64,000 nt of DNA from a virus: IMG/VR virus record IMGVR_UViG_3300047562_003246, positions 121,238-185,237 of that record; one strand, written 5' to 3'. The position numbers and the translations under genes are program-made. A model generated the notes under the pieces. It had not been told where the DNA came from. It did no database searches and worked only from the letters and a program-made list of their open reading frames with translations. Positions 1 through 64,000 of the stretch are shown here, in pieces. Each line of letters opens with the position of its first letter. The stretch's first letter is position 1.

Positions 1-17
1 TTAGACGATGCGATAAA

Positions 18-1955
18 TTAAACACCAAGTGCTTCCCAAATTTCTTTAACGCGGCTGCTTAAACTCTCAGAAAGAATGAAGCTTCCATCGTTTAACGCAG
101 CTGCGTCTTGTGGTGTAAAGAAATCATCCAGCATCAGGTTGATATCCGGATAACCGAACTGGTGCCAAATTGCAACCGTCCCAAAGTTGACAGCATTTGC
201 AAAATCATCACTAGTACCTACTAACTTTGTGATAATCGAGAACGAACCACCACCAGCTCTTTCTATCTGTTCTTGCTTAAGGTTAGTAAAGTCAGACAAC
301 AAGGCTCGTCCCATTGTTTGCAGCGTATCTTTTTCGTCACCCATGTACGGATTGAAGAATCGAACCCTGCCAGCTTTGATAGCCTGAGCGAGTAATATCA
401 AGCTTCTTGTTTTATCTAGTGTGTAATAAACACCTTCACCTGTTTCAGGATTGGATGCGTGTCTGCAAAATAATTCTTGTTTTAGGTTTGCGCCGTATCC
501 AATACGAAAAATATTTGTATGTACAGAGGCTTGCATTTTCATAATCATTTCAGAAAAGTAACCGCCGTTACCTGTGTCGTAGGCAAGCCCATTACATCTG
601 AATCGATTGAGTGTTTCAAGCACCATGCGAGTTTCTAATTGTCTGTCTAATGGGTTAGCGTTTTCCCAGCCCCATAAGACATCCACAGTACCGTGGTGCG
701 ATAGACCAAGCACAGCTATTTTTGTTCGAGAAAGCGGAGCAGGTCCTGCGTCATTTTTGTCTAGATACTTTAGCGAACCACCACCCCAGTCAATCGCCAA
801 CATGCGATAAGAATAATCTTGCACTAAATCTTTGGCGCGATTGACATTGTAGGGAATCCTCAAATTAGCTGCTCGCTTGATATCCATTTCACCAAGCAGA
901 CCTGCCCCTGAGTCAAACGGTTCTCCGTAGACTTCGTTGTAAAGTCTGTACTTAGGTAACAATGGATCTTTGACAAGCTGAATAATCTGCGCCCAGCGAG
1001 TTTGACTTTGATTGTGCCAAGGCATGATGGGTTGAGGAATATGGATACCTCGTTTTGTGAACCATCGATCAGGATATCTAGATTGCCAGTGACCGTCTTG
1101 AACAAAGATAGGTTCTTTGCATTTAGCACAAATAATACCAGGACGCTCTGGACTGATGTCTGGTCGCCACGGACCAATCATTTTTTCAAGATCGTATTCA
1201 ACGCTGCAAATGTTTTCTTTTTTGCACGTCTTGTTTCTACATGGAATTACCCATTCACTTTGGCTGCTTTCTTTCCACTTATGTTGCAGCGTACCATTAA
1301 GAGTGAGTGGTGTTCCGCTGTAAACTTCGTAGTTGCCATGCTCGCTACCGTCCATCGTACGCTGAATAACGTCAATCACATCTAGTAATGTCAGCTGGAC
1401 TTCGTCAATACGAATCTTGCGAGCACTAAGACCACGAACACGGTTCGCATCGTTGTATGCGTAAGCTAAAACAATGGTTGACTTGTTTGGAAAAGATCTC
1501 TGCAAAACTTGGTTAGCAGCTTTACGATCTATCAGCATCTTTTTGACCGGTGAATCTTCGATCATTGGCTGAATGTAAATCGAACTAAGACGCCGAATCA
1601 TTTCAAAAAATGGCATCACGTAAAGTGTCTTGTAGTTATCGACCATCACAGACTCGATGATCATTTCAAGCACGTTGTGAAACGTCTTACCAGTTTGCCG
1701 AGCGCACATTTTGACCATGAGCATAACCATGTCCATGTCAAAACAGACTTCAAACGGAAAGTGTTTCTCTAGTGTGACTTGCTTACCTTCGTATCGAAAA
1801 AGTAACGGCAGCAGAGGTGCATAATTTCGCTGATCGCCGCTAAGCTGGAATAATGTAACAAGCGGTATTAGATCTGGATTAGCGTCAGCAGCTTTCTTAC
1901 ACCAAAGCAGCGCTGGGTTTTCCGGATTGCTAAAGTCTACAGGTTGGATAGCCAT
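18..1955 (-). CDS. terL: Phage terminase large subunit (GpA-like)
   Basis: Walker A-like ARQTGKT, Walker B IRIDEVQ, coupling motif YSGTP, Cys cluster EWVIPC..C..C, NEVYGEPF, nuclease-domain MLAIDWG and terminal DDFANA. Confidence 0.85.
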   Translation of the reverse strand: MAIQPVDFSNPENPALLWCKKAADANPDLIPLVTLFQLSGDQRNYAPLLPLLFRYEGKQVTLEKHFPFEVCFDMDMVMLMVKMCARQTGKTFHNVLEMIIESVMVDNYKTLYVMPFFEMIRRLSSIYIQPMIEDSPVKKMLIDRKAANQVLQRSFPNKSTIVLAYAYNDANRVRGLSARKIRIDEVQLTLLDVIDVIQRTMDGSEHGNYEVYSGTPLTLNGTLQHKWKESSQSEWVIPCRNKTCKKENICSVEYDLEKMIGPWRPDISPERPGIICAKCKEPIFVQDGHWQSRYPDRWFTKRGIHIPQPIMPWHNQSQTRWAQIIQLVKDPLLPKYRLYNEVYGEPFDSGAGLLGEMDIKRAANLRIPYNVNRAKDLVQDYSYRMLAIDWGGGSLKYLDKNDAGPAPLSRTKIAVLGLSHHGTVDVLWGWENANPLDRQLETRMVLETLNRFRCNGLAYDTGNGGYFSEMIMKMQASVHTNIFRIGYGANLKQELFCRHASNPETGEGVYYTLDKTRSLILLAQAIKAGRVRFFNPYMGDEKDTLQTMGRALLSDFTNLKQEQIERAGGGSFSIITKLVGTSDDFANAVNFGTVAIWHQFGYPDINLMLDDFFTPQDAAALNDGSFILSESLSSRVKEIWEALGV

Positions 1956-1966
1956 CAGTCATCAAC

Positions 1967-2179
1967 GTGAAAGTAATGAACGAACCTAGATACAACACAC
2001 AGACTGACACGATTATCAATCTTGGCGAACTCTATCCTAGCGGCAAACATGTCGGCGATAGAACAAACCAAGAGCGTATCAAACAACTTATAGATTTACA
2101 AGATAAAGGTGTGATACTAACACCTGCCGCTAGGGAAGAAATAAAGCAGTATCTTAAAAACAGAGTATCCACAGAATAG
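1967..2179 (+). CDS. Small hypothetical protein
   Basis: 70-aa ORF divergent from terL, abutting the next ORF. Confidence 0.5.
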   Translation: MKVMNEPRYNTQTDTIINLGELYPSGKHVGDRTNQERIKQLIDLQDKGVILTPAAREEIKQYLKNRVSTE

Positions 2180-2182
2180 TCC

Positions 2183-2509
2183 TTGCGTAACGGCATACAC
2201 CGTGTAGTTGTATGCGACAGCCGCATGTCCTCTGCTGGAGAGAGTGTCGTGGGAAAGTATGCCAACGACAGAAAAGCCCTGGAAGATCGCTTGATTCAAC
2301 CAGGCAACCCCGAGGTTTCAGAAGCAACGTATGTAACATGCGCTGCGATGATCGGATTGGGTTATGTTTTTGGAAGTGGACTTCTTGCTATCGTTGGTCT
2401 CGGTGCGCTCGTAGCGCGCGTCATTGTTGAAAGTCAACATGACTTGAGACAACGAGCAGCGGCTCAATCTTCCAAAAATCAACATGACTCTAACAATCAG
2501 CAGCCTTGA
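2183..2509 (+). CDS. Small membrane protein
   Basis: Hydrophobic segment AAMIGLGYVFGSGLLAIVGLGALVARVIV. Confidence 0.6.
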   Translation: MRNGIHRVVVCDSRMSSAGESVVGKYANDRKALEDRLIQPGNPEVSEATYVTCAAMIGLGYVFGSGLLAIVGLGALVARVIVESQHDLRQRAAAQSSKNQHDSNNQQP

Positions 2510-2855
2510 ACTTCTGATAGCGATCCTCGGCGTTTGTCAAATTCTCGAAGTTTGGCGGCACGGTTCTATCTGTGCAGAATTTAAAGCCAAACTAGAAGCG
2601 GGATATTACATGTCCCCAGATAGTTTTCTAGTCAGATTACTCATGTGTAATTTCTGTCTGAGCGTCTGGGTGACAGGAGTGGTCGTCTTACTATTAGTTC
2701 TTCGACCACTCTTTCATGAATACGTAGCAAACGTAATCACGTTTTTGATATTGGTAGCAGGGTTGACGCGGGCATCTAATTTGTTACATGATGTTACCCG
2801 TCCCTGGAGTCGTACACCAAACTCAAAAGCTGTTGAAGAGAACAGCAAAAAATAA
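2484..2855 (+). CDS. Membrane protein, DUF1360-like
   Basis: LLMCNFCLSVW resembles the CxxCxSvW motif of DUF1360; about three hydrophobic helices. Confidence 0.5.
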   Translation: MTLTISSLELLIAILGVCQILEVWRHGSICAEFKAKLEAGYYMSPDSFLVRLLMCNFCLSVWVTGVVVLLLVLRPLFHEYVANVITFLILVAGLTRASNLLHDVTRPWSRTPNSKAVEENSKK

Positions 2856-2861
2856 GTGAGA

Positions 2862-2896
2862 AGAGCCGCACAAGGTCACCAGTCTTGTGCGGCTCT
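2862..2896. other. Perfect 13-bp inverted repeat (hairpin)
   Basis: AGAGCCGCACAAG / CTTGTGCGGCTCT with 9-nt loop; no strong U-tract. Confidence 0.8.
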
Positions 2897-2951
2897 GATT
2901 TTGACTTCAGGCTAATTTCCCAACCCCAAAGCCAAACCTCAATCAATCACT

Positions 2952-3992
2952 ATGAATGTACCCGACAGGAAGTCTCGGGTCAAGAGCGTTCTCTCGCGAT
3001 CCGTCAAAGAATTCGAAGAAATACAAAAGATAACAGGAGCTAAAAACCTACCTAAGTTCGAACTGCTGATGCAAAACAAAGCACGAATTGTCCAGCAAAC
3101 CAAAGCTGTTCTAGAAGAATCTTGGAACAATAGACTAGATGCTATATACCGAGGCGACATAGCGGACTCCCGCATGTTTCCTATCAAAGAGTTTCACGAC
3201 AGACTCAACGATGTGGAACGCTGCTGCACAGAGTACACACGTTATGGTCCTGTGTTTGCGTGCCAGCAAAGTCTCGCATGTCCCATCTGTAACAGCCACG
3301 CTGCGTACGCTTTTGCTTCTCAAAGAACAGCGATGCTTTTTGAACAACTTGGAAAAGTAGATTACGTCAAAGTTTTCGAAATCGTAATTAACTTTGGCGA
3401 TGTGTACATGAGTTTTGCTCCAGAACGATTCGACGAACTTAGCCAAGTGCGAACAGACATACGAGACTTCTTCGCTAAACGCGATAAAGCTTTTCTGCTA
3501 CAGGGTTCGAAACGAGGCTATCCAAAAACGTATCGACTACTCGATATGTTCATTCACTCTGCACCGTCAACAGTAAACACGCAAATGATCTTCCCGCATC
3601 TGCATGTTGTCGGCGTACCTGTATCCACAAGAACAACGCTAGATGATTTTGTCGACGCAGTATACGCCGCTTGCAAAAACTGGAATATTCAGGCTGGGGT
3701 AAATTTTTCACCTTCAGAAACTTTCTACGCGAAAAAAGCTTCAGGCAAAAAAACAAAAAACACCAAAGACTTTTTCAGAAAGATGCACTACTTAGCGAGG
3801 TGTATTAAACCAAGTAGTCACAACGGTAATTCGTATCTGAGCACCGTGACAAGCGTACCTAGAATCTTGCGGCAGCGAACAAGTAAATCAGGTACCACAG
3901 TGAGCGAGCAATACCGAAAAATTAAAGCTGCTGGTAACGCCAAAATAATCGCTAGGTTTGATAGCCAGGTTTCACAGTTCCGAATAGTGTAG
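2952..3992 (+). CDS. Putative HUH endonuclease, rolling-circle Rep-like
   Basis: N-terminal RLxxxxxC..C.....CPIC cluster, HUH motif FPHLHVV, downstream Tyr in HYLARCIK; same motif order as pC194/Rep_1-type Reps. Confidence 0.5.
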   Translation: MNVPDRKSRVKSVLSRSVKEFEEIQKITGAKNLPKFELLMQNKARIVQQTKAVLEESWNNRLDAIYRGDIADSRMFPIKEFHDRLNDVERCCTEYTRYGPVFACQQSLACPICNSHAAYAFASQRTAMLFEQLGKVDYVKVFEIVINFGDVYMSFAPERFDELSQVRTDIRDFFAKRDKAFLLQGSKRGYPKTYRLLDMFIHSAPSTVNTQMIFPHLHVVGVPVSTRTTLDDFVDAVYAACKNWNIQAGVNFSPSETFYAKKASGKKTKNTKDFFRKMHYLARCIKPSSHNGNSYLSTVTSVPRILRQRTSKSGTTVSEQYRKIKAAGNAKIIARFDSQVSQFRIV

Positions 3993-4002
3993 GATCCTGC
4001 GC
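3989..4002 (+). repeat. Dispersed 14-bp motif GTAGGATCCTGCGC, copy 1
   Basis: Exact match; its TAG is the stop of 2952..3992. Confidence 0.97.
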
Positions 4003-4042
4003 AGTCGCTTAGGTAACTCAAAATGCGGCAGTCCTACTACTA

Positions 4043-4477
4043 ATGGAAACAATTCCTCTAGGCGCGAAAAGTTTTTATAAAACAAATCGCGAATTTTCAA
4101 AATTTCATTGGGTTTTTTGGAACTTGTTCAGCAATCCCCATCAGGAGTATCTACCCTTGTCCACACAAACCTTCAGACACACGCACTCAAACCCACACAT
4201 CACTGCAATTATGAAAGTAATAACCTCTTGGTCCACTGTGAAACCCAACGACCGAATCATCTGCAAAGTATCCGTATTCGAACCGACTCTTATCCCTGAT
4301 CAAAAACCCGGTAGTTGCTACTACCTCCGAATCACTTCAGTAAACCAAACCGATACTGACTTCGTCTTTGATACCCAGTACGAAAACCAAAACTTCGAAC
4401 CTATTCCAGGCTTAACCAAACTACTCACCATCCCGCTTGGCGAAGATAACCGCTTCATAGTTCTTCGTAAGCCGTAA
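4043..4477 (+). CDS. Hypothetical protein
   Basis: 144-aa ORF in C-rich/G-poor segment. Confidence 0.55.
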   Translation: METIPLGAKSFYKTNREFSKFHWVFWNLFSNPHQEYLPLSTQTFRHTHSNPHITAIMKVITSWSTVKPNDRIICKVSVFEPTLIPDQKPGSCYYLRITSVNQTDTDFVFDTQYENQNFEPIPGLTKLLTIPLGEDNRFIVLRKP

Positions 4478-4508
4478 TGCTTTTAACTCTCGCACACAAA
4501 CTTGTAGC

Positions 4509-4783
4509 ATGCCAAAAGTAAACCAACCCAAATACGACATACCTACCGACCTACCAACCTACTGAATCTGCTTAAAGCAAACTGCTCTGTACACACAATC
4601 ATCCAGTACAAAAACGGACGCATCTGGCTTTACTGCCACAACCATGCCTACGATCACAACGGCGTACTCGCCGATAACTACCTGCGACAACTAATAAACC
4701 AGTTGCCTCCAGGCTCACTTGCAGGTCACGACAATAGCCCAGCACTGTTCAACCTCAGAAACAGACACGGCAAACGAATTTAG
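4509..4783 (+). pseudogene. Frameshifted small ORF across an 8-bp tandem repeat
   Basis: ATG4509 frame stops at 4562-4564; another frame is open 4508-4783 with no ATG; ACCTACCG/ACCTACCA/ACCTACTG lies at the junction. Confidence 0.4.
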
Positions 4784-4798
4784 CTCAGTAATCACTTT

Positions 4799-6040
4799 TT
4801 GTTCACTCCACTTAGTCCAGGATCAAACCAAATGTCAACAACAACAAAAAGCAATCACCCACTCGCAGATCTGTGTCTACCAGTCGAACAACTCTACGCA
4901 GAAGACCACATCTACCAACTTGTATCCTCGCAAAAACTAATCCAAGCTATTCCGACTCTAGAACACTACATACCGCAAGTGCTATTCATGCACTCGAACC
5001 AACCAGAACTAACCAATCTGTACCTGCAGGCAATGCTGCTAAAGCACCAAAACCAAAATCTAGATTTAACTCAGCCACTTCAAAAACTTCACTTAACAGC
5101 CGAGCAGTTCAGCAAGCTCGATCAGTACATCGCCGTCATTCCTAAATGGGTCTACCCACCACAAACAAAAGCACTCAAAATGACAACGCCGCCTGATTGT
5201 CATCCAGTTGTCGAACCGATTTACCAGTTCGCGCAGCTTCTAGACATGCCTGCCTCGGGTACCTACGCCCAAGACTACATGGACGATCAGCAATACACGA
5301 TATTTATGCAAAGTCAAAAACCTGAAACGAGTCAATTCAAAAAACATCTGGTGACCAGGATCTTCGAAACACTCCACAACCAGTACGCTACAAACAATCC
5401 GGTTTACAGCAAAAGATATTTCTTGCGAACAGAAACAGATCTGGCACTGTACTCTTTACAGGGCTCCTCACGTATTACTGAAACCCAATTAAACACAGTA
5501 CAAGATTTGCTTTATGCAGAGAACGTACTGACCCGTAAAGAACATCTTATGGACTACCGGCCACTGAAGTTCATTCGGTTTTTGCTTGCAAGCAGACGCT
5601 ATTTCTGCTTTGAGTTTTATAGGGTTTCACTTCATCGTGTCTGGTCGAGTAACAATCCATCTTTGTTCAGCGAGATTGACTACTCGAAACCAGAGAAAAT
5701 TACACAGCAGTTATTTCATAACCTCGATAACATGCGTCAAGACTTCGAACTTGAAGTCACTTATGATCGTCAGAAATTTCATGAACTTACTACAGGAAAA
5801 ATCACTGCACAGCAAGCTGCAGAGACAACCCTGTCGGCAGATCTAGATGCTTATCCGGCAAATAATCTGACCGTGACTCTGCCGATGTGTACAGCCACAA
5901 CCAACGCAGTAGCCTTGCTGTTTAGTTTGGCGTCTCAGTTGCCTAAGTACACCATGTACCATTCGTACTTGGCTAAAGACTTCAAAACCCTTCAGCAAAA
6001 CCTGGAACAACCCACGATGACCGTAAGCTCCGTTTTGTAG
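4799..6040 (+). CDS. Hypothetical protein
   Basis: 413-aa ORF; TAG stop lies inside the palindromic motif variant. Confidence 0.7.
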   Translation: MFTPLSPGSNQMSTTTKSNHPLADLCLPVEQLYAEDHIYQLVSSQKLIQAIPTLEHYIPQVLFMHSNQPELTNLYLQAMLLKHQNQNLDLTQPLQKLHLTAEQFSKLDQYIAVIPKWVYPPQTKALKMTTPPDCHPVVEPIYQFAQLLDMPASGTYAQDYMDDQQYTIFMQSQKPETSQFKKHLVTRIFETLHNQYATNNPVYSKRYFLRTETDLALYSLQGSSRITETQLNTVQDLLYAENVLTRKEHLMDYRPLKFIRFLLASRRYFCFEFYRVSLHRVWSSNNPSLFSEIDYSKPEKITQQLFHNLDNMRQDFELEVTYDRQKFHELTTGKITAQQAAETTLSADLDAYPANNLTVTLPMCTATTNAVALLFSLASQLPKYTMYHSYLAKDFKTLQQNLEQPTMTVSSVL

Positions 6041-6052
6041 GATCCTACAAAA
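6033..6052. repeat. Perfect 20-bp palindrome TTTTGTAGGATCCTACAAAA (symmetric motif variant)
   Basis: Self-complementary; core GTAGGATCCTAC. Confidence 0.95.
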
Positions 6053-6097
6053 TAAAGCTCTTTAAAAGTTTACTTACACACACACGAGTTAAAACCC

Positions 6098-6331
6098 ATG
6101 ACAAGAAAAACCTTTAGCGACCTGGACTTTATTAGCAACAAAGCAGCATGGCCAAACGGCGTATGCTGCCTGCTCAAAGAAACTAGCTCAGGTCGCGAGT
6201 TTGGATTTCTACAAGCAAGCGACATCCAGCTCACTGTTAACCTGGGGATGATCTGGGAAGGAGGCACAGGCGAAACGAAAACCTATAACTCAGTAGAGGA
6301 GTTACTCTCTGACGGCTGGTTAGTAGACTAG
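6098..6331 (+). CDS. Small hypothetical protein
   Basis: 77-aa ORF ending in a phage-like ELLSDGWLVD tail. Confidence 0.55.
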   Translation: MTRKTFSDLDFISNKAAWPNGVCCLLKETSSGREFGFLQASDIQLTVNLGMIWEGGTGETKTYNSVEELLSDGWLVD

Positions 6332-6369
6332 CGATAATAGACTAACCTAGCTAAATAGGCCCCAGCGTA

Positions 6370-7044
6370 ATGAGCAAAATAAAACGACTAAGAAAATCCT
6401 TAGTTAAATCTAACCAAGATATTAGTACTACTAGAACAATAAAAGATTTACTTCTTGCGCTAGGTTATTCTCAAGCACTGTTCGACGTGGTTGTAATCAC
6501 GGACGGTAGTGGGTCAAGCTGGCCAAAACCTACAGGATCAGCTGCCCTTGTTGCTGTTAGACATCAAGAAGAAATTTTATTACATAGTTCTAGTAGTGCA
6601 GGTACTAACCAGACCGCAGAACTTGATGCGGTCTGTCTTGCAATGAGATACCTTTTAAGTCAGAATCATCACAAACAAAAGAAAGGATGCCGAGTACTTG
6701 TAATCACTGATAGTTTGCTGGTAGAAAATACTCTTAAGGGTATTGCAGAAGATCCAATCAAGTTGTATAACAATGCGACTTATTGTGACGTAGTATCGGG
6801 ACTGCTAGCTATGGCTAGAAGAGGGTTCCGATATAGTGTGCATAGGTTCAGCCGAAATATTTCTCCTATGCATGCCGCAGTCGACGCCGCCAGTCGAGCC
6901 GCCCGATTGCAACAAGACGTACGAAGTGCTTATGATGTAGCACTTCAAAAGACACCTCAATCAAATCGAAGGAAAAACAATGCCAAAGAAAGGCAGCACC
7001 AAAGCACCGAAGAAGCTCGATCCAAAAAGCGTAGAACCCAATAA
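6370..7044 (+). CDS. rnhA: Ribonuclease HI-like protein
   Basis: ITDGSG, TNQTAELDAV, VITDS, HAAVDAASR match the RNase H acidic tetrad spacing. Confidence 0.8.
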   Translation: MSKIKRLRKSLVKSNQDISTTRTIKDLLLALGYSQALFDVVVITDGSGSSWPKPTGSAALVAVRHQEEILLHSSSSAGTNQTAELDAVCLAMRYLLSQNHHKQKKGCRVLVITDSLLVENTLKGIAEDPIKLYNNATYCDVVSGLLAMARRGFRYSVHRFSRNISPMHAAVDAASRAARLQQDVRSAYDVALQKTPQSNRRKNNAKERQHQSTEEARSKKRRTQ

Positions 7045-7990
7045 GTACCTGTATTCTGTAGCGCAGGATCCTACGACTAAAAGACTACGTGTCAACGCGA
7101 TTTACTTTCCAGAGATAGGCAATGGCCCTTGTGTACCTTGCGGGGTCGTACTTGTGCTCGACAAGTCCATGAGTAAGATCTCAAGGGCTGGGTTAGATCC
7201 GACTGTTCCGTTTGGTACCGTCAAGCTTTTGCCATTTGAGCAAAAAGAACCAGCAGCTGAAACAATCATGCTGACGCTGAATAGTTTCAGTTGCGAAGTT
7301 TTCCCAGAAGGTGAAATCAATTTCTTGATGGCGGCATCGGCATACGGACTAATCGTTTCGGCTCCCGAGGCTCAGCCGGTGGCAGAAGCTAAGCCAGAAA
7401 CCAAGAAGGGTAAGAAAGCCAAGGAAGAAGAAGTCGTCGAGGAAGAAGAGCTAACCGACGACGATGACCTGCAGGAAGAAGAGTCAGAAGAATCCGACGA
7501 TAGCGAAGATGCTGATGACGATGATGACTCGGATGATGATGACTCGGATGATGATGACTCGGATGATGATGACGCAGACGATGATGACTCGGATGATGAT
7601 GATGATTCAGATGATGATTCAGATGATGACTCGGATGATGACTCGGATGACGATGATGACTCAGACGATGATGATGAGTACGAAGAAGAGGATGATGACT
7701 CGGATGATGACTCAGATGATGATGACTCAGACGATGAAGATTCAGACGATGACGATTCAGATGATGATGACGACGATGCTGATGCTGATGATGAGGACGA
7801 AGAGATTGTGGAGTTCACCCCAGCAGAACTTAAGAAGATGCTGAAGAAGGTTAAGAACGCCGCAACAGTTAAGGTCCTCGAAGACATCGCCGAAGAGTTG
7901 GGAGAGGAGCTTCCAGCCAACGTCAAGTTGCCGAAGGCAAAGAAGCTTTTGATCGCAGTGATTGAAGGCGAGTTAAGCGCTGAAGAGTAA
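6980..7990 (+). CDS. Hypothetical protein with long Asp/Glu-rich tract
   Basis: About 120-aa D/E/S tract followed by a small helical C-terminal domain. Confidence 0.75.
   Translation: MPKKGSTKAPKKLDPKSVEPNKYLYSVAQDPTTKRLRVNAIYFPEIGNGPCVPCGVVLVLDKSMSKISRAGLDPTVPFGTVKLLPFEQKEPAAETIMLTLNSFSCEVFPEGEINFLMAASAYGLIVSAPEAQPVAEAKPETKKGKKAKEEEVVEEEELTDDDDLQEEESEESDDSEDADDDDDSDDDDSDDDDSDDDDADDDDSDDDDDSDDDSDDDSDDDSDDDDDSDDDDEYEEEDDDSDDDSDDDDSDDEDSDDDDSDDDDDDADADDEDEEIVEFTPAELKKMLKKVKNAATVKVLEDIAEELGEELPANVKLPKAKKLLIAVIEGELSAEE
7061..7074 (-). repeat. 14-bp motif copy 2
   Basis: GCGCAGGATCCTAC, read as AQDPT. Confidence 0.97.
7500..7800 (+). repeat. Low-complexity coding repeat (GATGATGACTCG-like units)
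   Basis: Encodes (D)nS units. Confidence 0.85.
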
Positions 7991-8034
7991 ATGCTGTTTC
8001 AGTAGGTTTTACGTTTAAAAGATTTATGATCTTT

Positions 8035-8073
8035 AAGGGCGGTCACTCGGAAGAGTAGCCGCCCTTTTTTTTT
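8035..8073 (+). terminator. Intrinsic terminator
   Basis: AAGGGCGGT..ACTC-GGAA-GAGT..GCCGCCC followed by a T run. Confidence 0.85.
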
Positions 8074-8275
8074 CTCGCGCGTGAACCAGCGTTTTAGTTG
8101 AGGTCAGCATGGAGAATCGTAACTCGGTAATACTTACCAAGGCACAGTACGATTACTTATTACCTGCTATGCCAAATAAGTTGCTATGCAGGAGATTGAA
8201 GTATTTCGATGAGTATTATTTCATAGGTACCGCCGATGAAATTTTTGATATGCGACGGCGGTTAATCGGTTTATC

Positions 8276-9469
8276 TTGGTAGAGCTAAAAACTATGTCAA
8301 ACAAAAAACAATTCCTGGTACTGTCTGATTCACACTTAGACTTATTGATGTACCAGGACGATGAAGAACTCATCTATGATTCTTTCGTCGCTTTTGCTCA
8401 GTGTATCAGTATTGCCATAGAAAAAGAGTCGCACATTGTCGCCGGTGGAGACATCATTGAGTGCAACTATGCTGATTACCCGATGCCGATAGTGTTATCG
8501 TTTCTTGCTAAGCAATTAAAGCGACTAGAAGAAGCGAACTTGAAGTTTTACTACATCAACGGTCAGCATGATCGCAAACGTAATAATCTGAGCTTCCCAG
8601 AATCAATTAACAGTCGAGTAGCTGTTAATATTCATCTAAAAGAAGTCAACATATCTGGAATAAACGTCGTAGGTATAGACTCGGTTAACTCGCATCATTT
8701 ACCCGCACACCTTGAGGCAGCGGCGGACTTAACAAAAGATCCAAATTGTTTGCTGTTAACGCATCAACGTTGGAAGCAGTTCTTGAATTTTAAAAATTCG
8801 TATGATGCATCTTTTGATATCGTGCCTCATAAGTTTCACACGATGATCACCGGCGACATGCACACAGCCAAGCTTGTGCGGTTTAATTCGACTAATGAAG
8901 AGAAAGCCAGAGCTGTGCCGCTGCGAGTGCTCAGTCCTGGTGCTACCTGTAGGCGTACTAGCCGCGAGCCTGATAAACATTACTGCTGGTTAGTTTCGCT
9001 AACTGGTAATAAGTTTGACTTCAAAAAGTTCAAGTTGTTCACCAGACTTGCAGAGCGTTTTGAACTGAACGATATTGATGATTTTGATTTGTTGGTAGGC
9101 ACTTACCAAAAGATTATTGAAAAGCTTAAACCTAAGATTGAAAAGTTACCGCCTAGAATTGCAAAGCCGGTGGCTTTCTTATCAGGCACAGCTACAGGTG
9201 ATGTTTTTCGAGCAGCCAGTGAACTACTCTCTCCTTACTTTCATGTTAGAAGTACAGGCAGAGAGGTCAGAAACACCATTGATACACCGGAGCTGTTCGA
9301 AACAACCGAAAAAACATACAGTCCGTTATCTGTAGTATCGCTGGTCGATAAAGTAACTGACGACAGTAAAGTTCAAAGTTTTATTCGTGGCGGATTACAG
9401 CACCGAAACTTTGATGACTTTTTAAATAGATGGGAAAAGAATGAGAATCAAAACCGCAACGCTAAGTAA
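8276..9469 (+). CDS. sbcD: SbcD/Mre11-like metallophosphoesterase nuclease
   Basis: LSDSH, AGGDI, NGQHD, THQ, GDMH, SPG motifs; adjacent to SbcC-like gene; ATG8294 is an alternative start. Confidence 0.85.
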   Translation: MVELKTMSNKKQFLVLSDSHLDLLMYQDDEELIYDSFVAFAQCISIAIEKESHIVAGGDIIECNYADYPMPIVLSFLAKQLKRLEEANLKFYYINGQHDRKRNNLSFPESINSRVAVNIHLKEVNISGINVVGIDSVNSHHLPAHLEAAADLTKDPNCLLLTHQRWKQFLNFKNSYDASFDIVPHKFHTMITGDMHTAKLVRFNSTNEEKARAVPLRVLSPGATCRRTSREPDKHYCWLVSLTGNKFDFKKFKLFTRLAERFELNDIDDFDLLVGTYQKIIEKLKPKIEKLPPRIAKPVAFLSGTATGDVFRAASELLSPYFHVRSTGREVRNTIDTPELFETTEKTYSPLSVVSLVDKVTDDSKVQSFIRGGLQHRNFDDFLNRWEKNENQNRNAK

Positions 9470-11567
9470 TTACTGTCAGCACAGATTGCGAGAGCTTAAC
9501 TTCGAAGCAGGCGTAACTTTTATCACAGGGCTCATAGGTTCTGGTAAGAGTAACGCTTTTAGAGGTATTCGAGGAACGTTGACGGGCGATTTCGAATCCA
9601 GGAAAGTAGGAGGCAAACAGGAAGATATTACCTACGGGTTAGAGTCTGGTACAGACGGCTACGTCAAGACCGAGTGGGAGCTTGACAATAATATGATTGT
9701 TTCGATTAAACGAAATATCATTAATACGGGGTCAGCCGAGATTCATTTGATTGATCCAAAAAATCACACAATAGCTGAGCATCATCGCGGTAAAGAAACA
9801 GAGGCAACCGATCACATCACTAGACTGACGGGGCTAAATAATCAAGTCATTCAAAATTGCATGTTTATTGGTCAACGTAAAACTGCTGAGATATTTTCGG
9901 CGACCCCCAGTCAACGTGTAGACACACTAATTCACTTAACTGATGCCATGCTTGCTAGGGAGTTTGCAGCAAGTATTCGCAAGAGGTTAACACGATTACA
10001 GATATTCGCGGAAGAATATGACGAGACAGCTGTAACGGTTACGAATCAAAATTACGTAGAGCTGCGAGACAAATACGAAGTAATCAGTAAAAAACTAAAC
10101 AGTCTGAAGGAACAGCTGCTTGTACCCATTGTTAGGTCTCAGCTTGAACGAGTTGTTAGTCAGTATGAAACTCGGACAGCAGCCGAAAAAGCTGTAAAGA
10201 TCGCAACAAGTAAGTCAGCCAAACTTAAAGTTGTTATCGAAAAGAAGCAAGCCAAGATAAGTAAGCTGGAAAAAGCAAAAGAAAAACTGACCAGACAACT
10301 AGCAAAAGCCAAAGAAGTCTACCAAGCTAGCCTAACTGTCTACAACAACCACAAACAGATTAACGAGTCTGTCACCGCATATGAGGAAGCGCAGAAGATA
10401 TTACAAGTACCGTCTCCAGAGCCTCCACAACCGGTAACTTACTCTAAGCACGTACTGAGCGATTCTTCTGAGATCAAGAAAAGTATTCGAGATATTGTTA
10501 AGCAGATCGACGAGTGTACAAGCCTGCTCAATATGCACAAAGATAAAGTTTGTGTAACCTGCAAACGTCCATTCAAAATAACAGACGAGCAGGCTGATAA
10601 AGCTAGAGCGGATATTAACAAACTCAAGCCGCAGCTTAATGCCTTAAATGATATTGCTGATGATTTTGAACAATTTAAGTTAGATACTGAATTATACAAA
10701 AGGGAGCTTAATACTTGGAAAACAAACAGGGACAAAGCCAAGCAGTTGGTTGCGAAGTATTCCACTAAGCCGGAAAGGGTTAGCGTAGTTTCGCCAAGTA
10801 AGGACGAAGTTAACGAAATAGAACAAAAGCTGAAAGACCTTAACAAGAAGTTTGAACAAGGTAGAGATTCACTAGATAGTCTGATCGTCAGGTTGAACGA
10901 GCACATGACTACGATCAAGATTAAGAAAGAGACAGTAGCAAAAACAGATAATGTATCGAAATCAGCAGCAATCCAGGCTAAGAAAACACTGGAGTCGCAA
11001 CAGCAAATAGCAACAGAAGTTGAAGAGCTTACAGAGACATATATCGATATGCGTAGTAAGCTTGCCGTTAGGGTTCAGTCTTTGCGAGCGGCGCTGGCTG
11101 CGAAACGAAAGTTCCAGAAAGTAGGGCCGAAGCTAGAGTTTTTATCAGTAGCCAATAAAGTTTGCTCAAAGTTACCAGAAAGGTCAGTAGCCGAGTTTGC
11201 TCGATTTATGGAGCCGTCAATCAATGCCAAGTTAGAACAGTTTGGTATGGATTTTCAGTTGTCAGTGGACGAGTCATTTGAGTTCAGTGTCACAAGGAAT
11301 GGGCATACGTTTATGCACAAACGAATGTCAGGAGGGCAGTCGTGTGTATCAGGTTTGGCGTTTTGGTTGTCTGTAGCTGAGGTAGCTGGTATTGATTGCT
11401 TGTTTATGGACGAACCAATTGATGGTTTGGATCCAACGGCAAGAGCATTATTACCTTCGGTGTTCTCAAATATTGATTCGGCTTTCCGGCAACAAGGAAA
11501 GCAGTTAATCGTGGTGACGCACTATCCTCAGTTAGCAGTCGTCGGACAAAGGATTCATTTCAATTAA
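9441..11567 (+). CDS. sbcC: SbcC/Rad50-like ATPase
   Basis: GLIGSGKS, coiled coil with CVTC zinc hook, MSGGQ signature, FMDEP Walker B, VVTH. Confidence 0.9.
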   Translation: MRIKTATLSNYCQHRLRELNFEAGVTFITGLIGSGKSNAFRGIRGTLTGDFESRKVGGKQEDITYGLESGTDGYVKTEWELDNNMIVSIKRNIINTGSAEIHLIDPKNHTIAEHHRGKETEATDHITRLTGLNNQVIQNCMFIGQRKTAEIFSATPSQRVDTLIHLTDAMLAREFAASIRKRLTRLQIFAEEYDETAVTVTNQNYVELRDKYEVISKKLNSLKEQLLVPIVRSQLERVVSQYETRTAAEKAVKIATSKSAKLKVVIEKKQAKISKLEKAKEKLTRQLAKAKEVYQASLTVYNNHKQINESVTAYEEAQKILQVPSPEPPQPVTYSKHVLSDSSEIKKSIRDIVKQIDECTSLLNMHKDKVCVTCKRPFKITDEQADKARADINKLKPQLNALNDIADDFEQFKLDTELYKRELNTWKTNRDKAKQLVAKYSTKPERVSVVSPSKDEVNEIEQKLKDLNKKFEQGRDSLDSLIVRLNEHMTTIKIKKETVAKTDNVSKSAAIQAKKTLESQQQIATEVEELTETYIDMRSKLAVRVQSLRAALAAKRKFQKVGPKLEFLSVANKVCSKLPERSVAEFARFMEPSINAKLEQFGMDFQLSVDESFEFSVTRNGHTFMHKRMSGGQSCVSGLAFWLSVAEVAGIDCLFMDEPIDGLDPTARALLPSVFSNIDSAFRQQGKQLIVVTHYPQLAVVGQRIHFN

Positions 11568-11576
11568 GGAAAGATA

Positions 11577-12590
11577 ATGACTCGCGTGGGTTCTATTGTG
11601 ATGAACCAAGGGTTTTCAACGTTTTTAGTATGGAGCGCGTACAACGATAAGAAAGTAGTTTGTGGCATGGAGGACGCCGTGTCGTTGTCGAAACAGGCGT
11701 TTGAAGATGGACTTGATGTGTGTTATACGTTTTCGCCTGCTTTACTTTATAGGTCCCTTGGATCGAATTATTTCAACGGTGCGATCGCACTGGATATGGC
11801 GAGACAGTACGTTGCTAGTACATCTCGACATGAGACAGGAGAATTGTATAGCTCTTGTTGCGTTTCAAATACGGTTCCGAGCGTATTTGAAATTTTTGAC
11901 ATGATCAACAACAACAAAGATAAAAGGACAAAGATGTCGGACGATACATTACAGCTAGCTAAGTTTATTGCAAATTTCGACAGTAATGAACTTGCAAAAA
12001 CTAATGATCTTGGCATATCACAACCAGATATCACTTCCAAAGCTTTTACAGCAAAAGAGTTGGTTGATACGATCAGGCCATTACTACCGGTTACAGCAGG
12101 ACTGCTGGAGTTGGCACATAATACAAACTTGCAGATGGCTTTCTGTCGCGTGTGTCGTTACATTTTTGACCCTCGCAGATTTATCGAGAGTCAGCTGCGA
12201 TTGCACGAAATCAATACGCATACGCAGTCACTGCTTGATGATGCTATTGCTGCTACTAAACGTAGCGTGCATAACATCTATACAGATGCTTTGTTAGGTA
12301 AGAAACAAGATAAGGCTGTGTCCGCTAGTTGGTCGTTGCCTTTATCGTTTTTGACTAATAGTTTGGACTTGCTGATACACTCTGAGCTGATATACAATAG
12401 TCCATCTTTTGTGGATGGCGAGTTGACTGAAACGGCGAAACGAGTCGCAGTTATACCTTCGCTGATTGTTGCTGAGATAGCTGCAAACATTTGTACTCAT
12501 GGTGAGATTTCACAGGAAGTTTTAAATGGGATTGACGCGACCTACAGGAAGGAATACCGACAACGATACGTCGTTGTCCATCAGGTCTAA
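11577..12590 (+). CDS. Hypothetical protein
   Basis: 337-aa ORF within the replication operon. Confidence 0.65.
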   Translation: MTRVGSIVMNQGFSTFLVWSAYNDKKVVCGMEDAVSLSKQAFEDGLDVCYTFSPALLYRSLGSNYFNGAIALDMARQYVASTSRHETGELYSSCCVSNTVPSVFEIFDMINNNKDKRTKMSDDTLQLAKFIANFDSNELAKTNDLGISQPDITSKAFTAKELVDTIRPLLPVTAGLLELAHNTNLQMAFCRVCRYIFDPRRFIESQLRLHEINTHTQSLLDDAIAATKRSVHNIYTDALLGKKQDKAVSASWSLPLSFLTNSLDLLIHSELIYNSPSFVDGELTETAKRVAVIPSLIVAEIAANICTHGEISQEVLNGIDATYRKEYRQRYVVVHQV

Positions 12591-14238
12591 CGCAGTACCT
12601 GGAGGCCAGCATAAAAAGAAAGATGTTAAAAAGCAGAAGTTAACAGAGCATGAAAGGAAAAAGAAAAAGTATGACTTTGATGTGCCGAAAGATATAAAAC
12701 GTTCCGGCACGATCAAAATTAATCGAGAGTACAACGTTCTTCGTATTCCGCCTATGGACATGGAAGTCACTAGCTGTGTACTTCGGTTGCTTTCTTTTAG
12801 GTTGATGTATTTTGATAATTCGCAGCAGTCGATGGACTTCGAGACCGTCGACTGCTACGCCGTAATAGACATAGGCGGCAAACCATTTATCATCTGTGCC
12901 GCAGGAATACTTACAGAACTAAAATCTCTGCTCAAAAAAATTGGCTACAAAGTTATTGTCCGAGATGTAACGAAGTATCCAGCCAATATTGAAAAGCGGC
13001 TTAGGATCAACGAAAAAGTTTTTGCGAATACTTTGGGTAATCCTAGAGACTGGCAGCTTGAATGTTTAGAGATGATTCAAAAGTTTCGCTGTGGGCAGTT
13101 TCACGTTTCTACAGGAGCAGGTAAGACAACTTTTATTACCGCAGTTATTAAAGCGGCACAGAACGCTAGGATTCTATACGCGACTAAAGGTCGACAAGCT
13201 TTGATGACTGCGTACAACGCAGCGGTTGAAGCCGGTGTGATCGGTGCGCAGATTTATAAGTCAAACCACAATGTACGAAACAGCCGTGTTGTCTACTGTA
13301 CAACAGGCAAGCTAGAGAACCTGATATTGAAAGGCGAGACATTTGACATAGTGTTCATTGATGAGCAGCACGAAACATGTACCGAGTTTCAAATTTCTAA
13401 AATAATACCACTACGAACAGCGAAGATATTTGCATTCTCGGCACAGTGGAGAGACAGGTCAGACAACGCAGATAGATGGTCAGACATTGTTTATGGTCCA
13501 TTGCGGTTTTCGAAGGCTTATGTTAGTAACGTCAAAGACGGTAACATTGTTGATGCAAAAATCATATGGCGAGATACATCACACATCAGAATCAAAGGAC
13601 TGGATGGTTTAACTAACTACGAGTTTTTAAAAGAAGCGATTTGTCTTAATCAAAAACGTAATGAGTTGATCGCTGAAGATGCTTTAAGACATGCTGACAG
13701 TCAAGTTCTGATTATGGTGTCTAAGACGATACACGCATTGGCACTGAAAAAATTGTTACCTCATGCGATACTCGCTCATTTACCTTTAAATCCTGCTCAG
13801 GTTGAGCTATTTACAGATTTAGATCTTTTGCCTAAAGGATACCCGTTGATTCACGGATCAACTGATATTTTAAGATCGTACCGTGATTTGTTTAGCGTTG
13901 GTGCTATTAAACTAGCGATCGCTACTTCGATATGGTATCAGGCGGTCGACTTCCGACAGTGCGAGGTAGTCATTAGGGCAGAGGCTCAGCAGACAAAAAT
14001 TAAGACTGATCAAATCATAGGCCGAGGCAGTCGAATTTGCGAAGCTATCGATAAGAAAGAAATGTTGGTGTACGAGTACAACGATGTTTTCAATAATCGT
14101 ACAAGTCGATGGGCTGCTAGGCGACAAAAGCTATACGAGGAGCATGGCTTTTCACAGTTATCGTTTCAAGATTGGTTAGAACAACAGAACGTGGAGTATG
14201 CGAAAACTAAACTCAAAAGACGAAGAGGTGCTAAGTAG
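12526..14238 (+). CDS. SF2 DNA helicase (UvsW-like)
   Basis: STGAGKT, FIDEQH, FSA, ATSIWYQAVDF, QIIGRGSR. Confidence 0.85.
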   Translation: MGLTRPTGRNTDNDTSLSIRSNAVPGGQHKKKDVKKQKLTEHERKKKKYDFDVPKDIKRSGTIKINREYNVLRIPPMDMEVTSCVLRLLSFRLMYFDNSQQSMDFETVDCYAVIDIGGKPFIICAAGILTELKSLLKKIGYKVIVRDVTKYPANIEKRLRINEKVFANTLGNPRDWQLECLEMIQKFRCGQFHVSTGAGKTTFITAVIKAAQNARILYATKGRQALMTAYNAAVEAGVIGAQIYKSNHNVRNSRVVYCTTGKLENLILKGETFDIVFIDEQHETCTEFQISKIIPLRTAKIFAFSAQWRDRSDNADRWSDIVYGPLRFSKAYVSNVKDGNIVDAKIIWRDTSHIRIKGLDGLTNYEFLKEAICLNQKRNELIAEDALRHADSQVLIMVSKTIHALALKKLLPHAILAHLPLNPAQVELFTDLDLLPKGYPLIHGSTDILRSYRDLFSVGAIKLAIATSIWYQAVDFRQCEVVIRAEAQQTKIKTDQIIGRGSRICEAIDKKEMLVYEYNDVFNNRTSRWAARRQKLYEEHGFSQLSFQDWLEQQNVEYAKTKLKRRRGAK

Positions 14239-14809
14239 ATTACTATTACTAAGTTATGCTGCGGAACATACGAGGCACCAGACCATAAGTAGACGTAACG
14301 TTGTTCCAGAGGATCATTGGGACCAGCAACATTTCCTAGGGTTGTTGAAAACATCACAACGATTCGGCGTTAATCCGTTTCATGTGATTCGCGTTGAGTT
14401 TGCTAGCAGGGAAATAGGGGAACATCCGCCTGGAATAAAAAGTTTGTTCGTAAGTGGGCACAAGGTTCTTTACGAAGAACTATCTCAGGGCTGGAGAACA
14501 ATGCTGTCGGATGTGCTGGTTAGCGAATGGAAGTCGTTAGTGCATTCGTTAGATTCATTTGCGTTTTCACTCGGTGTTGATAAGTGTGTAGCTACCAACA
14601 TTCTTATAAGGCAGGGTGGGTTGTCGCCTCTATTTGCCTACGCTATGCTCTATACTCACGGTGAGCAATTACCTTCTAAGATTTACAGCGATGCTATAAG
14701 GCTTTTTTGTTTATCTCCAAAAGCCTGCAAACGTGCGGCAGAGCAAGTAGATCTTTTGATTCCAAAAAGTATTTCAAAATATGGCAAAGCAATTAGCAAA
14801 GTCGAATAG
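14198..14809 (+). CDS. Hypothetical protein
   Basis: 203-aa ORF between the two helicase genes. Confidence 0.6.
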   Translation: MRKLNSKDEEVLSRLLLLSYAAEHTRHQTISRRNVVPEDHWDQQHFLGLLKTSQRFGVNPFHVIRVEFASREIGEHPPGIKSLFVSGHKVLYEELSQGWRTMLSDVLVSEWKSLVHSLDSFAFSLGVDKCVATNILIRQGGLSPLFAYAMLYTHGEQLPSKIYSDAIRLFCLSPKACKRAAEQVDLLIPKSISKYGKAISKVE

Positions 14810-16376
14810 TCTCAAACTAATCGAAGTTAGATCTTTATTTGCGTCATTGATTAGGGATCAAAAATTATTTTTGGTAGCTAAGTCTCGACTAGATTCGAAC
14901 TCATTTGCAGAGAACCAAGAAGGCATCAAGATCATCTGGGAGCAGCTGATTAGTTTGTATTCCAAGTACAAAAAAATGCCAAAGGTCTCTCAACTGAGGG
15001 CAGCTATTATTGCCTTTGTAGACGAAACAGACAATGACGACGAAGACATGCAGGATGAAGTCGGTGAGATTCTAGATCTAGCTGAGTCCTTCGATCGTGT
15101 TGACTTAGCTTCGCAGCGAAATGAAAACCGTAGGATCCTGCGCATCTTTTTGGATATTGCGGTAGCCCGAGAACTCAGGGAAAACCTTGAGCTGCAGGTC
15201 AAGCCGACAAGTTTGATGCGAGACGCGATGAATCGTATCGCGGTTAATAAAAGCGTTGAAACTGGTGCGTTCAAAAACTGGTTTGGTTCTTTGGAAAGTG
15301 CGGTCTCGGAAGCCAAGGTTCGTATCTTTGTGACAGGGCAGGCTCTTGTCGATGAGCTGACCAACGGCGGTCCACGAGGCGGCGAGTGTCTGCTACATAT
15401 GGGAGCGATCAACAGCGGTAAAACAACGCTGGCGGTTGACGTGGCTGTGTCTCGGGCTTTCTATGAATACTTCGCAGCGCAGAAAGAAAATCGTAAACCA
15501 GGAGTTGTTTCGTTTTATTCTTACGAAGAGTCAAGACAGGTCTTTGCTCAGGTATTAACCCGAGCATCGAACGTGAGTTTTAACTCCATCGATAAGTACA
15601 TGGAGACCCAAGATATCTCTGTGCTTAGCTCTTCGAAGAGAAAAGATTACAAGGGTTACGAAAGAGCTTGGAGGAAGATAGGAGGTAAATCGTTTGATGG
15701 AGAAGAAGAACGACTCAAGAAAGCTTTTGAAATCCTAAAGGTCTGTTTCAACTTTGTGGCAATGTCATCAGAGGATCCAAGTAACGGTGAATTGTCTGGT
15801 GAATACGTCGATGGTTTGGTACAACATTATGAGTCTTATCTAGCTGCGACAAAAGCAAAGCCTGACTTGATCGTTATAGATCACGCTTCAGCAATGGTCG
15901 AGCGGTATATGTTTGAGAACGGTAAAGGTAAAGATGAGCGACGGCACTTATTAAAAACACTGTCGATGCTGCTTAAAGATAAACTTGCCGCTCCGTATCA
16001 GGTTCCTATTTGGTGCTTGCATCAGCTTGGTTCCGAAGAAAATAGACGACCACCTGGAACTGTACCAGAACCAGCCAGCGGATCTGAATGCCGCATGATG
16101 CACGAATTTTTTAGTTTCGCGCTACAAAGCAGTCGAGTTACTGAGCCAGATAAGATTGGCGTAGTGGCTCTTGGTAAAAAGCGACGTATGAAAGGTGCTG
16201 ATCATATTGCTTTTCAAATCGACGGTGAGTTTAGTCGCTGGAAAGATGCAAGATCTACCCACGCAATCCAAGGCGGTAAAGTAAGAAGCATCGAAGACGC
16301 CAAGAGAATTGTTGACTCAGAGAGCGTTAACAGTGGTACAGCCGCGTTTACACCAAGGAGAAGGATGGTTAAATGA
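14781..16376 (+). CDS. dnaB: DnaB-like replicative helicase
   Basis: GAINSGKT Walker A, YSYEES, LIVIDH, WCLHQL; precedes primase. Confidence 0.8.
   Translation: MAKQLAKSNSLKLIEVRSLFASLIRDQKLFLVAKSRLDSNSFAENQEGIKIIWEQLISLYSKYKKMPKVSQLRAAIIAFVDETDNDDEDMQDEVGEILDLAESFDRVDLASQRNENRRILRIFLDIAVARELRENLELQVKPTSLMRDAMNRIAVNKSVETGAFKNWFGSLESAVSEAKVRIFVTGQALVDELTNGGPRGGECLLHMGAINSGKTTLAVDVAVSRAFYEYFAAQKENRKPGVVSFYSYEESRQVFAQVLTRASNVSFNSIDKYMETQDISVLSSSKRKDYKGYERAWRKIGGKSFDGEEERLKKAFEILKVCFNFVAMSSEDPSNGELSGEYVDGLVQHYESYLAATKAKPDLIVIDHASAMVERYMFENGKGKDERRHLLKTLSMLLKDKLAAPYQVPIWCLHQLGSEENRRPPGTVPEPASGSECRMMHEFFSFALQSSRVTEPDKIGVVALGKKRRMKGADHIAFQIDGEFSRWKDARSTHAIQGGKVRSIEDAKRIVDSESVNSGTAAFTPRRRMVK
15130..15143 (+). 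repeat. 14-bp motif copy 3
   Basis: Exact; read as RRILR in the helicase. Confidence 0.97.
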
Positions 16377-17470
16377 TTAATCCAGGCTTGTACTTAGCGC
16401 TATGTGCTACGTTTGGAATCAAAAACGTCAAGCCAGTTAAGCAGGGAATGCGAGGTAAGTTTAAATTCGGCACGAAGCAAAGAGTGATCAAAGGAAAGCT
16501 CGAAGACTACAGAACCATTTGTAAGATCGGTGGCAAGAATAAATCTTTAGTGGGCGAGGAATTTAGAATCCCTTGCCCTTTTTGTCATGATCATTTGCCG
16601 CGACTTTACATTAATCACTTGTGGGGTACTAAAGACGTTGTCACAGGACACAGATATTTATGGATGGCTAACTGTTACAACGAAAATTGCATGTCTGTAT
16701 TTGAAAACAGAAAACGATTGTACGAAATGGTTTCGGATCGTATGGTCGGCGAGCAAAAATTAAACAAAGGTTTCGACGTAGAAGTGCCAGACGTAGCGAC
16801 TTGGCCCGGTGACGTGTGGAGTCTTTACGATGTGGCGAAAAGAGAACCAAGTCATCCGGCCATAAAATTTTGCTTCGCGCGATTCTGGGACGCGGAGGTT
16901 CTTTCAAAGCAGTACGGTGTACGTGTGCTAATGTCTACGGACTATTGGCACAATGCTTTAAGAGATCGAATTGTTGTGCCTGTTTATGGTGCTGATAAGC
17001 AACTTAAGACATGGTCGGCTAGAAGAGTTCATGAGGAAGAGGGCGGAGCAAAATGGTTGCACTGCCCTTATATCGGAACTGGCAATGCTATTTACGGACT
17101 TAAAGTCGCAAAGACAGCTAAGGTAGGAATCATCGTCGAAGGTCCTGCAGACGTTTGGGCGTGGCAAGGAGCAGGTGCCGGTATTTTCGGTAAGCATTTG
17201 CAAGAGATCAAAGCCAAACGTATAGCTAAGTCTTTCAGCGAATGTACAGCTATCGGTATTTGTCTTGACCCTGAGCAAGACCTTGGTGAAAAGATTAATG
17301 GCAAAGAGCATCACATTGTGTCAGCCAGAAAAACTCTAGAAAAATATACCGACATACCGATAGTTGAAATATGGCTACCGCTTACAAAAGATCCAGATAA
17401 ACTGGATCACGACATATTGCAATATCATCTAGAACGTAGTGCTGACGAACAAGAAATAAAACTATGTTAG
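16373..17470 (+). CDS. DNA primase (Zn finger + TOPRIM)
   Basis: CPFCHD...C..C zinc finger, RIVVPVY, IVEGPADV, CLDPE. Confidence 0.85.
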   Translation: MINPGLYLALCATFGIKNVKPVKQGMRGKFKFGTKQRVIKGKLEDYRTICKIGGKNKSLVGEEFRIPCPFCHDHLPRLYINHLWGTKDVVTGHRYLWMANCYNENCMSVFENRKRLYEMVSDRMVGEQKLNKGFDVEVPDVATWPGDVWSLYDVAKREPSHPAIKFCFARFWDAEVLSKQYGVRVLMSTDYWHNALRDRIVVPVYGADKQLKTWSARRVHEEEGGAKWLHCPYIGTGNAIYGLKVAKTAKVGIIVEGPADVWAWQGAGAGIFGKHLQEIKAKRIAKSFSECTAIGICLDPEQDLGEKINGKEHHIVSARKTLEKYTDIPIVEIWLPLTKDPDKLDHDILQYHLERSADEQEIKLC

Positions 17471-20400
17471 CGACAGAACAAAAAGTTTTCCCTTGCGACA
17501 AGCTTATCTTTCCACTACCACCGGCACTGTTACAAACTGCTAAGAAACTAAAAATAACACCGGAGGAACTTGTTCAAAAAGTTCTTTACGGTCGAGGAAA
17601 GTATTCTTTGCTAGTTGAAGTTGTTGACGGGATTTTTGAATCTAGGCAGTTTGTCCCAGGTCATGTTTGGTCAGCTGAGCCTAAGAACCCTACACCGGGT
17701 CCAAGATATCGCAGCGATGTAATGATTATCGACAAGATGCTCGATAAGGAAGCGCTTGAAAATAGGCGAATATTCAGCGGCGAGTCTGGAATGTTCTTGC
17801 ATAAGCTTTTGAAGCGATCAGGGCATAAAGATCCAGCGAGTTACTACGTAACGACGATGCTGAAAACAACGCAGCCTGATCCGATTGCTACTTACAAAGC
17901 GTATTGGACGCAGTATCAACTGCATTTTGTGTTGCAAGAAATATTACTTGTTCGTCCTAAGTACATGCTGCTAATGGGGGCCGATGTTGTAAAAGGCTTC
18001 TTCAAAAAGAACACCAAGATAGCTGACTTAGAAGGGCGAGTACATAAGTTAAAGTTCAAGCCTCCAGGCGAGAAATCTTTTACGGTTAAAGCAATCGTAA
18101 CGATGCGACCAGAGGCTATGTTGTATTCTCGCAGTGGTTATCAGGAAAAGAAGTTCATCAAGCAGTTGTCGTTGTTCCAGGCACTTGTTGCAGGCAATAA
18201 GCTTGCTAATACAGATAAGCTTCCAGAAATGCCTGGACACAGGATTATCGACAACGAGTACGATTTGCTGCAAGCGATTAAGCAGACCAAAAGAGACTCC
18301 AAGAAGTTCTCGAAAAAATTGATATGTATCGACTGTGAATGGCAAGGTGATCATCCACAGTCACACGGAGCCTATCTGCGTTGTGCTCAGTTTTCAGGTA
18401 AAGCAGGTACAGCTTATTGTGCTGCGTTGACGTTTCCAGGTGGTGCGCCCAGATTTAAAGTTAGACGCGATCCTAAAAAACCTATTGAGCAGGCTCACGC
18501 AGAGAATGATTACACGACTGAAAACGCTTCGCAAGTCGTAGCAAGACATCTGGCGAAAATGCTCAACGGCTTTCGTATGTGTGGTCACCAGATAAAAGCT
18601 GACTTGGAGTGGCTGGAGGCTTATGGATTCGAACAACCTAATGTTTATGAATTTCCAGAAAAACCAGAACAGTGCAAGGAATCAGGTCCGTTTGATACTT
18701 TGCTTGCAGCACATGCTTACGATGAGCAAGCGGATCTAGGTTTACGTGATCAGTTAGCCGTACATTTACCTCAGATACCAAATTACGACGCACACTTGGA
18801 CGCGGGTATCAAGGAGTTCATAGCCAATAGCAGCAAGTATTCAAAGAAAGGAGATTTAAACGGTTACGGAGAGCTACCTGACGAAGTACTTTATCCGTAC
18901 GCATTGTTCGACGCTGACGCTGGTTTACAACTAGCGTTGTTTTATTTAGACAGACTTGACAGAGACCAGAACGGATTATCTTGCTGGCCTGGATATTTCA
19001 GTAGCATCAGAGCGTTTCCTATAGCGCACGAAATTACCAAAGTCGGCATGCTGTTCGATAAAGATCAGGCGGATAAGCTGACCTTCGCTTTTATGCGTAA
19101 ACGTCAGGAGCTGCTATATCAACTGTACCAGCGAACTAACTGGTTCACGCTTAACATGGATTCGCCTTTTCATGTTCGCGAATTACTCTTTGGAGCGAAG
19201 TACAACGGCAGTAAAGACAAGAAAAGGATTAGACCACCTAAAGCACTGTCTTTGCTAGCTGAACCTGTATTAAGTGCAGGCAAGTATCAAAAAGATTGGG
19301 AAGAGATTCGGGCAAAAGGACTCGAATACAAAACGAACGTATCTGCAGGCGCAAAGGTTATCGGACTGATGACGCTTAATGCAGAGCATACCGAAGTAAG
19401 AAGGAGGGATATCGACGGAACTTTTGTATCAGCTACGGTTGATGCATCAGCGATACTTAAGAACATTAGAGAATTCAGGGCAGTTCACCAGCAGTTAAAG
19501 GGTCCATTACGACCACCGGTAGAGCCGCCAATGGATAGAGAAGACTGGCCAGAGGACGAAGCTTTTTATGAGAAAGGTATCCCAGGGTCAGTCTGTCTAG
19601 ATAACAGAGTACGTACGAGTATTCTGCAGATTAAGGAAACTGGTAGATGGGCATCTATAAATCCGCCGCTGCAGAATCTAAGCAGTCAGGTTGAGAAGTT
19701 GCTGCAAAAGATATTTGGTAGTGACTATCCTGGTTCAGTTAAGAATGTGTTTGTCGCCGACAAAGATTATTTTTTCATACCTGTCGACTTAAAAGGTGCT
19801 GAACTTCGGATGTGTGCCGTGCAGAGTTTAGACCCTGCATTTATTACTGCTACCGAAAGAATTTCGTTACCTGAAGACCATCCAGACTTTTTGGATATAC
19901 ACGGGGAGATCGCAGTCGAAGCGTTTAATCTGCCGTGTGCACCAACGAAGCATGCTATCGAAGAGTACGGCAGAGATGATCTGAGAACAGGAGCGAAGAC
20001 AGTTATTTTCGGTAAGTTCTATGGTCAGTCGATCGCAGCAGCAGTTATCGCTGTGCGTATGCGTGGAACCAATGCGACCATGGAGCAGCTGCAAAGGATC
20101 TCAGATACGATCGACGAAAAGTATCCAGGACTGGACTCTTTGTTCGATAAGTGTAGGAAGCGAGTCGAAAAGGGCTATCTGGTTACATGGAACGGTAGAA
20201 TCAGACACTTCCCTAAAACGAATGACGAGCAGAAGTTTCGAGCGATGCAGCGAGAAGCTTTAAACGCTCCGATTCAGGGCGGTGTTGCTGACTTTGTCGG
20301 CCTATTGTGCCATGAAGCGTTTCAGTATAGAAAAGAGACCGGCGCGGATTTCAAAGTCGTACTGCAAAAGCACGACGAGTTGATTTTCATGGTCCATAAA

Positions 20401-20604
20401 AGCTGGCTGAAACGGATTTGGCACGAAGCCATTCCTCACTGGTTTAACAAGCTTTTCTTCTGGCCTGCAGATCTAGAGGGTAGAAGAATTAAGGGACAAC
20501 CAGATTTCAAGTTTTACTATGATCGCGAATTGATGAAAGTGTGGGGCAAACATTTACCAAAAGCAGAACAGGAGGAACTACTAGGTAAAGGCTTCAACCA
20601 ATAA
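17464..20604 (+). CDS. polA: Family A DNA polymerase with N-terminal UDG-like domain
   Basis: Exo ICIDCEW / HQIKADL / YALFDA; motif A VDLKGAELR, motif B RTGAKTVIFGKFYG, motif C QKHDELIF. Confidence 0.92.
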   Translation: MLATEQKVFPCDKLIFPLPPALLQTAKKLKITPEELVQKVLYGRGKYSLLVEVVDGIFESRQFVPGHVWSAEPKNPTPGPRYRSDVMIIDKMLDKEALENRRIFSGESGMFLHKLLKRSGHKDPASYYVTTMLKTTQPDPIATYKAYWTQYQLHFVLQEILLVRPKYMLLMGADVVKGFFKKNTKIADLEGRVHKLKFKPPGEKSFTVKAIVTMRPEAMLYSRSGYQEKKFIKQLSLFQALVAGNKLANTDKLPEMPGHRIIDNEYDLLQAIKQTKRDSKKFSKKLICIDCEWQGDHPQSHGAYLRCAQFSGKAGTAYCAALTFPGGAPRFKVRRDPKKPIEQAHAENDYTTENASQVVARHLAKMLNGFRMCGHQIKADLEWLEAYGFEQPNVYEFPEKPEQCKESGPFDTLLAAHAYDEQADLGLRDQLAVHLPQIPNYDAHLDAGIKEFIANSSKYSKKGDLNGYGELPDEVLYPYALFDADAGLQLALFYLDRLDRDQNGLSCWPGYFSSIRAFPIAHEITKVGMLFDKDQADKLTFAFMRKRQELLYQLYQRTNWFTLNMDSPFHVRELLFGAKYNGSKDKKRIRPPKALSLLAEPVLSAGKYQKDWEEIRAKGLEYKTNVSAGAKVIGLMTLNAEHTEVRRRDIDGTFVSATVDASAILKNIREFRAVHQQLKGPLRPPVEPPMDREDWPEDEAFYEKGIPGSVCLDNRVRTSILQIKETGRWASINPPLQNLSSQVEKLLQKIFGSDYPGSVKNVFVADKDYFFIPVDLKGAELRMCAVQSLDPAFITATERISLPEDHPDFLDIHGEIAVEAFNLPCAPTKHAIEEYGRDDLRTGAKTVIFGKFYGQSIAAAVIAVRMRGTNATMEQLQRISDTIDEKYPGLDSLFDKCRKRVEKGYLVTWNGRIRHFPKTNDEQKFRAMQREALNAPIQGGVADFVGLLCHEAFQYRKETGADFKVVLQKHDELIFMVHKSWLKRIWHEAIPHWFNKLFFWPADLEGRRIKGQPDFKFYYDRELMKVWGKHLPKAEQEELLGKGFNQ

Positions 20605-20646
20605 AGCGGTTTGATTTGTTAGTTAATTTCTTTTGGAGATAGTTTC

Positions 20647-22281
20647 ATGGGTTTGAGTAAACAGAAAGCCGCGTCGAACGCAGGCATGCGTGCGGGGCTT
20701 TCATCAGGCAGTAAGTACCTAGTGGAGTCGTCTAGATTCCGAGTTGTTGAAGCACAATGGGACAAAGGTATACCGACTTGCGTACGAATTTTTCCAGAGT
20801 ACGATCACGACAACAAACGGTTTCTACCTTATCGGTTCGGCTTCTCAAACGATAAGTCTACGCTGGGTAACTGGCGTATGCCGTTGCCGATCATCAAGTA
20901 CGTCGGAACCGTAGGCAAGAAAGGAAAATTGAGCTGTATCCTGTACGATCCCGAAAGTGTTCGTAAAGGAAAGTACAACAAGGAGACGAATCCTTATATA
21001 GTTCTCAACGACGAATGCAAGGAAGCTGCAAACCTTGACGAAAACGTCATCAAAGTAGCTGGTAAGAAACTCGATACCGCAACTTGGCTGAAGTATTTCA
21101 AAGGTAAGCTTAGTCAGAAAGCATTTGCTGAGCCTCAGACAGCTTCGTTTATGCAGGTCGCCTTGTTTACCAGTCGCGGTAAGGTTGTGCTAAACGAAGA
21201 TAACGTTCCTCGCGGTTTGGCAAAGGACGACAGCCCTCAGCTGTTATTGATGACAGAAAAAGCCGCTGATGGTCTGGAGGATTTGTTGAACGAAACGACC
21301 GATAGTTTTGATCCAACAAAGACTATTAACCAGAAGACTGAAAGGTTGCTATCGAAGTACTATCAGTACGGAGATATCACTTCGATGACTAATGGTAAAT
21401 TCTTAATCCTCTGCAACACAGACGCTGAGCACACGGTGTCTGCTTTGACAGGTGACGAGGAAGACGACAAGATTTGGCTCGAAGGTACTGGCGATAACAT
21501 CGCTTACAGTTTGGCTTTGGTTGACAGTATTAAAGTTAAGCCAAAGAAGAAACGAAGTGTGGTGTTCGAACAAGATATAAGTCAGTTCGAAGATCAAATG
21601 AGAAAGACTGCGGTCGATTGGTTCTCTGATGATTTGTTCAGAATCATGAGTGACGAAGAGTTAGCAGTTGAACTTGTTAAGTGCTATGCCAACAGAATTG
21701 AGTTGGTCGAGTACGGCTGGCGAGAAAAGTTGCCACACTTGCTTAAGCTTGATGAAGTTAAGAGCATCATGGCGAATCGCACTCAGGGATTTGTTCCAGG
21801 CGGTTCGGACGAAGATGACGACGATGAAGATATGGATGACGAAGACACCGACACCATCGGCGGCGACGATGATGACGATGATGATGACGGTGGTTCATCT
21901 AGAAAGAAGCGAAGCAATAAACTGAAGGGTAAAGGATCTTCAGTTTACGGTAAGGTTAAGGCTGAATATGGTAGCGGTAAGAAGCGTCGAAGAGGCGTCG
22001 AAGTCGATGATGACGATGACGATGACGACGATGATGATGCCGATACTAGTGATGAGGATGATGATGACGTTGTCGACTTGTCAGGCTCAGACGTAGAGGA
22101 TGACGATGATGACGACGATGATGACGACGATGCGGATGTTGATGCGGATGATGAGGAGGAAGAAGAACCTACTCCGCCTAAGCGTCGACCGAAGTCAAGT
22201 AAGAAACAGGTTAATCCTAAAACTAAAATTGCAAAGACTTCGTCGACAAAGAAATCTTCTAAGAAGAAGAAAAGAACGTAA
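20647..22281 (+). CDS. Putative single-stranded DNA-binding protein with acidic/basic tail
   Basis: Position between pol and recA; VRIFP motif reminiscent of gp32-like SSBs; long D-rich then K-rich C-terminus. Confidence 0.45.
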   Translation: MGLSKQKAASNAGMRAGLSSGSKYLVESSRFRVVEAQWDKGIPTCVRIFPEYDHDNKRFLPYRFGFSNDKSTLGNWRMPLPIIKYVGTVGKKGKLSCILYDPESVRKGKYNKETNPYIVLNDECKEAANLDENVIKVAGKKLDTATWLKYFKGKLSQKAFAEPQTASFMQVALFTSRGKVVLNEDNVPRGLAKDDSPQLLLMTEKAADGLEDLLNETTDSFDPTKTINQKTERLLSKYYQYGDITSMTNGKFLILCNTDAEHTVSALTGDEEDDKIWLEGTGDNIAYSLALVDSIKVKPKKKRSVVFEQDISQFEDQMRKTAVDWFSDDLFRIMSDEELAVELVKCYANRIELVEYGWREKLPHLLKLDEVKSIMANRTQGFVPGGSDEDDDDEDMDDEDTDTIGGDDDDDDDDGGSSRKKRSNKLKGKGSSVYGKVKAEYGSGKKRRRGVEVDDDDDDDDDDDADTSDEDDDDVVDLSGSDVEDDDDDDDDDDDADVDADDEEEEEPTPPKRRPKSSKKQVNPKTKIAKTSSTKKSSKKKKRT

Positions 22282-22314
22282 GGTTACTTAGTAATTTTTA
22301 GTTGCGACACTTAT

Positions 22315-22348
22315 AAGACAGCCTCTAACTAAGGGGCTGTCTTTTTTT
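22315..22348 (+). terminator. Intrinsic terminator
   Basis: AAGACAGCCTCT / AGGGGCTGTCTT + T run. Confidence 0.85.
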
Positions 22349-22381
22349 ATTCTCGCGCGGTAAAACTATGAGGATTGAGTT

Positions 22382-24010
22382 GTGCCTAAGAAAATACTAA
22401 GGACCAGACTAATGCAGAAGAAGAAAAAAACCTTGGGTAGTTTGATTGCAGAAAATAATGCAGAGAAGCCGAAGGTGAAGCGTAAAAGAGGCTTGACAAG
22501 ACCCGATAGAACTGTTGCAGAAGAGCCGAGAGAAGACTTCGTAGAGCAAGAAGAAGAAACTGAAGAGGTACCAGCGAGAAAGAAGAAGCGCGCAGGATCC
22601 TACGCAAAACCGATCGTAATGGATTTGGATGATATTAATAAAGCCAGCCTGTTGCCCGGCAAGTCGGATAAAAAACAGCCAGCTGCCTTGAAAAAGATTA
22701 AAGACAAGAACACCTATTTCTTGTACTTACAATCAAGCATGACATCTGCGTCTGAAAATTCGATTGTGTCTGTTCGAGGTACAGCTTCGCGTGCGCACCT
22801 TGTGATGCCACTGCCGCTGCCGCTACAAATAACGATGCAGGTCAACGGTATACCGTATGGAACTTTTATTGAAGTTGCCGGTGACAAGGGTTCGCTTAAA
22901 TCATCGTTTGTGCTCGGGATGGCGAGAATATTCAACGGGTTTGATTACTCGTTACCTGACCATATAGGTTTTGCTGACTATGTTTCCAACGAGTCAAAAT
23001 ATCCCGATGGCCTAGTTAGTGCAATCTGTGGCTACGAGGATGAGCATTTGGCTTTGCGTCCAGATAGCCTGTACGCCGTCAAGGCTCATCGCAGCGGATC
23101 GATGAACGAATGGCAAAAGATCATTCTTTCTCGACTTAAAGAGTACGAGAAGTTGGCTGACCCAAAACGCGGCTTGCCCTACTTGATCATTCTTGACAGT
23201 ATTACTGCAAAATTGTTGGATTCGACAGCAAAAAAGATTGTCAAAGAAGGTATGGCGGATCGAGCGTTTTCGATTGAAGCAGATTCTATACGCCGGTTCA
23301 TGGCAACTGTCATGAATAAGATCGAAGATTATCCGATCGTGTTTATGGGAGTTAATCACGTCAGGCGTGACAAAGAAATTGGTAAGTTTGCGGAAGTCAG
23401 GTCAAAACCAGGAGGACGCTACCTGAGTTATCAGGAGATTTTTGACCTAGACATGAAGCAGTTCAAGAAGCCCTGGAAGATTAACTCGCCAGATAACATT
23501 GATTATGCGTTTATTCATATGAACGCAACAAAGCTAACTGTGGAGAAAAGTTCTATCGGGCAGACTTTTAATTCCTGCGTACTGTATTACTCGTATACGT
23601 ACTCAAACTACTGTGAAATGCCAGATGGCTCTATTATCGCATTTAAGAGTAAAGATCCGCACGTCAAGCTCAGACAGCGAAGTAAATGGGAATGGGGCAG
23701 GTCGCTTTGTAATAAGATTGCTACGGCATCAAAAGATATTGTTGGAAAACAAAGAGCGAAACTCAACGATGTCTGTCGTGTAGACGCGGCTAATGAGCTT
23801 GTAGCTACGTGCAAGCAAATATCGAAAGTCGCGATGGATTCAGAGAAGCTAGGACGATTGATTATGCAGGATGAGCGAATGTGTGAGAAGATCGCAGATA
23901 TCTTTGCTGTGCAGCAATATCCGGTTTACGAACCAGGCACAGACTACTGCGGAATAAGAGGTATCGAACGGAAAAAGAAAAGTGCTAAGGAGCTAAGCGA
24001 TAGTGAGTAA
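22382..24010 (+). CDS. recA: RecA/UvsX-like recombinase with basic N-terminal extension
   Basis: GIPYGTFIEVAGDKGSLKSS, IILDSITA, VFMGVNH, KPGG. Confidence 0.85.
   Translation: MPKKILRTRLMQKKKKTLGSLIAENNAEKPKVKRKRGLTRPDRTVAEEPREDFVEQEEETEEVPARKKKRAGSYAKPIVMDLDDINKASLLPGKSDKKQPAALKKIKDKNTYFLYLQSSMTSASENSIVSVRGTASRAHLVMPLPLPLQITMQVNGIPYGTFIEVAGDKGSLKSSFVLGMARIFNGFDYSLPDHIGFADYVSNESKYPDGLVSAICGYEDEHLALRPDSLYAVKAHRSGSMNEWQKIILSRLKEYEKLADPKRGLPYLIILDSITAKLLDSTAKKIVKEGMADRAFSIEADSIRRFMATVMNKIEDYPIVFMGVNHVRRDKEIGKFAEVRSKPGGRYLSYQEIFDLDMKQFKKPWKINSPDNIDYAFIHMNATKLTVEKSSIGQTFNSCVLYYSYTYSNYCEMPDGSIIAFKSKDPHVKLRQRSKWEWGRSLCNKIATASKDIVGKQRAKLNDVCRVDAANELVATCKQISKVAMDSEKLGRLIMQDERMCEKIADIFAVQQYPVYEPGTDYCGIRGIERKKKSAKELSDSE
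22590..22603 (-). repeat. 14-bp motif copy 4
   Basis: GCGCAGGATCCTAC, read as RAGSY. Confidence 0.97.
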
Positions 24011-24566
24011 CATGGACCCCATGCGATTTCTTGCGAAGAAAAAAGATCTCCGCAGGAAAAACTCAGCTGGTCTCGACGGCAAGGGTATCGCCGCCAGGAT
24101 GAACGTCAACTTGGCAATCAAGCACATATTCCAAGGCGCTGAAAGGCCGGAGTTATTGAGAGCTTGTTGGCGTTATGCAGAGGACGCAGGAAGAGACTAT
24201 TTGAAGTTTGAGGATATGGACCAGTTCTTAGGCACGTTTATGCGGTTCAAGCTTCTGACAGAGAATAAAGCCAGCACAGGTATCCTCAACGCAGTCGGAC
24301 ACTATCTGGACGGGTTCCCTAAGAAACTCATTAAGAATTACGAAGACTGGTACAAGGAATGTGAGGATACGACGCCAGAGGCGATACCCATTATTGTGCT
24401 CAAGCTACCTAACCTAAAGTGCCAAATGGGCGTTTTGAGGGAAGGTGCTTTGGGTACTGATACTGCGGGTAGCAGTGGTATCGTGTACGTTAGCGAAGAA
24501 GCTAGCTATGTGCTGCAGTCGTGCAGGGCGTTTGGAGCAGAGATAGCGGGCTACTTGAATCAGTAG
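24003..24566 (+). CDS. Hypothetical protein
   Basis: 187 aa; stop codon supplied by motif copy 5. Confidence 0.65.
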   Translation: MSNMDPMRFLAKKKDLRRKNSAGLDGKGIAARMNVNLAIKHIFQGAERPELLRACWRYAEDAGRDYLKFEDMDQFLGTFMRFKLLTENKASTGILNAVGHYLDGFPKKLIKNYEDWYKECEDTTPEAIPIIVLKLPNLKCQMGVLREGALGTDTAGSSGIVYVSEEASYVLQSCRAFGAEIAGYLNQ

Positions 24567-24576
24567 GATCCTGCGC
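24563..24576 (+). repeat. 14-bp motif copy 5
   Basis: Exact; TAG = stop of 24003..24566. Confidence 0.97.
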
Positions 24577-24590
24577 AGCGAAGATGGCAA

Positions 24591-25637
24591 ATGTTTGTTC
24601 CGGTAACCGTTCGAAGGTTTGTAGGCCCTAAATCGGCGGATGCGTTATCGGAACATTTAGCTAAGCAAAAGCAAAATACCAAGCTGGTTAAGATCATTAA
24701 CCCAGCGATGATCAGACTAGCCAGCAACGGTAAGATAGCTGGCAAATTTCAGCTGACCACAGCAGCGGCTCGGGAGTTTGGTTCCCGTATCGCTCAGCAT
24801 TTCGGATCGTCTCTAATCGATCTGTCGCAGTACGCCGTGAACGAAGCTTCTACGCAGAAAATTGTCGAGGCAGTCAATGATTTCTCTTCTTTGGCCTATT
24901 CAAAGTTTGAGGATTGGAAGCTGGTTATCGATGTTGAAGAGAAGCTAGTTGTCGGTTTGGTCGGTCCAAGGTATCGTGTGACTACGAACTTCGATTTCTG
25001 GTCAGGTATTCGTCGGACGTGTTTGCAACAGGCAGATATCCCTCGCTTGTTTACCGCTACGCTGAGTAATCGCAATTTGGACATAGTCATGGCAGGTAAG
25101 GACCACGTCTCTGCCGGATCGTCTATCTTTGTGCGAGGTATTTTGGCTCAGAACGCGGAAACGTCAGGAAGAGCTGTTCGAGCGTCCAACGTGTTGATTG
25201 CATGGGAGTCGGGAGAGTCGGGCCATGGAGAGTGGGCTTGCGACAATTTTTATACGGACACTAGAATTCCACACCTTAAAGGGAGGCGATTTGACTCGCG
25301 GATGACGAAAATATACGATCGTCTGCGAGCCAGAAGAATCAGCGATGCAACGATTAAAAAGGCATGGGAAAGCGCGGCCAAAACTAGGCTGTTCGACACC
25401 TCCTTTTCAGCTGAAAAGCTAGTTGATAAGCTGACTGAATTGCTGCAGGCAAAGGGTCTGAGTAAGAAAGACGCCAAGTATGCTGCAAGCGGTACAGTGT
25501 TTCAAAGTCAACGACCTACTGTCGTTGATTTGTTCCGTGCCCTGAGTCGACAAGCAAAGGGTAGAAATGACGTAAACGCGATTAAATGTCGACAAGTCGC
25601 GTACAGTTTGTGTTTCATTAAAAAGGATTCACGGTAA
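24591..25637 (+). CDS. DUF932-like phage protein
   Basis: LVVGLVGPRYRVTTN resembles the DUF932 G.V..rY...N motif. Confidence 0.4.
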   Translation: MFVPVTVRRFVGPKSADALSEHLAKQKQNTKLVKIINPAMIRLASNGKIAGKFQLTTAAAREFGSRIAQHFGSSLIDLSQYAVNEASTQKIVEAVNDFSSLAYSKFEDWKLVIDVEEKLVVGLVGPRYRVTTNFDFWSGIRRTCLQQADIPRLFTATLSNRNLDIVMAGKDHVSAGSSIFVRGILAQNAETSGRAVRASNVLIAWESGESGHGEWACDNFYTDTRIPHLKGRRFDSRMTKIYDRLRARRISDATIKKAWESAAKTRLFDTSFSAEKLVDKLTELLQAKGLSKKDAKYAASGTVFQSQRPTVVDLFRALSRQAKGRNDVNAIKCRQVAYSLCFIKKDSR

Positions 25638-26914
25638 TGACAAAGAAAGCTTCCAGTAAGAAAACTACTGGGAAATCCAACGTTCCAAAAAAGACCGGTA
25701 AGACGGTGACGAAAGCCGCTGTCGATAAACCAGCAAAGACAACGAAGACCACGAAAGCAGTCAAGGCTGCTAAGTCCGAAAAGTCGGCTAAAGCAGGGAA
25801 AGAAACGACTAAGGCCGTTTCTCGTCGCAAGGTTAACAATCCCGAAGCATCTGAGAAGAAAGCAGATAAGTCGAAGAACAACGCTGCTCTATCGAAGATG
25901 CCGGGAACCGTTCGCAGCGTCATGACGACGATCGATACGTTTAACTCCGAGCAAAAGAAGTACTACGAAACGATTCGTGATTTGTACTCGGAGTTCAGTC
26001 GCAAGAGTATTCTGATCGCTTATCAAATTGGTGAAAAGCTTTTGGAATGTCAGCGGAAATTCCCAAAGACAGACATCGCTGCGGCGATCTGTTCGGCGGC
26101 GAATATTAGCGACGCGCAGGGTCGGTACTTCCGTAAGTTTTCTGAGCGTCTGACCTTAAAAGAGGTCGAGATGTATGCGGAGCTGGAAAACCAGTACACT
26201 AAGTGGAAGATTCCAATCGACACTTTGTACAAGTTGACCCAGCGAGTTGAGAGTGCTACTCGTCGTAAGGCAATCGTCAAGATCGTCGTGGCGGAGCAGC
26301 TTGGCTGGAAGAGTCTGGAAAAAGACAGTGCTCGTTTTCCTGAGTTGGCTGCGACAGGCGAGGACGGTGACGATGAAGCAGCACCAGAATTGCTGACAGT
26401 CGATGCAGCTAAGAAAAAGTTGATCGACACAATGAAGAAAGAGACAGCAGCTGTTAAGAAGCTGGTTAATGTCTTGCTTCAGATGAATGTCGAAGAAGAA
26501 CTAGATACTGCCGTACAGTATCTGAAGGAAATTCGCCATGAAATGCAGCTTGGCGAGGTGCTTCGTCAAGGATTATTAATGTCTCTCAATAAGCTTACCG
26601 AAGCTATTGAAGAACAAGATAATGAAACTCTTATTTCGACGATGGTTCATCTTAAGGAGATTATCGAAAAAGCTGAGGAAGCCGGAGACGAGGCAGAGGA
26701 ATACGACGAGGACGAAGACGAAGAGTCAGACGACACTACCGAGGATGATAGTGATGACTCCGACGACGATGACGACGACGATGATGATGACGAGTCAGAT
26801 ACTGATGAGTCAGACGATGATGAGGATTATGACGACGACGAGGAGTATGACGACGACGAGGAGTATGACGACGACGAAGAGTATGACGATGATGATGAAG
26901 AGGACGAAGACTGA
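25637..26914 (+). CDS. Putative nucleoid/DNA-binding protein (H1-like N-terminus, acidic C-terminus)
   Basis: K/A/T-rich first ~80 aa; AYQIGEKLLE resembles DUF3102; D/E tail with EEYDDD repeats. Confidence 0.5.
   Translation: MTKKASSKKTTGKSNVPKKTGKTVTKAAVDKPAKTTKTTKAVKAAKSEKSAKAGKETTKAVSRRKVNNPEASEKKADKSKNNAALSKMPGTVRSVMTTIDTFNSEQKKYYETIRDLYSEFSRKSILIAYQIGEKLLECQRKFPKTDIAAAICSAANISDAQGRYFRKFSERLTLKEVEMYAELENQYTKWKIPIDTLYKLTQRVESATRRKAIVKIVVAEQLGWKSLEKDSARFPELAATGEDGDDEAAPELLTVDAAKKKLIDTMKKETAAVKKLVNVLLQMNVEEELDTAVQYLKEIRHEMQLGEVLRQGLLMSLNKLTEAIEEQDNETLISTMVHLKEIIEKAEEAGDEAEEYDEDEDEESDDTTEDDSDDSDDDDDDDDDDESDTDESDDDEDYDDDEEYDDDEEYDDDEEYDDDDEEDED
26828..26890 (+). repeat. 18-bp coding tandem repeat (YDDDEE x3)
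   Basis: TATGACGACGACGARGAG units. Confidence 0.85.
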
Positions 26915-26919
26915 TCCTT

Positions 26920-27264
26920 ATGCAGGTCATCTTTAGTCATCACGACTTGGGAGGTATGGCGGATATTAACGTAATCATCGTTGATACTCTTAACCGTACC
27001 TCCCAAGATCTTAAAATACTCAACAAGTTTGCAGTTGGTGACGGATTCGATAAACCAACGTTTAACACGGGATTAGGCGGTGCAAAGATTGCTGTCCCTG
27101 TGTTCAAACTCAACGGCAATAACGCTGTTAGTTTCGGTTTCTATTTAGCTTTGTGCATGATCGAGGTTAGGAATCAAAATCCTAATATCAATACGTGCGA
27201 AGTGTTTCTAGTCAAATCAGACGATGACGAGTTATCTTATGGAGCAATCTACTACGCCAAATAA
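26920..27264 (+). CDS. Hypothetical protein
   Basis: 114 aa, operonic. Confidence 0.6.
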   Translation: MQVIFSHHDLGGMADINVIIVDTLNRTSQDLKILNKFAVGDGFDKPTFNTGLGGAKIAVPVFKLNGNNAVSFGFYLALCMIEVRNQNPNINTCEVFLVKSDDDELSYGAIYYAK

Positions 27265-27697
27265 TACAGAAGCAGGGCTGGTAGTCGCTAGCAAGCCGAA
27301 GACAGATCCTCGATTTATCGATCTGGCTAAGAACGGTTTGAAAGTTAAACGAGTAAAGAAAGATTTATATCTTGAGTTGTTCAGTAATGCACAGTTTGTA
27401 GGTTCTATTAGCGTAGGATCTTACAAAAACGTTGCAGAAGCTAGAGCAGCAGAGTGCTTAGCAGAACTAATCATCGCTACGATGATGGCGGCTATTCCTA
27501 TTGATAGCATGCAGGAAGCTTTTGATAACATCAGAAATGGACTACAAGCTGCCAACATCGGTGTTCCTGTAGGTAACGAGCCCAGGACATTCAATCAGGA
27601 TATTGATCCGACTTATTCGTTTTCTTACTACGATCAGCAGAAGGATGCCATCATCGCCGGTGAGGTAAACCTTTTCGCTGAAATTCACAGGGCTTAG
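27224..27697 (+). CDS. Hypothetical protein
   Basis: 157 aa, operonic. Confidence 0.6.
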   Translation: MTSYLMEQSTTPNNTEAGLVVASKPKTDPRFIDLAKNGLKVKRVKKDLYLELFSNAQFVGSISVGSYKNVAEARAAECLAELIIATMMAAIPIDSMQEAFDNIRNGLQAANIGVPVGNEPRTFNQDIDPTYSFSYYDQQKDAIIAGEVNLFAEIHRA

Positions 27698-27703
27698 TAA
27701 CCC

Positions 27704-28483
27704 ATGAGGTTACAACAAAATCCAGACGTGCCACCTAGAAATCTTGCTCTAGGTGACACGCTGGAAATTGGTATGCATGTGCTGCTTGAATTAGAACAAG
27801 CAGGCATGTCAGACACGTCTAGTAGAAACTTTAGGGTAACGAAGCGACTGATCGATAATGTTACTGCACTACTTAATGCGGAAAGAAGTGTAGTTAAGCT
27901 ATATCTGATCAATCTTAAGAGTGTAGATGTTAGAGCGAGAGGTCCGTTAATTCGTACCGCAATTCGTATTGCTGCACTGAAAGATTCGTTTCATAAAGGT
28001 TTGTGTCCTCCTGTATCGCCAGCGTCTAGCGTGCCCAATCATTGGGCTGGAGCCTACATAGCAGAGATACGCCCGTTTTTTGACAATGAAAGAAAAAAGA
28101 GAAAGGTAGAGATAACTTTTATTGTTGCTACAGGTCCAGCAACTGGACTTGCTGTATCTACGATTTTTTCTGCTGGGTTCGTATTCGTAATGCGTGACGC
28201 GATAGGTGCCGTAATATCTGGTATCAAAAGGGGCGCAGACAATACAGAAAACATTAATTTGTTTGCTAACCTGAACTTTTGCAAGGTAGCAATTTTTATA
28301 CAAATGCGTAATGATCTTGTTGCGTACAAAGTTTCTGCTACAACGTCTATGAAAACGTACAACCGCAAGCTGGTACGTTCTAGGTTGCGGTGTTTGGTGG
28401 CTTGTCCATTCAAGGCTGAATTCGATTGCATTGAATGTTCTGCCACTATTTTGGAATGTAATAAATCTATTCATTTAGGGTGA
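27704..28483 (+). CDS. Hypothetical protein with Cys-rich C-terminus
   Basis: C..C......C..C....C at C-terminus. Confidence 0.6.
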   Translation: MRLQQNPDVPPRNLALGDTLEIGMHVLLELEQAGMSDTSSRNFRVTKRLIDNVTALLNAERSVVKLYLINLKSVDVRARGPLIRTAIRIAALKDSFHKGLCPPVSPASSVPNHWAGAYIAEIRPFFDNERKKRKVEITFIVATGPATGLAVSTIFSAGFVFVMRDAIGAVISGIKRGADNTENINLFANLNFCKVAIFIQMRNDLVAYKVSATTSMKTYNRKLVRSRLRCLVACPFKAEFDCIECSATILECNKSIHLG

Positions 28484-28487
28484 CGAT

Positions 28488-29702
28488 ATGACAATGGTGA
28501 CTTGTGTCCCGACCGAAGACTTTTTGAACATCATGCATCCGCAAACCGGAAACGGTTATTGGCTTATTCCGACTGTGCCCTGGCCGGATGCGGAGAAAAT
28601 AACTCAATTGTTGTTTTCGTTAGCAGCAACATACGAGCGAACAACCGAACTTGAGAATAACCAAGAACTGCTACAGGTTATTCCGTATATTGCAATACAG
28701 ACAGCCGATGACAAATTCCTGTACTATTACAGGAAAGGACAAGAGGGCCGTTTGCACGGCTCTTCGAGTATTGGTTTTGGCGGTCATGCTTTGCTAGATC
28801 TAACCAGCGAAAAAGATTTTGACGATTCTATATTGAGGGAGATGAAACGAGAAATCGAAGAAGAAGTAAGCAAGGAAATTGCGGATGAAGTTATTCAAAA
28901 CGCTAACCTTGTCGCGGTTCTTTACAACCAAGAAAACGAAGTATCCCGAGTGCATTTAGGTCTGGCTTATGCATCTAAGCTAAATAAGACGGCTGACCAG
29001 TTAAAGGAGCTAGCGTCGATTGAATGCGGAAAGATTCATACAGGTACTGCTAAAGATATAGCGGCGACTGAAATGGAGCTTTGGACCGCGAGCTTGCTGG
29101 ACGCAATACTATACAGAGAGCAGATCGACATCGTCATTAAATCTACCGGGCAAACTTTCACAGGCTTGCGTCGACCTAACACTGATGATGCATTTTTGTG
29201 TCCAGAGCGGGATATGGCAGCGCAAGCGTTCAGTATTCTTGATGACGTTATGATGGCGCACGACCATAGAATGTGGCTGCAACTGTGGGATGCTTTGAGG
29301 CTAGCAGAATTGGATCCCGAGTGTATGGGAGACGCAGTTAGATGCGTATCTAAACTGCTTTCTCTAGCCGAGCAGCCAGAAGACAGCGAAACAGCTACGT
29401 ATCTCGGTGCCTTAAAAGCTAGCGGGTTTTTCTCCTTACCGCATGAGCTTAGAGGGTATTTTTGTGCAATGCTGGGACTGAGTATCTTGTCACACATGTG
29501 GCTATCTGTTAGACAGTACAGTTATGCGTCTCACGATGTAGCTGAGCAGTACGCAAAAATGAACGATAAAGCAGGGGATGCTTTACGTAGGCTACTAGGA
29601 AAAGAAGATGAAAAAACTTTTGTTGCCAACAATATCCTGCGATACGTCCGCGAAGGAAAAATTAGCAAAGCAGAGCTTATGCGTTTGGTTGAAGAAGCCT
29701 GA
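28488..29702 (+). CDS. NUDIX-family hydrolase with C-terminal extension
   Basis: LQVIPY, RLHGSSSIGFGGH, REMKREIEEEV Nudix box, VHLG. Confidence 0.75.
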   Translation: MTMVTCVPTEDFLNIMHPQTGNGYWLIPTVPWPDAEKITQLLFSLAATYERTTELENNQELLQVIPYIAIQTADDKFLYYYRKGQEGRLHGSSSIGFGGHALLDLTSEKDFDDSILREMKREIEEEVSKEIADEVIQNANLVAVLYNQENEVSRVHLGLAYASKLNKTADQLKELASIECGKIHTGTAKDIAATEMELWTASLLDAILYREQIDIVIKSTGQTFTGLRRPNTDDAFLCPERDMAAQAFSILDDVMMAHDHRMWLQLWDALRLAELDPECMGDAVRCVSKLLSLAEQPEDSETATYLGALKASGFFSLPHELRGYFCAMLGLSILSHMWLSVRQYSYASHDVAEQYAKMNDKAGDALRRLLGKEDEKTFVANNILRYVREGKISKAELMRLVEEA

Positions 29703-30357
29703 AGTATCCGCTGATTTTAAAAACGCACTAATACTTGCAGTCGATCCAGGTATAGATGGTTGGATCGCATGTGTTACAGAACAGGGCGTACACGGTGTGC
29801 GCCCTGTTCCTATTTTTAAGATAGAGAAACTTGTAAGGAAAAAACTAAGTAAGAAAGAAGCAGCGATACAGAAAAAGAAAACTGGACTGAAAACTATTTC
29901 AGATAATTACTTGAGCTATCCGAAAATTGCCAGTTTTATAAGGCAGTTAAAGAAAAGAGCGATCGAAGCCGGTTACTCTAGTTTAATTATTGTGCATGAA
30001 AATACTAACGTGATGCCGAGACAGCACGTTGTTAGTACAGTTAAGCAACACGTAGCCATAGCAGTCTGGCCGATCACGGCGGCATGTTTAAAAGTAGATT
30101 GCTACGAAGTCATGTCTTCGCAATGGAAACAAGCGTTAAATATATCGCTTGCTCCATCGGAGAAAAAAGTTAACGGCAAAAAATTAAATGCCAAACAACA
30201 GAAAGCGATTCTTAAAGACAAGTCAGTCAAGTTGTGTCAAGAGTTATGTCCTAAGTTAAAGTTGACTGGAAGTAATCGCGCAAACGCAGTACCGGTTCAC
30301 GATTTGGCTGAAGCGGTTTTGATTGGTTACTATTTTTTAAACACACTGGGGAAATGA
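29608..30357 (+). CDS. ruvC: RuvC-like Holliday junction resolvase
   Basis: ILAVDPG, IVHE, QWK, HDLAEAVLIG; true start may be downstream. Confidence 0.75.
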   Translation: MKKLLLPTISCDTSAKEKLAKQSLCVWLKKPEVSADFKNALILAVDPGIDGWIACVTEQGVHGVRPVPIFKIEKLVRKKLSKKEAAIQKKKTGLKTISDNYLSYPKIASFIRQLKKRAIEAGYSSLIIVHENTNVMPRQHVVSTVKQHVAIAVWPITAACLKVDCYEVMSSQWKQALNISLAPSEKKVNGKKLNAKQQKAILKDKSVKLCQELCPKLKLTGSNRANAVPVHDLAEAVLIGYYFLNTLGK

Positions 30358-31250
30358 TGGAAAGTCAAAAGAAAAGAAAAACCTTGCAGCAGTTGGTAGA
30401 TAAGAAGACAGCGGTGCGGAGAAAAAAGAAAAAGAAGTTGCGTGACACAACTAAGGTAGCGAGTGTAAAGTCAACGCAGAAGCCGTGGCCGCAAACAATT
30501 CAGACGTTTGATACGAAGACCGGAAAGGTGTTTAGCTTCAACAATCATATTGCCAAGGAAGGCAGTATGCTCGTTCGAGATAAGGCGAAAGCGGCAAATA
30601 CAGGTCGTATGATTACTGACCTAGACTTGTTCGTTACCGCGTCCTACGAACTGAACGAGAACGTCAAGCTTGACGGCTTTGTTCCATTGTCTAAGAAAGT
30701 ACCAAACGTGGAGTTTGTTCAATCAAACTTTGGTGACTTTCCATTGTTGGCTAATCCAGTGGTATTGTTTGTGCGTATGTGCGAGCCTGGAGAATATCCA
30801 GTGTACGCGCACTTCGACTCCGTGAGCAAGAAGAACATTTATGAAGACTTGCTGGAGTTGGTAAACGCTTACTTGGACTTGCAGTACACAAGTTTTCACT
30901 CGATGTTCCGTTGTGCGTGGTATGGTCGACATGCTTCTTACAATCGTCATCAATTGCGATTGGCGGCTCACGATCAATCGATCGACATCATCAACATGAT
31001 GCGTAAGTTAAGTTACAAGCAGGATGCCTACGAGCTGGACAAAGCTATCAACACAACTGGACTCAGTGACGTTGACGTGGCGGCAGCTACCTCGTACCTG
31101 TCCGGTGTTTTGGCCAATTTTCCTGATCGCTATGTTGGTGTGGAGATGTTGCAGTCAGTAAAAGCACCAAAAGAACTTGTCGATCTGGAGATGGCGGCAC
31201 AAGTTATGATGGCTTTGGGCGCTTACGAGTCAACGAGCTTCACAGGGTAG
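30354..31250 (+). CDS. Hypothetical protein, basic N-terminus
   Basis: 298 aa; RRKKKKK tract. Confidence 0.65.
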   Translation: MMESQKKRKTLQQLVDKKTAVRRKKKKKLRDTTKVASVKSTQKPWPQTIQTFDTKTGKVFSFNNHIAKEGSMLVRDKAKAANTGRMITDLDLFVTASYELNENVKLDGFVPLSKKVPNVEFVQSNFGDFPLLANPVVLFVRMCEPGEYPVYAHFDSVSKKNIYEDLLELVNAYLDLQYTSFHSMFRCAWYGRHASYNRHQLRLAAHDQSIDIINMMRKLSYKQDAYELDKAINTTGLSDVDVAAATSYLSGVLANFPDRYVGVEMLQSVKAPKELVDLEMAAQVMMALGAYESTSFTG

Positions 31251-31252
31251 GG

Positions 31253-31981
31253 GTGATGGGTATCAAAGGTACGCGGGTTATTAACCCAGGAGTGACTAGA
31301 CAAGATTTTGAACTTAAAGGAAAGCTTGTTCTAGAGCCTGCAAAAAAATTAGCTCGCGTACCTTTGAGCCTTTTGGAGAAGCAGCACGGATTTGCGTTCG
31401 TGCTACCTCATCTACTTTACGATGAAGGAATCCATATTGACCCTGTCTCTGTGTTTCTATCGCAGAACAGGGTTGAGCTGCCTTGCTTGTATTGGGATGC
31501 TGATTATCCGTTAGTCACAGGGTTGAGACGTGATAATGTCAAAGCGATGTGCACTAGGATTTATGCACTACATTTTCAAGACATGCTTGAAATACTGAAC
31601 TGCGCTCAATCGAATGTGTTTTTTAACCCGATAACCAAAGCGGTGTCTAGGCTTGTATACACGAAGAAGCAATTACTAGACTTCAACGCGGTGAAATTAA
31701 CTTCGCCAAAAAGTTTGGCTATTTCGGTTACGACGTGGAACGTACAGTATCCTTCTAATTTGGTTGAATTGATCGCAAACGAATCAGCACATGGAATAAC
31801 GAAGTCGCTTAAGGTACTTCGCAAAAATACTAATGCGACGAATTTGAATTCTATTTTGAAGGTTTTTGAAGATGGGGAAAAAGACGCGACACAGCTCGTA
31901 TCCAAAATTGACCAGGAAACAGAGCGATTCGACAGAACAGAATGCGAGCAAAACTATTTGGGTCAAGGCTCCGATCGTTGA
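31253..31981 (+). CDS. Hypothetical protein
   Basis: 242 aa, operonic. Confidence 0.6.
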   Translation: MMGIKGTRVINPGVTRQDFELKGKLVLEPAKKLARVPLSLLEKQHGFAFVLPHLLYDEGIHIDPVSVFLSQNRVELPCLYWDADYPLVTGLRRDNVKAMCTRIYALHFQDMLEILNCAQSNVFFNPITKAVSRLVYTKKQLLDFNAVKLTSPKSLAISVTTWNVQYPSNLVELIANESAHGITKSLKVLRKNTNATNLNSILKVFEDGEKDATQLVSKIDQETERFDRTECEQNYLGQGSDR

Positions 31982-32300
31982 GACGATGATGATCGAAGCA
32001 AATTGGCAAACTGAACAAGGTCGCCAATATTACTGCCAAACGGTTCGCTCGTTTATGCTCAATGTTCTTAAAAATGTTTTGCCATCTTCAGGTTATATCG
32101 ATCAGGTCAGCACACCGAAGCAAGAAGTTCTTTATGTCGATCAGACAACTAAGAATATTTACTGTATGGTGACATTCACAGCCATCGTCTGCTTTCCAAA
32201 AACACTCCACAATATGCCTGAGGATTTAGAAGATGCCATCCGAGAAGCCAGCAACGAAGCGGCGAGCATTGACATCCAAGCAGACTTCCTCAAAGACTAG
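31866..32300 (+). CDS. Hypothetical protein (start probably near 31986)
   Basis: Overlaps previous gene; MMIEANW is the likely start. Confidence 0.5.
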   Translation: MKMGKKTRHSSYPKLTRKQSDSTEQNASKTIWVKAPIVETMMIEANWQTEQGRQYYCQTVRSFMLNVLKNVLPSSGYIDQVSTPKQEVLYVDQTTKNIYCMVTFTAIVCFPKTLHNMPEDLEDAIREASNEAASIDIQADFLKD

Positions 32301-32700
32301 GCCGACAAAGAAAAGAAAAGTACAGAAAGCAACCAAGCACAATTATTTTCTAGTGATGACAGTTGCGGGCGACTTCGTCACTATGTCGGCTAGCAGCCTA
32401 ACTGAAATAGTTGCTCATATTTCAGAGCAGATGAAAAAGAACTACATGTTACCTATTCGTGTCCTCGTTTTTAAAGGAGACAAACTTAAATGTTTGACGG
32501 GCGGAACTAAGCTGAATCCGATTGTAGTTGTGCAGGATGCTGCAACTGGCGAAAGTATTTCTACTTTAGATGCTGTGAAAAACAATCTAGTAGAAACCGA
32601 AGATGGGTTGTTGTTTACTTATGACGAGAAAGTAGCGACACAAGATAGTCAAAAAGATGACGGTGCTTCGGCATTCGAAGACTTCTTTGGTGGTGCTTAA
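32233..32700 (+). CDS. Hypothetical protein
   Basis: 155 aa, ends before terminator. Confidence 0.6.
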   Translation: MPSEKPATKRRALTSKQTSSKTRPTKKRKVQKATKHNYFLVMTVAGDFVTMSASSLTEIVAHISEQMKKNYMLPIRVLVFKGDKLKCLTGGTKLNPIVVVQDAATGESISTLDAVKNNLVETEDGLLFTYDEKVATQDSQKDDGASAFEDFFGGA

Positions 32701-32739
32701 TTTAGGTCGATTTTGCGCCATATACTATTGCGTATACGT

Positions 32740-32761
32740 AGCACCGAAAGGTGCTTTTTTT
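32740..32761 (+). terminator. Intrinsic terminator
   Basis: AGCACC-GAAA-GGTGCT + T run. Confidence 0.75.
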
Positions 32762-32789
32762 ATTTTGTTTACACGTAGGATTGAGTTTC

Positions 32790-33791
32790 ATGGAAAGCCA
32801 AAATTTGTACGGCACTGTAGTTGACGTTTTAGGTAAACACTTTTCGTTTGCAACGCTGCAAGTGAAGGAGAACAAGTTCGTCAATGTTGACGAGGCAGAA
32901 TTCTCGGTGGTTGGTATAAACCACCAAGATAAGATAGTCGTCAAGCGAGGAGACCTGTACTTGACAGAGGAGGGTACGCTGGCGTTTGATGAAACTGCCA
33001 GGGATCAACTGCCTGTCAAGGCGAGATCTAGACAACAGATCCAGGTCGTAACCGCAAGACCTGGGCAGAAATTATGGTCGCCAAGAGGCGGCACGTTGAA
33101 GATCAAGTCTCTAGACGGAGTTGTCAGTATATGTATTGGCAAGTTCAGGATTGGAGACTCTACTTATGACGACGTGATCGCGTCGTTCAAAGAATCTGAT
33201 ATTCAAAAAATGAATCTAGTCAAATTCCGGTACACCGGATTTGACCAGGAATTCGGAGAAGTGTCTGAAGGTTCGATACTGCTTCAATTCAAAGACGCAG
33301 TTGAATTCAAGCTGGCGGACAGGGACGCCAAAGGCTATCCAGTAGTACAAGATGCTTCTGGGATCGGCGACGATCCGGAGAAACATCAGTCTGTGTTACG
33401 TGAAATCCTTGCGTGCGCCGAGTTGGCAGTAGCTCCCACCGGAGCATCTGCCGCAATAAAAGTATACGCCAAGGTTGATTCCGCAAAAGTGGAAGACTGG
33501 GCCAGGGATGCTTCGGAAGAAGCAATGGCACTCATGGAACAAGAACAAGTTGTTCTTGAGGATATGAATATATTGATACCACTGGACTATGTTAAACCAC
33601 AGATCGCCAATAGCGTCGAGTGGTTCTTGGATTGCAGGGAATATGCAGTTCACGAAGGTCGATTTGTTCTTCCAGCCCGTCAAACGCAGATGGGCAGATT
33701 AGACCTGGGAGCATTCCAGGTCTACATGGGTAGACAATTAAAAAAGAACAAATCAGCAGTTCGACATGGAAGTCGAGTCGAGATCAGCTGA
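32790..33791 (+). CDS. Hypothetical protein
   Basis: ORF 32751..33791 trimmed to ATG32790 because the upstream GTG lies in the terminator. Confidence 0.65.
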   Translation: MESQNLYGTVVDVLGKHFSFATLQVKENKFVNVDEAEFSVVGINHQDKIVVKRGDLYLTEEGTLAFDETARDQLPVKARSRQQIQVVTARPGQKLWSPRGGTLKIKSLDGVVSICIGKFRIGDSTYDDVIASFKESDIQKMNLVKFRYTGFDQEFGEVSEGSILLQFKDAVEFKLADRDAKGYPVVQDASGIGDDPEKHQSVLREILACAELAVAPTGASAAIKVYAKVDSAKVEDWARDASEEAMALMEQEQVVLEDMNILIPLDYVKPQIANSVEWFLDCREYAVHEGRFVLPARQTQMGRLDLGAFQVYMGRQLKKNKSAVRHGSRVEIS

Positions 33792-33848
33792 GTTAGCTTC
33801 GATAGATTGCACAACCTAGTAGAAATTATTCTCTAGGTTGTGTAGGAT

Positions 33849-33879
33849 AGCTGCCTGTGTTTACACGGGCAGCTTTTTT
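33849..33879 (+). terminator. Intrinsic terminator preceded by a second hairpin
   Basis: AGCTGCCTGTGT/ACACGGGCAGCT + T run; upstream hairpin 33809-33843. Confidence 0.8.
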
Positions 33880-33896
33880 CTTAGCATAGGTGACTT

Positions 33897-34688
33897 ATGG
33901 CTGTGGATATTCCAGAGGCTTTTCATTTGCAACTAACAGAATTCGACGCTTTTAACGAGGTCTCACAAGTTGGTCGAGAAGAAGTCAAAGCAAGTTTTCG
34001 GTTAGCGGAACAAGCATTAGGTCCCGCAAAACCACAACCCATGCCGTCCGTGTTTCCTGCGGAACTTACACCTGAAGAAAGTAACGCTTGTTGGAAGCAA
34101 GCTAAAAAAGAGTTATTGTCGAAAGGTGTAGCAGATAAACACGCTATACAGAGAAGGGCTATTGAGCTTATTCAGCAAGCATCGTTTACAAAAGCAAGTA
34201 GGTTGGATCAGGAGGCTGCAAGAAAGCGAGACAAAGTTACTATGCCAAATCCCAAAAAGAAAAAGAAACGTATTCGTTTAACTCCAGAGGTAAGTAAGCC
34301 CGCAGAATCTGCGATGAAACGTCCGATTAAGCAGCGACCAATAAAACAGTCTGTCTCTAAAATGCTTCGAGTCGACGAACCTGAACCGGTTAAGAAACGA
34401 AGCAGCATTAATGAGCCATACGAGATTAGCCTCACTTATAACGACATGACGGTTACTACGCGAGCTGTCCGTGTTATCGATGATCCCGATAATGTTGTGT
34501 TGATGCTTGCCTCGAAACGCAGAAAACAACTGCTGCACATCGTCGGCGCAAGAGATACTGAGTTCGGTGAGCTGATGATATCTTACAAAGGTCAGGCGAA
34601 TTTCAGGAATGTTTTGATTCGCCCATTTCGTTTCCAAGACAACAATACTATTTACATTTTGTTTGTTGTCGTTCCAGATGGTGCTTAA
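33897..34688 (+). CDS. Hypothetical protein upstream of portal
   Basis: 263 aa; PKKKKKR tract. Confidence 0.65.
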   Translation: MAVDIPEAFHLQLTEFDAFNEVSQVGREEVKASFRLAEQALGPAKPQPMPSVFPAELTPEESNACWKQAKKELLSKGVADKHAIQRRAIELIQQASFTKASRLDQEAARKRDKVTMPNPKKKKKRIRLTPEVSKPAESAMKRPIKQRPIKQSVSKMLRVDEPEPVKKRSSINEPYEISLTYNDMTVTTRAVRVIDDPDNVVLMLASKRRKQLLHIVGARDTEFGELMISYKGQANFRNVLIRPFRFQDNNTIYILFVVVPDGA

Positions 34689-34830
34689 AAATGGAAAAAA
34701 CTGGCGAAGTTACAAAAGAGACTCCCGTAGGTACTAGCGACGTAGGTGCCGATATCAAGGATCCGGCTAAACTGGAGCAGGACTTCGATAAGCAAGCTAG
34801 TGACTTGGCAAAACAGCAGTTGAAAGAAAA

Positions 34831-36726
34831 ATGAAACACTTTGCGTGTCCAGATGACGTTTACAGTGGATTCTCTCGAAGCAATTTTTCAAGGGCAAGAG
34901 GTAAGCATCCTTACCCGTTCTTGGATCCAGCAAGCCAGGCTAGTCCTCGGACTTGGCGAGAAATCCACGAATGGGGATCACTCTGTATCGAACGCTCCCC
35001 TGAATTTGTTGACGCGCATAGAAAGCTTTATTCTTATTTCAACACTAGGCTTAAGTTTGCTTCATCTACATCGGACGATCAGCAGCTCTCTAGCGATGAA
35101 GAGCGAAATTTGTCCGACATGTTCGAGAAGAAACTTAACTACAGTGCTAACGTACTGCAGCTAGGAATCAGTGTTGCAGCTTATGGTTCGCAGATAGTGA
35201 CCATACAGCGAAAATGTCAGCGCAAGTTGGTTTGTCCGCATCCAGAATGTGGTGCGGTGATCGACATGCTGACCGGTGCAAGAGAGATGAAGATTGATTT
35301 CAGGTATGACTACAATTCCTGTAAATTTCTTTATCGATGTCCTGCCGAAGGTTGCCCTAACAGACGAGCCCTTGTCCCTGCGATCGTCAAAGATTGGTAT
35401 CGCAAAGACATTGATTCGTTGACGATTAAGCAGTGGCCACCTGACGAAATGCTAATCGATTATTACCTGTGGACAGACACGGATGACATCTATTGGCGTA
35501 TACCTGAGTATTACAAGCAGGCGGTTCGCCGGGGACACCTGGAGACGTTAGCCGAAGCTGATCTAGATGTACTCAAAGCGATTCGCGGCAATAATCTGTT
35601 TAGGTTTTACCGCGATCGAGTTTTTCACGCTAAGGAAATGAGTATCGCTGGGTTAGGTTTGCGAGGAAGAGGATTACCGAGATCGCTTTTGCTTGGACCG
35701 CAAATCTACATGCTGCAGGTATTTAGGCATCAAAACCAAATACTTGGTATGGACTACCTTTTACCTATGGGCATCTTTTCTCTGGATGATACGCCCAAAG
35801 GCGTTGAATATTCTGGTCCACAAAGTTCGCTTAATCTTGGGCAATTTTCTAATGATATTAATCGTGCTTTGGCGGCGCATCGAGAGGATCCTACGCAGCG
35901 GTTTGCGTTTCCCTACGCTCTTCGCTATCAGATTGTCGGCGGCGAAGCTAGTCAGTTGGCTCCCGTACAGTTAATTGAAAACAGCAAAGCAGACGTATAT
36001 GAAGGTGCTGGTGTTCCGCTTGAGATGTGGCGAGGATCTCTATCGATTCAAGTGATGCCTGTAGCTGCGAGGCTTTATGAGGCGTCTCACAAGACGATAC
36101 CAACTTTGTTCAATCGATTTGCTGGTTTTGTCGCTAAACGAGTGTCGGAAGATTTAGAACGAGATCCGTTCGACGCTTATCACGAAGAAAGCACAATTGT
36201 TGCGGACATCCAGAAAATGGCTGTTGTTTCGCAAGGTGTGCAGCTTGGTCACACCAGTCGTGGGTTACTCTACGAAAGTTTCGGTATCGATTCGGATATC
36301 GAGCGAGATCGTCGTATCGACGAATTGCTTGCCGACGCAAGAGCGGAACAGAAGTTGCAGAAGAAGCTGGAAAGTGAGCAACTTACCTTACAAATGCAGG
36401 CCATGCCGCAACCAGTGGGCGCGCAGGATCCTACAGCCGCGCAACAAGGCGGACAAGCACCTGAGTCAGCGATGCCGCCAAACATGGCACCTTCTCAAGG
36501 TTTGGCTGTAGCCAACATGAGCATCCAGCAGCTAGGAGCCGAAGCGGAGCGTATAGCTGCTCAATTGATTGACCCGTCTTTGCCGCAGGCTCAGGTTAAT
36601 CAACAGTTGGCGATGGTGAAGTCACAAAGTCCAGAGCTTCATAGCTTGGTTCGTCAAGCAATGGATAAAATGAGACAACAGGCTGCAGCACAAGGGCAGC
36701 ATGCCGTGTTATCTGGACAAGTATAG
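34831..36726 (+). CDS. Probable portal protein
   Basis: 631 aa; IKQWPP.EM and RG.GLPR segments typical of portals; Cys-pair insertion; Q-rich C-terminus. Confidence 0.5.
   Translation: MKHFACPDDVYSGFSRSNFSRARGKHPYPFLDPASQASPRTWREIHEWGSLCIERSPEFVDAHRKLYSYFNTRLKFASSTSDDQQLSSDEERNLSDMFEKKLNYSANVLQLGISVAAYGSQIVTIQRKCQRKLVCPHPECGAVIDMLTGAREMKIDFRYDYNSCKFLYRCPAEGCPNRRALVPAIVKDWYRKDIDSLTIKQWPPDEMLIDYYLWTDTDDIYWRIPEYYKQAVRRGHLETLAEADLDVLKAIRGNNLFRFYRDRVFHAKEMSIAGLGLRGRGLPRSLLLGPQIYMLQVFRHQNQILGMDYLLPMGIFSLDDTPKGVEYSGPQSSLNLGQFSNDINRALAAHREDPTQRFAFPYALRYQIVGGEASQLAPVQLIENSKADVYEGAGVPLEMWRGSLSIQVMPVAARLYEASHKTIPTLFNRFAGFVAKRVSEDLERDPFDAYHEESTIVADIQKMAVVSQGVQLGHTSRGLLYESFGIDSDIERDRRIDELLADARAEQKLQKKLESEQLTLQMQAMPQPVGAQDPTAAQQGGQAPESAMPPNMAPSQGLAVANMSIQQLGAEAERIAAQLIDPSLPQAQVNQQLAMVKSQSPELHSLVRQAMDKMRQQAAAQGQHAVLSGQV
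36421..36434 (-). repeat. 14-bp motif copy 6
   Basis: GCGCAGGATCCTAC, read as AQDPT. Confidence 0.97.
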
Positions 36727-36738
36727 CGAACGTTAGAT

Positions 36739-37530
36739 ATGTCAAAACCGAAAAACTACCTTGAAAGGCAGGTGCTTGTTAAGCAGGCAATATCCTTTCG
36801 ACCTAGAGGATTAGGTAAGCGAATATCTAACTGGGCTTCTTCTGCGACCAAGAATCCAAAGGAAAAAGCTTACAACTTCGGTAAGCTTTTAGTGACAGGT
36901 AACGAGCTAGAGGGTGCTCTTGCCGGTGCGCAATTATTTACTGGCTACGCTCCAGGTCTTTTTACGTCGTTAGGTTTAGGTGTTGGTTTTGACATCGCCA
37001 GACCTCACGTAAAAAAGCTTATTCAAGGTGCAGACAATAGACTGTTAAGTAGATGGGGAGACACCGGTATTTACGGCGATATCCGTAAAAATTTAGGAAA
37101 AGGTTATGGCACGTTCAGGACGGCGTCTAAGCTCGCTCCGCTAGCTCAAGCAGCAGGCGGCGTGCAGCAAATGATGGTAGGTTTCAATCAGTTTGACCCT
37201 GCTATGTCAATTGAGATCGGCAAAGAACGTACAATGCAACAGTTAGCAAATTCACTAGGTTATGAGGATATTGGCAGCCTCAAATATGATGTTGATCAGC
37301 TGCGACCAGCGATAAGCGGAGTGTCTGCGATAAGCGGCGGACTTGGGAATATTGTTAATCGTTTGAGATCACCAGCAATACAATCAAGATTATCACAATT
37401 AAGTGATGACGATATAGAACAATTAGCCGGTCAGGCTATTGGAACTTACGGTAGTGCCTTTTTGGACCGTAATAAATATGATCAGGCGGCGATGATTGAT
37501 TTCTTTAATCGCCAAGCAAGGGGACTATGA
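36739..37530 (+). CDS. Putative virion-internal protein
   Basis: Gly/Ala-rich hydrophobic segments; follows portal. Confidence 0.5.
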   Translation: MSKPKNYLERQVLVKQAISFRPRGLGKRISNWASSATKNPKEKAYNFGKLLVTGNELEGALAGAQLFTGYAPGLFTSLGLGVGFDIARPHVKKLIQGADNRLLSRWGDTGIYGDIRKNLGKGYGTFRTASKLAPLAQAAGGVQQMMVGFNQFDPAMSIEIGKERTMQQLANSLGYEDIGSLKYDVDQLRPAISGVSAISGGLGNIVNRLRSPAIQSRLSQLSDDDIEQLAGQAIGTYGSAFLDRNKYDQAAMIDFFNRQARGL

Positions 37531-37844
37531 TGCTTGAAGCAACGATAATTGTCAGATTGTGTGGGTACACTCGGGGCTCTCAGTTCGAGCGAATTTTGCT
37601 CGATATCGAAGGACCAGGGGTTGCTTTGGCACCGATCGATGTCACAGACAAAATGGGTAAGACTGTCAGCTTTCGCGTACCAGCCGACACTGTACTGGCT
37701 TACGGTATCAGGGTCGAACGGCCCAACGCAGGGGATATGTATTTCGCAAAAACCACGAACTTTGTGGTGAGTGGCCCCCAAGAGAAGCTACCGATTACCC
37801 AGTTCGTTCGCGATGCGATCTGCTCGGCAATCGTACAGAGGTAA
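37527..37844 (+). CDS. Hypothetical protein
   Basis: 105 aa, overlapping stop/start. Confidence 0.55.
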   Translation: MMLEATIIVRLCGYTRGSQFERILLDIEGPGVALAPIDVTDKMGKTVSFRVPADTVLAYGIRVERPNAGDMYFAKTTNFVVSGPQEKLPITQFVRDAICSAIVQR

Positions 37845-37931
37845 GTATTTTCCGGTTAGTGTTGTTGCTTAATCTGCCAATTCCGTGCACAATCTTATCG
37901 CTGCAACAACGCGAAAAGAAGGAATTGGCAA

Positions 37932-38669
37932 GTGACGATACGTTGGAAAGCCTGCGTCGTAGCTACGTCTACATCATCCAAACTGAACGAAGTAAGCATC
38001 GATCAGTTACAGCAGAGCGGCTGGGAAGATATTTTGGTCTATGCGCCCAGGGGTGCAAGACTTTCCGATAGACATGACGTTGCTCTATGTCGTTGTAACA
38101 ACGTCAGCATTAAAGATCAGAATTGCGATTATCAGATGGTTTATACTGCACTTGATGCAGTGATAACCGCTTCGATGCGAGATACAACGTTTATCGTTGT
38201 GGCAAAGCCAGGAGTATTCTGCTGGGAGCAATTACAGCATTATTGTGAGTCTCAGTTAGAGCCGAGCAGATTAGCTGTTTATTGTTTCAATACTCCAAAT
38301 CTGTTATTTGACTCAGAACGATGTCGAAGACCTGAACCGTATAACGGCGATGGCTTTTATAGGATTGCAGTCAAAGACAGACTTCTAGCTGCGGATTTCT
38401 TTGTACTGACACCAGCTACGGCAAAAGTTTTGCTAGCTATCTTGCCTAACGTCGAAAAGGAAGACCACACCAAGGCAGAGGCATTTAATACGTTTGCACA
38501 CGCACTTGGTAACGCAGCTTTTAATATGCGATCGCTTGAGCTTTACTATCACATGCGATCACTAGTAAGGACGCACGGCGCTCCGTGCGACGATTTTGTC
38601 GGTGTTAGTTACGTTATGCCGAACAAAGAACTAAACGAGATTAAAGATCTCAATGTTTGGAAGGCGTGA
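37932..38669 (+). CDS. Hypothetical protein
   Basis: 245 aa. Confidence 0.6.
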   Translation: MTIRWKACVVATSTSSKLNEVSIDQLQQSGWEDILVYAPRGARLSDRHDVALCRCNNVSIKDQNCDYQMVYTALDAVITASMRDTTFIVVAKPGVFCWEQLQHYCESQLEPSRLAVYCFNTPNLLFDSERCRRPEPYNGDGFYRIAVKDRLLAADFFVLTPATAKVLLAILPNVEKEDHTKAEAFNTFAHALGNAAFNMRSLELYYHMRSLVRTHGAPCDDFVGVSYVMPNKELNEIKDLNVWKA

Positions 38670-38713
38670 TTAACAAGTGTTTTGTTGAATGGTTTCTCTA
38701 GAAAAGGAAAGGT

Positions 38714-39184
38714 ATGAGTTACATCGAAAGAAAGCAAGTTCAGGCTAATGACCCTGAAGTAGTCGCTTACATGCTGATGCATCGCGGCGTTACTGTGTCG
38801 ACAGGCAAGGCCGAAATTAAGACGGCTAAAGAAGTTGCCGACGCGATTCGTAACAAACAGCTCCTGTATCTGCACCACGCAGCAACAGGCTCTCGCGGCA
38901 TGTTATCAACCAATAAGGCTGGTGAACTGGAATTCAGTTATGACACTGATTACCCGGTACATACATCCAAAGGTATGACGCTTTACGAAATGTTTGTCTC
39001 GGGTGCAACACACGCGACCGAGGCTTATCTGCAAGCAGCAGTCATGCTGCATCAAGACCAGCTAGGTAATCAATACGAAGTGATGAACGACGTATTGGGT
39101 ACCGACAATGTTTGGCACGCGGGGGAGATGAAAATCTTCCAGTCTGATTCTCAGTCTCAAATGTTAGGTGCTACATCTATATGA
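38714..39184 (+). CDS. DUF1257 (Ycf35)-like protein
   Basis: MSYIERK...DPEVVAYML resembles the family N-terminus; context with DUF2997-like and AAA genes. Confidence 0.5.
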   Translation: MSYIERKQVQANDPEVVAYMLMHRGVTVSTGKAEIKTAKEVADAIRNKQLLYLHHAATGSRGMLSTNKAGELEFSYDTDYPVHTSKGMTLYEMFVSGATHATEAYLQAAVMLHQDQLGNQYEVMNDVLGTDNVWHAGEMKIFQSDSQSQMLGATSI

Positions 39185-39384
39185 TGGACGAAAAATTCAT
39201 TTCCGTACGATTTGACAAAGTTCCCGGTCAGGTCGAAGCTGAAACCATGGGTTTCAAGGGAACAGCTTGTCAGGACACGATGAAACAAGTTCTTGGTACT
39301 TTGGGCACTACCACAAGTACTGAACTGACTGACGACTACTACGAGAATCCGGATCCTCAAGCAGAGACCGAATCTCAATTGTAG
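39181..39384 (+). CDS. DUF2997-like small protein
   Basis: GQVEAETMGFKGTAC...LG...TDDYY pattern. Confidence 0.65.
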   Translation: MMDEKFISVRFDKVPGQVEAETMGFKGTACQDTMKQVLGTLGTTTSTELTDDYYENPDPQAETESQL

Positions 39385-39403
39385 TATCTCGCACTTTCTC
39401 TTT

Positions 39404-41128
39404 GTGCGTTTAGTTTCTATTTCTATCCGAAGGTTAAAAATGCCGAGTTTCATTGAAGAATTCGGCAACTACCTCAAAGCAGGCTTCGGCGGTCTAACTG
39501 TTAAGACCGTCGAAGCTTTTGATTTGGTGGAGTTGCTTGAATCAAAACAAGAAGAATACAAGTATGTCTTGTTGTTGTTTGCTCCAGGTGTACCGCTTAC
39601 TGTGGTAACTGGTCGATCCGTAGTCGACGAGAAACTAGGACAAGTCCAACAAGTCGTCTCAGGTCAAGCTGTTTGGCAGGACCTAGTGCTGCGTAAGATC
39701 CGTCAGGCGGAACCAAGCACTGGCGTAGGTCCAGACTTGGTTAAACATACCAATCAGCTACAAAGACTGAACGCGTATTTGCTTGACCAATACGGCGAGC
39801 AAAGCAATCAGGAAATTATGGCTGACGGTGGAATCCATTTTGTCGTCTTGTTTCAAAACGTGCTATCACCTGAGTTAGCAAAGAATCAGGCAATGATTCA
39901 GTATTTGCAGTCAGGTGCCTACGCAGGTAAAAGTTCAGGGGTGACTTACGTCATCCATTCTTTTGATGGACAGGTCGGTCCACAGCTGGAACCTTATTAT
40001 CCAGTACTGGATTTCAAACTACCCGAGCAGTCTGAATGTATTAATATTATTCAGCCTGTATTGAGCGACGGCGCTGAGTTATGGGACGAACAACCTGTAG
40101 CTGAAGCAGAGCTACTTGAGATTGCGAGGGCGACCAAAGGTTTGACCCGTAGGCAGATCGAGGATACGACTGCTTTGCTTGTACGCAAGAGGCAGCACCG
40201 TGATCCTACTGCTTATAAGCAGCTCAAGATCAGTGTTGCCGAGCAGAACGGTTTGTTTAAAGTCGTACCAGTCGATAAGAACAAGGACAAGTTATTTGGG
40301 CTGGACGGTTTAGTTGACTTTGCATCACCGCTTTTGAAACATGGTAGTACCACGAATAAGGACATACGTCCGAAAGGTTTACTATTCGTGGGACCGCCAG
40401 GGAGCGGTAAGACCGCAGCGTCATCGTTGCTTGCGGAAACGTCTAATAGGACGTTATGTCAGGTTGACCTTGGTAGTCTACGCAGCAAGTGGGTAGGCGA
40501 GACCGAGTCTCGGGTTGATCGTATGTTTGAGATGGTCGAGTCATTAGCTCCAGCGATGCTGCTAGTTGACGAGGTTGAGAAGAGCCTCGACGGTGCACAA
40601 TCGTCTGGTGAGACTGACGGTGGCCTTGGTTCTCGGGTTCTAGGCAAGTTCTTGACCTGGGCTCAAGATCACGAAGAGGATGTTTTACTCGTTGCGACTG
40701 CAAACGACATCACAAGGATTACTGATAATTTTCCTGAGATGTTACGTGCCGAACGTTTTGACGCAATGTTTATGTTTGACTTGCCTAATCCTGACGCACG
40801 CAGACAGATGTGGCGTTATTACATGGGCAAGTTCGGTTTGGATAAGCCAATTTCGTCGCTACTAGATGAGTTGGTATCGGAAAGCGATAACTGGACAGGT
40901 GCCGAGATTCGTGCATGCTGTCGGTTAGCCGCGATACGTGAGGTATCAGTTAAACAGCAACTGTCTTTGGTGCCGAACGTTTACAAGGTGGCTACTGACG
41001 TAGTCGAAGGTGTTCGTAGTCACGCTGCCGGTCGATTTATCGACGCAGACAGCGGACTGGTCTATTCCAACAAGTCTCAAGCACAGGAAAAAAAGATTGT
41101 CCGCAAACGAAGAGTCACTCATTCGTAG
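39404..41128 (+). CDS. AAA+ ATPase, Ycf46-like
   Basis: GPPGSGKT, LLVDEVEK, VATAN, LRAERFD, WTGAEI. Confidence 0.88.
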   Translation: MRLVSISIRRLKMPSFIEEFGNYLKAGFGGLTVKTVEAFDLVELLESKQEEYKYVLLLFAPGVPLTVVTGRSVVDEKLGQVQQVVSGQAVWQDLVLRKIRQAEPSTGVGPDLVKHTNQLQRLNAYLLDQYGEQSNQEIMADGGIHFVVLFQNVLSPELAKNQAMIQYLQSGAYAGKSSGVTYVIHSFDGQVGPQLEPYYPVLDFKLPEQSECINIIQPVLSDGAELWDEQPVAEAELLEIARATKGLTRRQIEDTTALLVRKRQHRDPTAYKQLKISVAEQNGLFKVVPVDKNKDKLFGLDGLVDFASPLLKHGSTTNKDIRPKGLLFVGPPGSGKTAASSLLAETSNRTLCQVDLGSLRSKWVGETESRVDRMFEMVESLAPAMLLVDEVEKSLDGAQSSGETDGGLGSRVLGKFLTWAQDHEEDVLLVATANDITRITDNFPEMLRAERFDAMFMFDLPNPDARRQMWRYYMGKFGLDKPISSLLDELVSESDNWTGAEIRACCRLAAIREVSVKQQLSLVPNVYKVATDVVEGVRSHAAGRFIDADSGLVYSNKSQAQEKKIVRKRRVTHS

Positions 41129-42344
41129 AAAGAAAAAGAAGAAAAAGAAACGTTTGGTTATTACACAGCCTAACCTTCCTTTTGAGTCTCCAGCGCAGGA
41201 TCCTACAAAACCTGCTGAGTCTTCTGAGACCGCCAGAATAATACGACGCAAAAAAGGTAAACGTCGTAAGAAAGTAAAGGTTACGACCGCCCGAGTGCCT
41301 AAAGAGCGAACAGAAGTCACTCTCGATAAAGAGGCACTAGCTAATGGTGTTAAAAGTCTATCAATGCGTGGCCGAGCTTACAGATTGTCGTTAGGGCATC
41401 TGGGCTCATCAAGAGTAGCCACTGAAGCTGAACGCGGACGTATTCTCCGCGAAGATGTAGACGCACTAAGTGTGCGCAAGAATTTGTTTCATCCGGATGA
41501 TCCGTTCATTAAGCAATTACGATCAGGGCAAGTAAGAATCCGAGATAGGTTCTTTGCCCTGACGCTGGCTCATCCGGAAAAAGCAACAAGACTGTTCGTT
41601 GCTAAGAATCCGAAAATGCTTGACCAGTCGAAAAAGAACTGGGAAGACATGACGGAGCAGGAAATCGAAGAAGAAATGGCAAGTCAGCTTGACCTATTCC
41701 ATAAAGAGATGCAAGAAATTATCGACAACTATACGGCAACTGAAGTTCAGGCTGTGATCGATAATTATGACGCTATCTTGAGCGCTGCCCGTGAGCACTT
41801 GGAAGATCTTTTCGATCCGCAACAGTATGTGACGAAGGGCGACCTGACTCGTTGTCTTTACGTAGAGTTTCATCCGGTACCATCTGTGCTACCGCCTGAG
41901 TATTCTCGTATCGATCCGACGATGCAAGCTCGCGTAGCTAATTATCTACGCGAACAATTAGAGTCTGCTCTGGCTATACAGCTCGAACAGATCGAACAGT
42001 CTTTAACTGAGTCGATCAGTGGACTGGCTGAGCGTGTGTCTTCTATCAGCAGCGACAGTACTCAACGGTTCTACCAAAGCCGTGTTGAGAATGTTTTCAC
42101 TGCAATACAGGACTACGAAAAGGTAGTGCAGTCTCTTGGTATCACGTTTGGTGAATCACTAGGTCAACGACTGACGAGCATTCGTGCTTCGCTCAATCAA
42201 GCTGGTGATAATCCGAAACAGATCATCGAGCGAATGCGTACGAACGAGAATATCCGAAAGGATATTCTTAGTAACTTGAACGAAAGCCTTTCACAGGTCG
42301 AGTTGGCTTTCGAGCCAGTTCGCCGCCGGGTTAAAATTGACTGA
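41010..42344 (+). CDS. Hypothetical coiled-coil protein of the AAA module (start uncertain)
   Basis: Long ORF directly after the AAA gene; TTG41154 is an alternative start. Confidence 0.65.
   Translation: MFVVTLPVDLSTQTADWSIPTSLKHRKKRLSANEESLIRRKKKKKKKRLVITQPNLPFESPAQDPTKPAESSETARIIRRKKGKRRKKVKVTTARVPKERTEVTLDKEALANGVKSLSMRGRAYRLSLGHLGSSRVATEAERGRILREDVDALSVRKNLFHPDDPFIKQLRSGQVRIRDRFFALTLAHPEKATRLFVAKNPKMLDQSKKNWEDMTEQEIEEEMASQLDLFHKEMQEIIDNYTATEVQAVIDNYDAILSAAREHLEDLFDPQQYVTKGDLTRCLYVEFHPVPSVLPPEYSRIDPTMQARVANYLREQLESALAIQLEQIEQSLTESISGLAERVSSISSDSTQRFYQSRVENVFTAIQDYEKVVQSLGITFGESLGQRLTSIRASLNQAGDNPKQIIERMRTNENIRKDILSNLNESLSQVELAFEPVRRRVKID
41193..41206 (-). repeat. 14-bp motif copy 7
   Basis: GCGCAGGATCCTAC, read as AQDPT. 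Confidence 0.97.
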
Positions 42345-42682
42345 TGTTAATTGTTAAATTTCAAGACGGAGCGATTTATCATATTTTTGATGATCGCTTC
42401 GTCGATCAACCGAAGGTGTCTAAGAGAAAAGTCGCCAGACTGTCGACAATTGAGTGGTGCAATCTTAAGCAAGGTTTTGAGGTAAGGTGGCACCCTATTT
42501 TGCTGCAGTGGATCGACGGTTTAAGCGCGTTATGTAACGATACGTATAAAACCCGAGAAGCTGCTTTGCAAGCAGAAAATGACAGCGTGAATCTTTTGAT
42601 GCAGCTTCCTGGATCAACTTTGACGTTTGATCTGGTGCTGGCAAATGACGTTAGTCTAGACCAATTTCGTTGTCGCGAATAG
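42344..42682 (+). CDS. Small protein of the AAA module
   Basis: DGAIYHIF..RKVARLSTIEW..TREAALQAE. Confidence 0.55.
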   Translation: MLIVKFQDGAIYHIFDDRFVDQPKVSKRKVARLSTIEWCNLKQGFEVRWHPILLQWIDGLSALCNDTYKTREAALQAENDSVNLLMQLPGSTLTFDLVLANDVSLDQFRCRE

Positions 42683-42711
42683 TTTTTCGCAGTAACGTTA
42701 TCTACAACTTT

Positions 42712-42752
42712 GGGGGTGGTTTTGTCTATTTTACAGAACCACCCCCTCTTTG
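42712..42752 (+). terminator. Probable terminator hairpin
   Basis: GGGGGTGGTT / AACCACCCCC followed by TCTTTGTTT. Confidence 0.6.
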
Positions 42753-42868
42753 TTTGTATAAAAAAGTTTACAAAAATAACATCTGAAATTTTTGTTAATT
42801 TATTTACATAAGGAGATACGCAAGTTAGCCGTTCAAAATACAAGGAAATACCGTATGTTTCGGTACAA

Positions 42869-43597
42869 ATCGGCAACATAAAGTTAGGAGACAGGATAGG
42901 AAGTTACTCGATACCTGCCAAGAAAACTTGTCCAGGTAAGTCAAAAGCGTGTTCAGAGAGGTGTTTTGGGATAAAAGGCAATTACAAGTGGCGAGTTGTG
43001 CAAAACAGCCACCAAGCCAATTTAGAAGCAAGTTACCGACCGGACTTTGCAGATATTCTTACAGCTAGGTTTGCCGCTTTAGATTTACCAGTAAACCGAA
43101 TTCATGCTGTTGGAGATTTCTATGACGCAGCAGAAGAGTATGGCGCTAGTGATCCAACCGAGTACGTGAGGAAAATAATACAAGTCGTAGACAACTTGCC
43201 TTATCAGCATTTCTTTGCGTATACCCGCAGCTGGGAAGTCGACTCTCTTAAATTTGCGCTACGTGAACTAGGCCGCAGAGATAACTTTACGTTGTTGTTA
43301 TCGATGGACCGCACGATGTCTGTTCCAGGTAGATTTTGGAAAGGTTTTAGTCGAGCCTGGATGGCGATAAGTGATGTTGATGCTCCGCGAGTTAAAGTAC
43401 ACGTAGTATTTCGTGCGGGTAGTCGAAAGATGCCATTGAAAAAAGACATCGCGGGCAATCAGGTTTGTCCAGCCGAGCAAGGCGTGAAACGCAAGAAAAA
43501 AGTAACTTGCACAAACTGCGGAATCTGTTACGACCATGCGCCGGTATACTCAATTAGTAACGTAAAAGGATCGGCAGCCGCAATTATTAAAAATTAG
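42869..43597 (+). CDS. Gp88-like (radical-SAM-like Cys cluster) phage protein; start non-canonical or frameshifted
   Basis: Frame of the 42998 ORF is open from 42812 and encodes GNIKLG...SIPAKKTCPGKSKACSERCF; later RIHAVGDFY, FFAYTRSW, CTNCGIC. Confidence 0.65.
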   Translation: MGNIKLGDRIGSYSIPAKKTCPGKSKACSERCFGIKGNYKWRVVQNSHQANLEASYRPDFADILTARFAALDLPVNRIHAVGDFYDAAEEYGASDPTEYVRKIIQVVDNLPYQHFFAYTRSWEVDSLKFALRELGRRDNFTLLLSMDRTMSVPGRFWKGFSRAWMAISDVDAPRVKVHVVFRAGSRKMPLKKDIAGNQVCPAEQGVKRKKKVTCTNCGICYDHAPVYSISNVKGSAAAIIKN

Positions 43598-43667
43598 GGA
43601 GAATACTTGCAGGGACGTTATCTGTGGTATGCTATGGACTGCCATGTCAGATTATTCGTAATGAAAG

Positions 43668-44303
43668 GTGATAAGCATGGCTGTCTCATTTTTTCGAAAA
43701 CTATGCCGCTTTTTGTGCGGTTGTTTCGAAGATGAATGTGTACCATTTCCGGAAGGTTTCAATTTCAGAAGTCCACGCCAAGTGGACGAATTCGTGAACG
43801 AGGAAAAAGTTATGGCAAGAGTCGAAATGGCAGTCATGGAAGTTGATCTTCCAGATGCAACGCTCGCGAAAAATGTTGACTTGCAGCTTCTAGAGGTGTC
43901 TTTTGACGAAGCACCTCAGTACAACCAAGTGCTTCGCTTGGCTCGTACAGAACGAGTTGCTCGTTACATCGTTCCAGAAAATGCCGTTTACAACCTGCGA
44001 TTAGGTTACGCAGACGATAACGGCAATGGCAATCTTCAAGTTTCGTGGGCAGCTCCGGTTCAGTTGACGCACGAAGATACTTTGGCACCCGATGCTCCAG
44101 GTCCATTCGGTGAAATCCGTATGGTTGACGAATATGTTGTGGACGAGGAGCCAGGAGAGCCTACACCTCCAGGCGAGCCTCTGCCACCAGTTGAAGAACC
44201 ACCGGTTGAAGAACCACCGGTTGAAGAACCACCGGTTGAAGAGCCGCCGGTTGAACCACTACCTGGAGAGCCGGGCGAAGACGGGACACAGCCTCAGGCT
44301 TAA
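43668..44303 (+). CDS. Putative Ig/FN3-like structural protein with PPVEE repeats
   Basis: YNLRLGYADDNGN..S beta-rich domain; APDAPG linker; Pro/Glu tail. Confidence 0.5.
   Translation: MISMAVSFFRKLCRFLCGCFEDECVPFPEGFNFRSPRQVDEFVNEEKVMARVEMAVMEVDLPDATLAKNVDLQLLEVSFDEAPQYNQVLRLARTERVARYIVPENAVYNLRLGYADDNGNGNLQVSWAAPVQLTHEDTLAPDAPGPFGEIRMVDEYVVDEEPGEPTPPGEPLPPVEEPPVEEPPVEEPPVEEPPVEPLPGEPGEDGTQPQA
44184..44255 (+). repeat. 15-bp coding tandem repeat (PPVEE, about 5 copies)
   Basis: CCACCGGTTGAAGAA units. Confidence 0.9.
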
Positions 44304-44328
44304 TTTCAATTTCGCTTGAATCAATCGT

Positions 44329-44365
44329 AAAGCTGGCAGCATAAAACCTGCCAGCTTTTTTTTTT
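44329..44365 (+). terminator. Intrinsic terminator
   Basis: AAAGCTGGCAG / CTGCCAGCTTT + long T run. Confidence 0.88.
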
Positions 44366-44394
44366 ATTTACTACAACAATAAAAAAGAGATGCC

Positions 44395-44808
44395 ATGAAA
44401 AAATTGCCATTCGGCGGGAAGCCTGTGAGGTTTTCAAAAAATGTAAAGTCAACCATCTTCATACGTTTCGCTTACAGACCAGACACGTTCAATACGGAGA
44501 AGTGTGTGCTGGGTGGTCACATCGACTTGACAGCATCGCTCTATGCGACCAAAGGTGCAAAAACAGTGTGCATGCGTGACTCCCTTGTCGACGAGGAACA
44601 TCGTTTCAAGTTCGACGAGGCTGACGCGTTTACATCCGAGCCAGCTGAGTACGCCTTGAAGAAAGTGCAAGGCGTTCTTACATCAGCGGTGAAAGTCCCT
44701 GGCGACATCAAAACGCAGAGGCTTATCGCTGAGCATATCGCTGGTTTGGTTGAGTATGTCAAGAAAGAAATGTCTCCAGAACGGATTCGAAAAATTGCAA
44801 AAGGTTAG
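44395..44808 (+). CDS. Hypothetical protein
   Basis: 137 aa. Confidence 0.6.
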   Translation: MKKLPFGGKPVRFSKNVKSTIFIRFAYRPDTFNTEKCVLGGHIDLTASLYATKGAKTVCMRDSLVDEEHRFKFDEADAFTSEPAEYALKKVQGVLTSAVKVPGDIKTQRLIAEHIAGLVEYVKKEMSPERIRKIAKG

Positions 44809-45223
44809 TATCGTCGTTCCAACAGTAGAAGCCGCTAGCATGCTTGTCGACAAACTATTACATGTTTGTGCAAACAACATGGTGCAGCTGAAAATAGCAA
44901 ACGGAGTTTATTACGTCTGCTATGACTGGGACGAAGTTAATAACAAAGAAGCCAACCCTGTACTAATTCAATCAGAACATGGCAGGCTCGACTTTACTCA
45001 GTACTGGCTGGTGATCACGACAGAAGACGGACCTATACTTAGACGTGTATGGGTATCCAACGACTTCTTAGGTCACATTGACAGTGAGTTAGCAGACCGG
45101 ATAGCGGGGCAGGTAGTGCATAATTATGTAGGCGAGGCGGCACTAGAGTCCGCTTCGCTCATACCCGCCTCAGAAGTAAACCCATCGCCAGTGAAAATCA
45201 CTTGCATGGGAGAAATCGTTTAA
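44750..45223 (+). CDS. Hypothetical protein
   Basis: 157 aa; start may be downstream. Confidence 0.55.
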   Translation: MSMSRKKCLQNGFEKLQKVSIVVPTVEAASMLVDKLLHVCANNMVQLKIANGVYYVCYDWDEVNNKEANPVLIQSEHGRLDFTQYWLVITTEDGPILRRVWVSNDFLGHIDSELADRIAGQVVHNYVGEAALESASLIPASEVNPSPVKITCMGEIV

Positions 45224-45227
45224 ATCT

Positions 45228-45241
45228 GTAGGATCCTGCGC
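45228..45241 (+). repeat. 14-bp motif copy 8
   Basis: Exact; intergenic, 4 nt after a stop codon. Confidence 0.97.
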
Positions 45242-45248
45242 TGGATAG

Positions 45249-46523
45249 TTGAACATGAGTGAATTGCAGCCGTCAACAAGTTTCACCGGAAAACTGACTC
45301 GTAGTAGTTCAGGGTGGATTTTGTTAAGCCTTCCTTCGGCTATTCAGCGTGGATTTTTTCAGATTCTTGATGCTCCTGGTGCTGAATTACCGAAACGCAA
45401 TGGCAGAATAAATTGTCACGTTTCGGTAATTCGCCCAGAGGAGCTAGAAAAGATCGGCAATCCTCCGATCAACGAGATCGGTAAATCGTTTGCGATTCAG
45501 TTCGGCAAGATCGTCGAAACAAATCCGATTGGCTGGGACGAGATGGACCGTGTTTGGTTCATGAAAATTACTAGTCCCGAGCTAGTAAAGCTAAGAAGAT
45601 CCTACGGTCTGTCTGACCTACCTAAACGTAATCGGACAACTTTAGGCTTTCATATGACTATTGCTGTCAGACGCAAGGGCGTTCTTAAGGAAGGTCCAAT
45701 CGCCAAAGAAGCTGATGGCTGGACCTGGGACATGGTGCCTAAGGTTGCCGCGATCAGCGCTGCAGCATTACAGGATGCAGCAGCCGAGCAAGCCTACGCA
45801 CAGCTTGACAGGCCACGATATTCCAATACCATTGAGGCCCTCGGAGCTATAGGACAATTGTGGTCAGGTAAAAACTTAGGTATTCCCAATACGCCTAGTG
45901 CTCTTGCATCTATGCTCACCTTGGGTATCTTAGGAGCCGGATTGGGGTACGGTACTGGAAGGATTCAAGGCAATTTGATAAACATGTTTGCCGACAATGC
46001 AGTTGACCCGAAGAAGACAGCTCGCTCGGGCGCTTTGATTGGGTTGGGTGCTGGTTTAATACCCGGTTTACTGTACGCTGCTGGTAACTATAAAGCAGGT
46101 AAGCCGGTATTTACTGGTGCTTTTTTAAACGATAGAGATCCGCAGCTGCGATATGAAAACCCGTTACAGAAATACAGTTCTTATTCCAGCGGTGTAGCTT
46201 TCGATCCTGACATGTTCGCCAAACTAATCAACGAAGATCCCACCATGCGACAAGGATTGGATCCTAGAGAGCGAGCGATGGCTACAGGTCTTGTTGTTGG
46301 TGCTAAGCATTTGCCTGGACGGCCTAATTCATCGCTGGTGACTCCGCTTGACGTAACGCGTATGGCAATGGGAATGGGTACAGGCTATCTCAGTGGCGCG
46401 GTTGTCGGTAAAACGTTAGGTGCTCTCATGGGACTGTCAAAACCACTACAGCAAGAGTTGGTACGATCAGGTACATTTGCGGGCATGGTTAAAAATCTGA
46501 TTCCAATTGCTTACGGATACTGA
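45249..46523 (+). CDS. 2H phosphoesterase domain fused to Gly/Ala-rich putative virion protein
   Basis: Two Hx(S/T) motifs, CHVSV and FHMTI, about 78 aa apart; C-terminal hydrophobic Gly-rich helices. Confidence 0.65.
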   Translation: MNMSELQPSTSFTGKLTRSSSGWILLSLPSAIQRGFFQILDAPGAELPKRNGRINCHVSVIRPEELEKIGNPPINEIGKSFAIQFGKIVETNPIGWDEMDRVWFMKITSPELVKLRRSYGLSDLPKRNRTTLGFHMTIAVRRKGVLKEGPIAKEADGWTWDMVPKVAAISAAALQDAAAEQAYAQLDRPRYSNTIEALGAIGQLWSGKNLGIPNTPSALASMLTLGILGAGLGYGTGRIQGNLINMFADNAVDPKKTARSGALIGLGAGLIPGLLYAAGNYKAGKPVFTGAFLNDRDPQLRYENPLQKYSSYSSGVAFDPDMFAKLINEDPTMRQGLDPRERAMATGLVVGAKHLPGRPNSSLVTPLDVTRMAMGMGTGYLSGAVVGKTLGALMGLSKPLQQELVRSGTFAGMVKNLIPIAYGY

Positions 46524-46908
46524 GATGCGAAGACAAATAGGAAATAAAGTTGCAACACTAGCTACGAGCCAGTATCGGGCTATCGACGGGCGCATCAGTA
46601 TCACGCATACAAAAACAGGAGCCTATACAACTATCTCTGTGCGAGAAGCAAAGAAGAAGTTATCGGAAGTTGTCGAGGATTACAAAGCAATTGAAAAACG
46701 ACACAACTTTGTTGCTGACAAGATTCGTAAGTTCCACGAAGATATGAAAGCCGTGATCTACGAAGCTGAAATACAAGGGCCACCAGAAGAACAGGATATA
46801 CTTGCAGAAAGAGTAAGACGAAGAAAAGTACAGTCGCGAGTCGAAAGTAATCCATTAGGCTCAGGCTTTAAAGTCTCGTCATCTGGTTTAATACTGCCAA
46901 ACAATTAG
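46507..46908 (+). CDS. Hypothetical protein
   Basis: 133 aa. Confidence 0.55.
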   Translation: MLTDTEMRRQIGNKVATLATSQYRAIDGRISITHTKTGAYTTISVREAKKKLSEVVEDYKAIEKRHNFVADKIRKFHEDMKAVIYEAEIQGPPEEQDILAERVRRRKVQSRVESNPLGSGFKVSSSGLILPNN

Positions 46909-46918
46909 AGCCTGAATT

Positions 46919-47359
46919 ATGAGCCGCGAATTTAGACAAGCAATTATTGATCGTTTCATCGAAGAAGGTTTGACTATTGATGAAATGATCAAGAAAGCAA
47001 ACTTTATTGCGGACGTGTTTGAAGAGGGAGCCCAGCAGAAAACAGCGAACGCAGCGGCTGCGGGCGCAGGCGTGGGTGCTGCCGAAGCTGTAATCAGTTG
47101 GCTTGCATCGAGACTTGGTAACACGACAGACACAGCACTTCGTACGGCTGGAAATGTCGCAGCGAACGTAGCTCCTACGGTTCTGCTAGGTAGTGTTGCA
47201 TTACCTGTCGCTGCCGGATATTATGGCGGCAACATGTTGGGTAAGTTGACCGACCCAGGTGATGCGAAACTAAACGAAATCAAAAAACTCGAACAAATTG
47301 CGGAACTTCGACTGCAGACGGAAAGGCTTCGTCAGCAGAAGAAGATCAACAAAGTGTAA
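46919..47359 (+). CDS. Putative virion-internal protein
   Basis: KTA followed by Ala/Gly-rich hydrophobic helices. Confidence 0.55.
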   Translation: MSREFRQAIIDRFIEEGLTIDEMIKKANFIADVFEEGAQQKTANAAAAGAGVGAAEAVISWLASRLGNTTDTALRTAGNVAANVAPTVLLGSVALPVAAGYYGGNMLGKLTDPGDAKLNEIKKLEQIAELRLQTERLRQQKKINKV

Positions 47360-47442
47360 TTTTTAGCGCGTCGTTGGGTTCCATTATTCCGTTGCAGCTC
47401 ACGGCGAAAACGACGCGCTTTTTAATTCTATTGGCGGCTTAA

Positions 47443-47925
47443 ATGACCAGTGTAAGTCTAGGTCCGTTCGGAGAACCGTTAGATTATTCTAGACAGAAAA
47501 CATTCGGTTATCCGTTTATCGATAAAGCTCCGTTATTACCTGATAACGAGCTTATGGCGTCTAGCCAGTTAGTTTACAGATTCGGCTACGGAGTGTTCTC
47601 TACAGCCAACAGAAGCAAACGTATCTATAACCGCACCTACGGTGAGATTATGGAGAACGTTGCTAATCAGCAGTTCAAACTTTTGGCAAGGACTGAGTTT
47701 GCTAGACAGGCTGACGGGCATTATGAGGTCTACATTGAGTGGCTTGAGCCATACCATCTGATGAAGAATCAGATGATGCCTCCTAGAATCGAAGAAAACG
47801 CCGAGGACACTCAGCAAGTACAGGAAGCGAAGGCGGATAGAATAGAGCAAAAGCCTGCAAAGCCTATCAAGCGCAGAGGATTGCGAGGCAGAACAAAAAA
47901 GCAACCCAACTTTACTGGATTCTGA
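47443..47925 (+). CDS. Hypothetical protein
   Basis: 160 aa. Confidence 0.6.
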   Translation: MTSVSLGPFGEPLDYSRQKTFGYPFIDKAPLLPDNELMASSQLVYRFGYGVFSTANRSKRIYNRTYGEIMENVANQQFKLLARTEFARQADGHYEVYIEWLEPYHLMKNQMMPPRIEENAEDTQQVQEAKADRIEQKPAKPIKRRGLRGRTKKQPNFTGF

Positions 47926-47926
47926 T

Positions 47927-48772
47927 ATGCCTATTCGTTTGAGAAATAACGAACAAATCAACGCAGCCAAAGCATTGCGTAAAGAGCTACTTGATAAGCA
48001 GTTGTTCTCTGGCGCTTTGAACGATGCTGCGTTGGGAGCGGGTATTGGTTCTAGCGCTGTCGGTTTGGCTTATCTGGCCAAGCTGCTAGGCACAGCTATG
48101 AAACGTAAGTCTTATCAACCTCAAGCAGAGCCAAGCGCTGTTATTCACATTAAGCCTAAAAAGAAAAACGATCCCAATAACTTTTCAGATCAAGACAAGT
48201 TAGCAGGCATCACAGATGTTTTGCAGGCCAGTGTTTCTGGTACCGGAGCGAGTAATCCAAACCAACTGCCCTATGGCTTGCCGTTACGAGCACTTGCTTT
48301 GCTTTCGGGATTAGGCGGTGGAGCTTATCTAGCAAATAAGTTCAACGTTGATGTGAAGGACGTTACGCTTGATCAAGAACTTGAAAGAGCAAAACAAGAA
48401 TTCGAAGCTGCTTTAAACGAACAAGATCCGACGATACCGGCTGAGAACACAAAATTAGCTAGCGCCTTTGTTCGCATGGAAAAAGCTATTTCACAGTCAG
48501 GTATCGAGAAACTTGCAAAACTTGATAAGACAGCGGCGAACGAGCTATCCGGTAGACTAGGCGAACTGTTAGGTGTTTACGCTTTGATGGCTATGCTTGG
48601 CGGCGGAACAGCGGCTTACTACGGGTATAACAGTGCGTTAAAAGGTCGTAAGTCAAAACAGTATGAGCTGGCTAACGCAGCAAGAGTGCAGCGTAAGCGT
48701 ATGACTGATCCGCAAAGACCGGTAGCAGTTTTAGATCAAGAAAAAGAACAAGACCAATTACCACCGGTCTAG
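47927..48772 (+). CDS. Putative virion-internal protein
   Basis: Three internally similar Gly/Ala-rich helices (GAGIGSSAVGLAYLA, GLGGGAYLA, GGGTAAYYG). Confidence 0.55.
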   Translation: MPIRLRNNEQINAAKALRKELLDKQLFSGALNDAALGAGIGSSAVGLAYLAKLLGTAMKRKSYQPQAEPSAVIHIKPKKKNDPNNFSDQDKLAGITDVLQASVSGTGASNPNQLPYGLPLRALALLSGLGGGAYLANKFNVDVKDVTLDQELERAKQEFEAALNEQDPTIPAENTKLASAFVRMEKAISQSGIEKLAKLDKTAANELSGRLGELLGVYALMAMLGGGTAAYYGYNSALKGRKSKQYELANAARVQRKRMTDPQRPVAVLDQEKEQDQLPPV

Positions 48773-48801
48773 TTTAGCTAGTCAATAAACAGATGTACAA
48801 T

Positions 48802-48835
48802 GAAACGGCTGCTATTTGGCAGTCGTTTTTTTTTT
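48802..48835 (+). terminator. Intrinsic terminator
   Basis: GAAACGGCTGC / GCAGTCGTTT + T run. Confidence 0.8.
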
Positions 48836-48855
48836 CTATGTAGCAAAGTAATCAA

Positions 48856-51800
48856 ATGTCACAAGAAGATATTACTCAGCAATCACCTGTACAACCTGCC
48901 GTGACTTTTCGTGACGTTACTGATCCTGTACAGACCCGAGAAGCTTTGTATGGTGGTGTGTTAAAAGCTTTGCAAGAATTACCACCAGCAGAATCTAAAA
49001 CTCACCAACTGACTCTTGGTAACGTTCGTTATATGGAAGAAGATAATGATGACGAAGACCAGCAAGAGTTGGCGATGGATACTCGGACGACGCTGGGTAG
49101 AAGAATCAAAGGCACTTGGAATCTAATCAACAAGTCAACGGGTCAAGTTGTTGATAGTAAAGAGCAAGTGTTAGGCGTAGTGCCTAGAGTCACTGATAAT
49201 GGCTCGTTCATCTTTAACGGTTCACGCTATGCGTTTGGCCTACAGCAGCGAATTAACCCAGGTTCCTATGCGAGAGTCAAAGCTAACGGCGAGCTAGAAG
49301 CGCTGGTCAACGTTGCTCGGTCCACAGGCGCAAGACACAGGTATCTGTTAGACCCAGAGACTGAACAAATTTCGTTCAATGTTCAGAACAGCAAGATTCC
49401 AGTAGCGGATGTTTTAGAGATACTCGGAGCTACCCAGGAAGACGCCGCAGCAGCTTGGGGTCCAGAGCTTGCGGAGACTAATTGGAAAAAGCGAGACCCA
49501 AAAGCACTTAACAAGTTGTACGAAAAACTTGTTAATAAATCTGGAGGAGACTTAGACGATACGCAAAAAGCTGAAGCAGTTCGTGCGGCATTTGCTCGTA
49601 TGAAAACAGATCGACTGGTTAATCAAAGAACTATCGGTATTGACACTGACGCAGTCGACAAGACAACAGTACTAGCTAGTACAAAGCGTATTCTAGATTT
49701 GCTGCGAGGGCAGGTCGAGGCAGATGATAGAGATCATGCCGCGTTCCAGACTTATTACAGCCCAGAAGATATTTTGGCTGAAAGGCTAAAACTTGACGCA
49801 GGTAAGATTCGTAGAAATTTGTTGTACAAGGCACAGAGATCAAACTCTTTGTCGTCATTACCAACAAGACCGCTGGATGCTCAGTTTCAATCAGCAGTGT
49901 TTGATTCCGGCATTGGGCAGCTTATGGATGCACCTAATCCGCTTGATATTATTGACCGCATGAGTCGTATGACTGTTTACGGCGACGGTGGTATTGGTAG
50001 TCAAGACTCAACGCCGGATAGTACAAGATTCGTTAATCACTCTTACACAGGCATCATGGACGGACTGCGAACAGTGGAAAGCAGTCGTGTAGGCGCAGAT
50101 ACGTTTATTGCTTCTGGAGCTAAGAAAGGCAGCGATGGACAGCTGTACTTTGACGCAATCGACGCCAAGACACAAAAGCCTGTGACGGTATCGGCGTCTA
50201 ACATGTTTGGTAAGACTGTAACGTTGTCGAAGAAGCCAGACCTGGGCAAGTATTACATTGTGCAGAAAGACGGCAAGCTTGATTACGCACTGCCAGAAGA
50301 AATTGATTATTTCTTACCAGATGTTGAAAAGACATACAATCATCTAAGCAATCTTGTTCCAGGCAAGTCATTGATGGTGCCTAACCGTGTAGCGATGGCT
50401 ACTCGAATGTCTGCTCAGGCAGTTGAGTTAGCTAATAAAGAAGCACCACTTTTTCAGAATGCAGTACCGGGGACAAATGGTCAAGTCAGTTTTGAAGATG
50501 TTTATGGCGACAGGCTAGGCGTTAAAAGAGCCCCGCAGGTTCCAGGAACTGTTATTTCGGTTTCAGATAAAGAGATCGAGTATCTAACAGTCGACGGAAC
50601 CAAAGGCAAAGTCAAGCTTTATTCGGACGCTACATTGGGTCGTAAAAGCCGAATGCACAATACGCCAACGGTCAAGGTAGGTGATAAGTTCGAGCCTGGG
50701 CAGATATTAGCCACTAGTAACTTTACCGATAACAACGGCACTGTAGCTATCGGCACAAACTTGCGTGTAGCTGATATGACTTTCCCTGACACATACGAAG
50801 ACGCGTACGTTGTCAGTGAGAGTGCTGCAAAAAACAAACTTGCAAGTGTTCAGTTATATCGAACTAGACTTGAGTCAAACGCTACACAGGCCAGAGACAA
50901 AAAATCATTTGTGTCTGTGTTTGCAGGTAAATTCAAGCCTGATCAACTAGAGAAGCTTGATGATGACGGCATTGTCAAAGTCGGTCAGACAGTCGAGCAC
51001 GGCGATCCTCTTGTCTTAGCAATGGAGCGTAGGCAAGGTGTAGGTCGAGTGCATAAGAAGGGAGGTGCGTCTTTTAAAGATAGTACTCTTGTACATGACC
51101 ACGAAGATCCAGGTACGGTCGTTGGTGTTTTCAAAGACAAGCAAGGGAATACCGTTGTTAAGACTCGGGTGATTAGTCCTTTGAAAGAAGGCGATAAGAT
51201 TACCATGCGTAACGGCCTTAAAGGCACCGTGGTTGTTAAGCCTGACTCGGAGATGCCGCGAGATAAAGAAGGTAATGTGTTTGACGCTGTCATTCCTAGA
51301 CTCGGGGTCATCTCACGAAAGAATCCGGTGGTCAAGCATGAACTTGCACTCAGTAAGATTGCGGCTATGCGAGGTCAGCCTTATAAGATTCCTGACTTCG
51401 GCGAAATCGAAGACATGAATGAGTTCACCCGAGGTGAACTTAAAAAGTATGGCATTAGCGACAAAGAGACAGTCGTCGATCCGTTTACAGGACAAGACGT
51501 TAAAGGCGTGGTAACTGGCTATGCATTCTTTAATAAGCTCCATCACTTCTCAGAAGCCAAGGCACAGGGTCGCAGCACCGGAAGATATACCGCCGACGCA
51601 ATGCCTGCAAAAGGTGGTGATGATTTGGGCAAGAGTAAGCGTATCGGACTACTTGCTCAGCACGCATTACTAGCCGGTGGTGGCCACGAATTTATTCGGG
51701 GTACAGGACTTGTTCGTGGACAAGCTAATAGCGAGTTCTGGCAAGCATTCATGCGAGGCGATGATCCACCTACGCCAAAGGTCCCTGAACGATACAAGAA

Positions 51801-53271
51801 GTTTATGGAGCTACTTAAGGTCGCAGGTATTAATCCGCTTAGGCAAGGCACCAAGACAACGCTGACACCTATGACAGATGACGAGATTGATAGATCAGCA
51901 GGTAACCGTGAGATACAGAACGCTGAGACGCTAGATCTTTACAAAGATCAATCGCCTATCAAAGGTGGATTATTTGATCCAACTATTTTTGGTATGGGCG
52001 ACAGACCTGCCAAGATGTCTTTATCTGTAAAGCTACCCAACCCAGCTTACGAGGAGCCACTGCGCAGGATCCTACAGCTCAAACAAAAAGAGTACTCGGA
52101 TCTGATTGCAGGTAAGCATCAATTAGGCAATCACGGTACTGGTACAAAAGCTATCGAAAGTTTCTTGAGTAAATTTGATATTGATCAAGAAATTGAAAAA
52201 GCTCGTACAGAAATTCGTGGCACTAAAAAGCTAGCTCGGGATGCTGCGGTAAGGCGGTTGGGATTCTTGCGAGCGATGAATAATCTCGAAGTTAACCCAA
52301 GCGATCTGATGCGAGAAAAGATTTTGGTGCTGCCGCCTAACCTGCGACCAGTTTCAGTTATCGGTCAAGGTAAGAAACAAGTGCCAATCGTCAATGATTT
52401 GAACTATCTATACAGGGAAGTCTTTGAGGCGAACAAAGTTTACAAAGACTTAGCATCTCAGCTTGGAGATGATAACGCAGGTGACGAAAGGTTGATGTTG
52501 TACGAGGCAACGAAAGCGCTCAGTGGTTACGGCGAATCGACTGACAAAGAACTACGTAGTCGTAACGTAAAAGGTGCTTTGCGTACACTTCTGCCAGGAG
52601 GACCTAAAGCTAGCTACATGCAACAAAAGCTCATAGGTAACACTGCTGACGTAGCGGGTCGTGGTGTTGTGATACCTAATCACAAACTTGGCATGGACGA
52701 GGTGGGTATTCCTAAAACAATGGCCTGGGATATTTTCTCTAACCATGTCGTACGAGAACTTGTTCGCGGCGGTATGCCTATTTTGCAGGCCAGAGAATCC
52801 GTTGTTAATAAATCGGATAAAGCCTATAAAGCTTTGCAGTCCGTTCTAGAGAAAGTACCTGTCATGGTCAGTAGAGACCCTGCACTGCACCAATACAACA
52901 CGATTGGGCAGTATGTGAAACTAGTTGATGGTAATGCGATTCAGTCGAATCCGCTAATCAACAAAGGACTTAATCTTGATCACGACGGCGACACTATGTC
53001 AGTACACGTACCGATTACAAAAGGTGAAATTGATAACCTGAAAAAGCGATTGATGCCGAGCAAAATGCTTATATCTCCATCTGATATGGAGTCAGTAGTT
53101 TACGCGCCAAACCAAGACTTTACGCTTGGTGTTGCACTAGCTTCGCTCAAACGTAGTAATGTGAAAAGTTCAAAAGTGTTTATGACGTACGCCGATGCTG
53201 AAAGAGCAGCGAAGCGTGGCGAAATTTCCTGGCACGATCCTGTGAGAATATTGGAGAAAGATCAAACATGA
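48856..53271 (+). CDS. Single-chain beta-beta' fused multisubunit-type RNA polymerase
   Basis: Beta motifs FIFNGSRY, GDKITMRNGLKG, KLHH...GRSTGRY; beta' motifs GGLFDPTIFG, VLPPNLRP, DLNYLYREV, KLIGNTADVAGRGVV, SRDPALH, catalytic NLDHDGD. Confidence 0.92.
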   Translation: MSQEDITQQSPVQPAVTFRDVTDPVQTREALYGGVLKALQELPPAESKTHQLTLGNVRYMEEDNDDEDQQELAMDTRTTLGRRIKGTWNLINKSTGQVVDSKEQVLGVVPRVTDNGSFIFNGSRYAFGLQQRINPGSYARVKANGELEALVNVARSTGARHRYLLDPETEQISFNVQNSKIPVADVLEILGATQEDAAAAWGPELAETNWKKRDPKALNKLYEKLVNKSGGDLDDTQKAEAVRAAFARMKTDRLVNQRTIGIDTDAVDKTTVLASTKRILDLLRGQVEADDRDHAAFQTYYSPEDILAERLKLDAGKIRRNLLYKAQRSNSLSSLPTRPLDAQFQSAVFDSGIGQLMDAPNPLDIIDRMSRMTVYGDGGIGSQDSTPDSTRFVNHSYTGIMDGLRTVESSRVGADTFIASGAKKGSDGQLYFDAIDAKTQKPVTVSASNMFGKTVTLSKKPDLGKYYIVQKDGKLDYALPEEIDYFLPDVEKTYNHLSNLVPGKSLMVPNRVAMATRMSAQAVELANKEAPLFQNAVPGTNGQVSFEDVYGDRLGVKRAPQVPGTVISVSDKEIEYLTVDGTKGKVKLYSDATLGRKSRMHNTPTVKVGDKFEPGQILATSNFTDNNGTVAIGTNLRVADMTFPDTYEDAYVVSESAAKNKLASVQLYRTRLESNATQARDKKSFVSVFAGKFKPDQLEKLDDDGIVKVGQTVEHGDPLVLAMERRQGVGRVHKKGGASFKDSTLVHDHEDPGTVVGVFKDKQGNTVVKTRVISPLKEGDKITMRNGLKGTVVVKPDSEMPRDKEGNVFDAVIPRLGVISRKNPVVKHELALSKIAAMRGQPYKIPDFGEIEDMNEFTRGELKKYGISDKETVVDPFTGQDVKGVVTGYAFFNKLHHFSEAKAQGRSTGRYTADAMPAKGGDDLGKSKRIGLLAQHALLAGGGHEFIRGTGLVRGQANSEFWQAFMRGDDPPTPKVPERYKKFMELLKVAGINPLRQGTKTTLTPMTDDEIDRSAGNREIQNAETLDLYKDQSPIKGGLFDPTIFGMGDRPAKMSLSVKLPNPAYEEPLRRILQLKQKEYSDLIAGKHQLGNHGTGTKAIESFLSKFDIDQEIEKARTEIRGTKKLARDAAVRRLGFLRAMNNLEVNPSDLMREKILVLPPNLRPVSVIGQGKKQVPIVNDLNYLYREVFEANKVYKDLASQLGDDNAGDERLMLYEATKALSGYGESTDKELRSRNVKGALRTLLPGGPKASYMQQKLIGNTADVAGRGVVIPNHKLGMDEVGIPKTMAWDIFSNHVVRELVRGGMPILQARESVVNKSDKAYKALQSVLEKVPVMVSRDPALHQYNTIGQYVKLVDGNAIQSNPLINKGLNLDHDGDTMSVHVPITKGEIDNLKKRLMPSKMLISPSDMESVVYAPNQDFTLGVALASLKRSNVKSSKVFMTYADAERAAKRGEISWHDPVRILEKDQT
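52062..52075 (-). repeat. 14-bp motif copy 9
   Basis: GCGCAGGATCCTAC, read as LRRILQ inside RNAP. Confidence 0.97.
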
Positions 53272-53999
53272 AGTATTCTTTACTATCGCCCGAAAGAAAT
53301 TTCGAGCATCATTTAGATTTAGGCGATGACAAAGACAGCGTTGTCGTAGTAGGTGATTTTGGTAGCGGTAAAACGCTTGTTGCTTCTACGTTGTTTATTA
53401 CAGCATCAGGAGAACCAAAAACACCAAAACAAACATTGCGTGGAAAGTTTCCAGTCGCAGTGTGGCTTGGGGAAGGAGCGACTTCTGAGCTTGTGTATAA
53501 CGACAACGAAAAAACAGAGGTTGTTTATTATCCGTACGATATGGATAATGTTCCAAATTTCATGACGTACACATCTACGAAACAAATACCAACGGCGTGC
53601 GCATTAGCCACGGGACATCTCGTATATGCATCAAACTTGGGTACGCTGCTTTTACAGATGAAGTCAGAGCATTATGCTAACTTCGTAGGCTTCATGAGTA
53701 ACTATGTCCCAGGCATGCGAATTAACCCAGCAGAAGTAAACGCCTCGTTAGCTTACATAAACAAGTTGTACCCGCCCGTAGCCTCTACGATAGGTAAGCT
53801 ATTCTCTATTTATCTGGTTGTGTCATCAGCTCATTTAGCAATTCTAGACGTAACTAACCCAGGTATCAGCGACCTACAATGGGCTTGTTTTCATGAAGGA
53901 CTGACTTTATTGGCCAAGCAAAGAAGTATCAAGCTGATTACTTTCAATCAAAAACACCGAAGCGAAAATGCTCTTTACTCACGAATGTGTTTTTTGTAA
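53268..53999 (+). CDS. P-loop-containing hypothetical protein
   Basis: VVGDFGSGKT Walker A. Confidence 0.55.
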   Translation: MKYSLLSPERNFEHHLDLGDDKDSVVVVGDFGSGKTLVASTLFITASGEPKTPKQTLRGKFPVAVWLGEGATSELVYNDNEKTEVVYYPYDMDNVPNFMTYTSTKQIPTACALATGHLVYASNLGTLLLQMKSEHYANFVGFMSNYVPGMRINPAEVNASLAYINKLYPPVASTIGKLFSIYLVVSSAHLAILDVTNPGISDLQWACFHEGLTLLAKQRSIKLITFNQKHRSENALYSRMCFL

Positions 54000-54028
54000 A
54001 CTGTTACAGTCGTATTGATATTCCACCG

Positions 54029-54053
54029 GCCAAGCACATGCTTGGCTTTTTTT
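54029..54053 (+). terminator. Intrinsic terminator
   Basis: GCCAAGC-ACAT-GCTTGGC + T run. Confidence 0.8.
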
Positions 54054-54067
54054 ATTGAGTTAGCCAT

Positions 54068-54850
54068 ATGCCAAAGCGTCGTACAGAGAAAAAACCGGAA
54101 CAAGCAACTAAACCAACTCCGCAAGTAGAGTACTTGATAACAAATGATGGAACGATCATGCTGAACTTCGGTGAAGTGTCAGAGATGATTCCTCGGACTC
54201 ATCCGCAGTATAGGGTCATCGTCAATATGCTTAAACAAAGGTCGTTTAATTCCATCATCAGGCTGCTGAACTTCAACATTACTACTGAAAGATTAAATGT
54301 CAGCTTACTACGTAAGCAAAATAAAACTTGGTATGTCGGCGACAAAAAGATTGAAGGAGCTGTCGCTTATGACATTGACAGGTTAGTTAATAACGTGCCT
54401 GATGAATTTATTATTTCGGCAGTAAAGTACGAGGAAGCTAAAGAATCAGCAGAAGAAGCTCAGCCGCGTCAAGCCACAGCTAACGCTGTTAGCGCGGAGA
54501 TCGCACATAGGGGTCTCGCTGACTTTTGTAGAAAGTATCGCGCAATGACCGTACAGTACGTTGAGGACGAAGCCCTACAGTGCATCAAAACACTCTGCGT
54601 AGTTGATCTAGGTAACGTGTCGCCTAGTTATAACGGCGAAAAAATAACAGTGCTGTTTATTACAAAGAGCAGCCGACAAGTTTTTGCTTGCTATGTAGAA
54701 GGGCAGGTTAAAACTATCAAAGATTTTTACTTGGAAGCAGCACGTTCTCCGTTTAATGAAAAGCTTAAAGCTGTATTGTCACAGCTGGCAAACAGCAATA
54801 CTGAGCAAAACGCTGCTAATAAGAAAGCTCGCAGAATTTCTATTGATTAA
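54068..54850 (+). CDS. Hypothetical protein, possibly rIIB-like N-terminus
   Basis: IPRTHPQYRVI segment and adjacency to rIIA-like gene. Confidence 0.35.
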   Translation: MPKRRTEKKPEQATKPTPQVEYLITNDGTIMLNFGEVSEMIPRTHPQYRVIVNMLKQRSFNSIIRLLNFNITTERLNVSLLRKQNKTWYVGDKKIEGAVAYDIDRLVNNVPDEFIISAVKYEEAKESAEEAQPRQATANAVSAEIAHRGLADFCRKYRAMTVQYVEDEALQCIKTLCVVDLGNVSPSYNGEKITVLFITKSSRQVFACYVEGQVKTIKDFYLEAARSPFNEKLKAVLSQLANSNTEQNAANKKARRISID

Positions 54851-54895
54851 CGTTTCGTATTTACAGTTTGTTTACTTGAACCTTTTGAGACACCA

Positions 54896-57800
54896 ATGAA
54901 ACCAGTAACTAAGAACCGACAAATATCCGGTAACACGCAAATTGAAAGTAATTACCAACGAGTACAACTCGCAGTAACGAGTACTCTGTTTGACATTCTT
55001 TCAGAAAAGTTATATCAAAACCCACTTCGTTCCGCGCCGACCGAAGCAATTACAAACGCTGCAGATGCCATCGGTCGAAGACTTGCTCGTATGTCGAAAA
55101 AAGAAAAAGAGACGATGCAAGCAGAGGACAGAAAATTCAAGATAGTGATTACTTGTCCTACTGTGAGTTACCCGTACTTTGTTGTGCGAGACGAAGGCAC
55201 AGGCATAGACAACCACGACGACGTTGTGTCTAAGTTTTTCGGATTCAACCAGTCTGACAAAACTTCAGAATCAACCAGCACAGGCTCGATGGGGCTTGGG
55301 GCAAAATCAGTTTATGCAATTGCTGAGCAGTTCTCCTTTACGCTGTACGACGGAAAAACAAAAAGAGTTTATCAAGGTTTGAAAGATGAGCAAGGTTTTC
55401 CGCTTTGTCCTTCGAAAGAGCCACCGCGAATTGCATGTGACGAGCCCAGAGGTGCAGAACTGAAGGTGCCAATAACTGATATCGATTCGAAATTAGTTTC
55501 GACTTGGCAGCATAATATCTTAAGTATTTGTCGTAACATCGGACACGACAAGAATCCGTTTGATGGTGCAATCGAGATAATCGTAGACAAAGGTCAGGCT
55601 TCAGAAAAAACGATAAAATTACCGCCCAAATGGGCAAATTGGACATTAGACCAGCCGAATACTTTTGCGTACAGCGGTAGGTTGCTGGGCAAACACGTAC
55701 GAAGAAAAAAGAATTCAGAAGCGTCGGGCGTAGTCAGGTTCTACGACGACATGGATGAAGAAACAGAAAGTTATGATAACGACAGGGATAACCTACTATT
55801 TTCCACGGAAAACTGTGCGTTGATTCATGTCAGTAATAACACACACAATGCAAGACAGGTATTAAAAGAATGTCAAGAAGGCGTTCTTCATTACGCGAAC
55901 ATTATTTATAAATTTAACGCGACAAGTTTCAAAGAAAAGTTACCTTGGTTGCAGTACTATAAACTGCATATATTTCTTGGTAATACCAGAGCAGATGGTA
56001 CACAGCATCCAATCGTATTCAACCCTAGTCGAGAGTCACTAGTCGCAGGCAATACTGATACCTATTTGTGTGACCTGGCAGCAGAACAAATGTTGCCTGT
56101 GCTAGACAAATTGGCAGAAGACATTTTGACTGCTTTTGAAGGTAAAAATCTTTACGAACAGCTCAAACTCAATGAAACGATTAAAGATAGACTTCAGCGC
56201 TTCTCTTTACCTGAATTAGCTACCCAAGTTGTCGAGGTAATAAAGCAAGAGCAGCACGATGTAATGTCAGAAAGCGATCTCAAGTCTTCGGACGATAAAG
56301 AGCAAGAGGTGATGCGATCAGTAAAACTAACACCATGGGATTCTGACTTAATAAAGAATAAACTCAATATTCCTGAAGACTACATTGACGTGTCGTTTTG
56401 TAACTTAGCGGCACTTAACAGCGTATTATCAACGCAGGGAGACTGCGATCAGGCAGCGCACATAGCTAATAGTTACATCTGCACAGATACTCGCATCGAT
56501 AAACTAGCTACGCTAAGCAGCAGGAAGTCTGATGTTATGTACAGTTCAGAGAGTATTACTTTACCGAACGCACTTGCGAGGATAAAAGATCATCCTGTGA
56601 TCGCTGTTTCGCATAAGTCTATCAAGGCTAGTATCGGTGCGCGTTACTTATGGAACGCGATGCCTATAGCTGATGACAAAAGGAAAAATCTTTTAAACCA
56701 ATCTAAGCAGATTATGCTGTTATGTAAAAAGAAAGACGATGTAGGTGCTGTCGCCAGAGAGCTTGCAAGTATTCTCGCACCGCAAGGTTATCGTGTCGTT
56801 GATGTAGTGTCGCATTACAAAGACGATTTCGGTTTTACTGCGGAGCAAAAACAAAGAACTTCGATTCGAACTATCGAAGGACGATTACGCGAGTTTGCTT
56901 ATAAGTTCAATTACAATGTAACTTCAGGTTATCGAGACTCACCCAGAGAATATTGGGATAAGCTGGAAACCCCAGAAGCTAGTCAAGAAATATTCAAGCG
57001 TCTAAACGACAAAAAGAACCATAAAGTGGTTCATCTGTTGTTTGACGGGTTCAGTGTAGACGTATCGGATATTTATCAGCAGGAAGACAAGACTTTACTG
57101 TCGCCGATTTACGTTAGAAGCATGGTAGAGATGCTGACGCATGACTATAGAGAAAGGTATCAAAAGACTTTGACAGTCGTCGGTGTTGCCAGAAGAGACA
57201 AAAAGATTTTGGAAGCGATACCAAGTTCGTTTATCTCGTTAGCCTGTAGATTTATCAAAGCTCACCGCAAGCAAATACGAGACACTGCTATTGTTGAGCA
57301 GTTTATGCGCCGCCACGACGATTTCGACTTTGCTAACAAGTTTCATCCAGCAAAGTATATGTTTCATTCCTACGAGCGATTTAAAAAAGGATCTGTTATT
57401 CGTGAAATCGTCAGAGAAGTTCAAAAGGCAATGCCGTCTTTGATTACTGACGAATCGTTTCTAGACAGCGTGAAGAAAAATAAACTGCAAGAAATTAAAA
57501 CAGCGTTAAGTAACGGAGCGAGTATTCGAGACGTGTCTAGATATTTTGTAAGTAGCATTGTTTCGCAGTGCAAAGGACAGATAGCTGGATTAGTAGAGAG
57601 TAAGTTCGAATCACCACAAACGCATGAAGCGGTTCGTGAATTGGTTAAGCTGCTTTACGAGGAGTCCAAGGCTAAGCAGTCGAAACTAGGCATAGACAAA
57701 GAAATGTCTGTAGCTAATTTGTTTTATGGCGATCATCACACTTTGTTGCCAGACTATGTACCCTCTAGGGCGACAAAGTTGCGAGCAGCTTATCCGCTGG

Positions 57801-57970
57801 TGGATCATTACGTTAATTCGAGTAGTGCAAACACGATTAGTGTTTCTTACGTCGAGAGACGGTTGTTTCGAATGATATGGGTTCAAGATCTACTTGGCGA
57901 TAAACAGCTAGCTGTCGATACTGCACTTGCAACACATTACAATAATATTGACTCTTCGGAAGAAGACTAA
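54896..57970 (+). CDS. rIIA-like protein with GHKL (Hsp90-like) ATPase domain
   Basis: LFDILSEKLYQN..EAITNAADA, VRDEGTGI, SDK..STGSMGLGAKSVYA. Confidence 0.75.
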   Translation: MKPVTKNRQISGNTQIESNYQRVQLAVTSTLFDILSEKLYQNPLRSAPTEAITNAADAIGRRLARMSKKEKETMQAEDRKFKIVITCPTVSYPYFVVRDEGTGIDNHDDVVSKFFGFNQSDKTSESTSTGSMGLGAKSVYAIAEQFSFTLYDGKTKRVYQGLKDEQGFPLCPSKEPPRIACDEPRGAELKVPITDIDSKLVSTWQHNILSICRNIGHDKNPFDGAIEIIVDKGQASEKTIKLPPKWANWTLDQPNTFAYSGRLLGKHVRRKKNSEASGVVRFYDDMDEETESYDNDRDNLLFSTENCALIHVSNNTHNARQVLKECQEGVLHYANIIYKFNATSFKEKLPWLQYYKLHIFLGNTRADGTQHPIVFNPSRESLVAGNTDTYLCDLAAEQMLPVLDKLAEDILTAFEGKNLYEQLKLNETIKDRLQRFSLPELATQVVEVIKQEQHDVMSESDLKSSDDKEQEVMRSVKLTPWDSDLIKNKLNIPEDYIDVSFCNLAALNSVLSTQGDCDQAAHIANSYICTDTRIDKLATLSSRKSDVMYSSESITLPNALARIKDHPVIAVSHKSIKASIGARYLWNAMPIADDKRKNLLNQSKQIMLLCKKKDDVGAVARELASILAPQGYRVVDVVSHYKDDFGFTAEQKQRTSIRTIEGRLREFAYKFNYNVTSGYRDSPREYWDKLETPEASQEIFKRLNDKKNHKVVHLLFDGFSVDVSDIYQQEDKTLLSPIYVRSMVEMLTHDYRERYQKTLTVVGVARRDKKILEAIPSSFISLACRFIKAHRKQIRDTAIVEQFMRRHDDFDFANKFHPAKYMFHSYERFKKGSVIREIVREVQKAMPSLITDESFLDSVKKNKLQEIKTALSNGASIRDVSRYFVSSIVSQCKGQIAGLVESKFESPQTHEAVRELVKLLYEESKAKQSKLGIDKEMSVANLFYGDHHTLLPDYVPSRATKLRAAYPLVDHYVNSSSANTISVSYVERRLFRMIWVQDLLGDKQLAVDTALATHYNNIDSSEED

Positions 57971-64000: not shown

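What the first reader, a model, noticed from the sequence alone, without database searches (positions are those of the whole stretch)
48856..53271. Minimal single-polypeptide beta-beta' RNA polymerase with variant catalytic loop and truncated beta'
Seen: 1471 aa. The beta C-terminus (…FMELLKVAGIN) runs directly into the beta' N-terminus (LTPMTDDEI…) near 51830-51870. The catalytic loop is NLDHDGD (52972-92) instead of NADFDGD, and the zinc-binding Cys residues appear absent (GGLFDPTIFG). Only about 90 aa follow the catalytic loop, so the bridge helix and trigger loop of cellular beta' are not evident. Known: rpoBC fusions exist in Helicobacter and Wolbachia, and phiKZ-type RNAPs are split. Inference: the missing part is a separate gene, or the enzyme is unusually reduced; no sigma factor was recognised in the window.
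Basis: partly seen in the sequence, partly recalled or inferred. Interest (0 to 1): 0.7.

Follow-up and report, generated by a model that had tools for sequence, protein, structure and literature searches.

The report
Fused-and-split phage RNA polymerase gene
This gene encodes the large chain of a phage's own bacterial-type RNA polymerase, with all of beta joined to the front half of beta-prime. The "missing" back half is a separate gene elsewhere in the same 185-kb phage genome, a layout shared by hundreds of uncultured phages but barely described in print.

Summary
The ORF is 1471 aa. Beta ends at about aa 999 and beta-prime starts at about aa 1000. The catalytic loop NLDHDGD lies at 52972-52992, 92 aa follow it, the zinc-binding domain is deleted, and the protein has no cysteine.

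The enzyme is not a minimal or truncated polymerase. The window is the last 64 kb of a 185,237-bp IMG/VR phage record. That record encodes one stand-alone beta-prime C-half (641 aa, contig 61025-62950) with the bridge helix and trigger loop. On the rpoC profile the two chains abut (positions 142-535 and 551-1066), and they also abut on unsplit relatives.

The record also encodes a sigma-70-family factor outside the window. I detected no alpha or omega subunit and no second polymerase.

Cultured relatives with the same layout are Salmonella phage Arash (gp206, gp216, sigma gp10, all detected in virions) and Vibrio phages D69, D148 and D181. Hundreds of metagenomic clusters share it. A rooted tree places the split form inside a clade of fully fused beta/beta-prime proteins, so the split is a secondary gene fission.

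Two things are unusual here. The two genes lie at least 70 kb apart, against 1-5 kb in 78 of 80 relatives. All three components are cysteine-free.

Earlier notes of this scan report the same layout on other DNA. I found no paper that describes it.

The parts
48856..53271 (+). ORF of 1471 aa: complete beta fused in frame to the N-terminal half of beta-prime. It is the large chain of the phage RNA polymerase.
   Evidence: PDB phmmer aligns aa 12-998 to bacterial beta and aa 1066-1465 to E. coli beta-prime 161-550. The protein has zero Cys.
48856..51852 (+). Beta module (aa 1-999). It lacks the E. coli lineage-specific insertions SI1 and SI2. It keeps the Rif-pocket region (in divergent form), the flap with its tip, the active-site residues (query aa: K781, K789, H897, E648, D649) and the C-terminal clamp.
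51835..51864 (+). Beta/beta-prime junction (about aa 994-1003). The join is direct, with no long linker.
   Evidence: The alignment places the end of beta at query aa 999. VIA-align maps aa 1003 to E. coli beta-prime residue 22.
51853..53268 (+). Beta-prime N-half (aa 1000-1471). Zipper, lid, clamp helices, rudder and the catalytic double-psi beta-barrel are present. It ends at about E. coli beta-prime 556-572.
   Evidence: TIGR02386 positions 142-535. AlphaFold model pLDDT 85.6. VIA-align Z 23 to E. coli beta-prime 22-556. The best Foldseek hit is the cyanobacterial gamma subunit 8gzh_D. Region map.
51961..52002 (+). Site of the deleted zinc-binding domain (aa 1036-1049, including GGLFDPTIFG).
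   Evidence: 14 of 48 zinc-binding-domain positions align. The columns for C70, C72, C85 and C88 are gaps in all 68 family members.
52972..52992 (+). Catalytic loop NLDHDGD (aa 1373-1379). The three Mg-binding Asp and the Gly are intact.
   Evidence: D460, D462, G463 and D464 are invariant in 68 of 68 family members, while N458, A459 and F461 vary.
48802..48839 (+). Strong intrinsic terminator (12-bp stem plus T10), 17 nt upstream of the start codon.
   Evidence: the sequence was read.
53268..53999 (+). 243-aa ORF with a Walker-A-like GDFGSGKT motif. Its start overlaps the polymerase stop codon (ATGA), and a terminator follows at 54028-54054. It is probably co-transcribed. Function unknown, and it is not conserved next to the polymerase gene in relatives.
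   Evidence: (weak P-loop family hints only).

Best explanation
The gene encodes the larger of the two chains of the phage's own bacterial-type (two-barrel) RNA polymerase core.

Chain 1 (1471 aa, this ORF) is a complete beta subunit joined directly to beta-prime residues equivalent to E. coli 1 to about 560. That stretch includes the sigma-docking clamp helices, lid, rudder and the Mg-binding D-x-D-G-D loop.

Chain 2 (641 aa, contig 61025-62950, outside the window) is the rest of beta-prime, with the bridge helix, trigger loop and C-terminal clamp/jaw parts.

Together they rebuild a full beta/beta-prime core. No alpha or omega subunit was detected, and I infer that the covalent beta/beta-prime link replaces the alpha-dimer assembly platform. 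Both zinc sites are lost.

A phage-encoded sigma-70-family protein (contig about 99.7-100.5 kb) most likely directs the core to phage promoters.

The layout arose by fission of an ancestral fully fused beta/beta-prime gene just after the catalytic barrel. In this phage the two halves were then moved far apart.

By analogy with Salmonella phage Arash, the holoenzyme is probably packed into the virion and delivered with the DNA, which would make phage transcription independent of the host polymerase.

Shown: identity, domain content, the clean split, conservation of catalytic residues, family distribution and tree topology. Inferred: assembly without alpha, use of the sigma factor, virion packaging and rifampicin insensitivity.
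For: Identity and extent:
- Pfam, NCBIfam and PDB matches.
- The rpoC profile is covered at 142-535 by chain 1 and at 551-1066 by chain 2.
- The end of chain 1 and residue 5 of chain 2 abut at one position of unsplit relatives: P0076 at 1456, P0095 at 1454, P0103 at 1459.
- Models reach pLDDT 85.6 and 87.0. VIA-align gives Z 23 for aa 1003-1471 against E. coli beta-prime 22-556. TMq is 0.70 for chain 2 against Thermus beta-prime.
- Bridge helix and trigger loop align in chain 2. The trigger-loop His337 is invariant in 60 homologues.

Catalytic residues:
- Beta K1065, K1073, D814, R1106 and beta-prime D460, D462, G463, D464, R425 are invariant in 68 sequences.

Other subunits:
- There is only one polymerase gene set in the record.
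- No alpha or omega match appeared, while all 14 control genomes matched.
- The sigma-like ORF scores 32 bits on Pfam Sigma70_r3 (cut-off 25.3), E 4e-10 on TIGR02980, and 26% identity to Arash gp10.

Family:
- More than 284 clusters at 90% identity match the fusion protein and more than 933 match the C-half.
- 1262 clusters at 50% identity match at E <= 1e-30. Of the best 150, 103 end 75-125 aa after D-x-D-G-D.

Tree:
- The 44 split-type sequences are monophyletic (support 0.935).
- They nest among full fusions (0.996 with P0121), rooted on Salmonella and Staphylococcus.

Virion lead:
- In Arash, gp206, gp216 and sigma gp10 are among the proteins detected in purified particles, and gp206 has the most spectra (PMC10585845).
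- Chain 1, chain 2 and the sigma-like ORF all have 0 Cys against a genome mean of 1.31%. The chance of 0 Cys in 1471 aa is 4e-9.
Against: No biochemistry exists for any member of the family.

The authors of the Arash paper themselves note that abundant late proteins could contaminate virion preparations.

The record is rated 88% complete, so an alpha- or omega-like gene or a second polymerase could lie in the missing part.

The sigma-like ORF is below the curated cut-offs for sigma regions 2 and 4.

In this phage the polymerase gene does not sit in the head-gene block as it does in relatives. It is flanked by terminators next to rIIA/rIIB-like genes. That weakens the argument from gene context for packaging.

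The tree uses FastTree support, only two bacterial outgroups and only the 66 best intein-free hits.
Confidence: 0.85

Rival explanations
1. The polymerase is made only inside the infected cell, for middle or late genes, and is not packaged. Host RNA polymerase transcribes the early genes.
For: In this genome the gene lies between terminators beside rIIA/rIIB-like and DNA-metabolism genes, not in the head block. The Arash authors allow that abundant late proteins may contaminate virion preparations. Nothing in the sequence proves packaging.
Against: In Arash, gp206 gave the most spectra of all virion proteins, and gp216 and sigma gp10 were also detected. In 78 of 80 relatives both genes sit together in one block, 1-5 kb apart on the same strand, which earlier scan notes place among head genes. 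The sigma-like gene lies next to large ORFs without polymerase homology that an earlier scan note reads as baseplate genes. The Cys-free state is specific to these proteins and a few other large ORFs.
Confidence: 0.35
2. The ORF is a broken copy of a fully fused beta/beta-prime gene, caused by a premature stop, a frameshift or an assembly error. It would then be a pseudogene or an artefact.
For: Unsplit relatives of about 2000-2160 aa exist.
Against: The same end point occurs in 44 aligned relatives, and in 103 of the best 150 cluster representatives. The downstream ORF has no polymerase homology. A complete, well-folding C-half exists as one gene elsewhere and starts exactly where this ORF stops. 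An identical protein is on record in the protein collection (P0005).
Confidence: 0.02
3. This is a truly minimal polymerase that works without a bridge helix and trigger loop.
For: Neither element is present within this ORF.
Against: The genome encodes exactly one beta-prime C-half with both elements. It is conserved in more than 900 clusters, and in relatives it is nearly always encoded beside the fusion gene.
Confidence: 0.02
4. The two chains are rejoined after translation by a split intein (protein trans-splicing), giving one full beta/beta-prime polypeptide.
For: Inteins are very common in this family. Several sit directly after D-F-D-G-D.
Against: The C-terminus of chain 1 and residue 5 of chain 2 abut on the unsplit relatives. 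That leaves no room for an N-intein of about 100 aa or a C-intein of about 35 aa. There is no Cys anywhere in either chain, and no intein domain was found in either.
Confidence: 0.01

Closest known systems
RNA polymerase genes of Salmonella phage Arash (gp206 of 1525 aa, gp216 of 606 aa, sigma gp10; OQ632216, PMC10585845) and of Vibrio phages D69, D148 and D181
   Same: The chain layout is the same: beta plus the beta-prime N-half in one ORF, a separate C-half, and a sigma-like factor. Identity is 28% over 94-98% of the fusion protein and 23-26% over the C-half. These sequences fall in the same split-type clade of the tree.
   Different: In Arash and D69 the two genes are 0.6-6.5 kb apart, here at least 70 kb. 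The Arash and D69 C-halves keep 4 Cys; this one has none, and both zinc sites are lost. I found no homologue of Arash gp196 (second sigma) or gp217 (helicase) here at E 1e-3. The Arash paper names the proteins beta and beta-prime, does not mention the fusion, and reports no enzymology.
mReC, the multisubunit-RNAP-encoding Caudovirales (Weinheimer and Aylward 2020, PMC7481178)
   Same: These are phage-encoded RNA polymerases that align readily with bacterial beta and beta-prime, on large uncultured tailed-phage contigs.
   Different: Every mReC entry on the part of their table that I read lists beta and beta-prime as two different genes, of about 900-1520 and 900-1390 aa. Their screen required NADxDGD, which this loop (NLDHDGD) fails. 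The paper mentions fusion only for crAss-like phages.
Natural RpoBC fusions of Helicobacter and Wolbachia (NCBIfam NF007172 and NF011417)
   Same: The C-terminus of beta is joined in frame to the N-terminus of beta-prime.
   Different: Those are single chains of about 2840-2890 aa with a whole beta-prime, acting with alpha and omega in cells. Here the scores are 257 and 178 bits against cut-offs of 5372 and 4632, and the chain stops at beta-prime residue about 560.
Split beta-prime of cyanobacteria and plastids (gamma/RpoC1 plus RpoC2)
   Same: Beta-prime is cut after the catalytic barrel. The cyanobacterial gamma subunit is the best Foldseek match of the N-half model.
   Different: The cut here lies about 50-65 residues earlier: chain 1 ends at position 552 of the 619-position gamma profile, and chain 2 starts before the RpoC2 start. 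There, beta is a separate chain, and alpha and omega are present.
phiKZ/AR9-type jumbo-phage RNA polymerases (reviewed in PMC7598289 and PMC7824862)
   Same: They are phage-encoded, lack alpha and omega, have beta-prime cut after the catalytic barrel, and one enzyme of the pair is packaged in the virion.
   Different: There, beta is also split into 2-3 chains, nothing is fused, there are two paralogous enzymes, and no sigma homologue exists (gp68/gp226 serve instead). Their sequences are far more divergent. None of them appears among the 60 best PDB sequence matches listed, which are all cellular enzymes.

Membership tests
Cellular-type two-barrel RNA polymerase, beta/beta-prime core | Beta barrel with the two active-site lysines and its partner residues (E. 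coli K1065, K1073, H1237, E813/D814) | tested here: met
   K781, K789, H897, E648 and D649 align to these residues. K1065, K1073 and D814 are invariant in 68 family members. Pfam Rpb2_6 matches at E 4e-38.
Cellular-type two-barrel RNA polymerase, beta/beta-prime core | Beta-prime barrel with three Mg-binding Asp in D-x-D-G-D | tested here: met
   NLDHDGD at aa 1373-1379. D, D, G and D are invariant in 68 of 68 members.
Cellular-type two-barrel RNA polymerase, beta/beta-prime core | Bridge helix and trigger loop | tested here: met
   They are not in this ORF but in the separate 641-aa chain. That chain aligns to M. tuberculosis beta-prime 663-1188, the model has a helix at 185-219, and the trigger-loop His337 is invariant.
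Cellular-type two-barrel RNA polymerase, beta/beta-prime core | Alpha dimer and omega as assembly subunits | tested here: not met
   PF01000, PF01193 and PF01192 have no match in the record at E <= 1, while all 14 control genomes match. The record is 88% complete.
Arash-like fused-and-split phage RNA polymerase | One ORF with whole beta plus beta-prime N-half, ending about 90 aa after D-x-D-G-D | tested here: met
   92 aa follow the loop. The end point is shared with 44 aligned relatives and with 103 of the 150 best cluster representatives.
Arash-like fused-and-split phage RNA polymerase | Separate beta-prime C-half gene of about 600-650 aa in the same genome | tested here: met
   Contig 61025-62950, 641 aa, 25% identical to Arash gp216.
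Arash-like fused-and-split phage RNA polymerase | Phage-encoded sigma-70-family factor | tested here: met
   Sigma70_r3 scores above the cut-off, TIGR02980 gives E 4e-10, and there is a match to Arash gp10. Regions 2 and 4 are below the cut-offs.
Arash-like fused-and-split phage RNA polymerase | Presence of the chains in the virion | not testable with these tools
   Known only for Arash, by mass spectrometry. The phage here is uncultured.
Helicobacter/Wolbachia-type RpoBC | A single chain containing the whole of beta and the whole of beta-prime | tested here: not met
   The chain ends at E. coli beta-prime residue about 556-572. NF007172 scores 257 bits against a cut-off of 5372.
phiKZ/AR9-type split phage RNA polymerase | Beta split into two or more chains, no sigma homologue, two paralogous enzyme sets | tested here: not met
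   Beta is whole and fused. There is one gene set only, and a sigma-like gene is present.
mReC RNA polymerases | Separate beta and beta-prime genes, and an NADxDGD motif (the authors' screen) | tested here: not met
   The protein is fused and its loop is NLDHDGD. A deeper relationship of the two families was not tested.

The most novel reading that the evidence does not exclude
The phage carries a complete sigma-dependent, bacterial-type RNA polymerase holoenzyme inside its particle and delivers it with the DNA.

On this reading several family traits are adaptations that let a machine of about 240 kDa be stored in the capsid and passed into the cell, then reassemble there without cofactors or an assembly platform. 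These traits are the loss of every cysteine and of both zinc sites, the replacement of alpha and omega by a covalent beta/beta-prime link, and the cut of the 2100-aa chain into two pieces.

It would be the first virion-delivered multisubunit polymerase that still uses a sigma factor.
Probability: 0.35. Interest if true: 0.8.

Novelty: new variant of a known kind. Interest (0 to 1): 0.55.

Why it matters
Phage-encoded multisubunit RNA polymerases are so far known in depth only from phiKZ/AR9-type jumbo phages, which are highly diverged, fragmented and sigma-less. The single-chain enzymes of crAss-like phages, YonO and P23-45 are the other studied cases.

This family is different in several ways:
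- It is still close enough to bacterial beta and beta-prime to align end to end.
- It keeps the sigma-docking elements and comes with a sigma-70-family factor.
- It has no detected alpha or omega, no zinc-binding domain and, in this branch, no cysteine at all.

It therefore offers a natural minimal bacterial-type core of two chains for studying what alpha, omega and the zinc sites are needed for.

The tree gives a clear example of gene fusion followed by fission at the same inter-domain hot spot that was cut independently in cyanobacteria, plastids and phiKZ-like phages.

The family is large, with hundreds to more than a thousand sequence clusters, and it has cultured members (Arash, Vibrio phages). 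The questions are therefore directly testable.

For annotation, genes of this kind are currently labelled 'beta subunit' or 'hypothetical', which hides the layout.

Tried and rejected
The C-half alignment worked.
- tblastn with Arash gp196 (second sigma), gp217 (helicase) and gp205 found nothing in this genome at E 1e-3.
- Pfam Sigma70_r2 has no match in the record.
- PHROGs gave no useful name for the other large Cys-free ORFs, apart from an acetyltransferase-like stretch in one. I could not show that the Cys-free proteins are virion cargo.
- Literature searches for a fused phage beta/beta-prime polymerase found nothing that describes it. One query was malformed. Subscription journals are not covered.
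- A split-intein rejoining, a broken gene and a truly minimal enzyme were considered and rejected (see the rival explanations).
- No sigma-70-type promoter was found between the upstream terminator and the start codon.
- A recurrent intergenic word TTAGCTA(T) also occurs at window 48774. It sits between the upstream stop codon and the terminator, so I could not call it a promoter.
- The downstream P-loop ORF and the upstream ORFs are not conserved beside the polymerase gene in 80 relatives.

Full report
**Observation.** The ORF at 48856-53271 (+) is real and gives 1471 aa. The frame is open for only four codons before the ATG.
- FMELLKVAGIN is aa 983-993.
- LTPMTDDEI is aa 1003-1011.
- GGLFDPTIFG is aa 1037-1046.
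- NLDHDGD is aa 1373-1379 (nt 52972-52992), with 92 residues after it.

The protein contains no cysteine at all. Pfam finds Rpb2 domain 6 (E 4e-38) and Rpb1 domains 1 and 2. A sequence search of the PDB aligns aa 12-998 with nearly full-length bacterial beta, and aa 1066-1465 with E. coli beta-prime 161-550.

**Where the window lies and what else the genome holds.** The window is bases 121238-185237 of a 185,237-bp IMG/VR virus record rated 88% complete.
- *Beta-prime C-half.* A search of that record with Rpb1 domain 5 finds a single hit in a 641-aa ORF at contig 61025-62950, outside the window.
- *No second polymerase.* Rpb1 domain 2 and Rpb2 domain 6 each occur only in the ORF under study.
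- *No alpha or omega.* Their models give no match, although all 14 control genomes do.
- *A sigma-like gene.* One ORF at contig about 99.7-100.5 kb matches Sigma70 region 3 above the Pfam cut-off, matches the SigB/F/G subfamily model at E 4e-10, and matches Arash gp10 at 26% identity. Regions 2 and 4 are below their cut-offs.

**The beta-prime is split, not truncated.**
- On the NCBIfam rpoC model of 1147 positions, the ORF covers positions 142-535 and the 641-aa protein covers 551-1066.
- Against unsplit relatives, the last residue of the ORF and residue 5 of the 641-aa protein meet at the same residue: 1456 of P0076, 1454 of P0095 and 1459 of P0103.
- The 641-aa chain aligns with M. tuberculosis beta-prime 663-1188, including the bridge helix and the trigger loop.
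- Its AlphaFold model (pLDDT 87) superposes on Thermus beta-prime over its whole length, with TMq about 0.70. The trigger-loop histidine (H337) is invariant in 60 homologues.
- The model of aa 980-1471 (pLDDT 85.6) aligns structurally with E. coli beta-prime 22-556 at Z 23. Its best Foldseek hit is the cyanobacterial gamma subunit, the natural N-half of a split beta-prime.

The 92 residues after the catalytic loop are therefore ordinary beta-prime sequence, not a hidden bridge helix or trigger loop.

**What is kept and what is lost.** An alignment with Salmonella beta and beta-prime shows the following.
- The E. coli-specific insertions SI1 and SI2 are absent.
- The zipper, lid, clamp helices, rudder and flap tip are present.
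- Only the zinc-binding domain is deleted. The four zinc-ligand columns are gaps in all 68 family members aligned.
- The second zinc site, in the C-half, is also gone here. Its Cys positions are replaced, and the chain has 0 Cys.
- The catalytic residues are invariant across the family: beta K1065, K1073, D814, R1106 and beta-prime D460, D462, G463, D464, R425.
- The 'variant' loop is one of many. The N, A and F positions vary freely around an invariant D-x-D-G-D.
- The rifampicin pocket is divergent: H526R, S531T, L533Y, I572D in E. coli numbering. I infer that the enzyme is probably insensitive to the drug, which gives a simple experimental handle.

**Relatives.** In the phage collection, four records match over at least 94% of the protein at 28-29% identity: Salmonella phage Arash and Vibrio phages D69, D148 and D181.
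- Arash encodes gp206 (1525 aa, annotated 'beta'), gp216 (606 aa) and two sigma-factor genes. Both gp216 and D69 gene 0264 match the C-half found here.
- The Arash paper reports gp206 as the protein with the most spectra in purified virions, with gp216 and sigma gp10 also detected. It does not mention the fusion (PMC10585845).
- In metagenomes the family is large. More than 284 clusters at 90% identity match the fusion protein and more than 933 match the C-half. Both searches were capped at 8000 candidates.
- An exhaustive search of 50%-identity clusters with the beta-prime N-half gives 1262 clusters at E <= 1e-30. Of the best 150, 103 end 75-125 aa after D-x-D-G-D.
- Many members carry inteins, several inserted directly after the catalytic loop.

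**Evolution.** More distant relatives (about 30% identity, 2000-2160 aa) carry the whole of beta-prime in the same chain.
- I built a FastTree of 66 intein-free sequences on 1423 shared columns, rooted with Salmonella and Staphylococcus beta plus beta-prime.
- The 44 split-type sequences form one clade (support 0.935).
- That clade nests among the full fusions (0.996 together with P0121).
- The simplest reading is that beta and beta-prime first fused, and the chain was later cut just after the catalytic barrel.
- The cut lies in the same inter-domain region as the cuts in cyanobacteria, plastids and phiKZ-type phages (PMC7598289), but about 50-65 residues earlier than the cyanobacterial one. 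It is therefore an independent event at a permissive site.

**What is unusual in this genome.**
- In 78 of 80 related IMG/VR loci, the fusion gene lies 1-5 kb upstream of the C-half on the same strand. An Ala/Pro/Met-rich ORF of about 240 aa and an ORF of about 75 aa separate them.
- Here a similar Ala/Pro/Met/Gln-rich ORF still precedes the C-half. The fusion gene, however, lies 107 kb further along the contig, or at least 70 kb away if the genome is circularly permuted.
- The fusion gene and a translationally coupled 243-aa P-loop-like ORF sit between two strong intrinsic terminators, next to rIIA/rIIB-like genes.
- The genome's mean Cys content is 1.31%, so 0 Cys in 1471 aa has a chance of about 4e-9. 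The C-half and the sigma-like ORF are also Cys-free.
- Of the near homologues, 93 of 95 C-halves and 30 of 42 fusion proteins have no Cys. The Arash and D69 C-halves keep four.

**Comparison with what is published.**
- The mReC polymerases of Weinheimer and Aylward are the nearest described group. Every entry on the part of their table that I read lists beta and beta-prime as separate genes. Their screen also required NADxDGD, which this loop fails.
- The phiKZ/AR9 enzymes are fragmented, not fused, and have no sigma homologue.
- The Helicobacter and Wolbachia RpoBC proteins are whole fusions in cells. The models for them score far below cut-off here.
- I found no paper that describes a beta/beta-prime-N fusion with a separate C-half in phages. 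That search does not cover subscription journals.
- Earlier notes of this scan report the same layout in at least six other genomes, and other first-stage notes flag the C-half and the sigma-like gene of this genome. These are unchecked AI notes. They agree with what I tested here, but I do not count them as evidence.

**Verdict.** Of the interpretation, 'separate gene' is right and 'minimal/truncated' is wrong. The gene is a member of a large, essentially undescribed family of two-chain, alpha-less, zinc-domain-less phage RNA polymerases that come with a sigma-like factor. Virion packaging is a reasonable but untested inference from Arash.

Noticed in passing
window 48856-53271; contig 61025-62950 and about 99.7-100.5 kb (outside the window): All three polymerase components have no cysteine, against a genome mean of 1.31%. 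Seven other ORFs of at least 300 aa are also Cys-free, including window 60907-62874 and 62880-63821. PHROGs named none of them usefully.
   Followed up: partly
window 53268-53999: A 243-aa ORF with a Walker-A-like GDFGSGKT motif overlaps the polymerase stop codon (ATGA) and shares its terminator-bounded unit. It is not found beside the polymerase gene in 80 relatives. Function unknown.
   Followed up: partly
window 48774; also contig 34113, 39514, 52037, 120371 (outside the window): The word TTAGCTA(T) recurs in intergenic regions, often directly after a T-run. At 48774 it lies between the upstream stop codon and the terminator before the polymerase gene. It could be a promoter or a processing signal; this is unresolved.
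   Followed up: partly
relatives P0032, P0052, P0059, P0097 and others; Vibrio phages D181 and D148: Inteins are frequent in this family, and several are inserted immediately after the catalytic D-F-D-G-D. In D181 and D148 an annotated homing endonuclease lies under the match to the fusion gene, which there comes in two pieces.
   Followed up: no
window 54068-54850 and 54896-57970: rIIB-like (weak, E 4e-4) and rIIA-like (E 7e-31, N-terminal GHKL ATPase domain) genes lie directly downstream of the polymerase unit.
   Followed up: no
window 17464-20604: A 1046-aa family A DNA polymerase carries an N-terminal uracil-DNA-glycosylase-superfamily domain (Pfam UDG, E 6e-8).
   Followed up: no
loci L018-L097, between the fusion gene and the beta-prime C-half; also L003:85-537: In most relatives a conserved Ala/Pro/Met-rich ORF of about 240 aa and an ORF of about 75 aa sit between the two polymerase genes. 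A similar low-complexity ORF still precedes the C-half in this genome. Function unknown.
   Followed up: partly
best 150 cluster representatives: Split-type fusion proteins show two length modes, about 1400-1500 aa and about 1800-1900 aa. The nature of the extra 360 aa or so (intein or added domain) was not examined.
   Followed up: no
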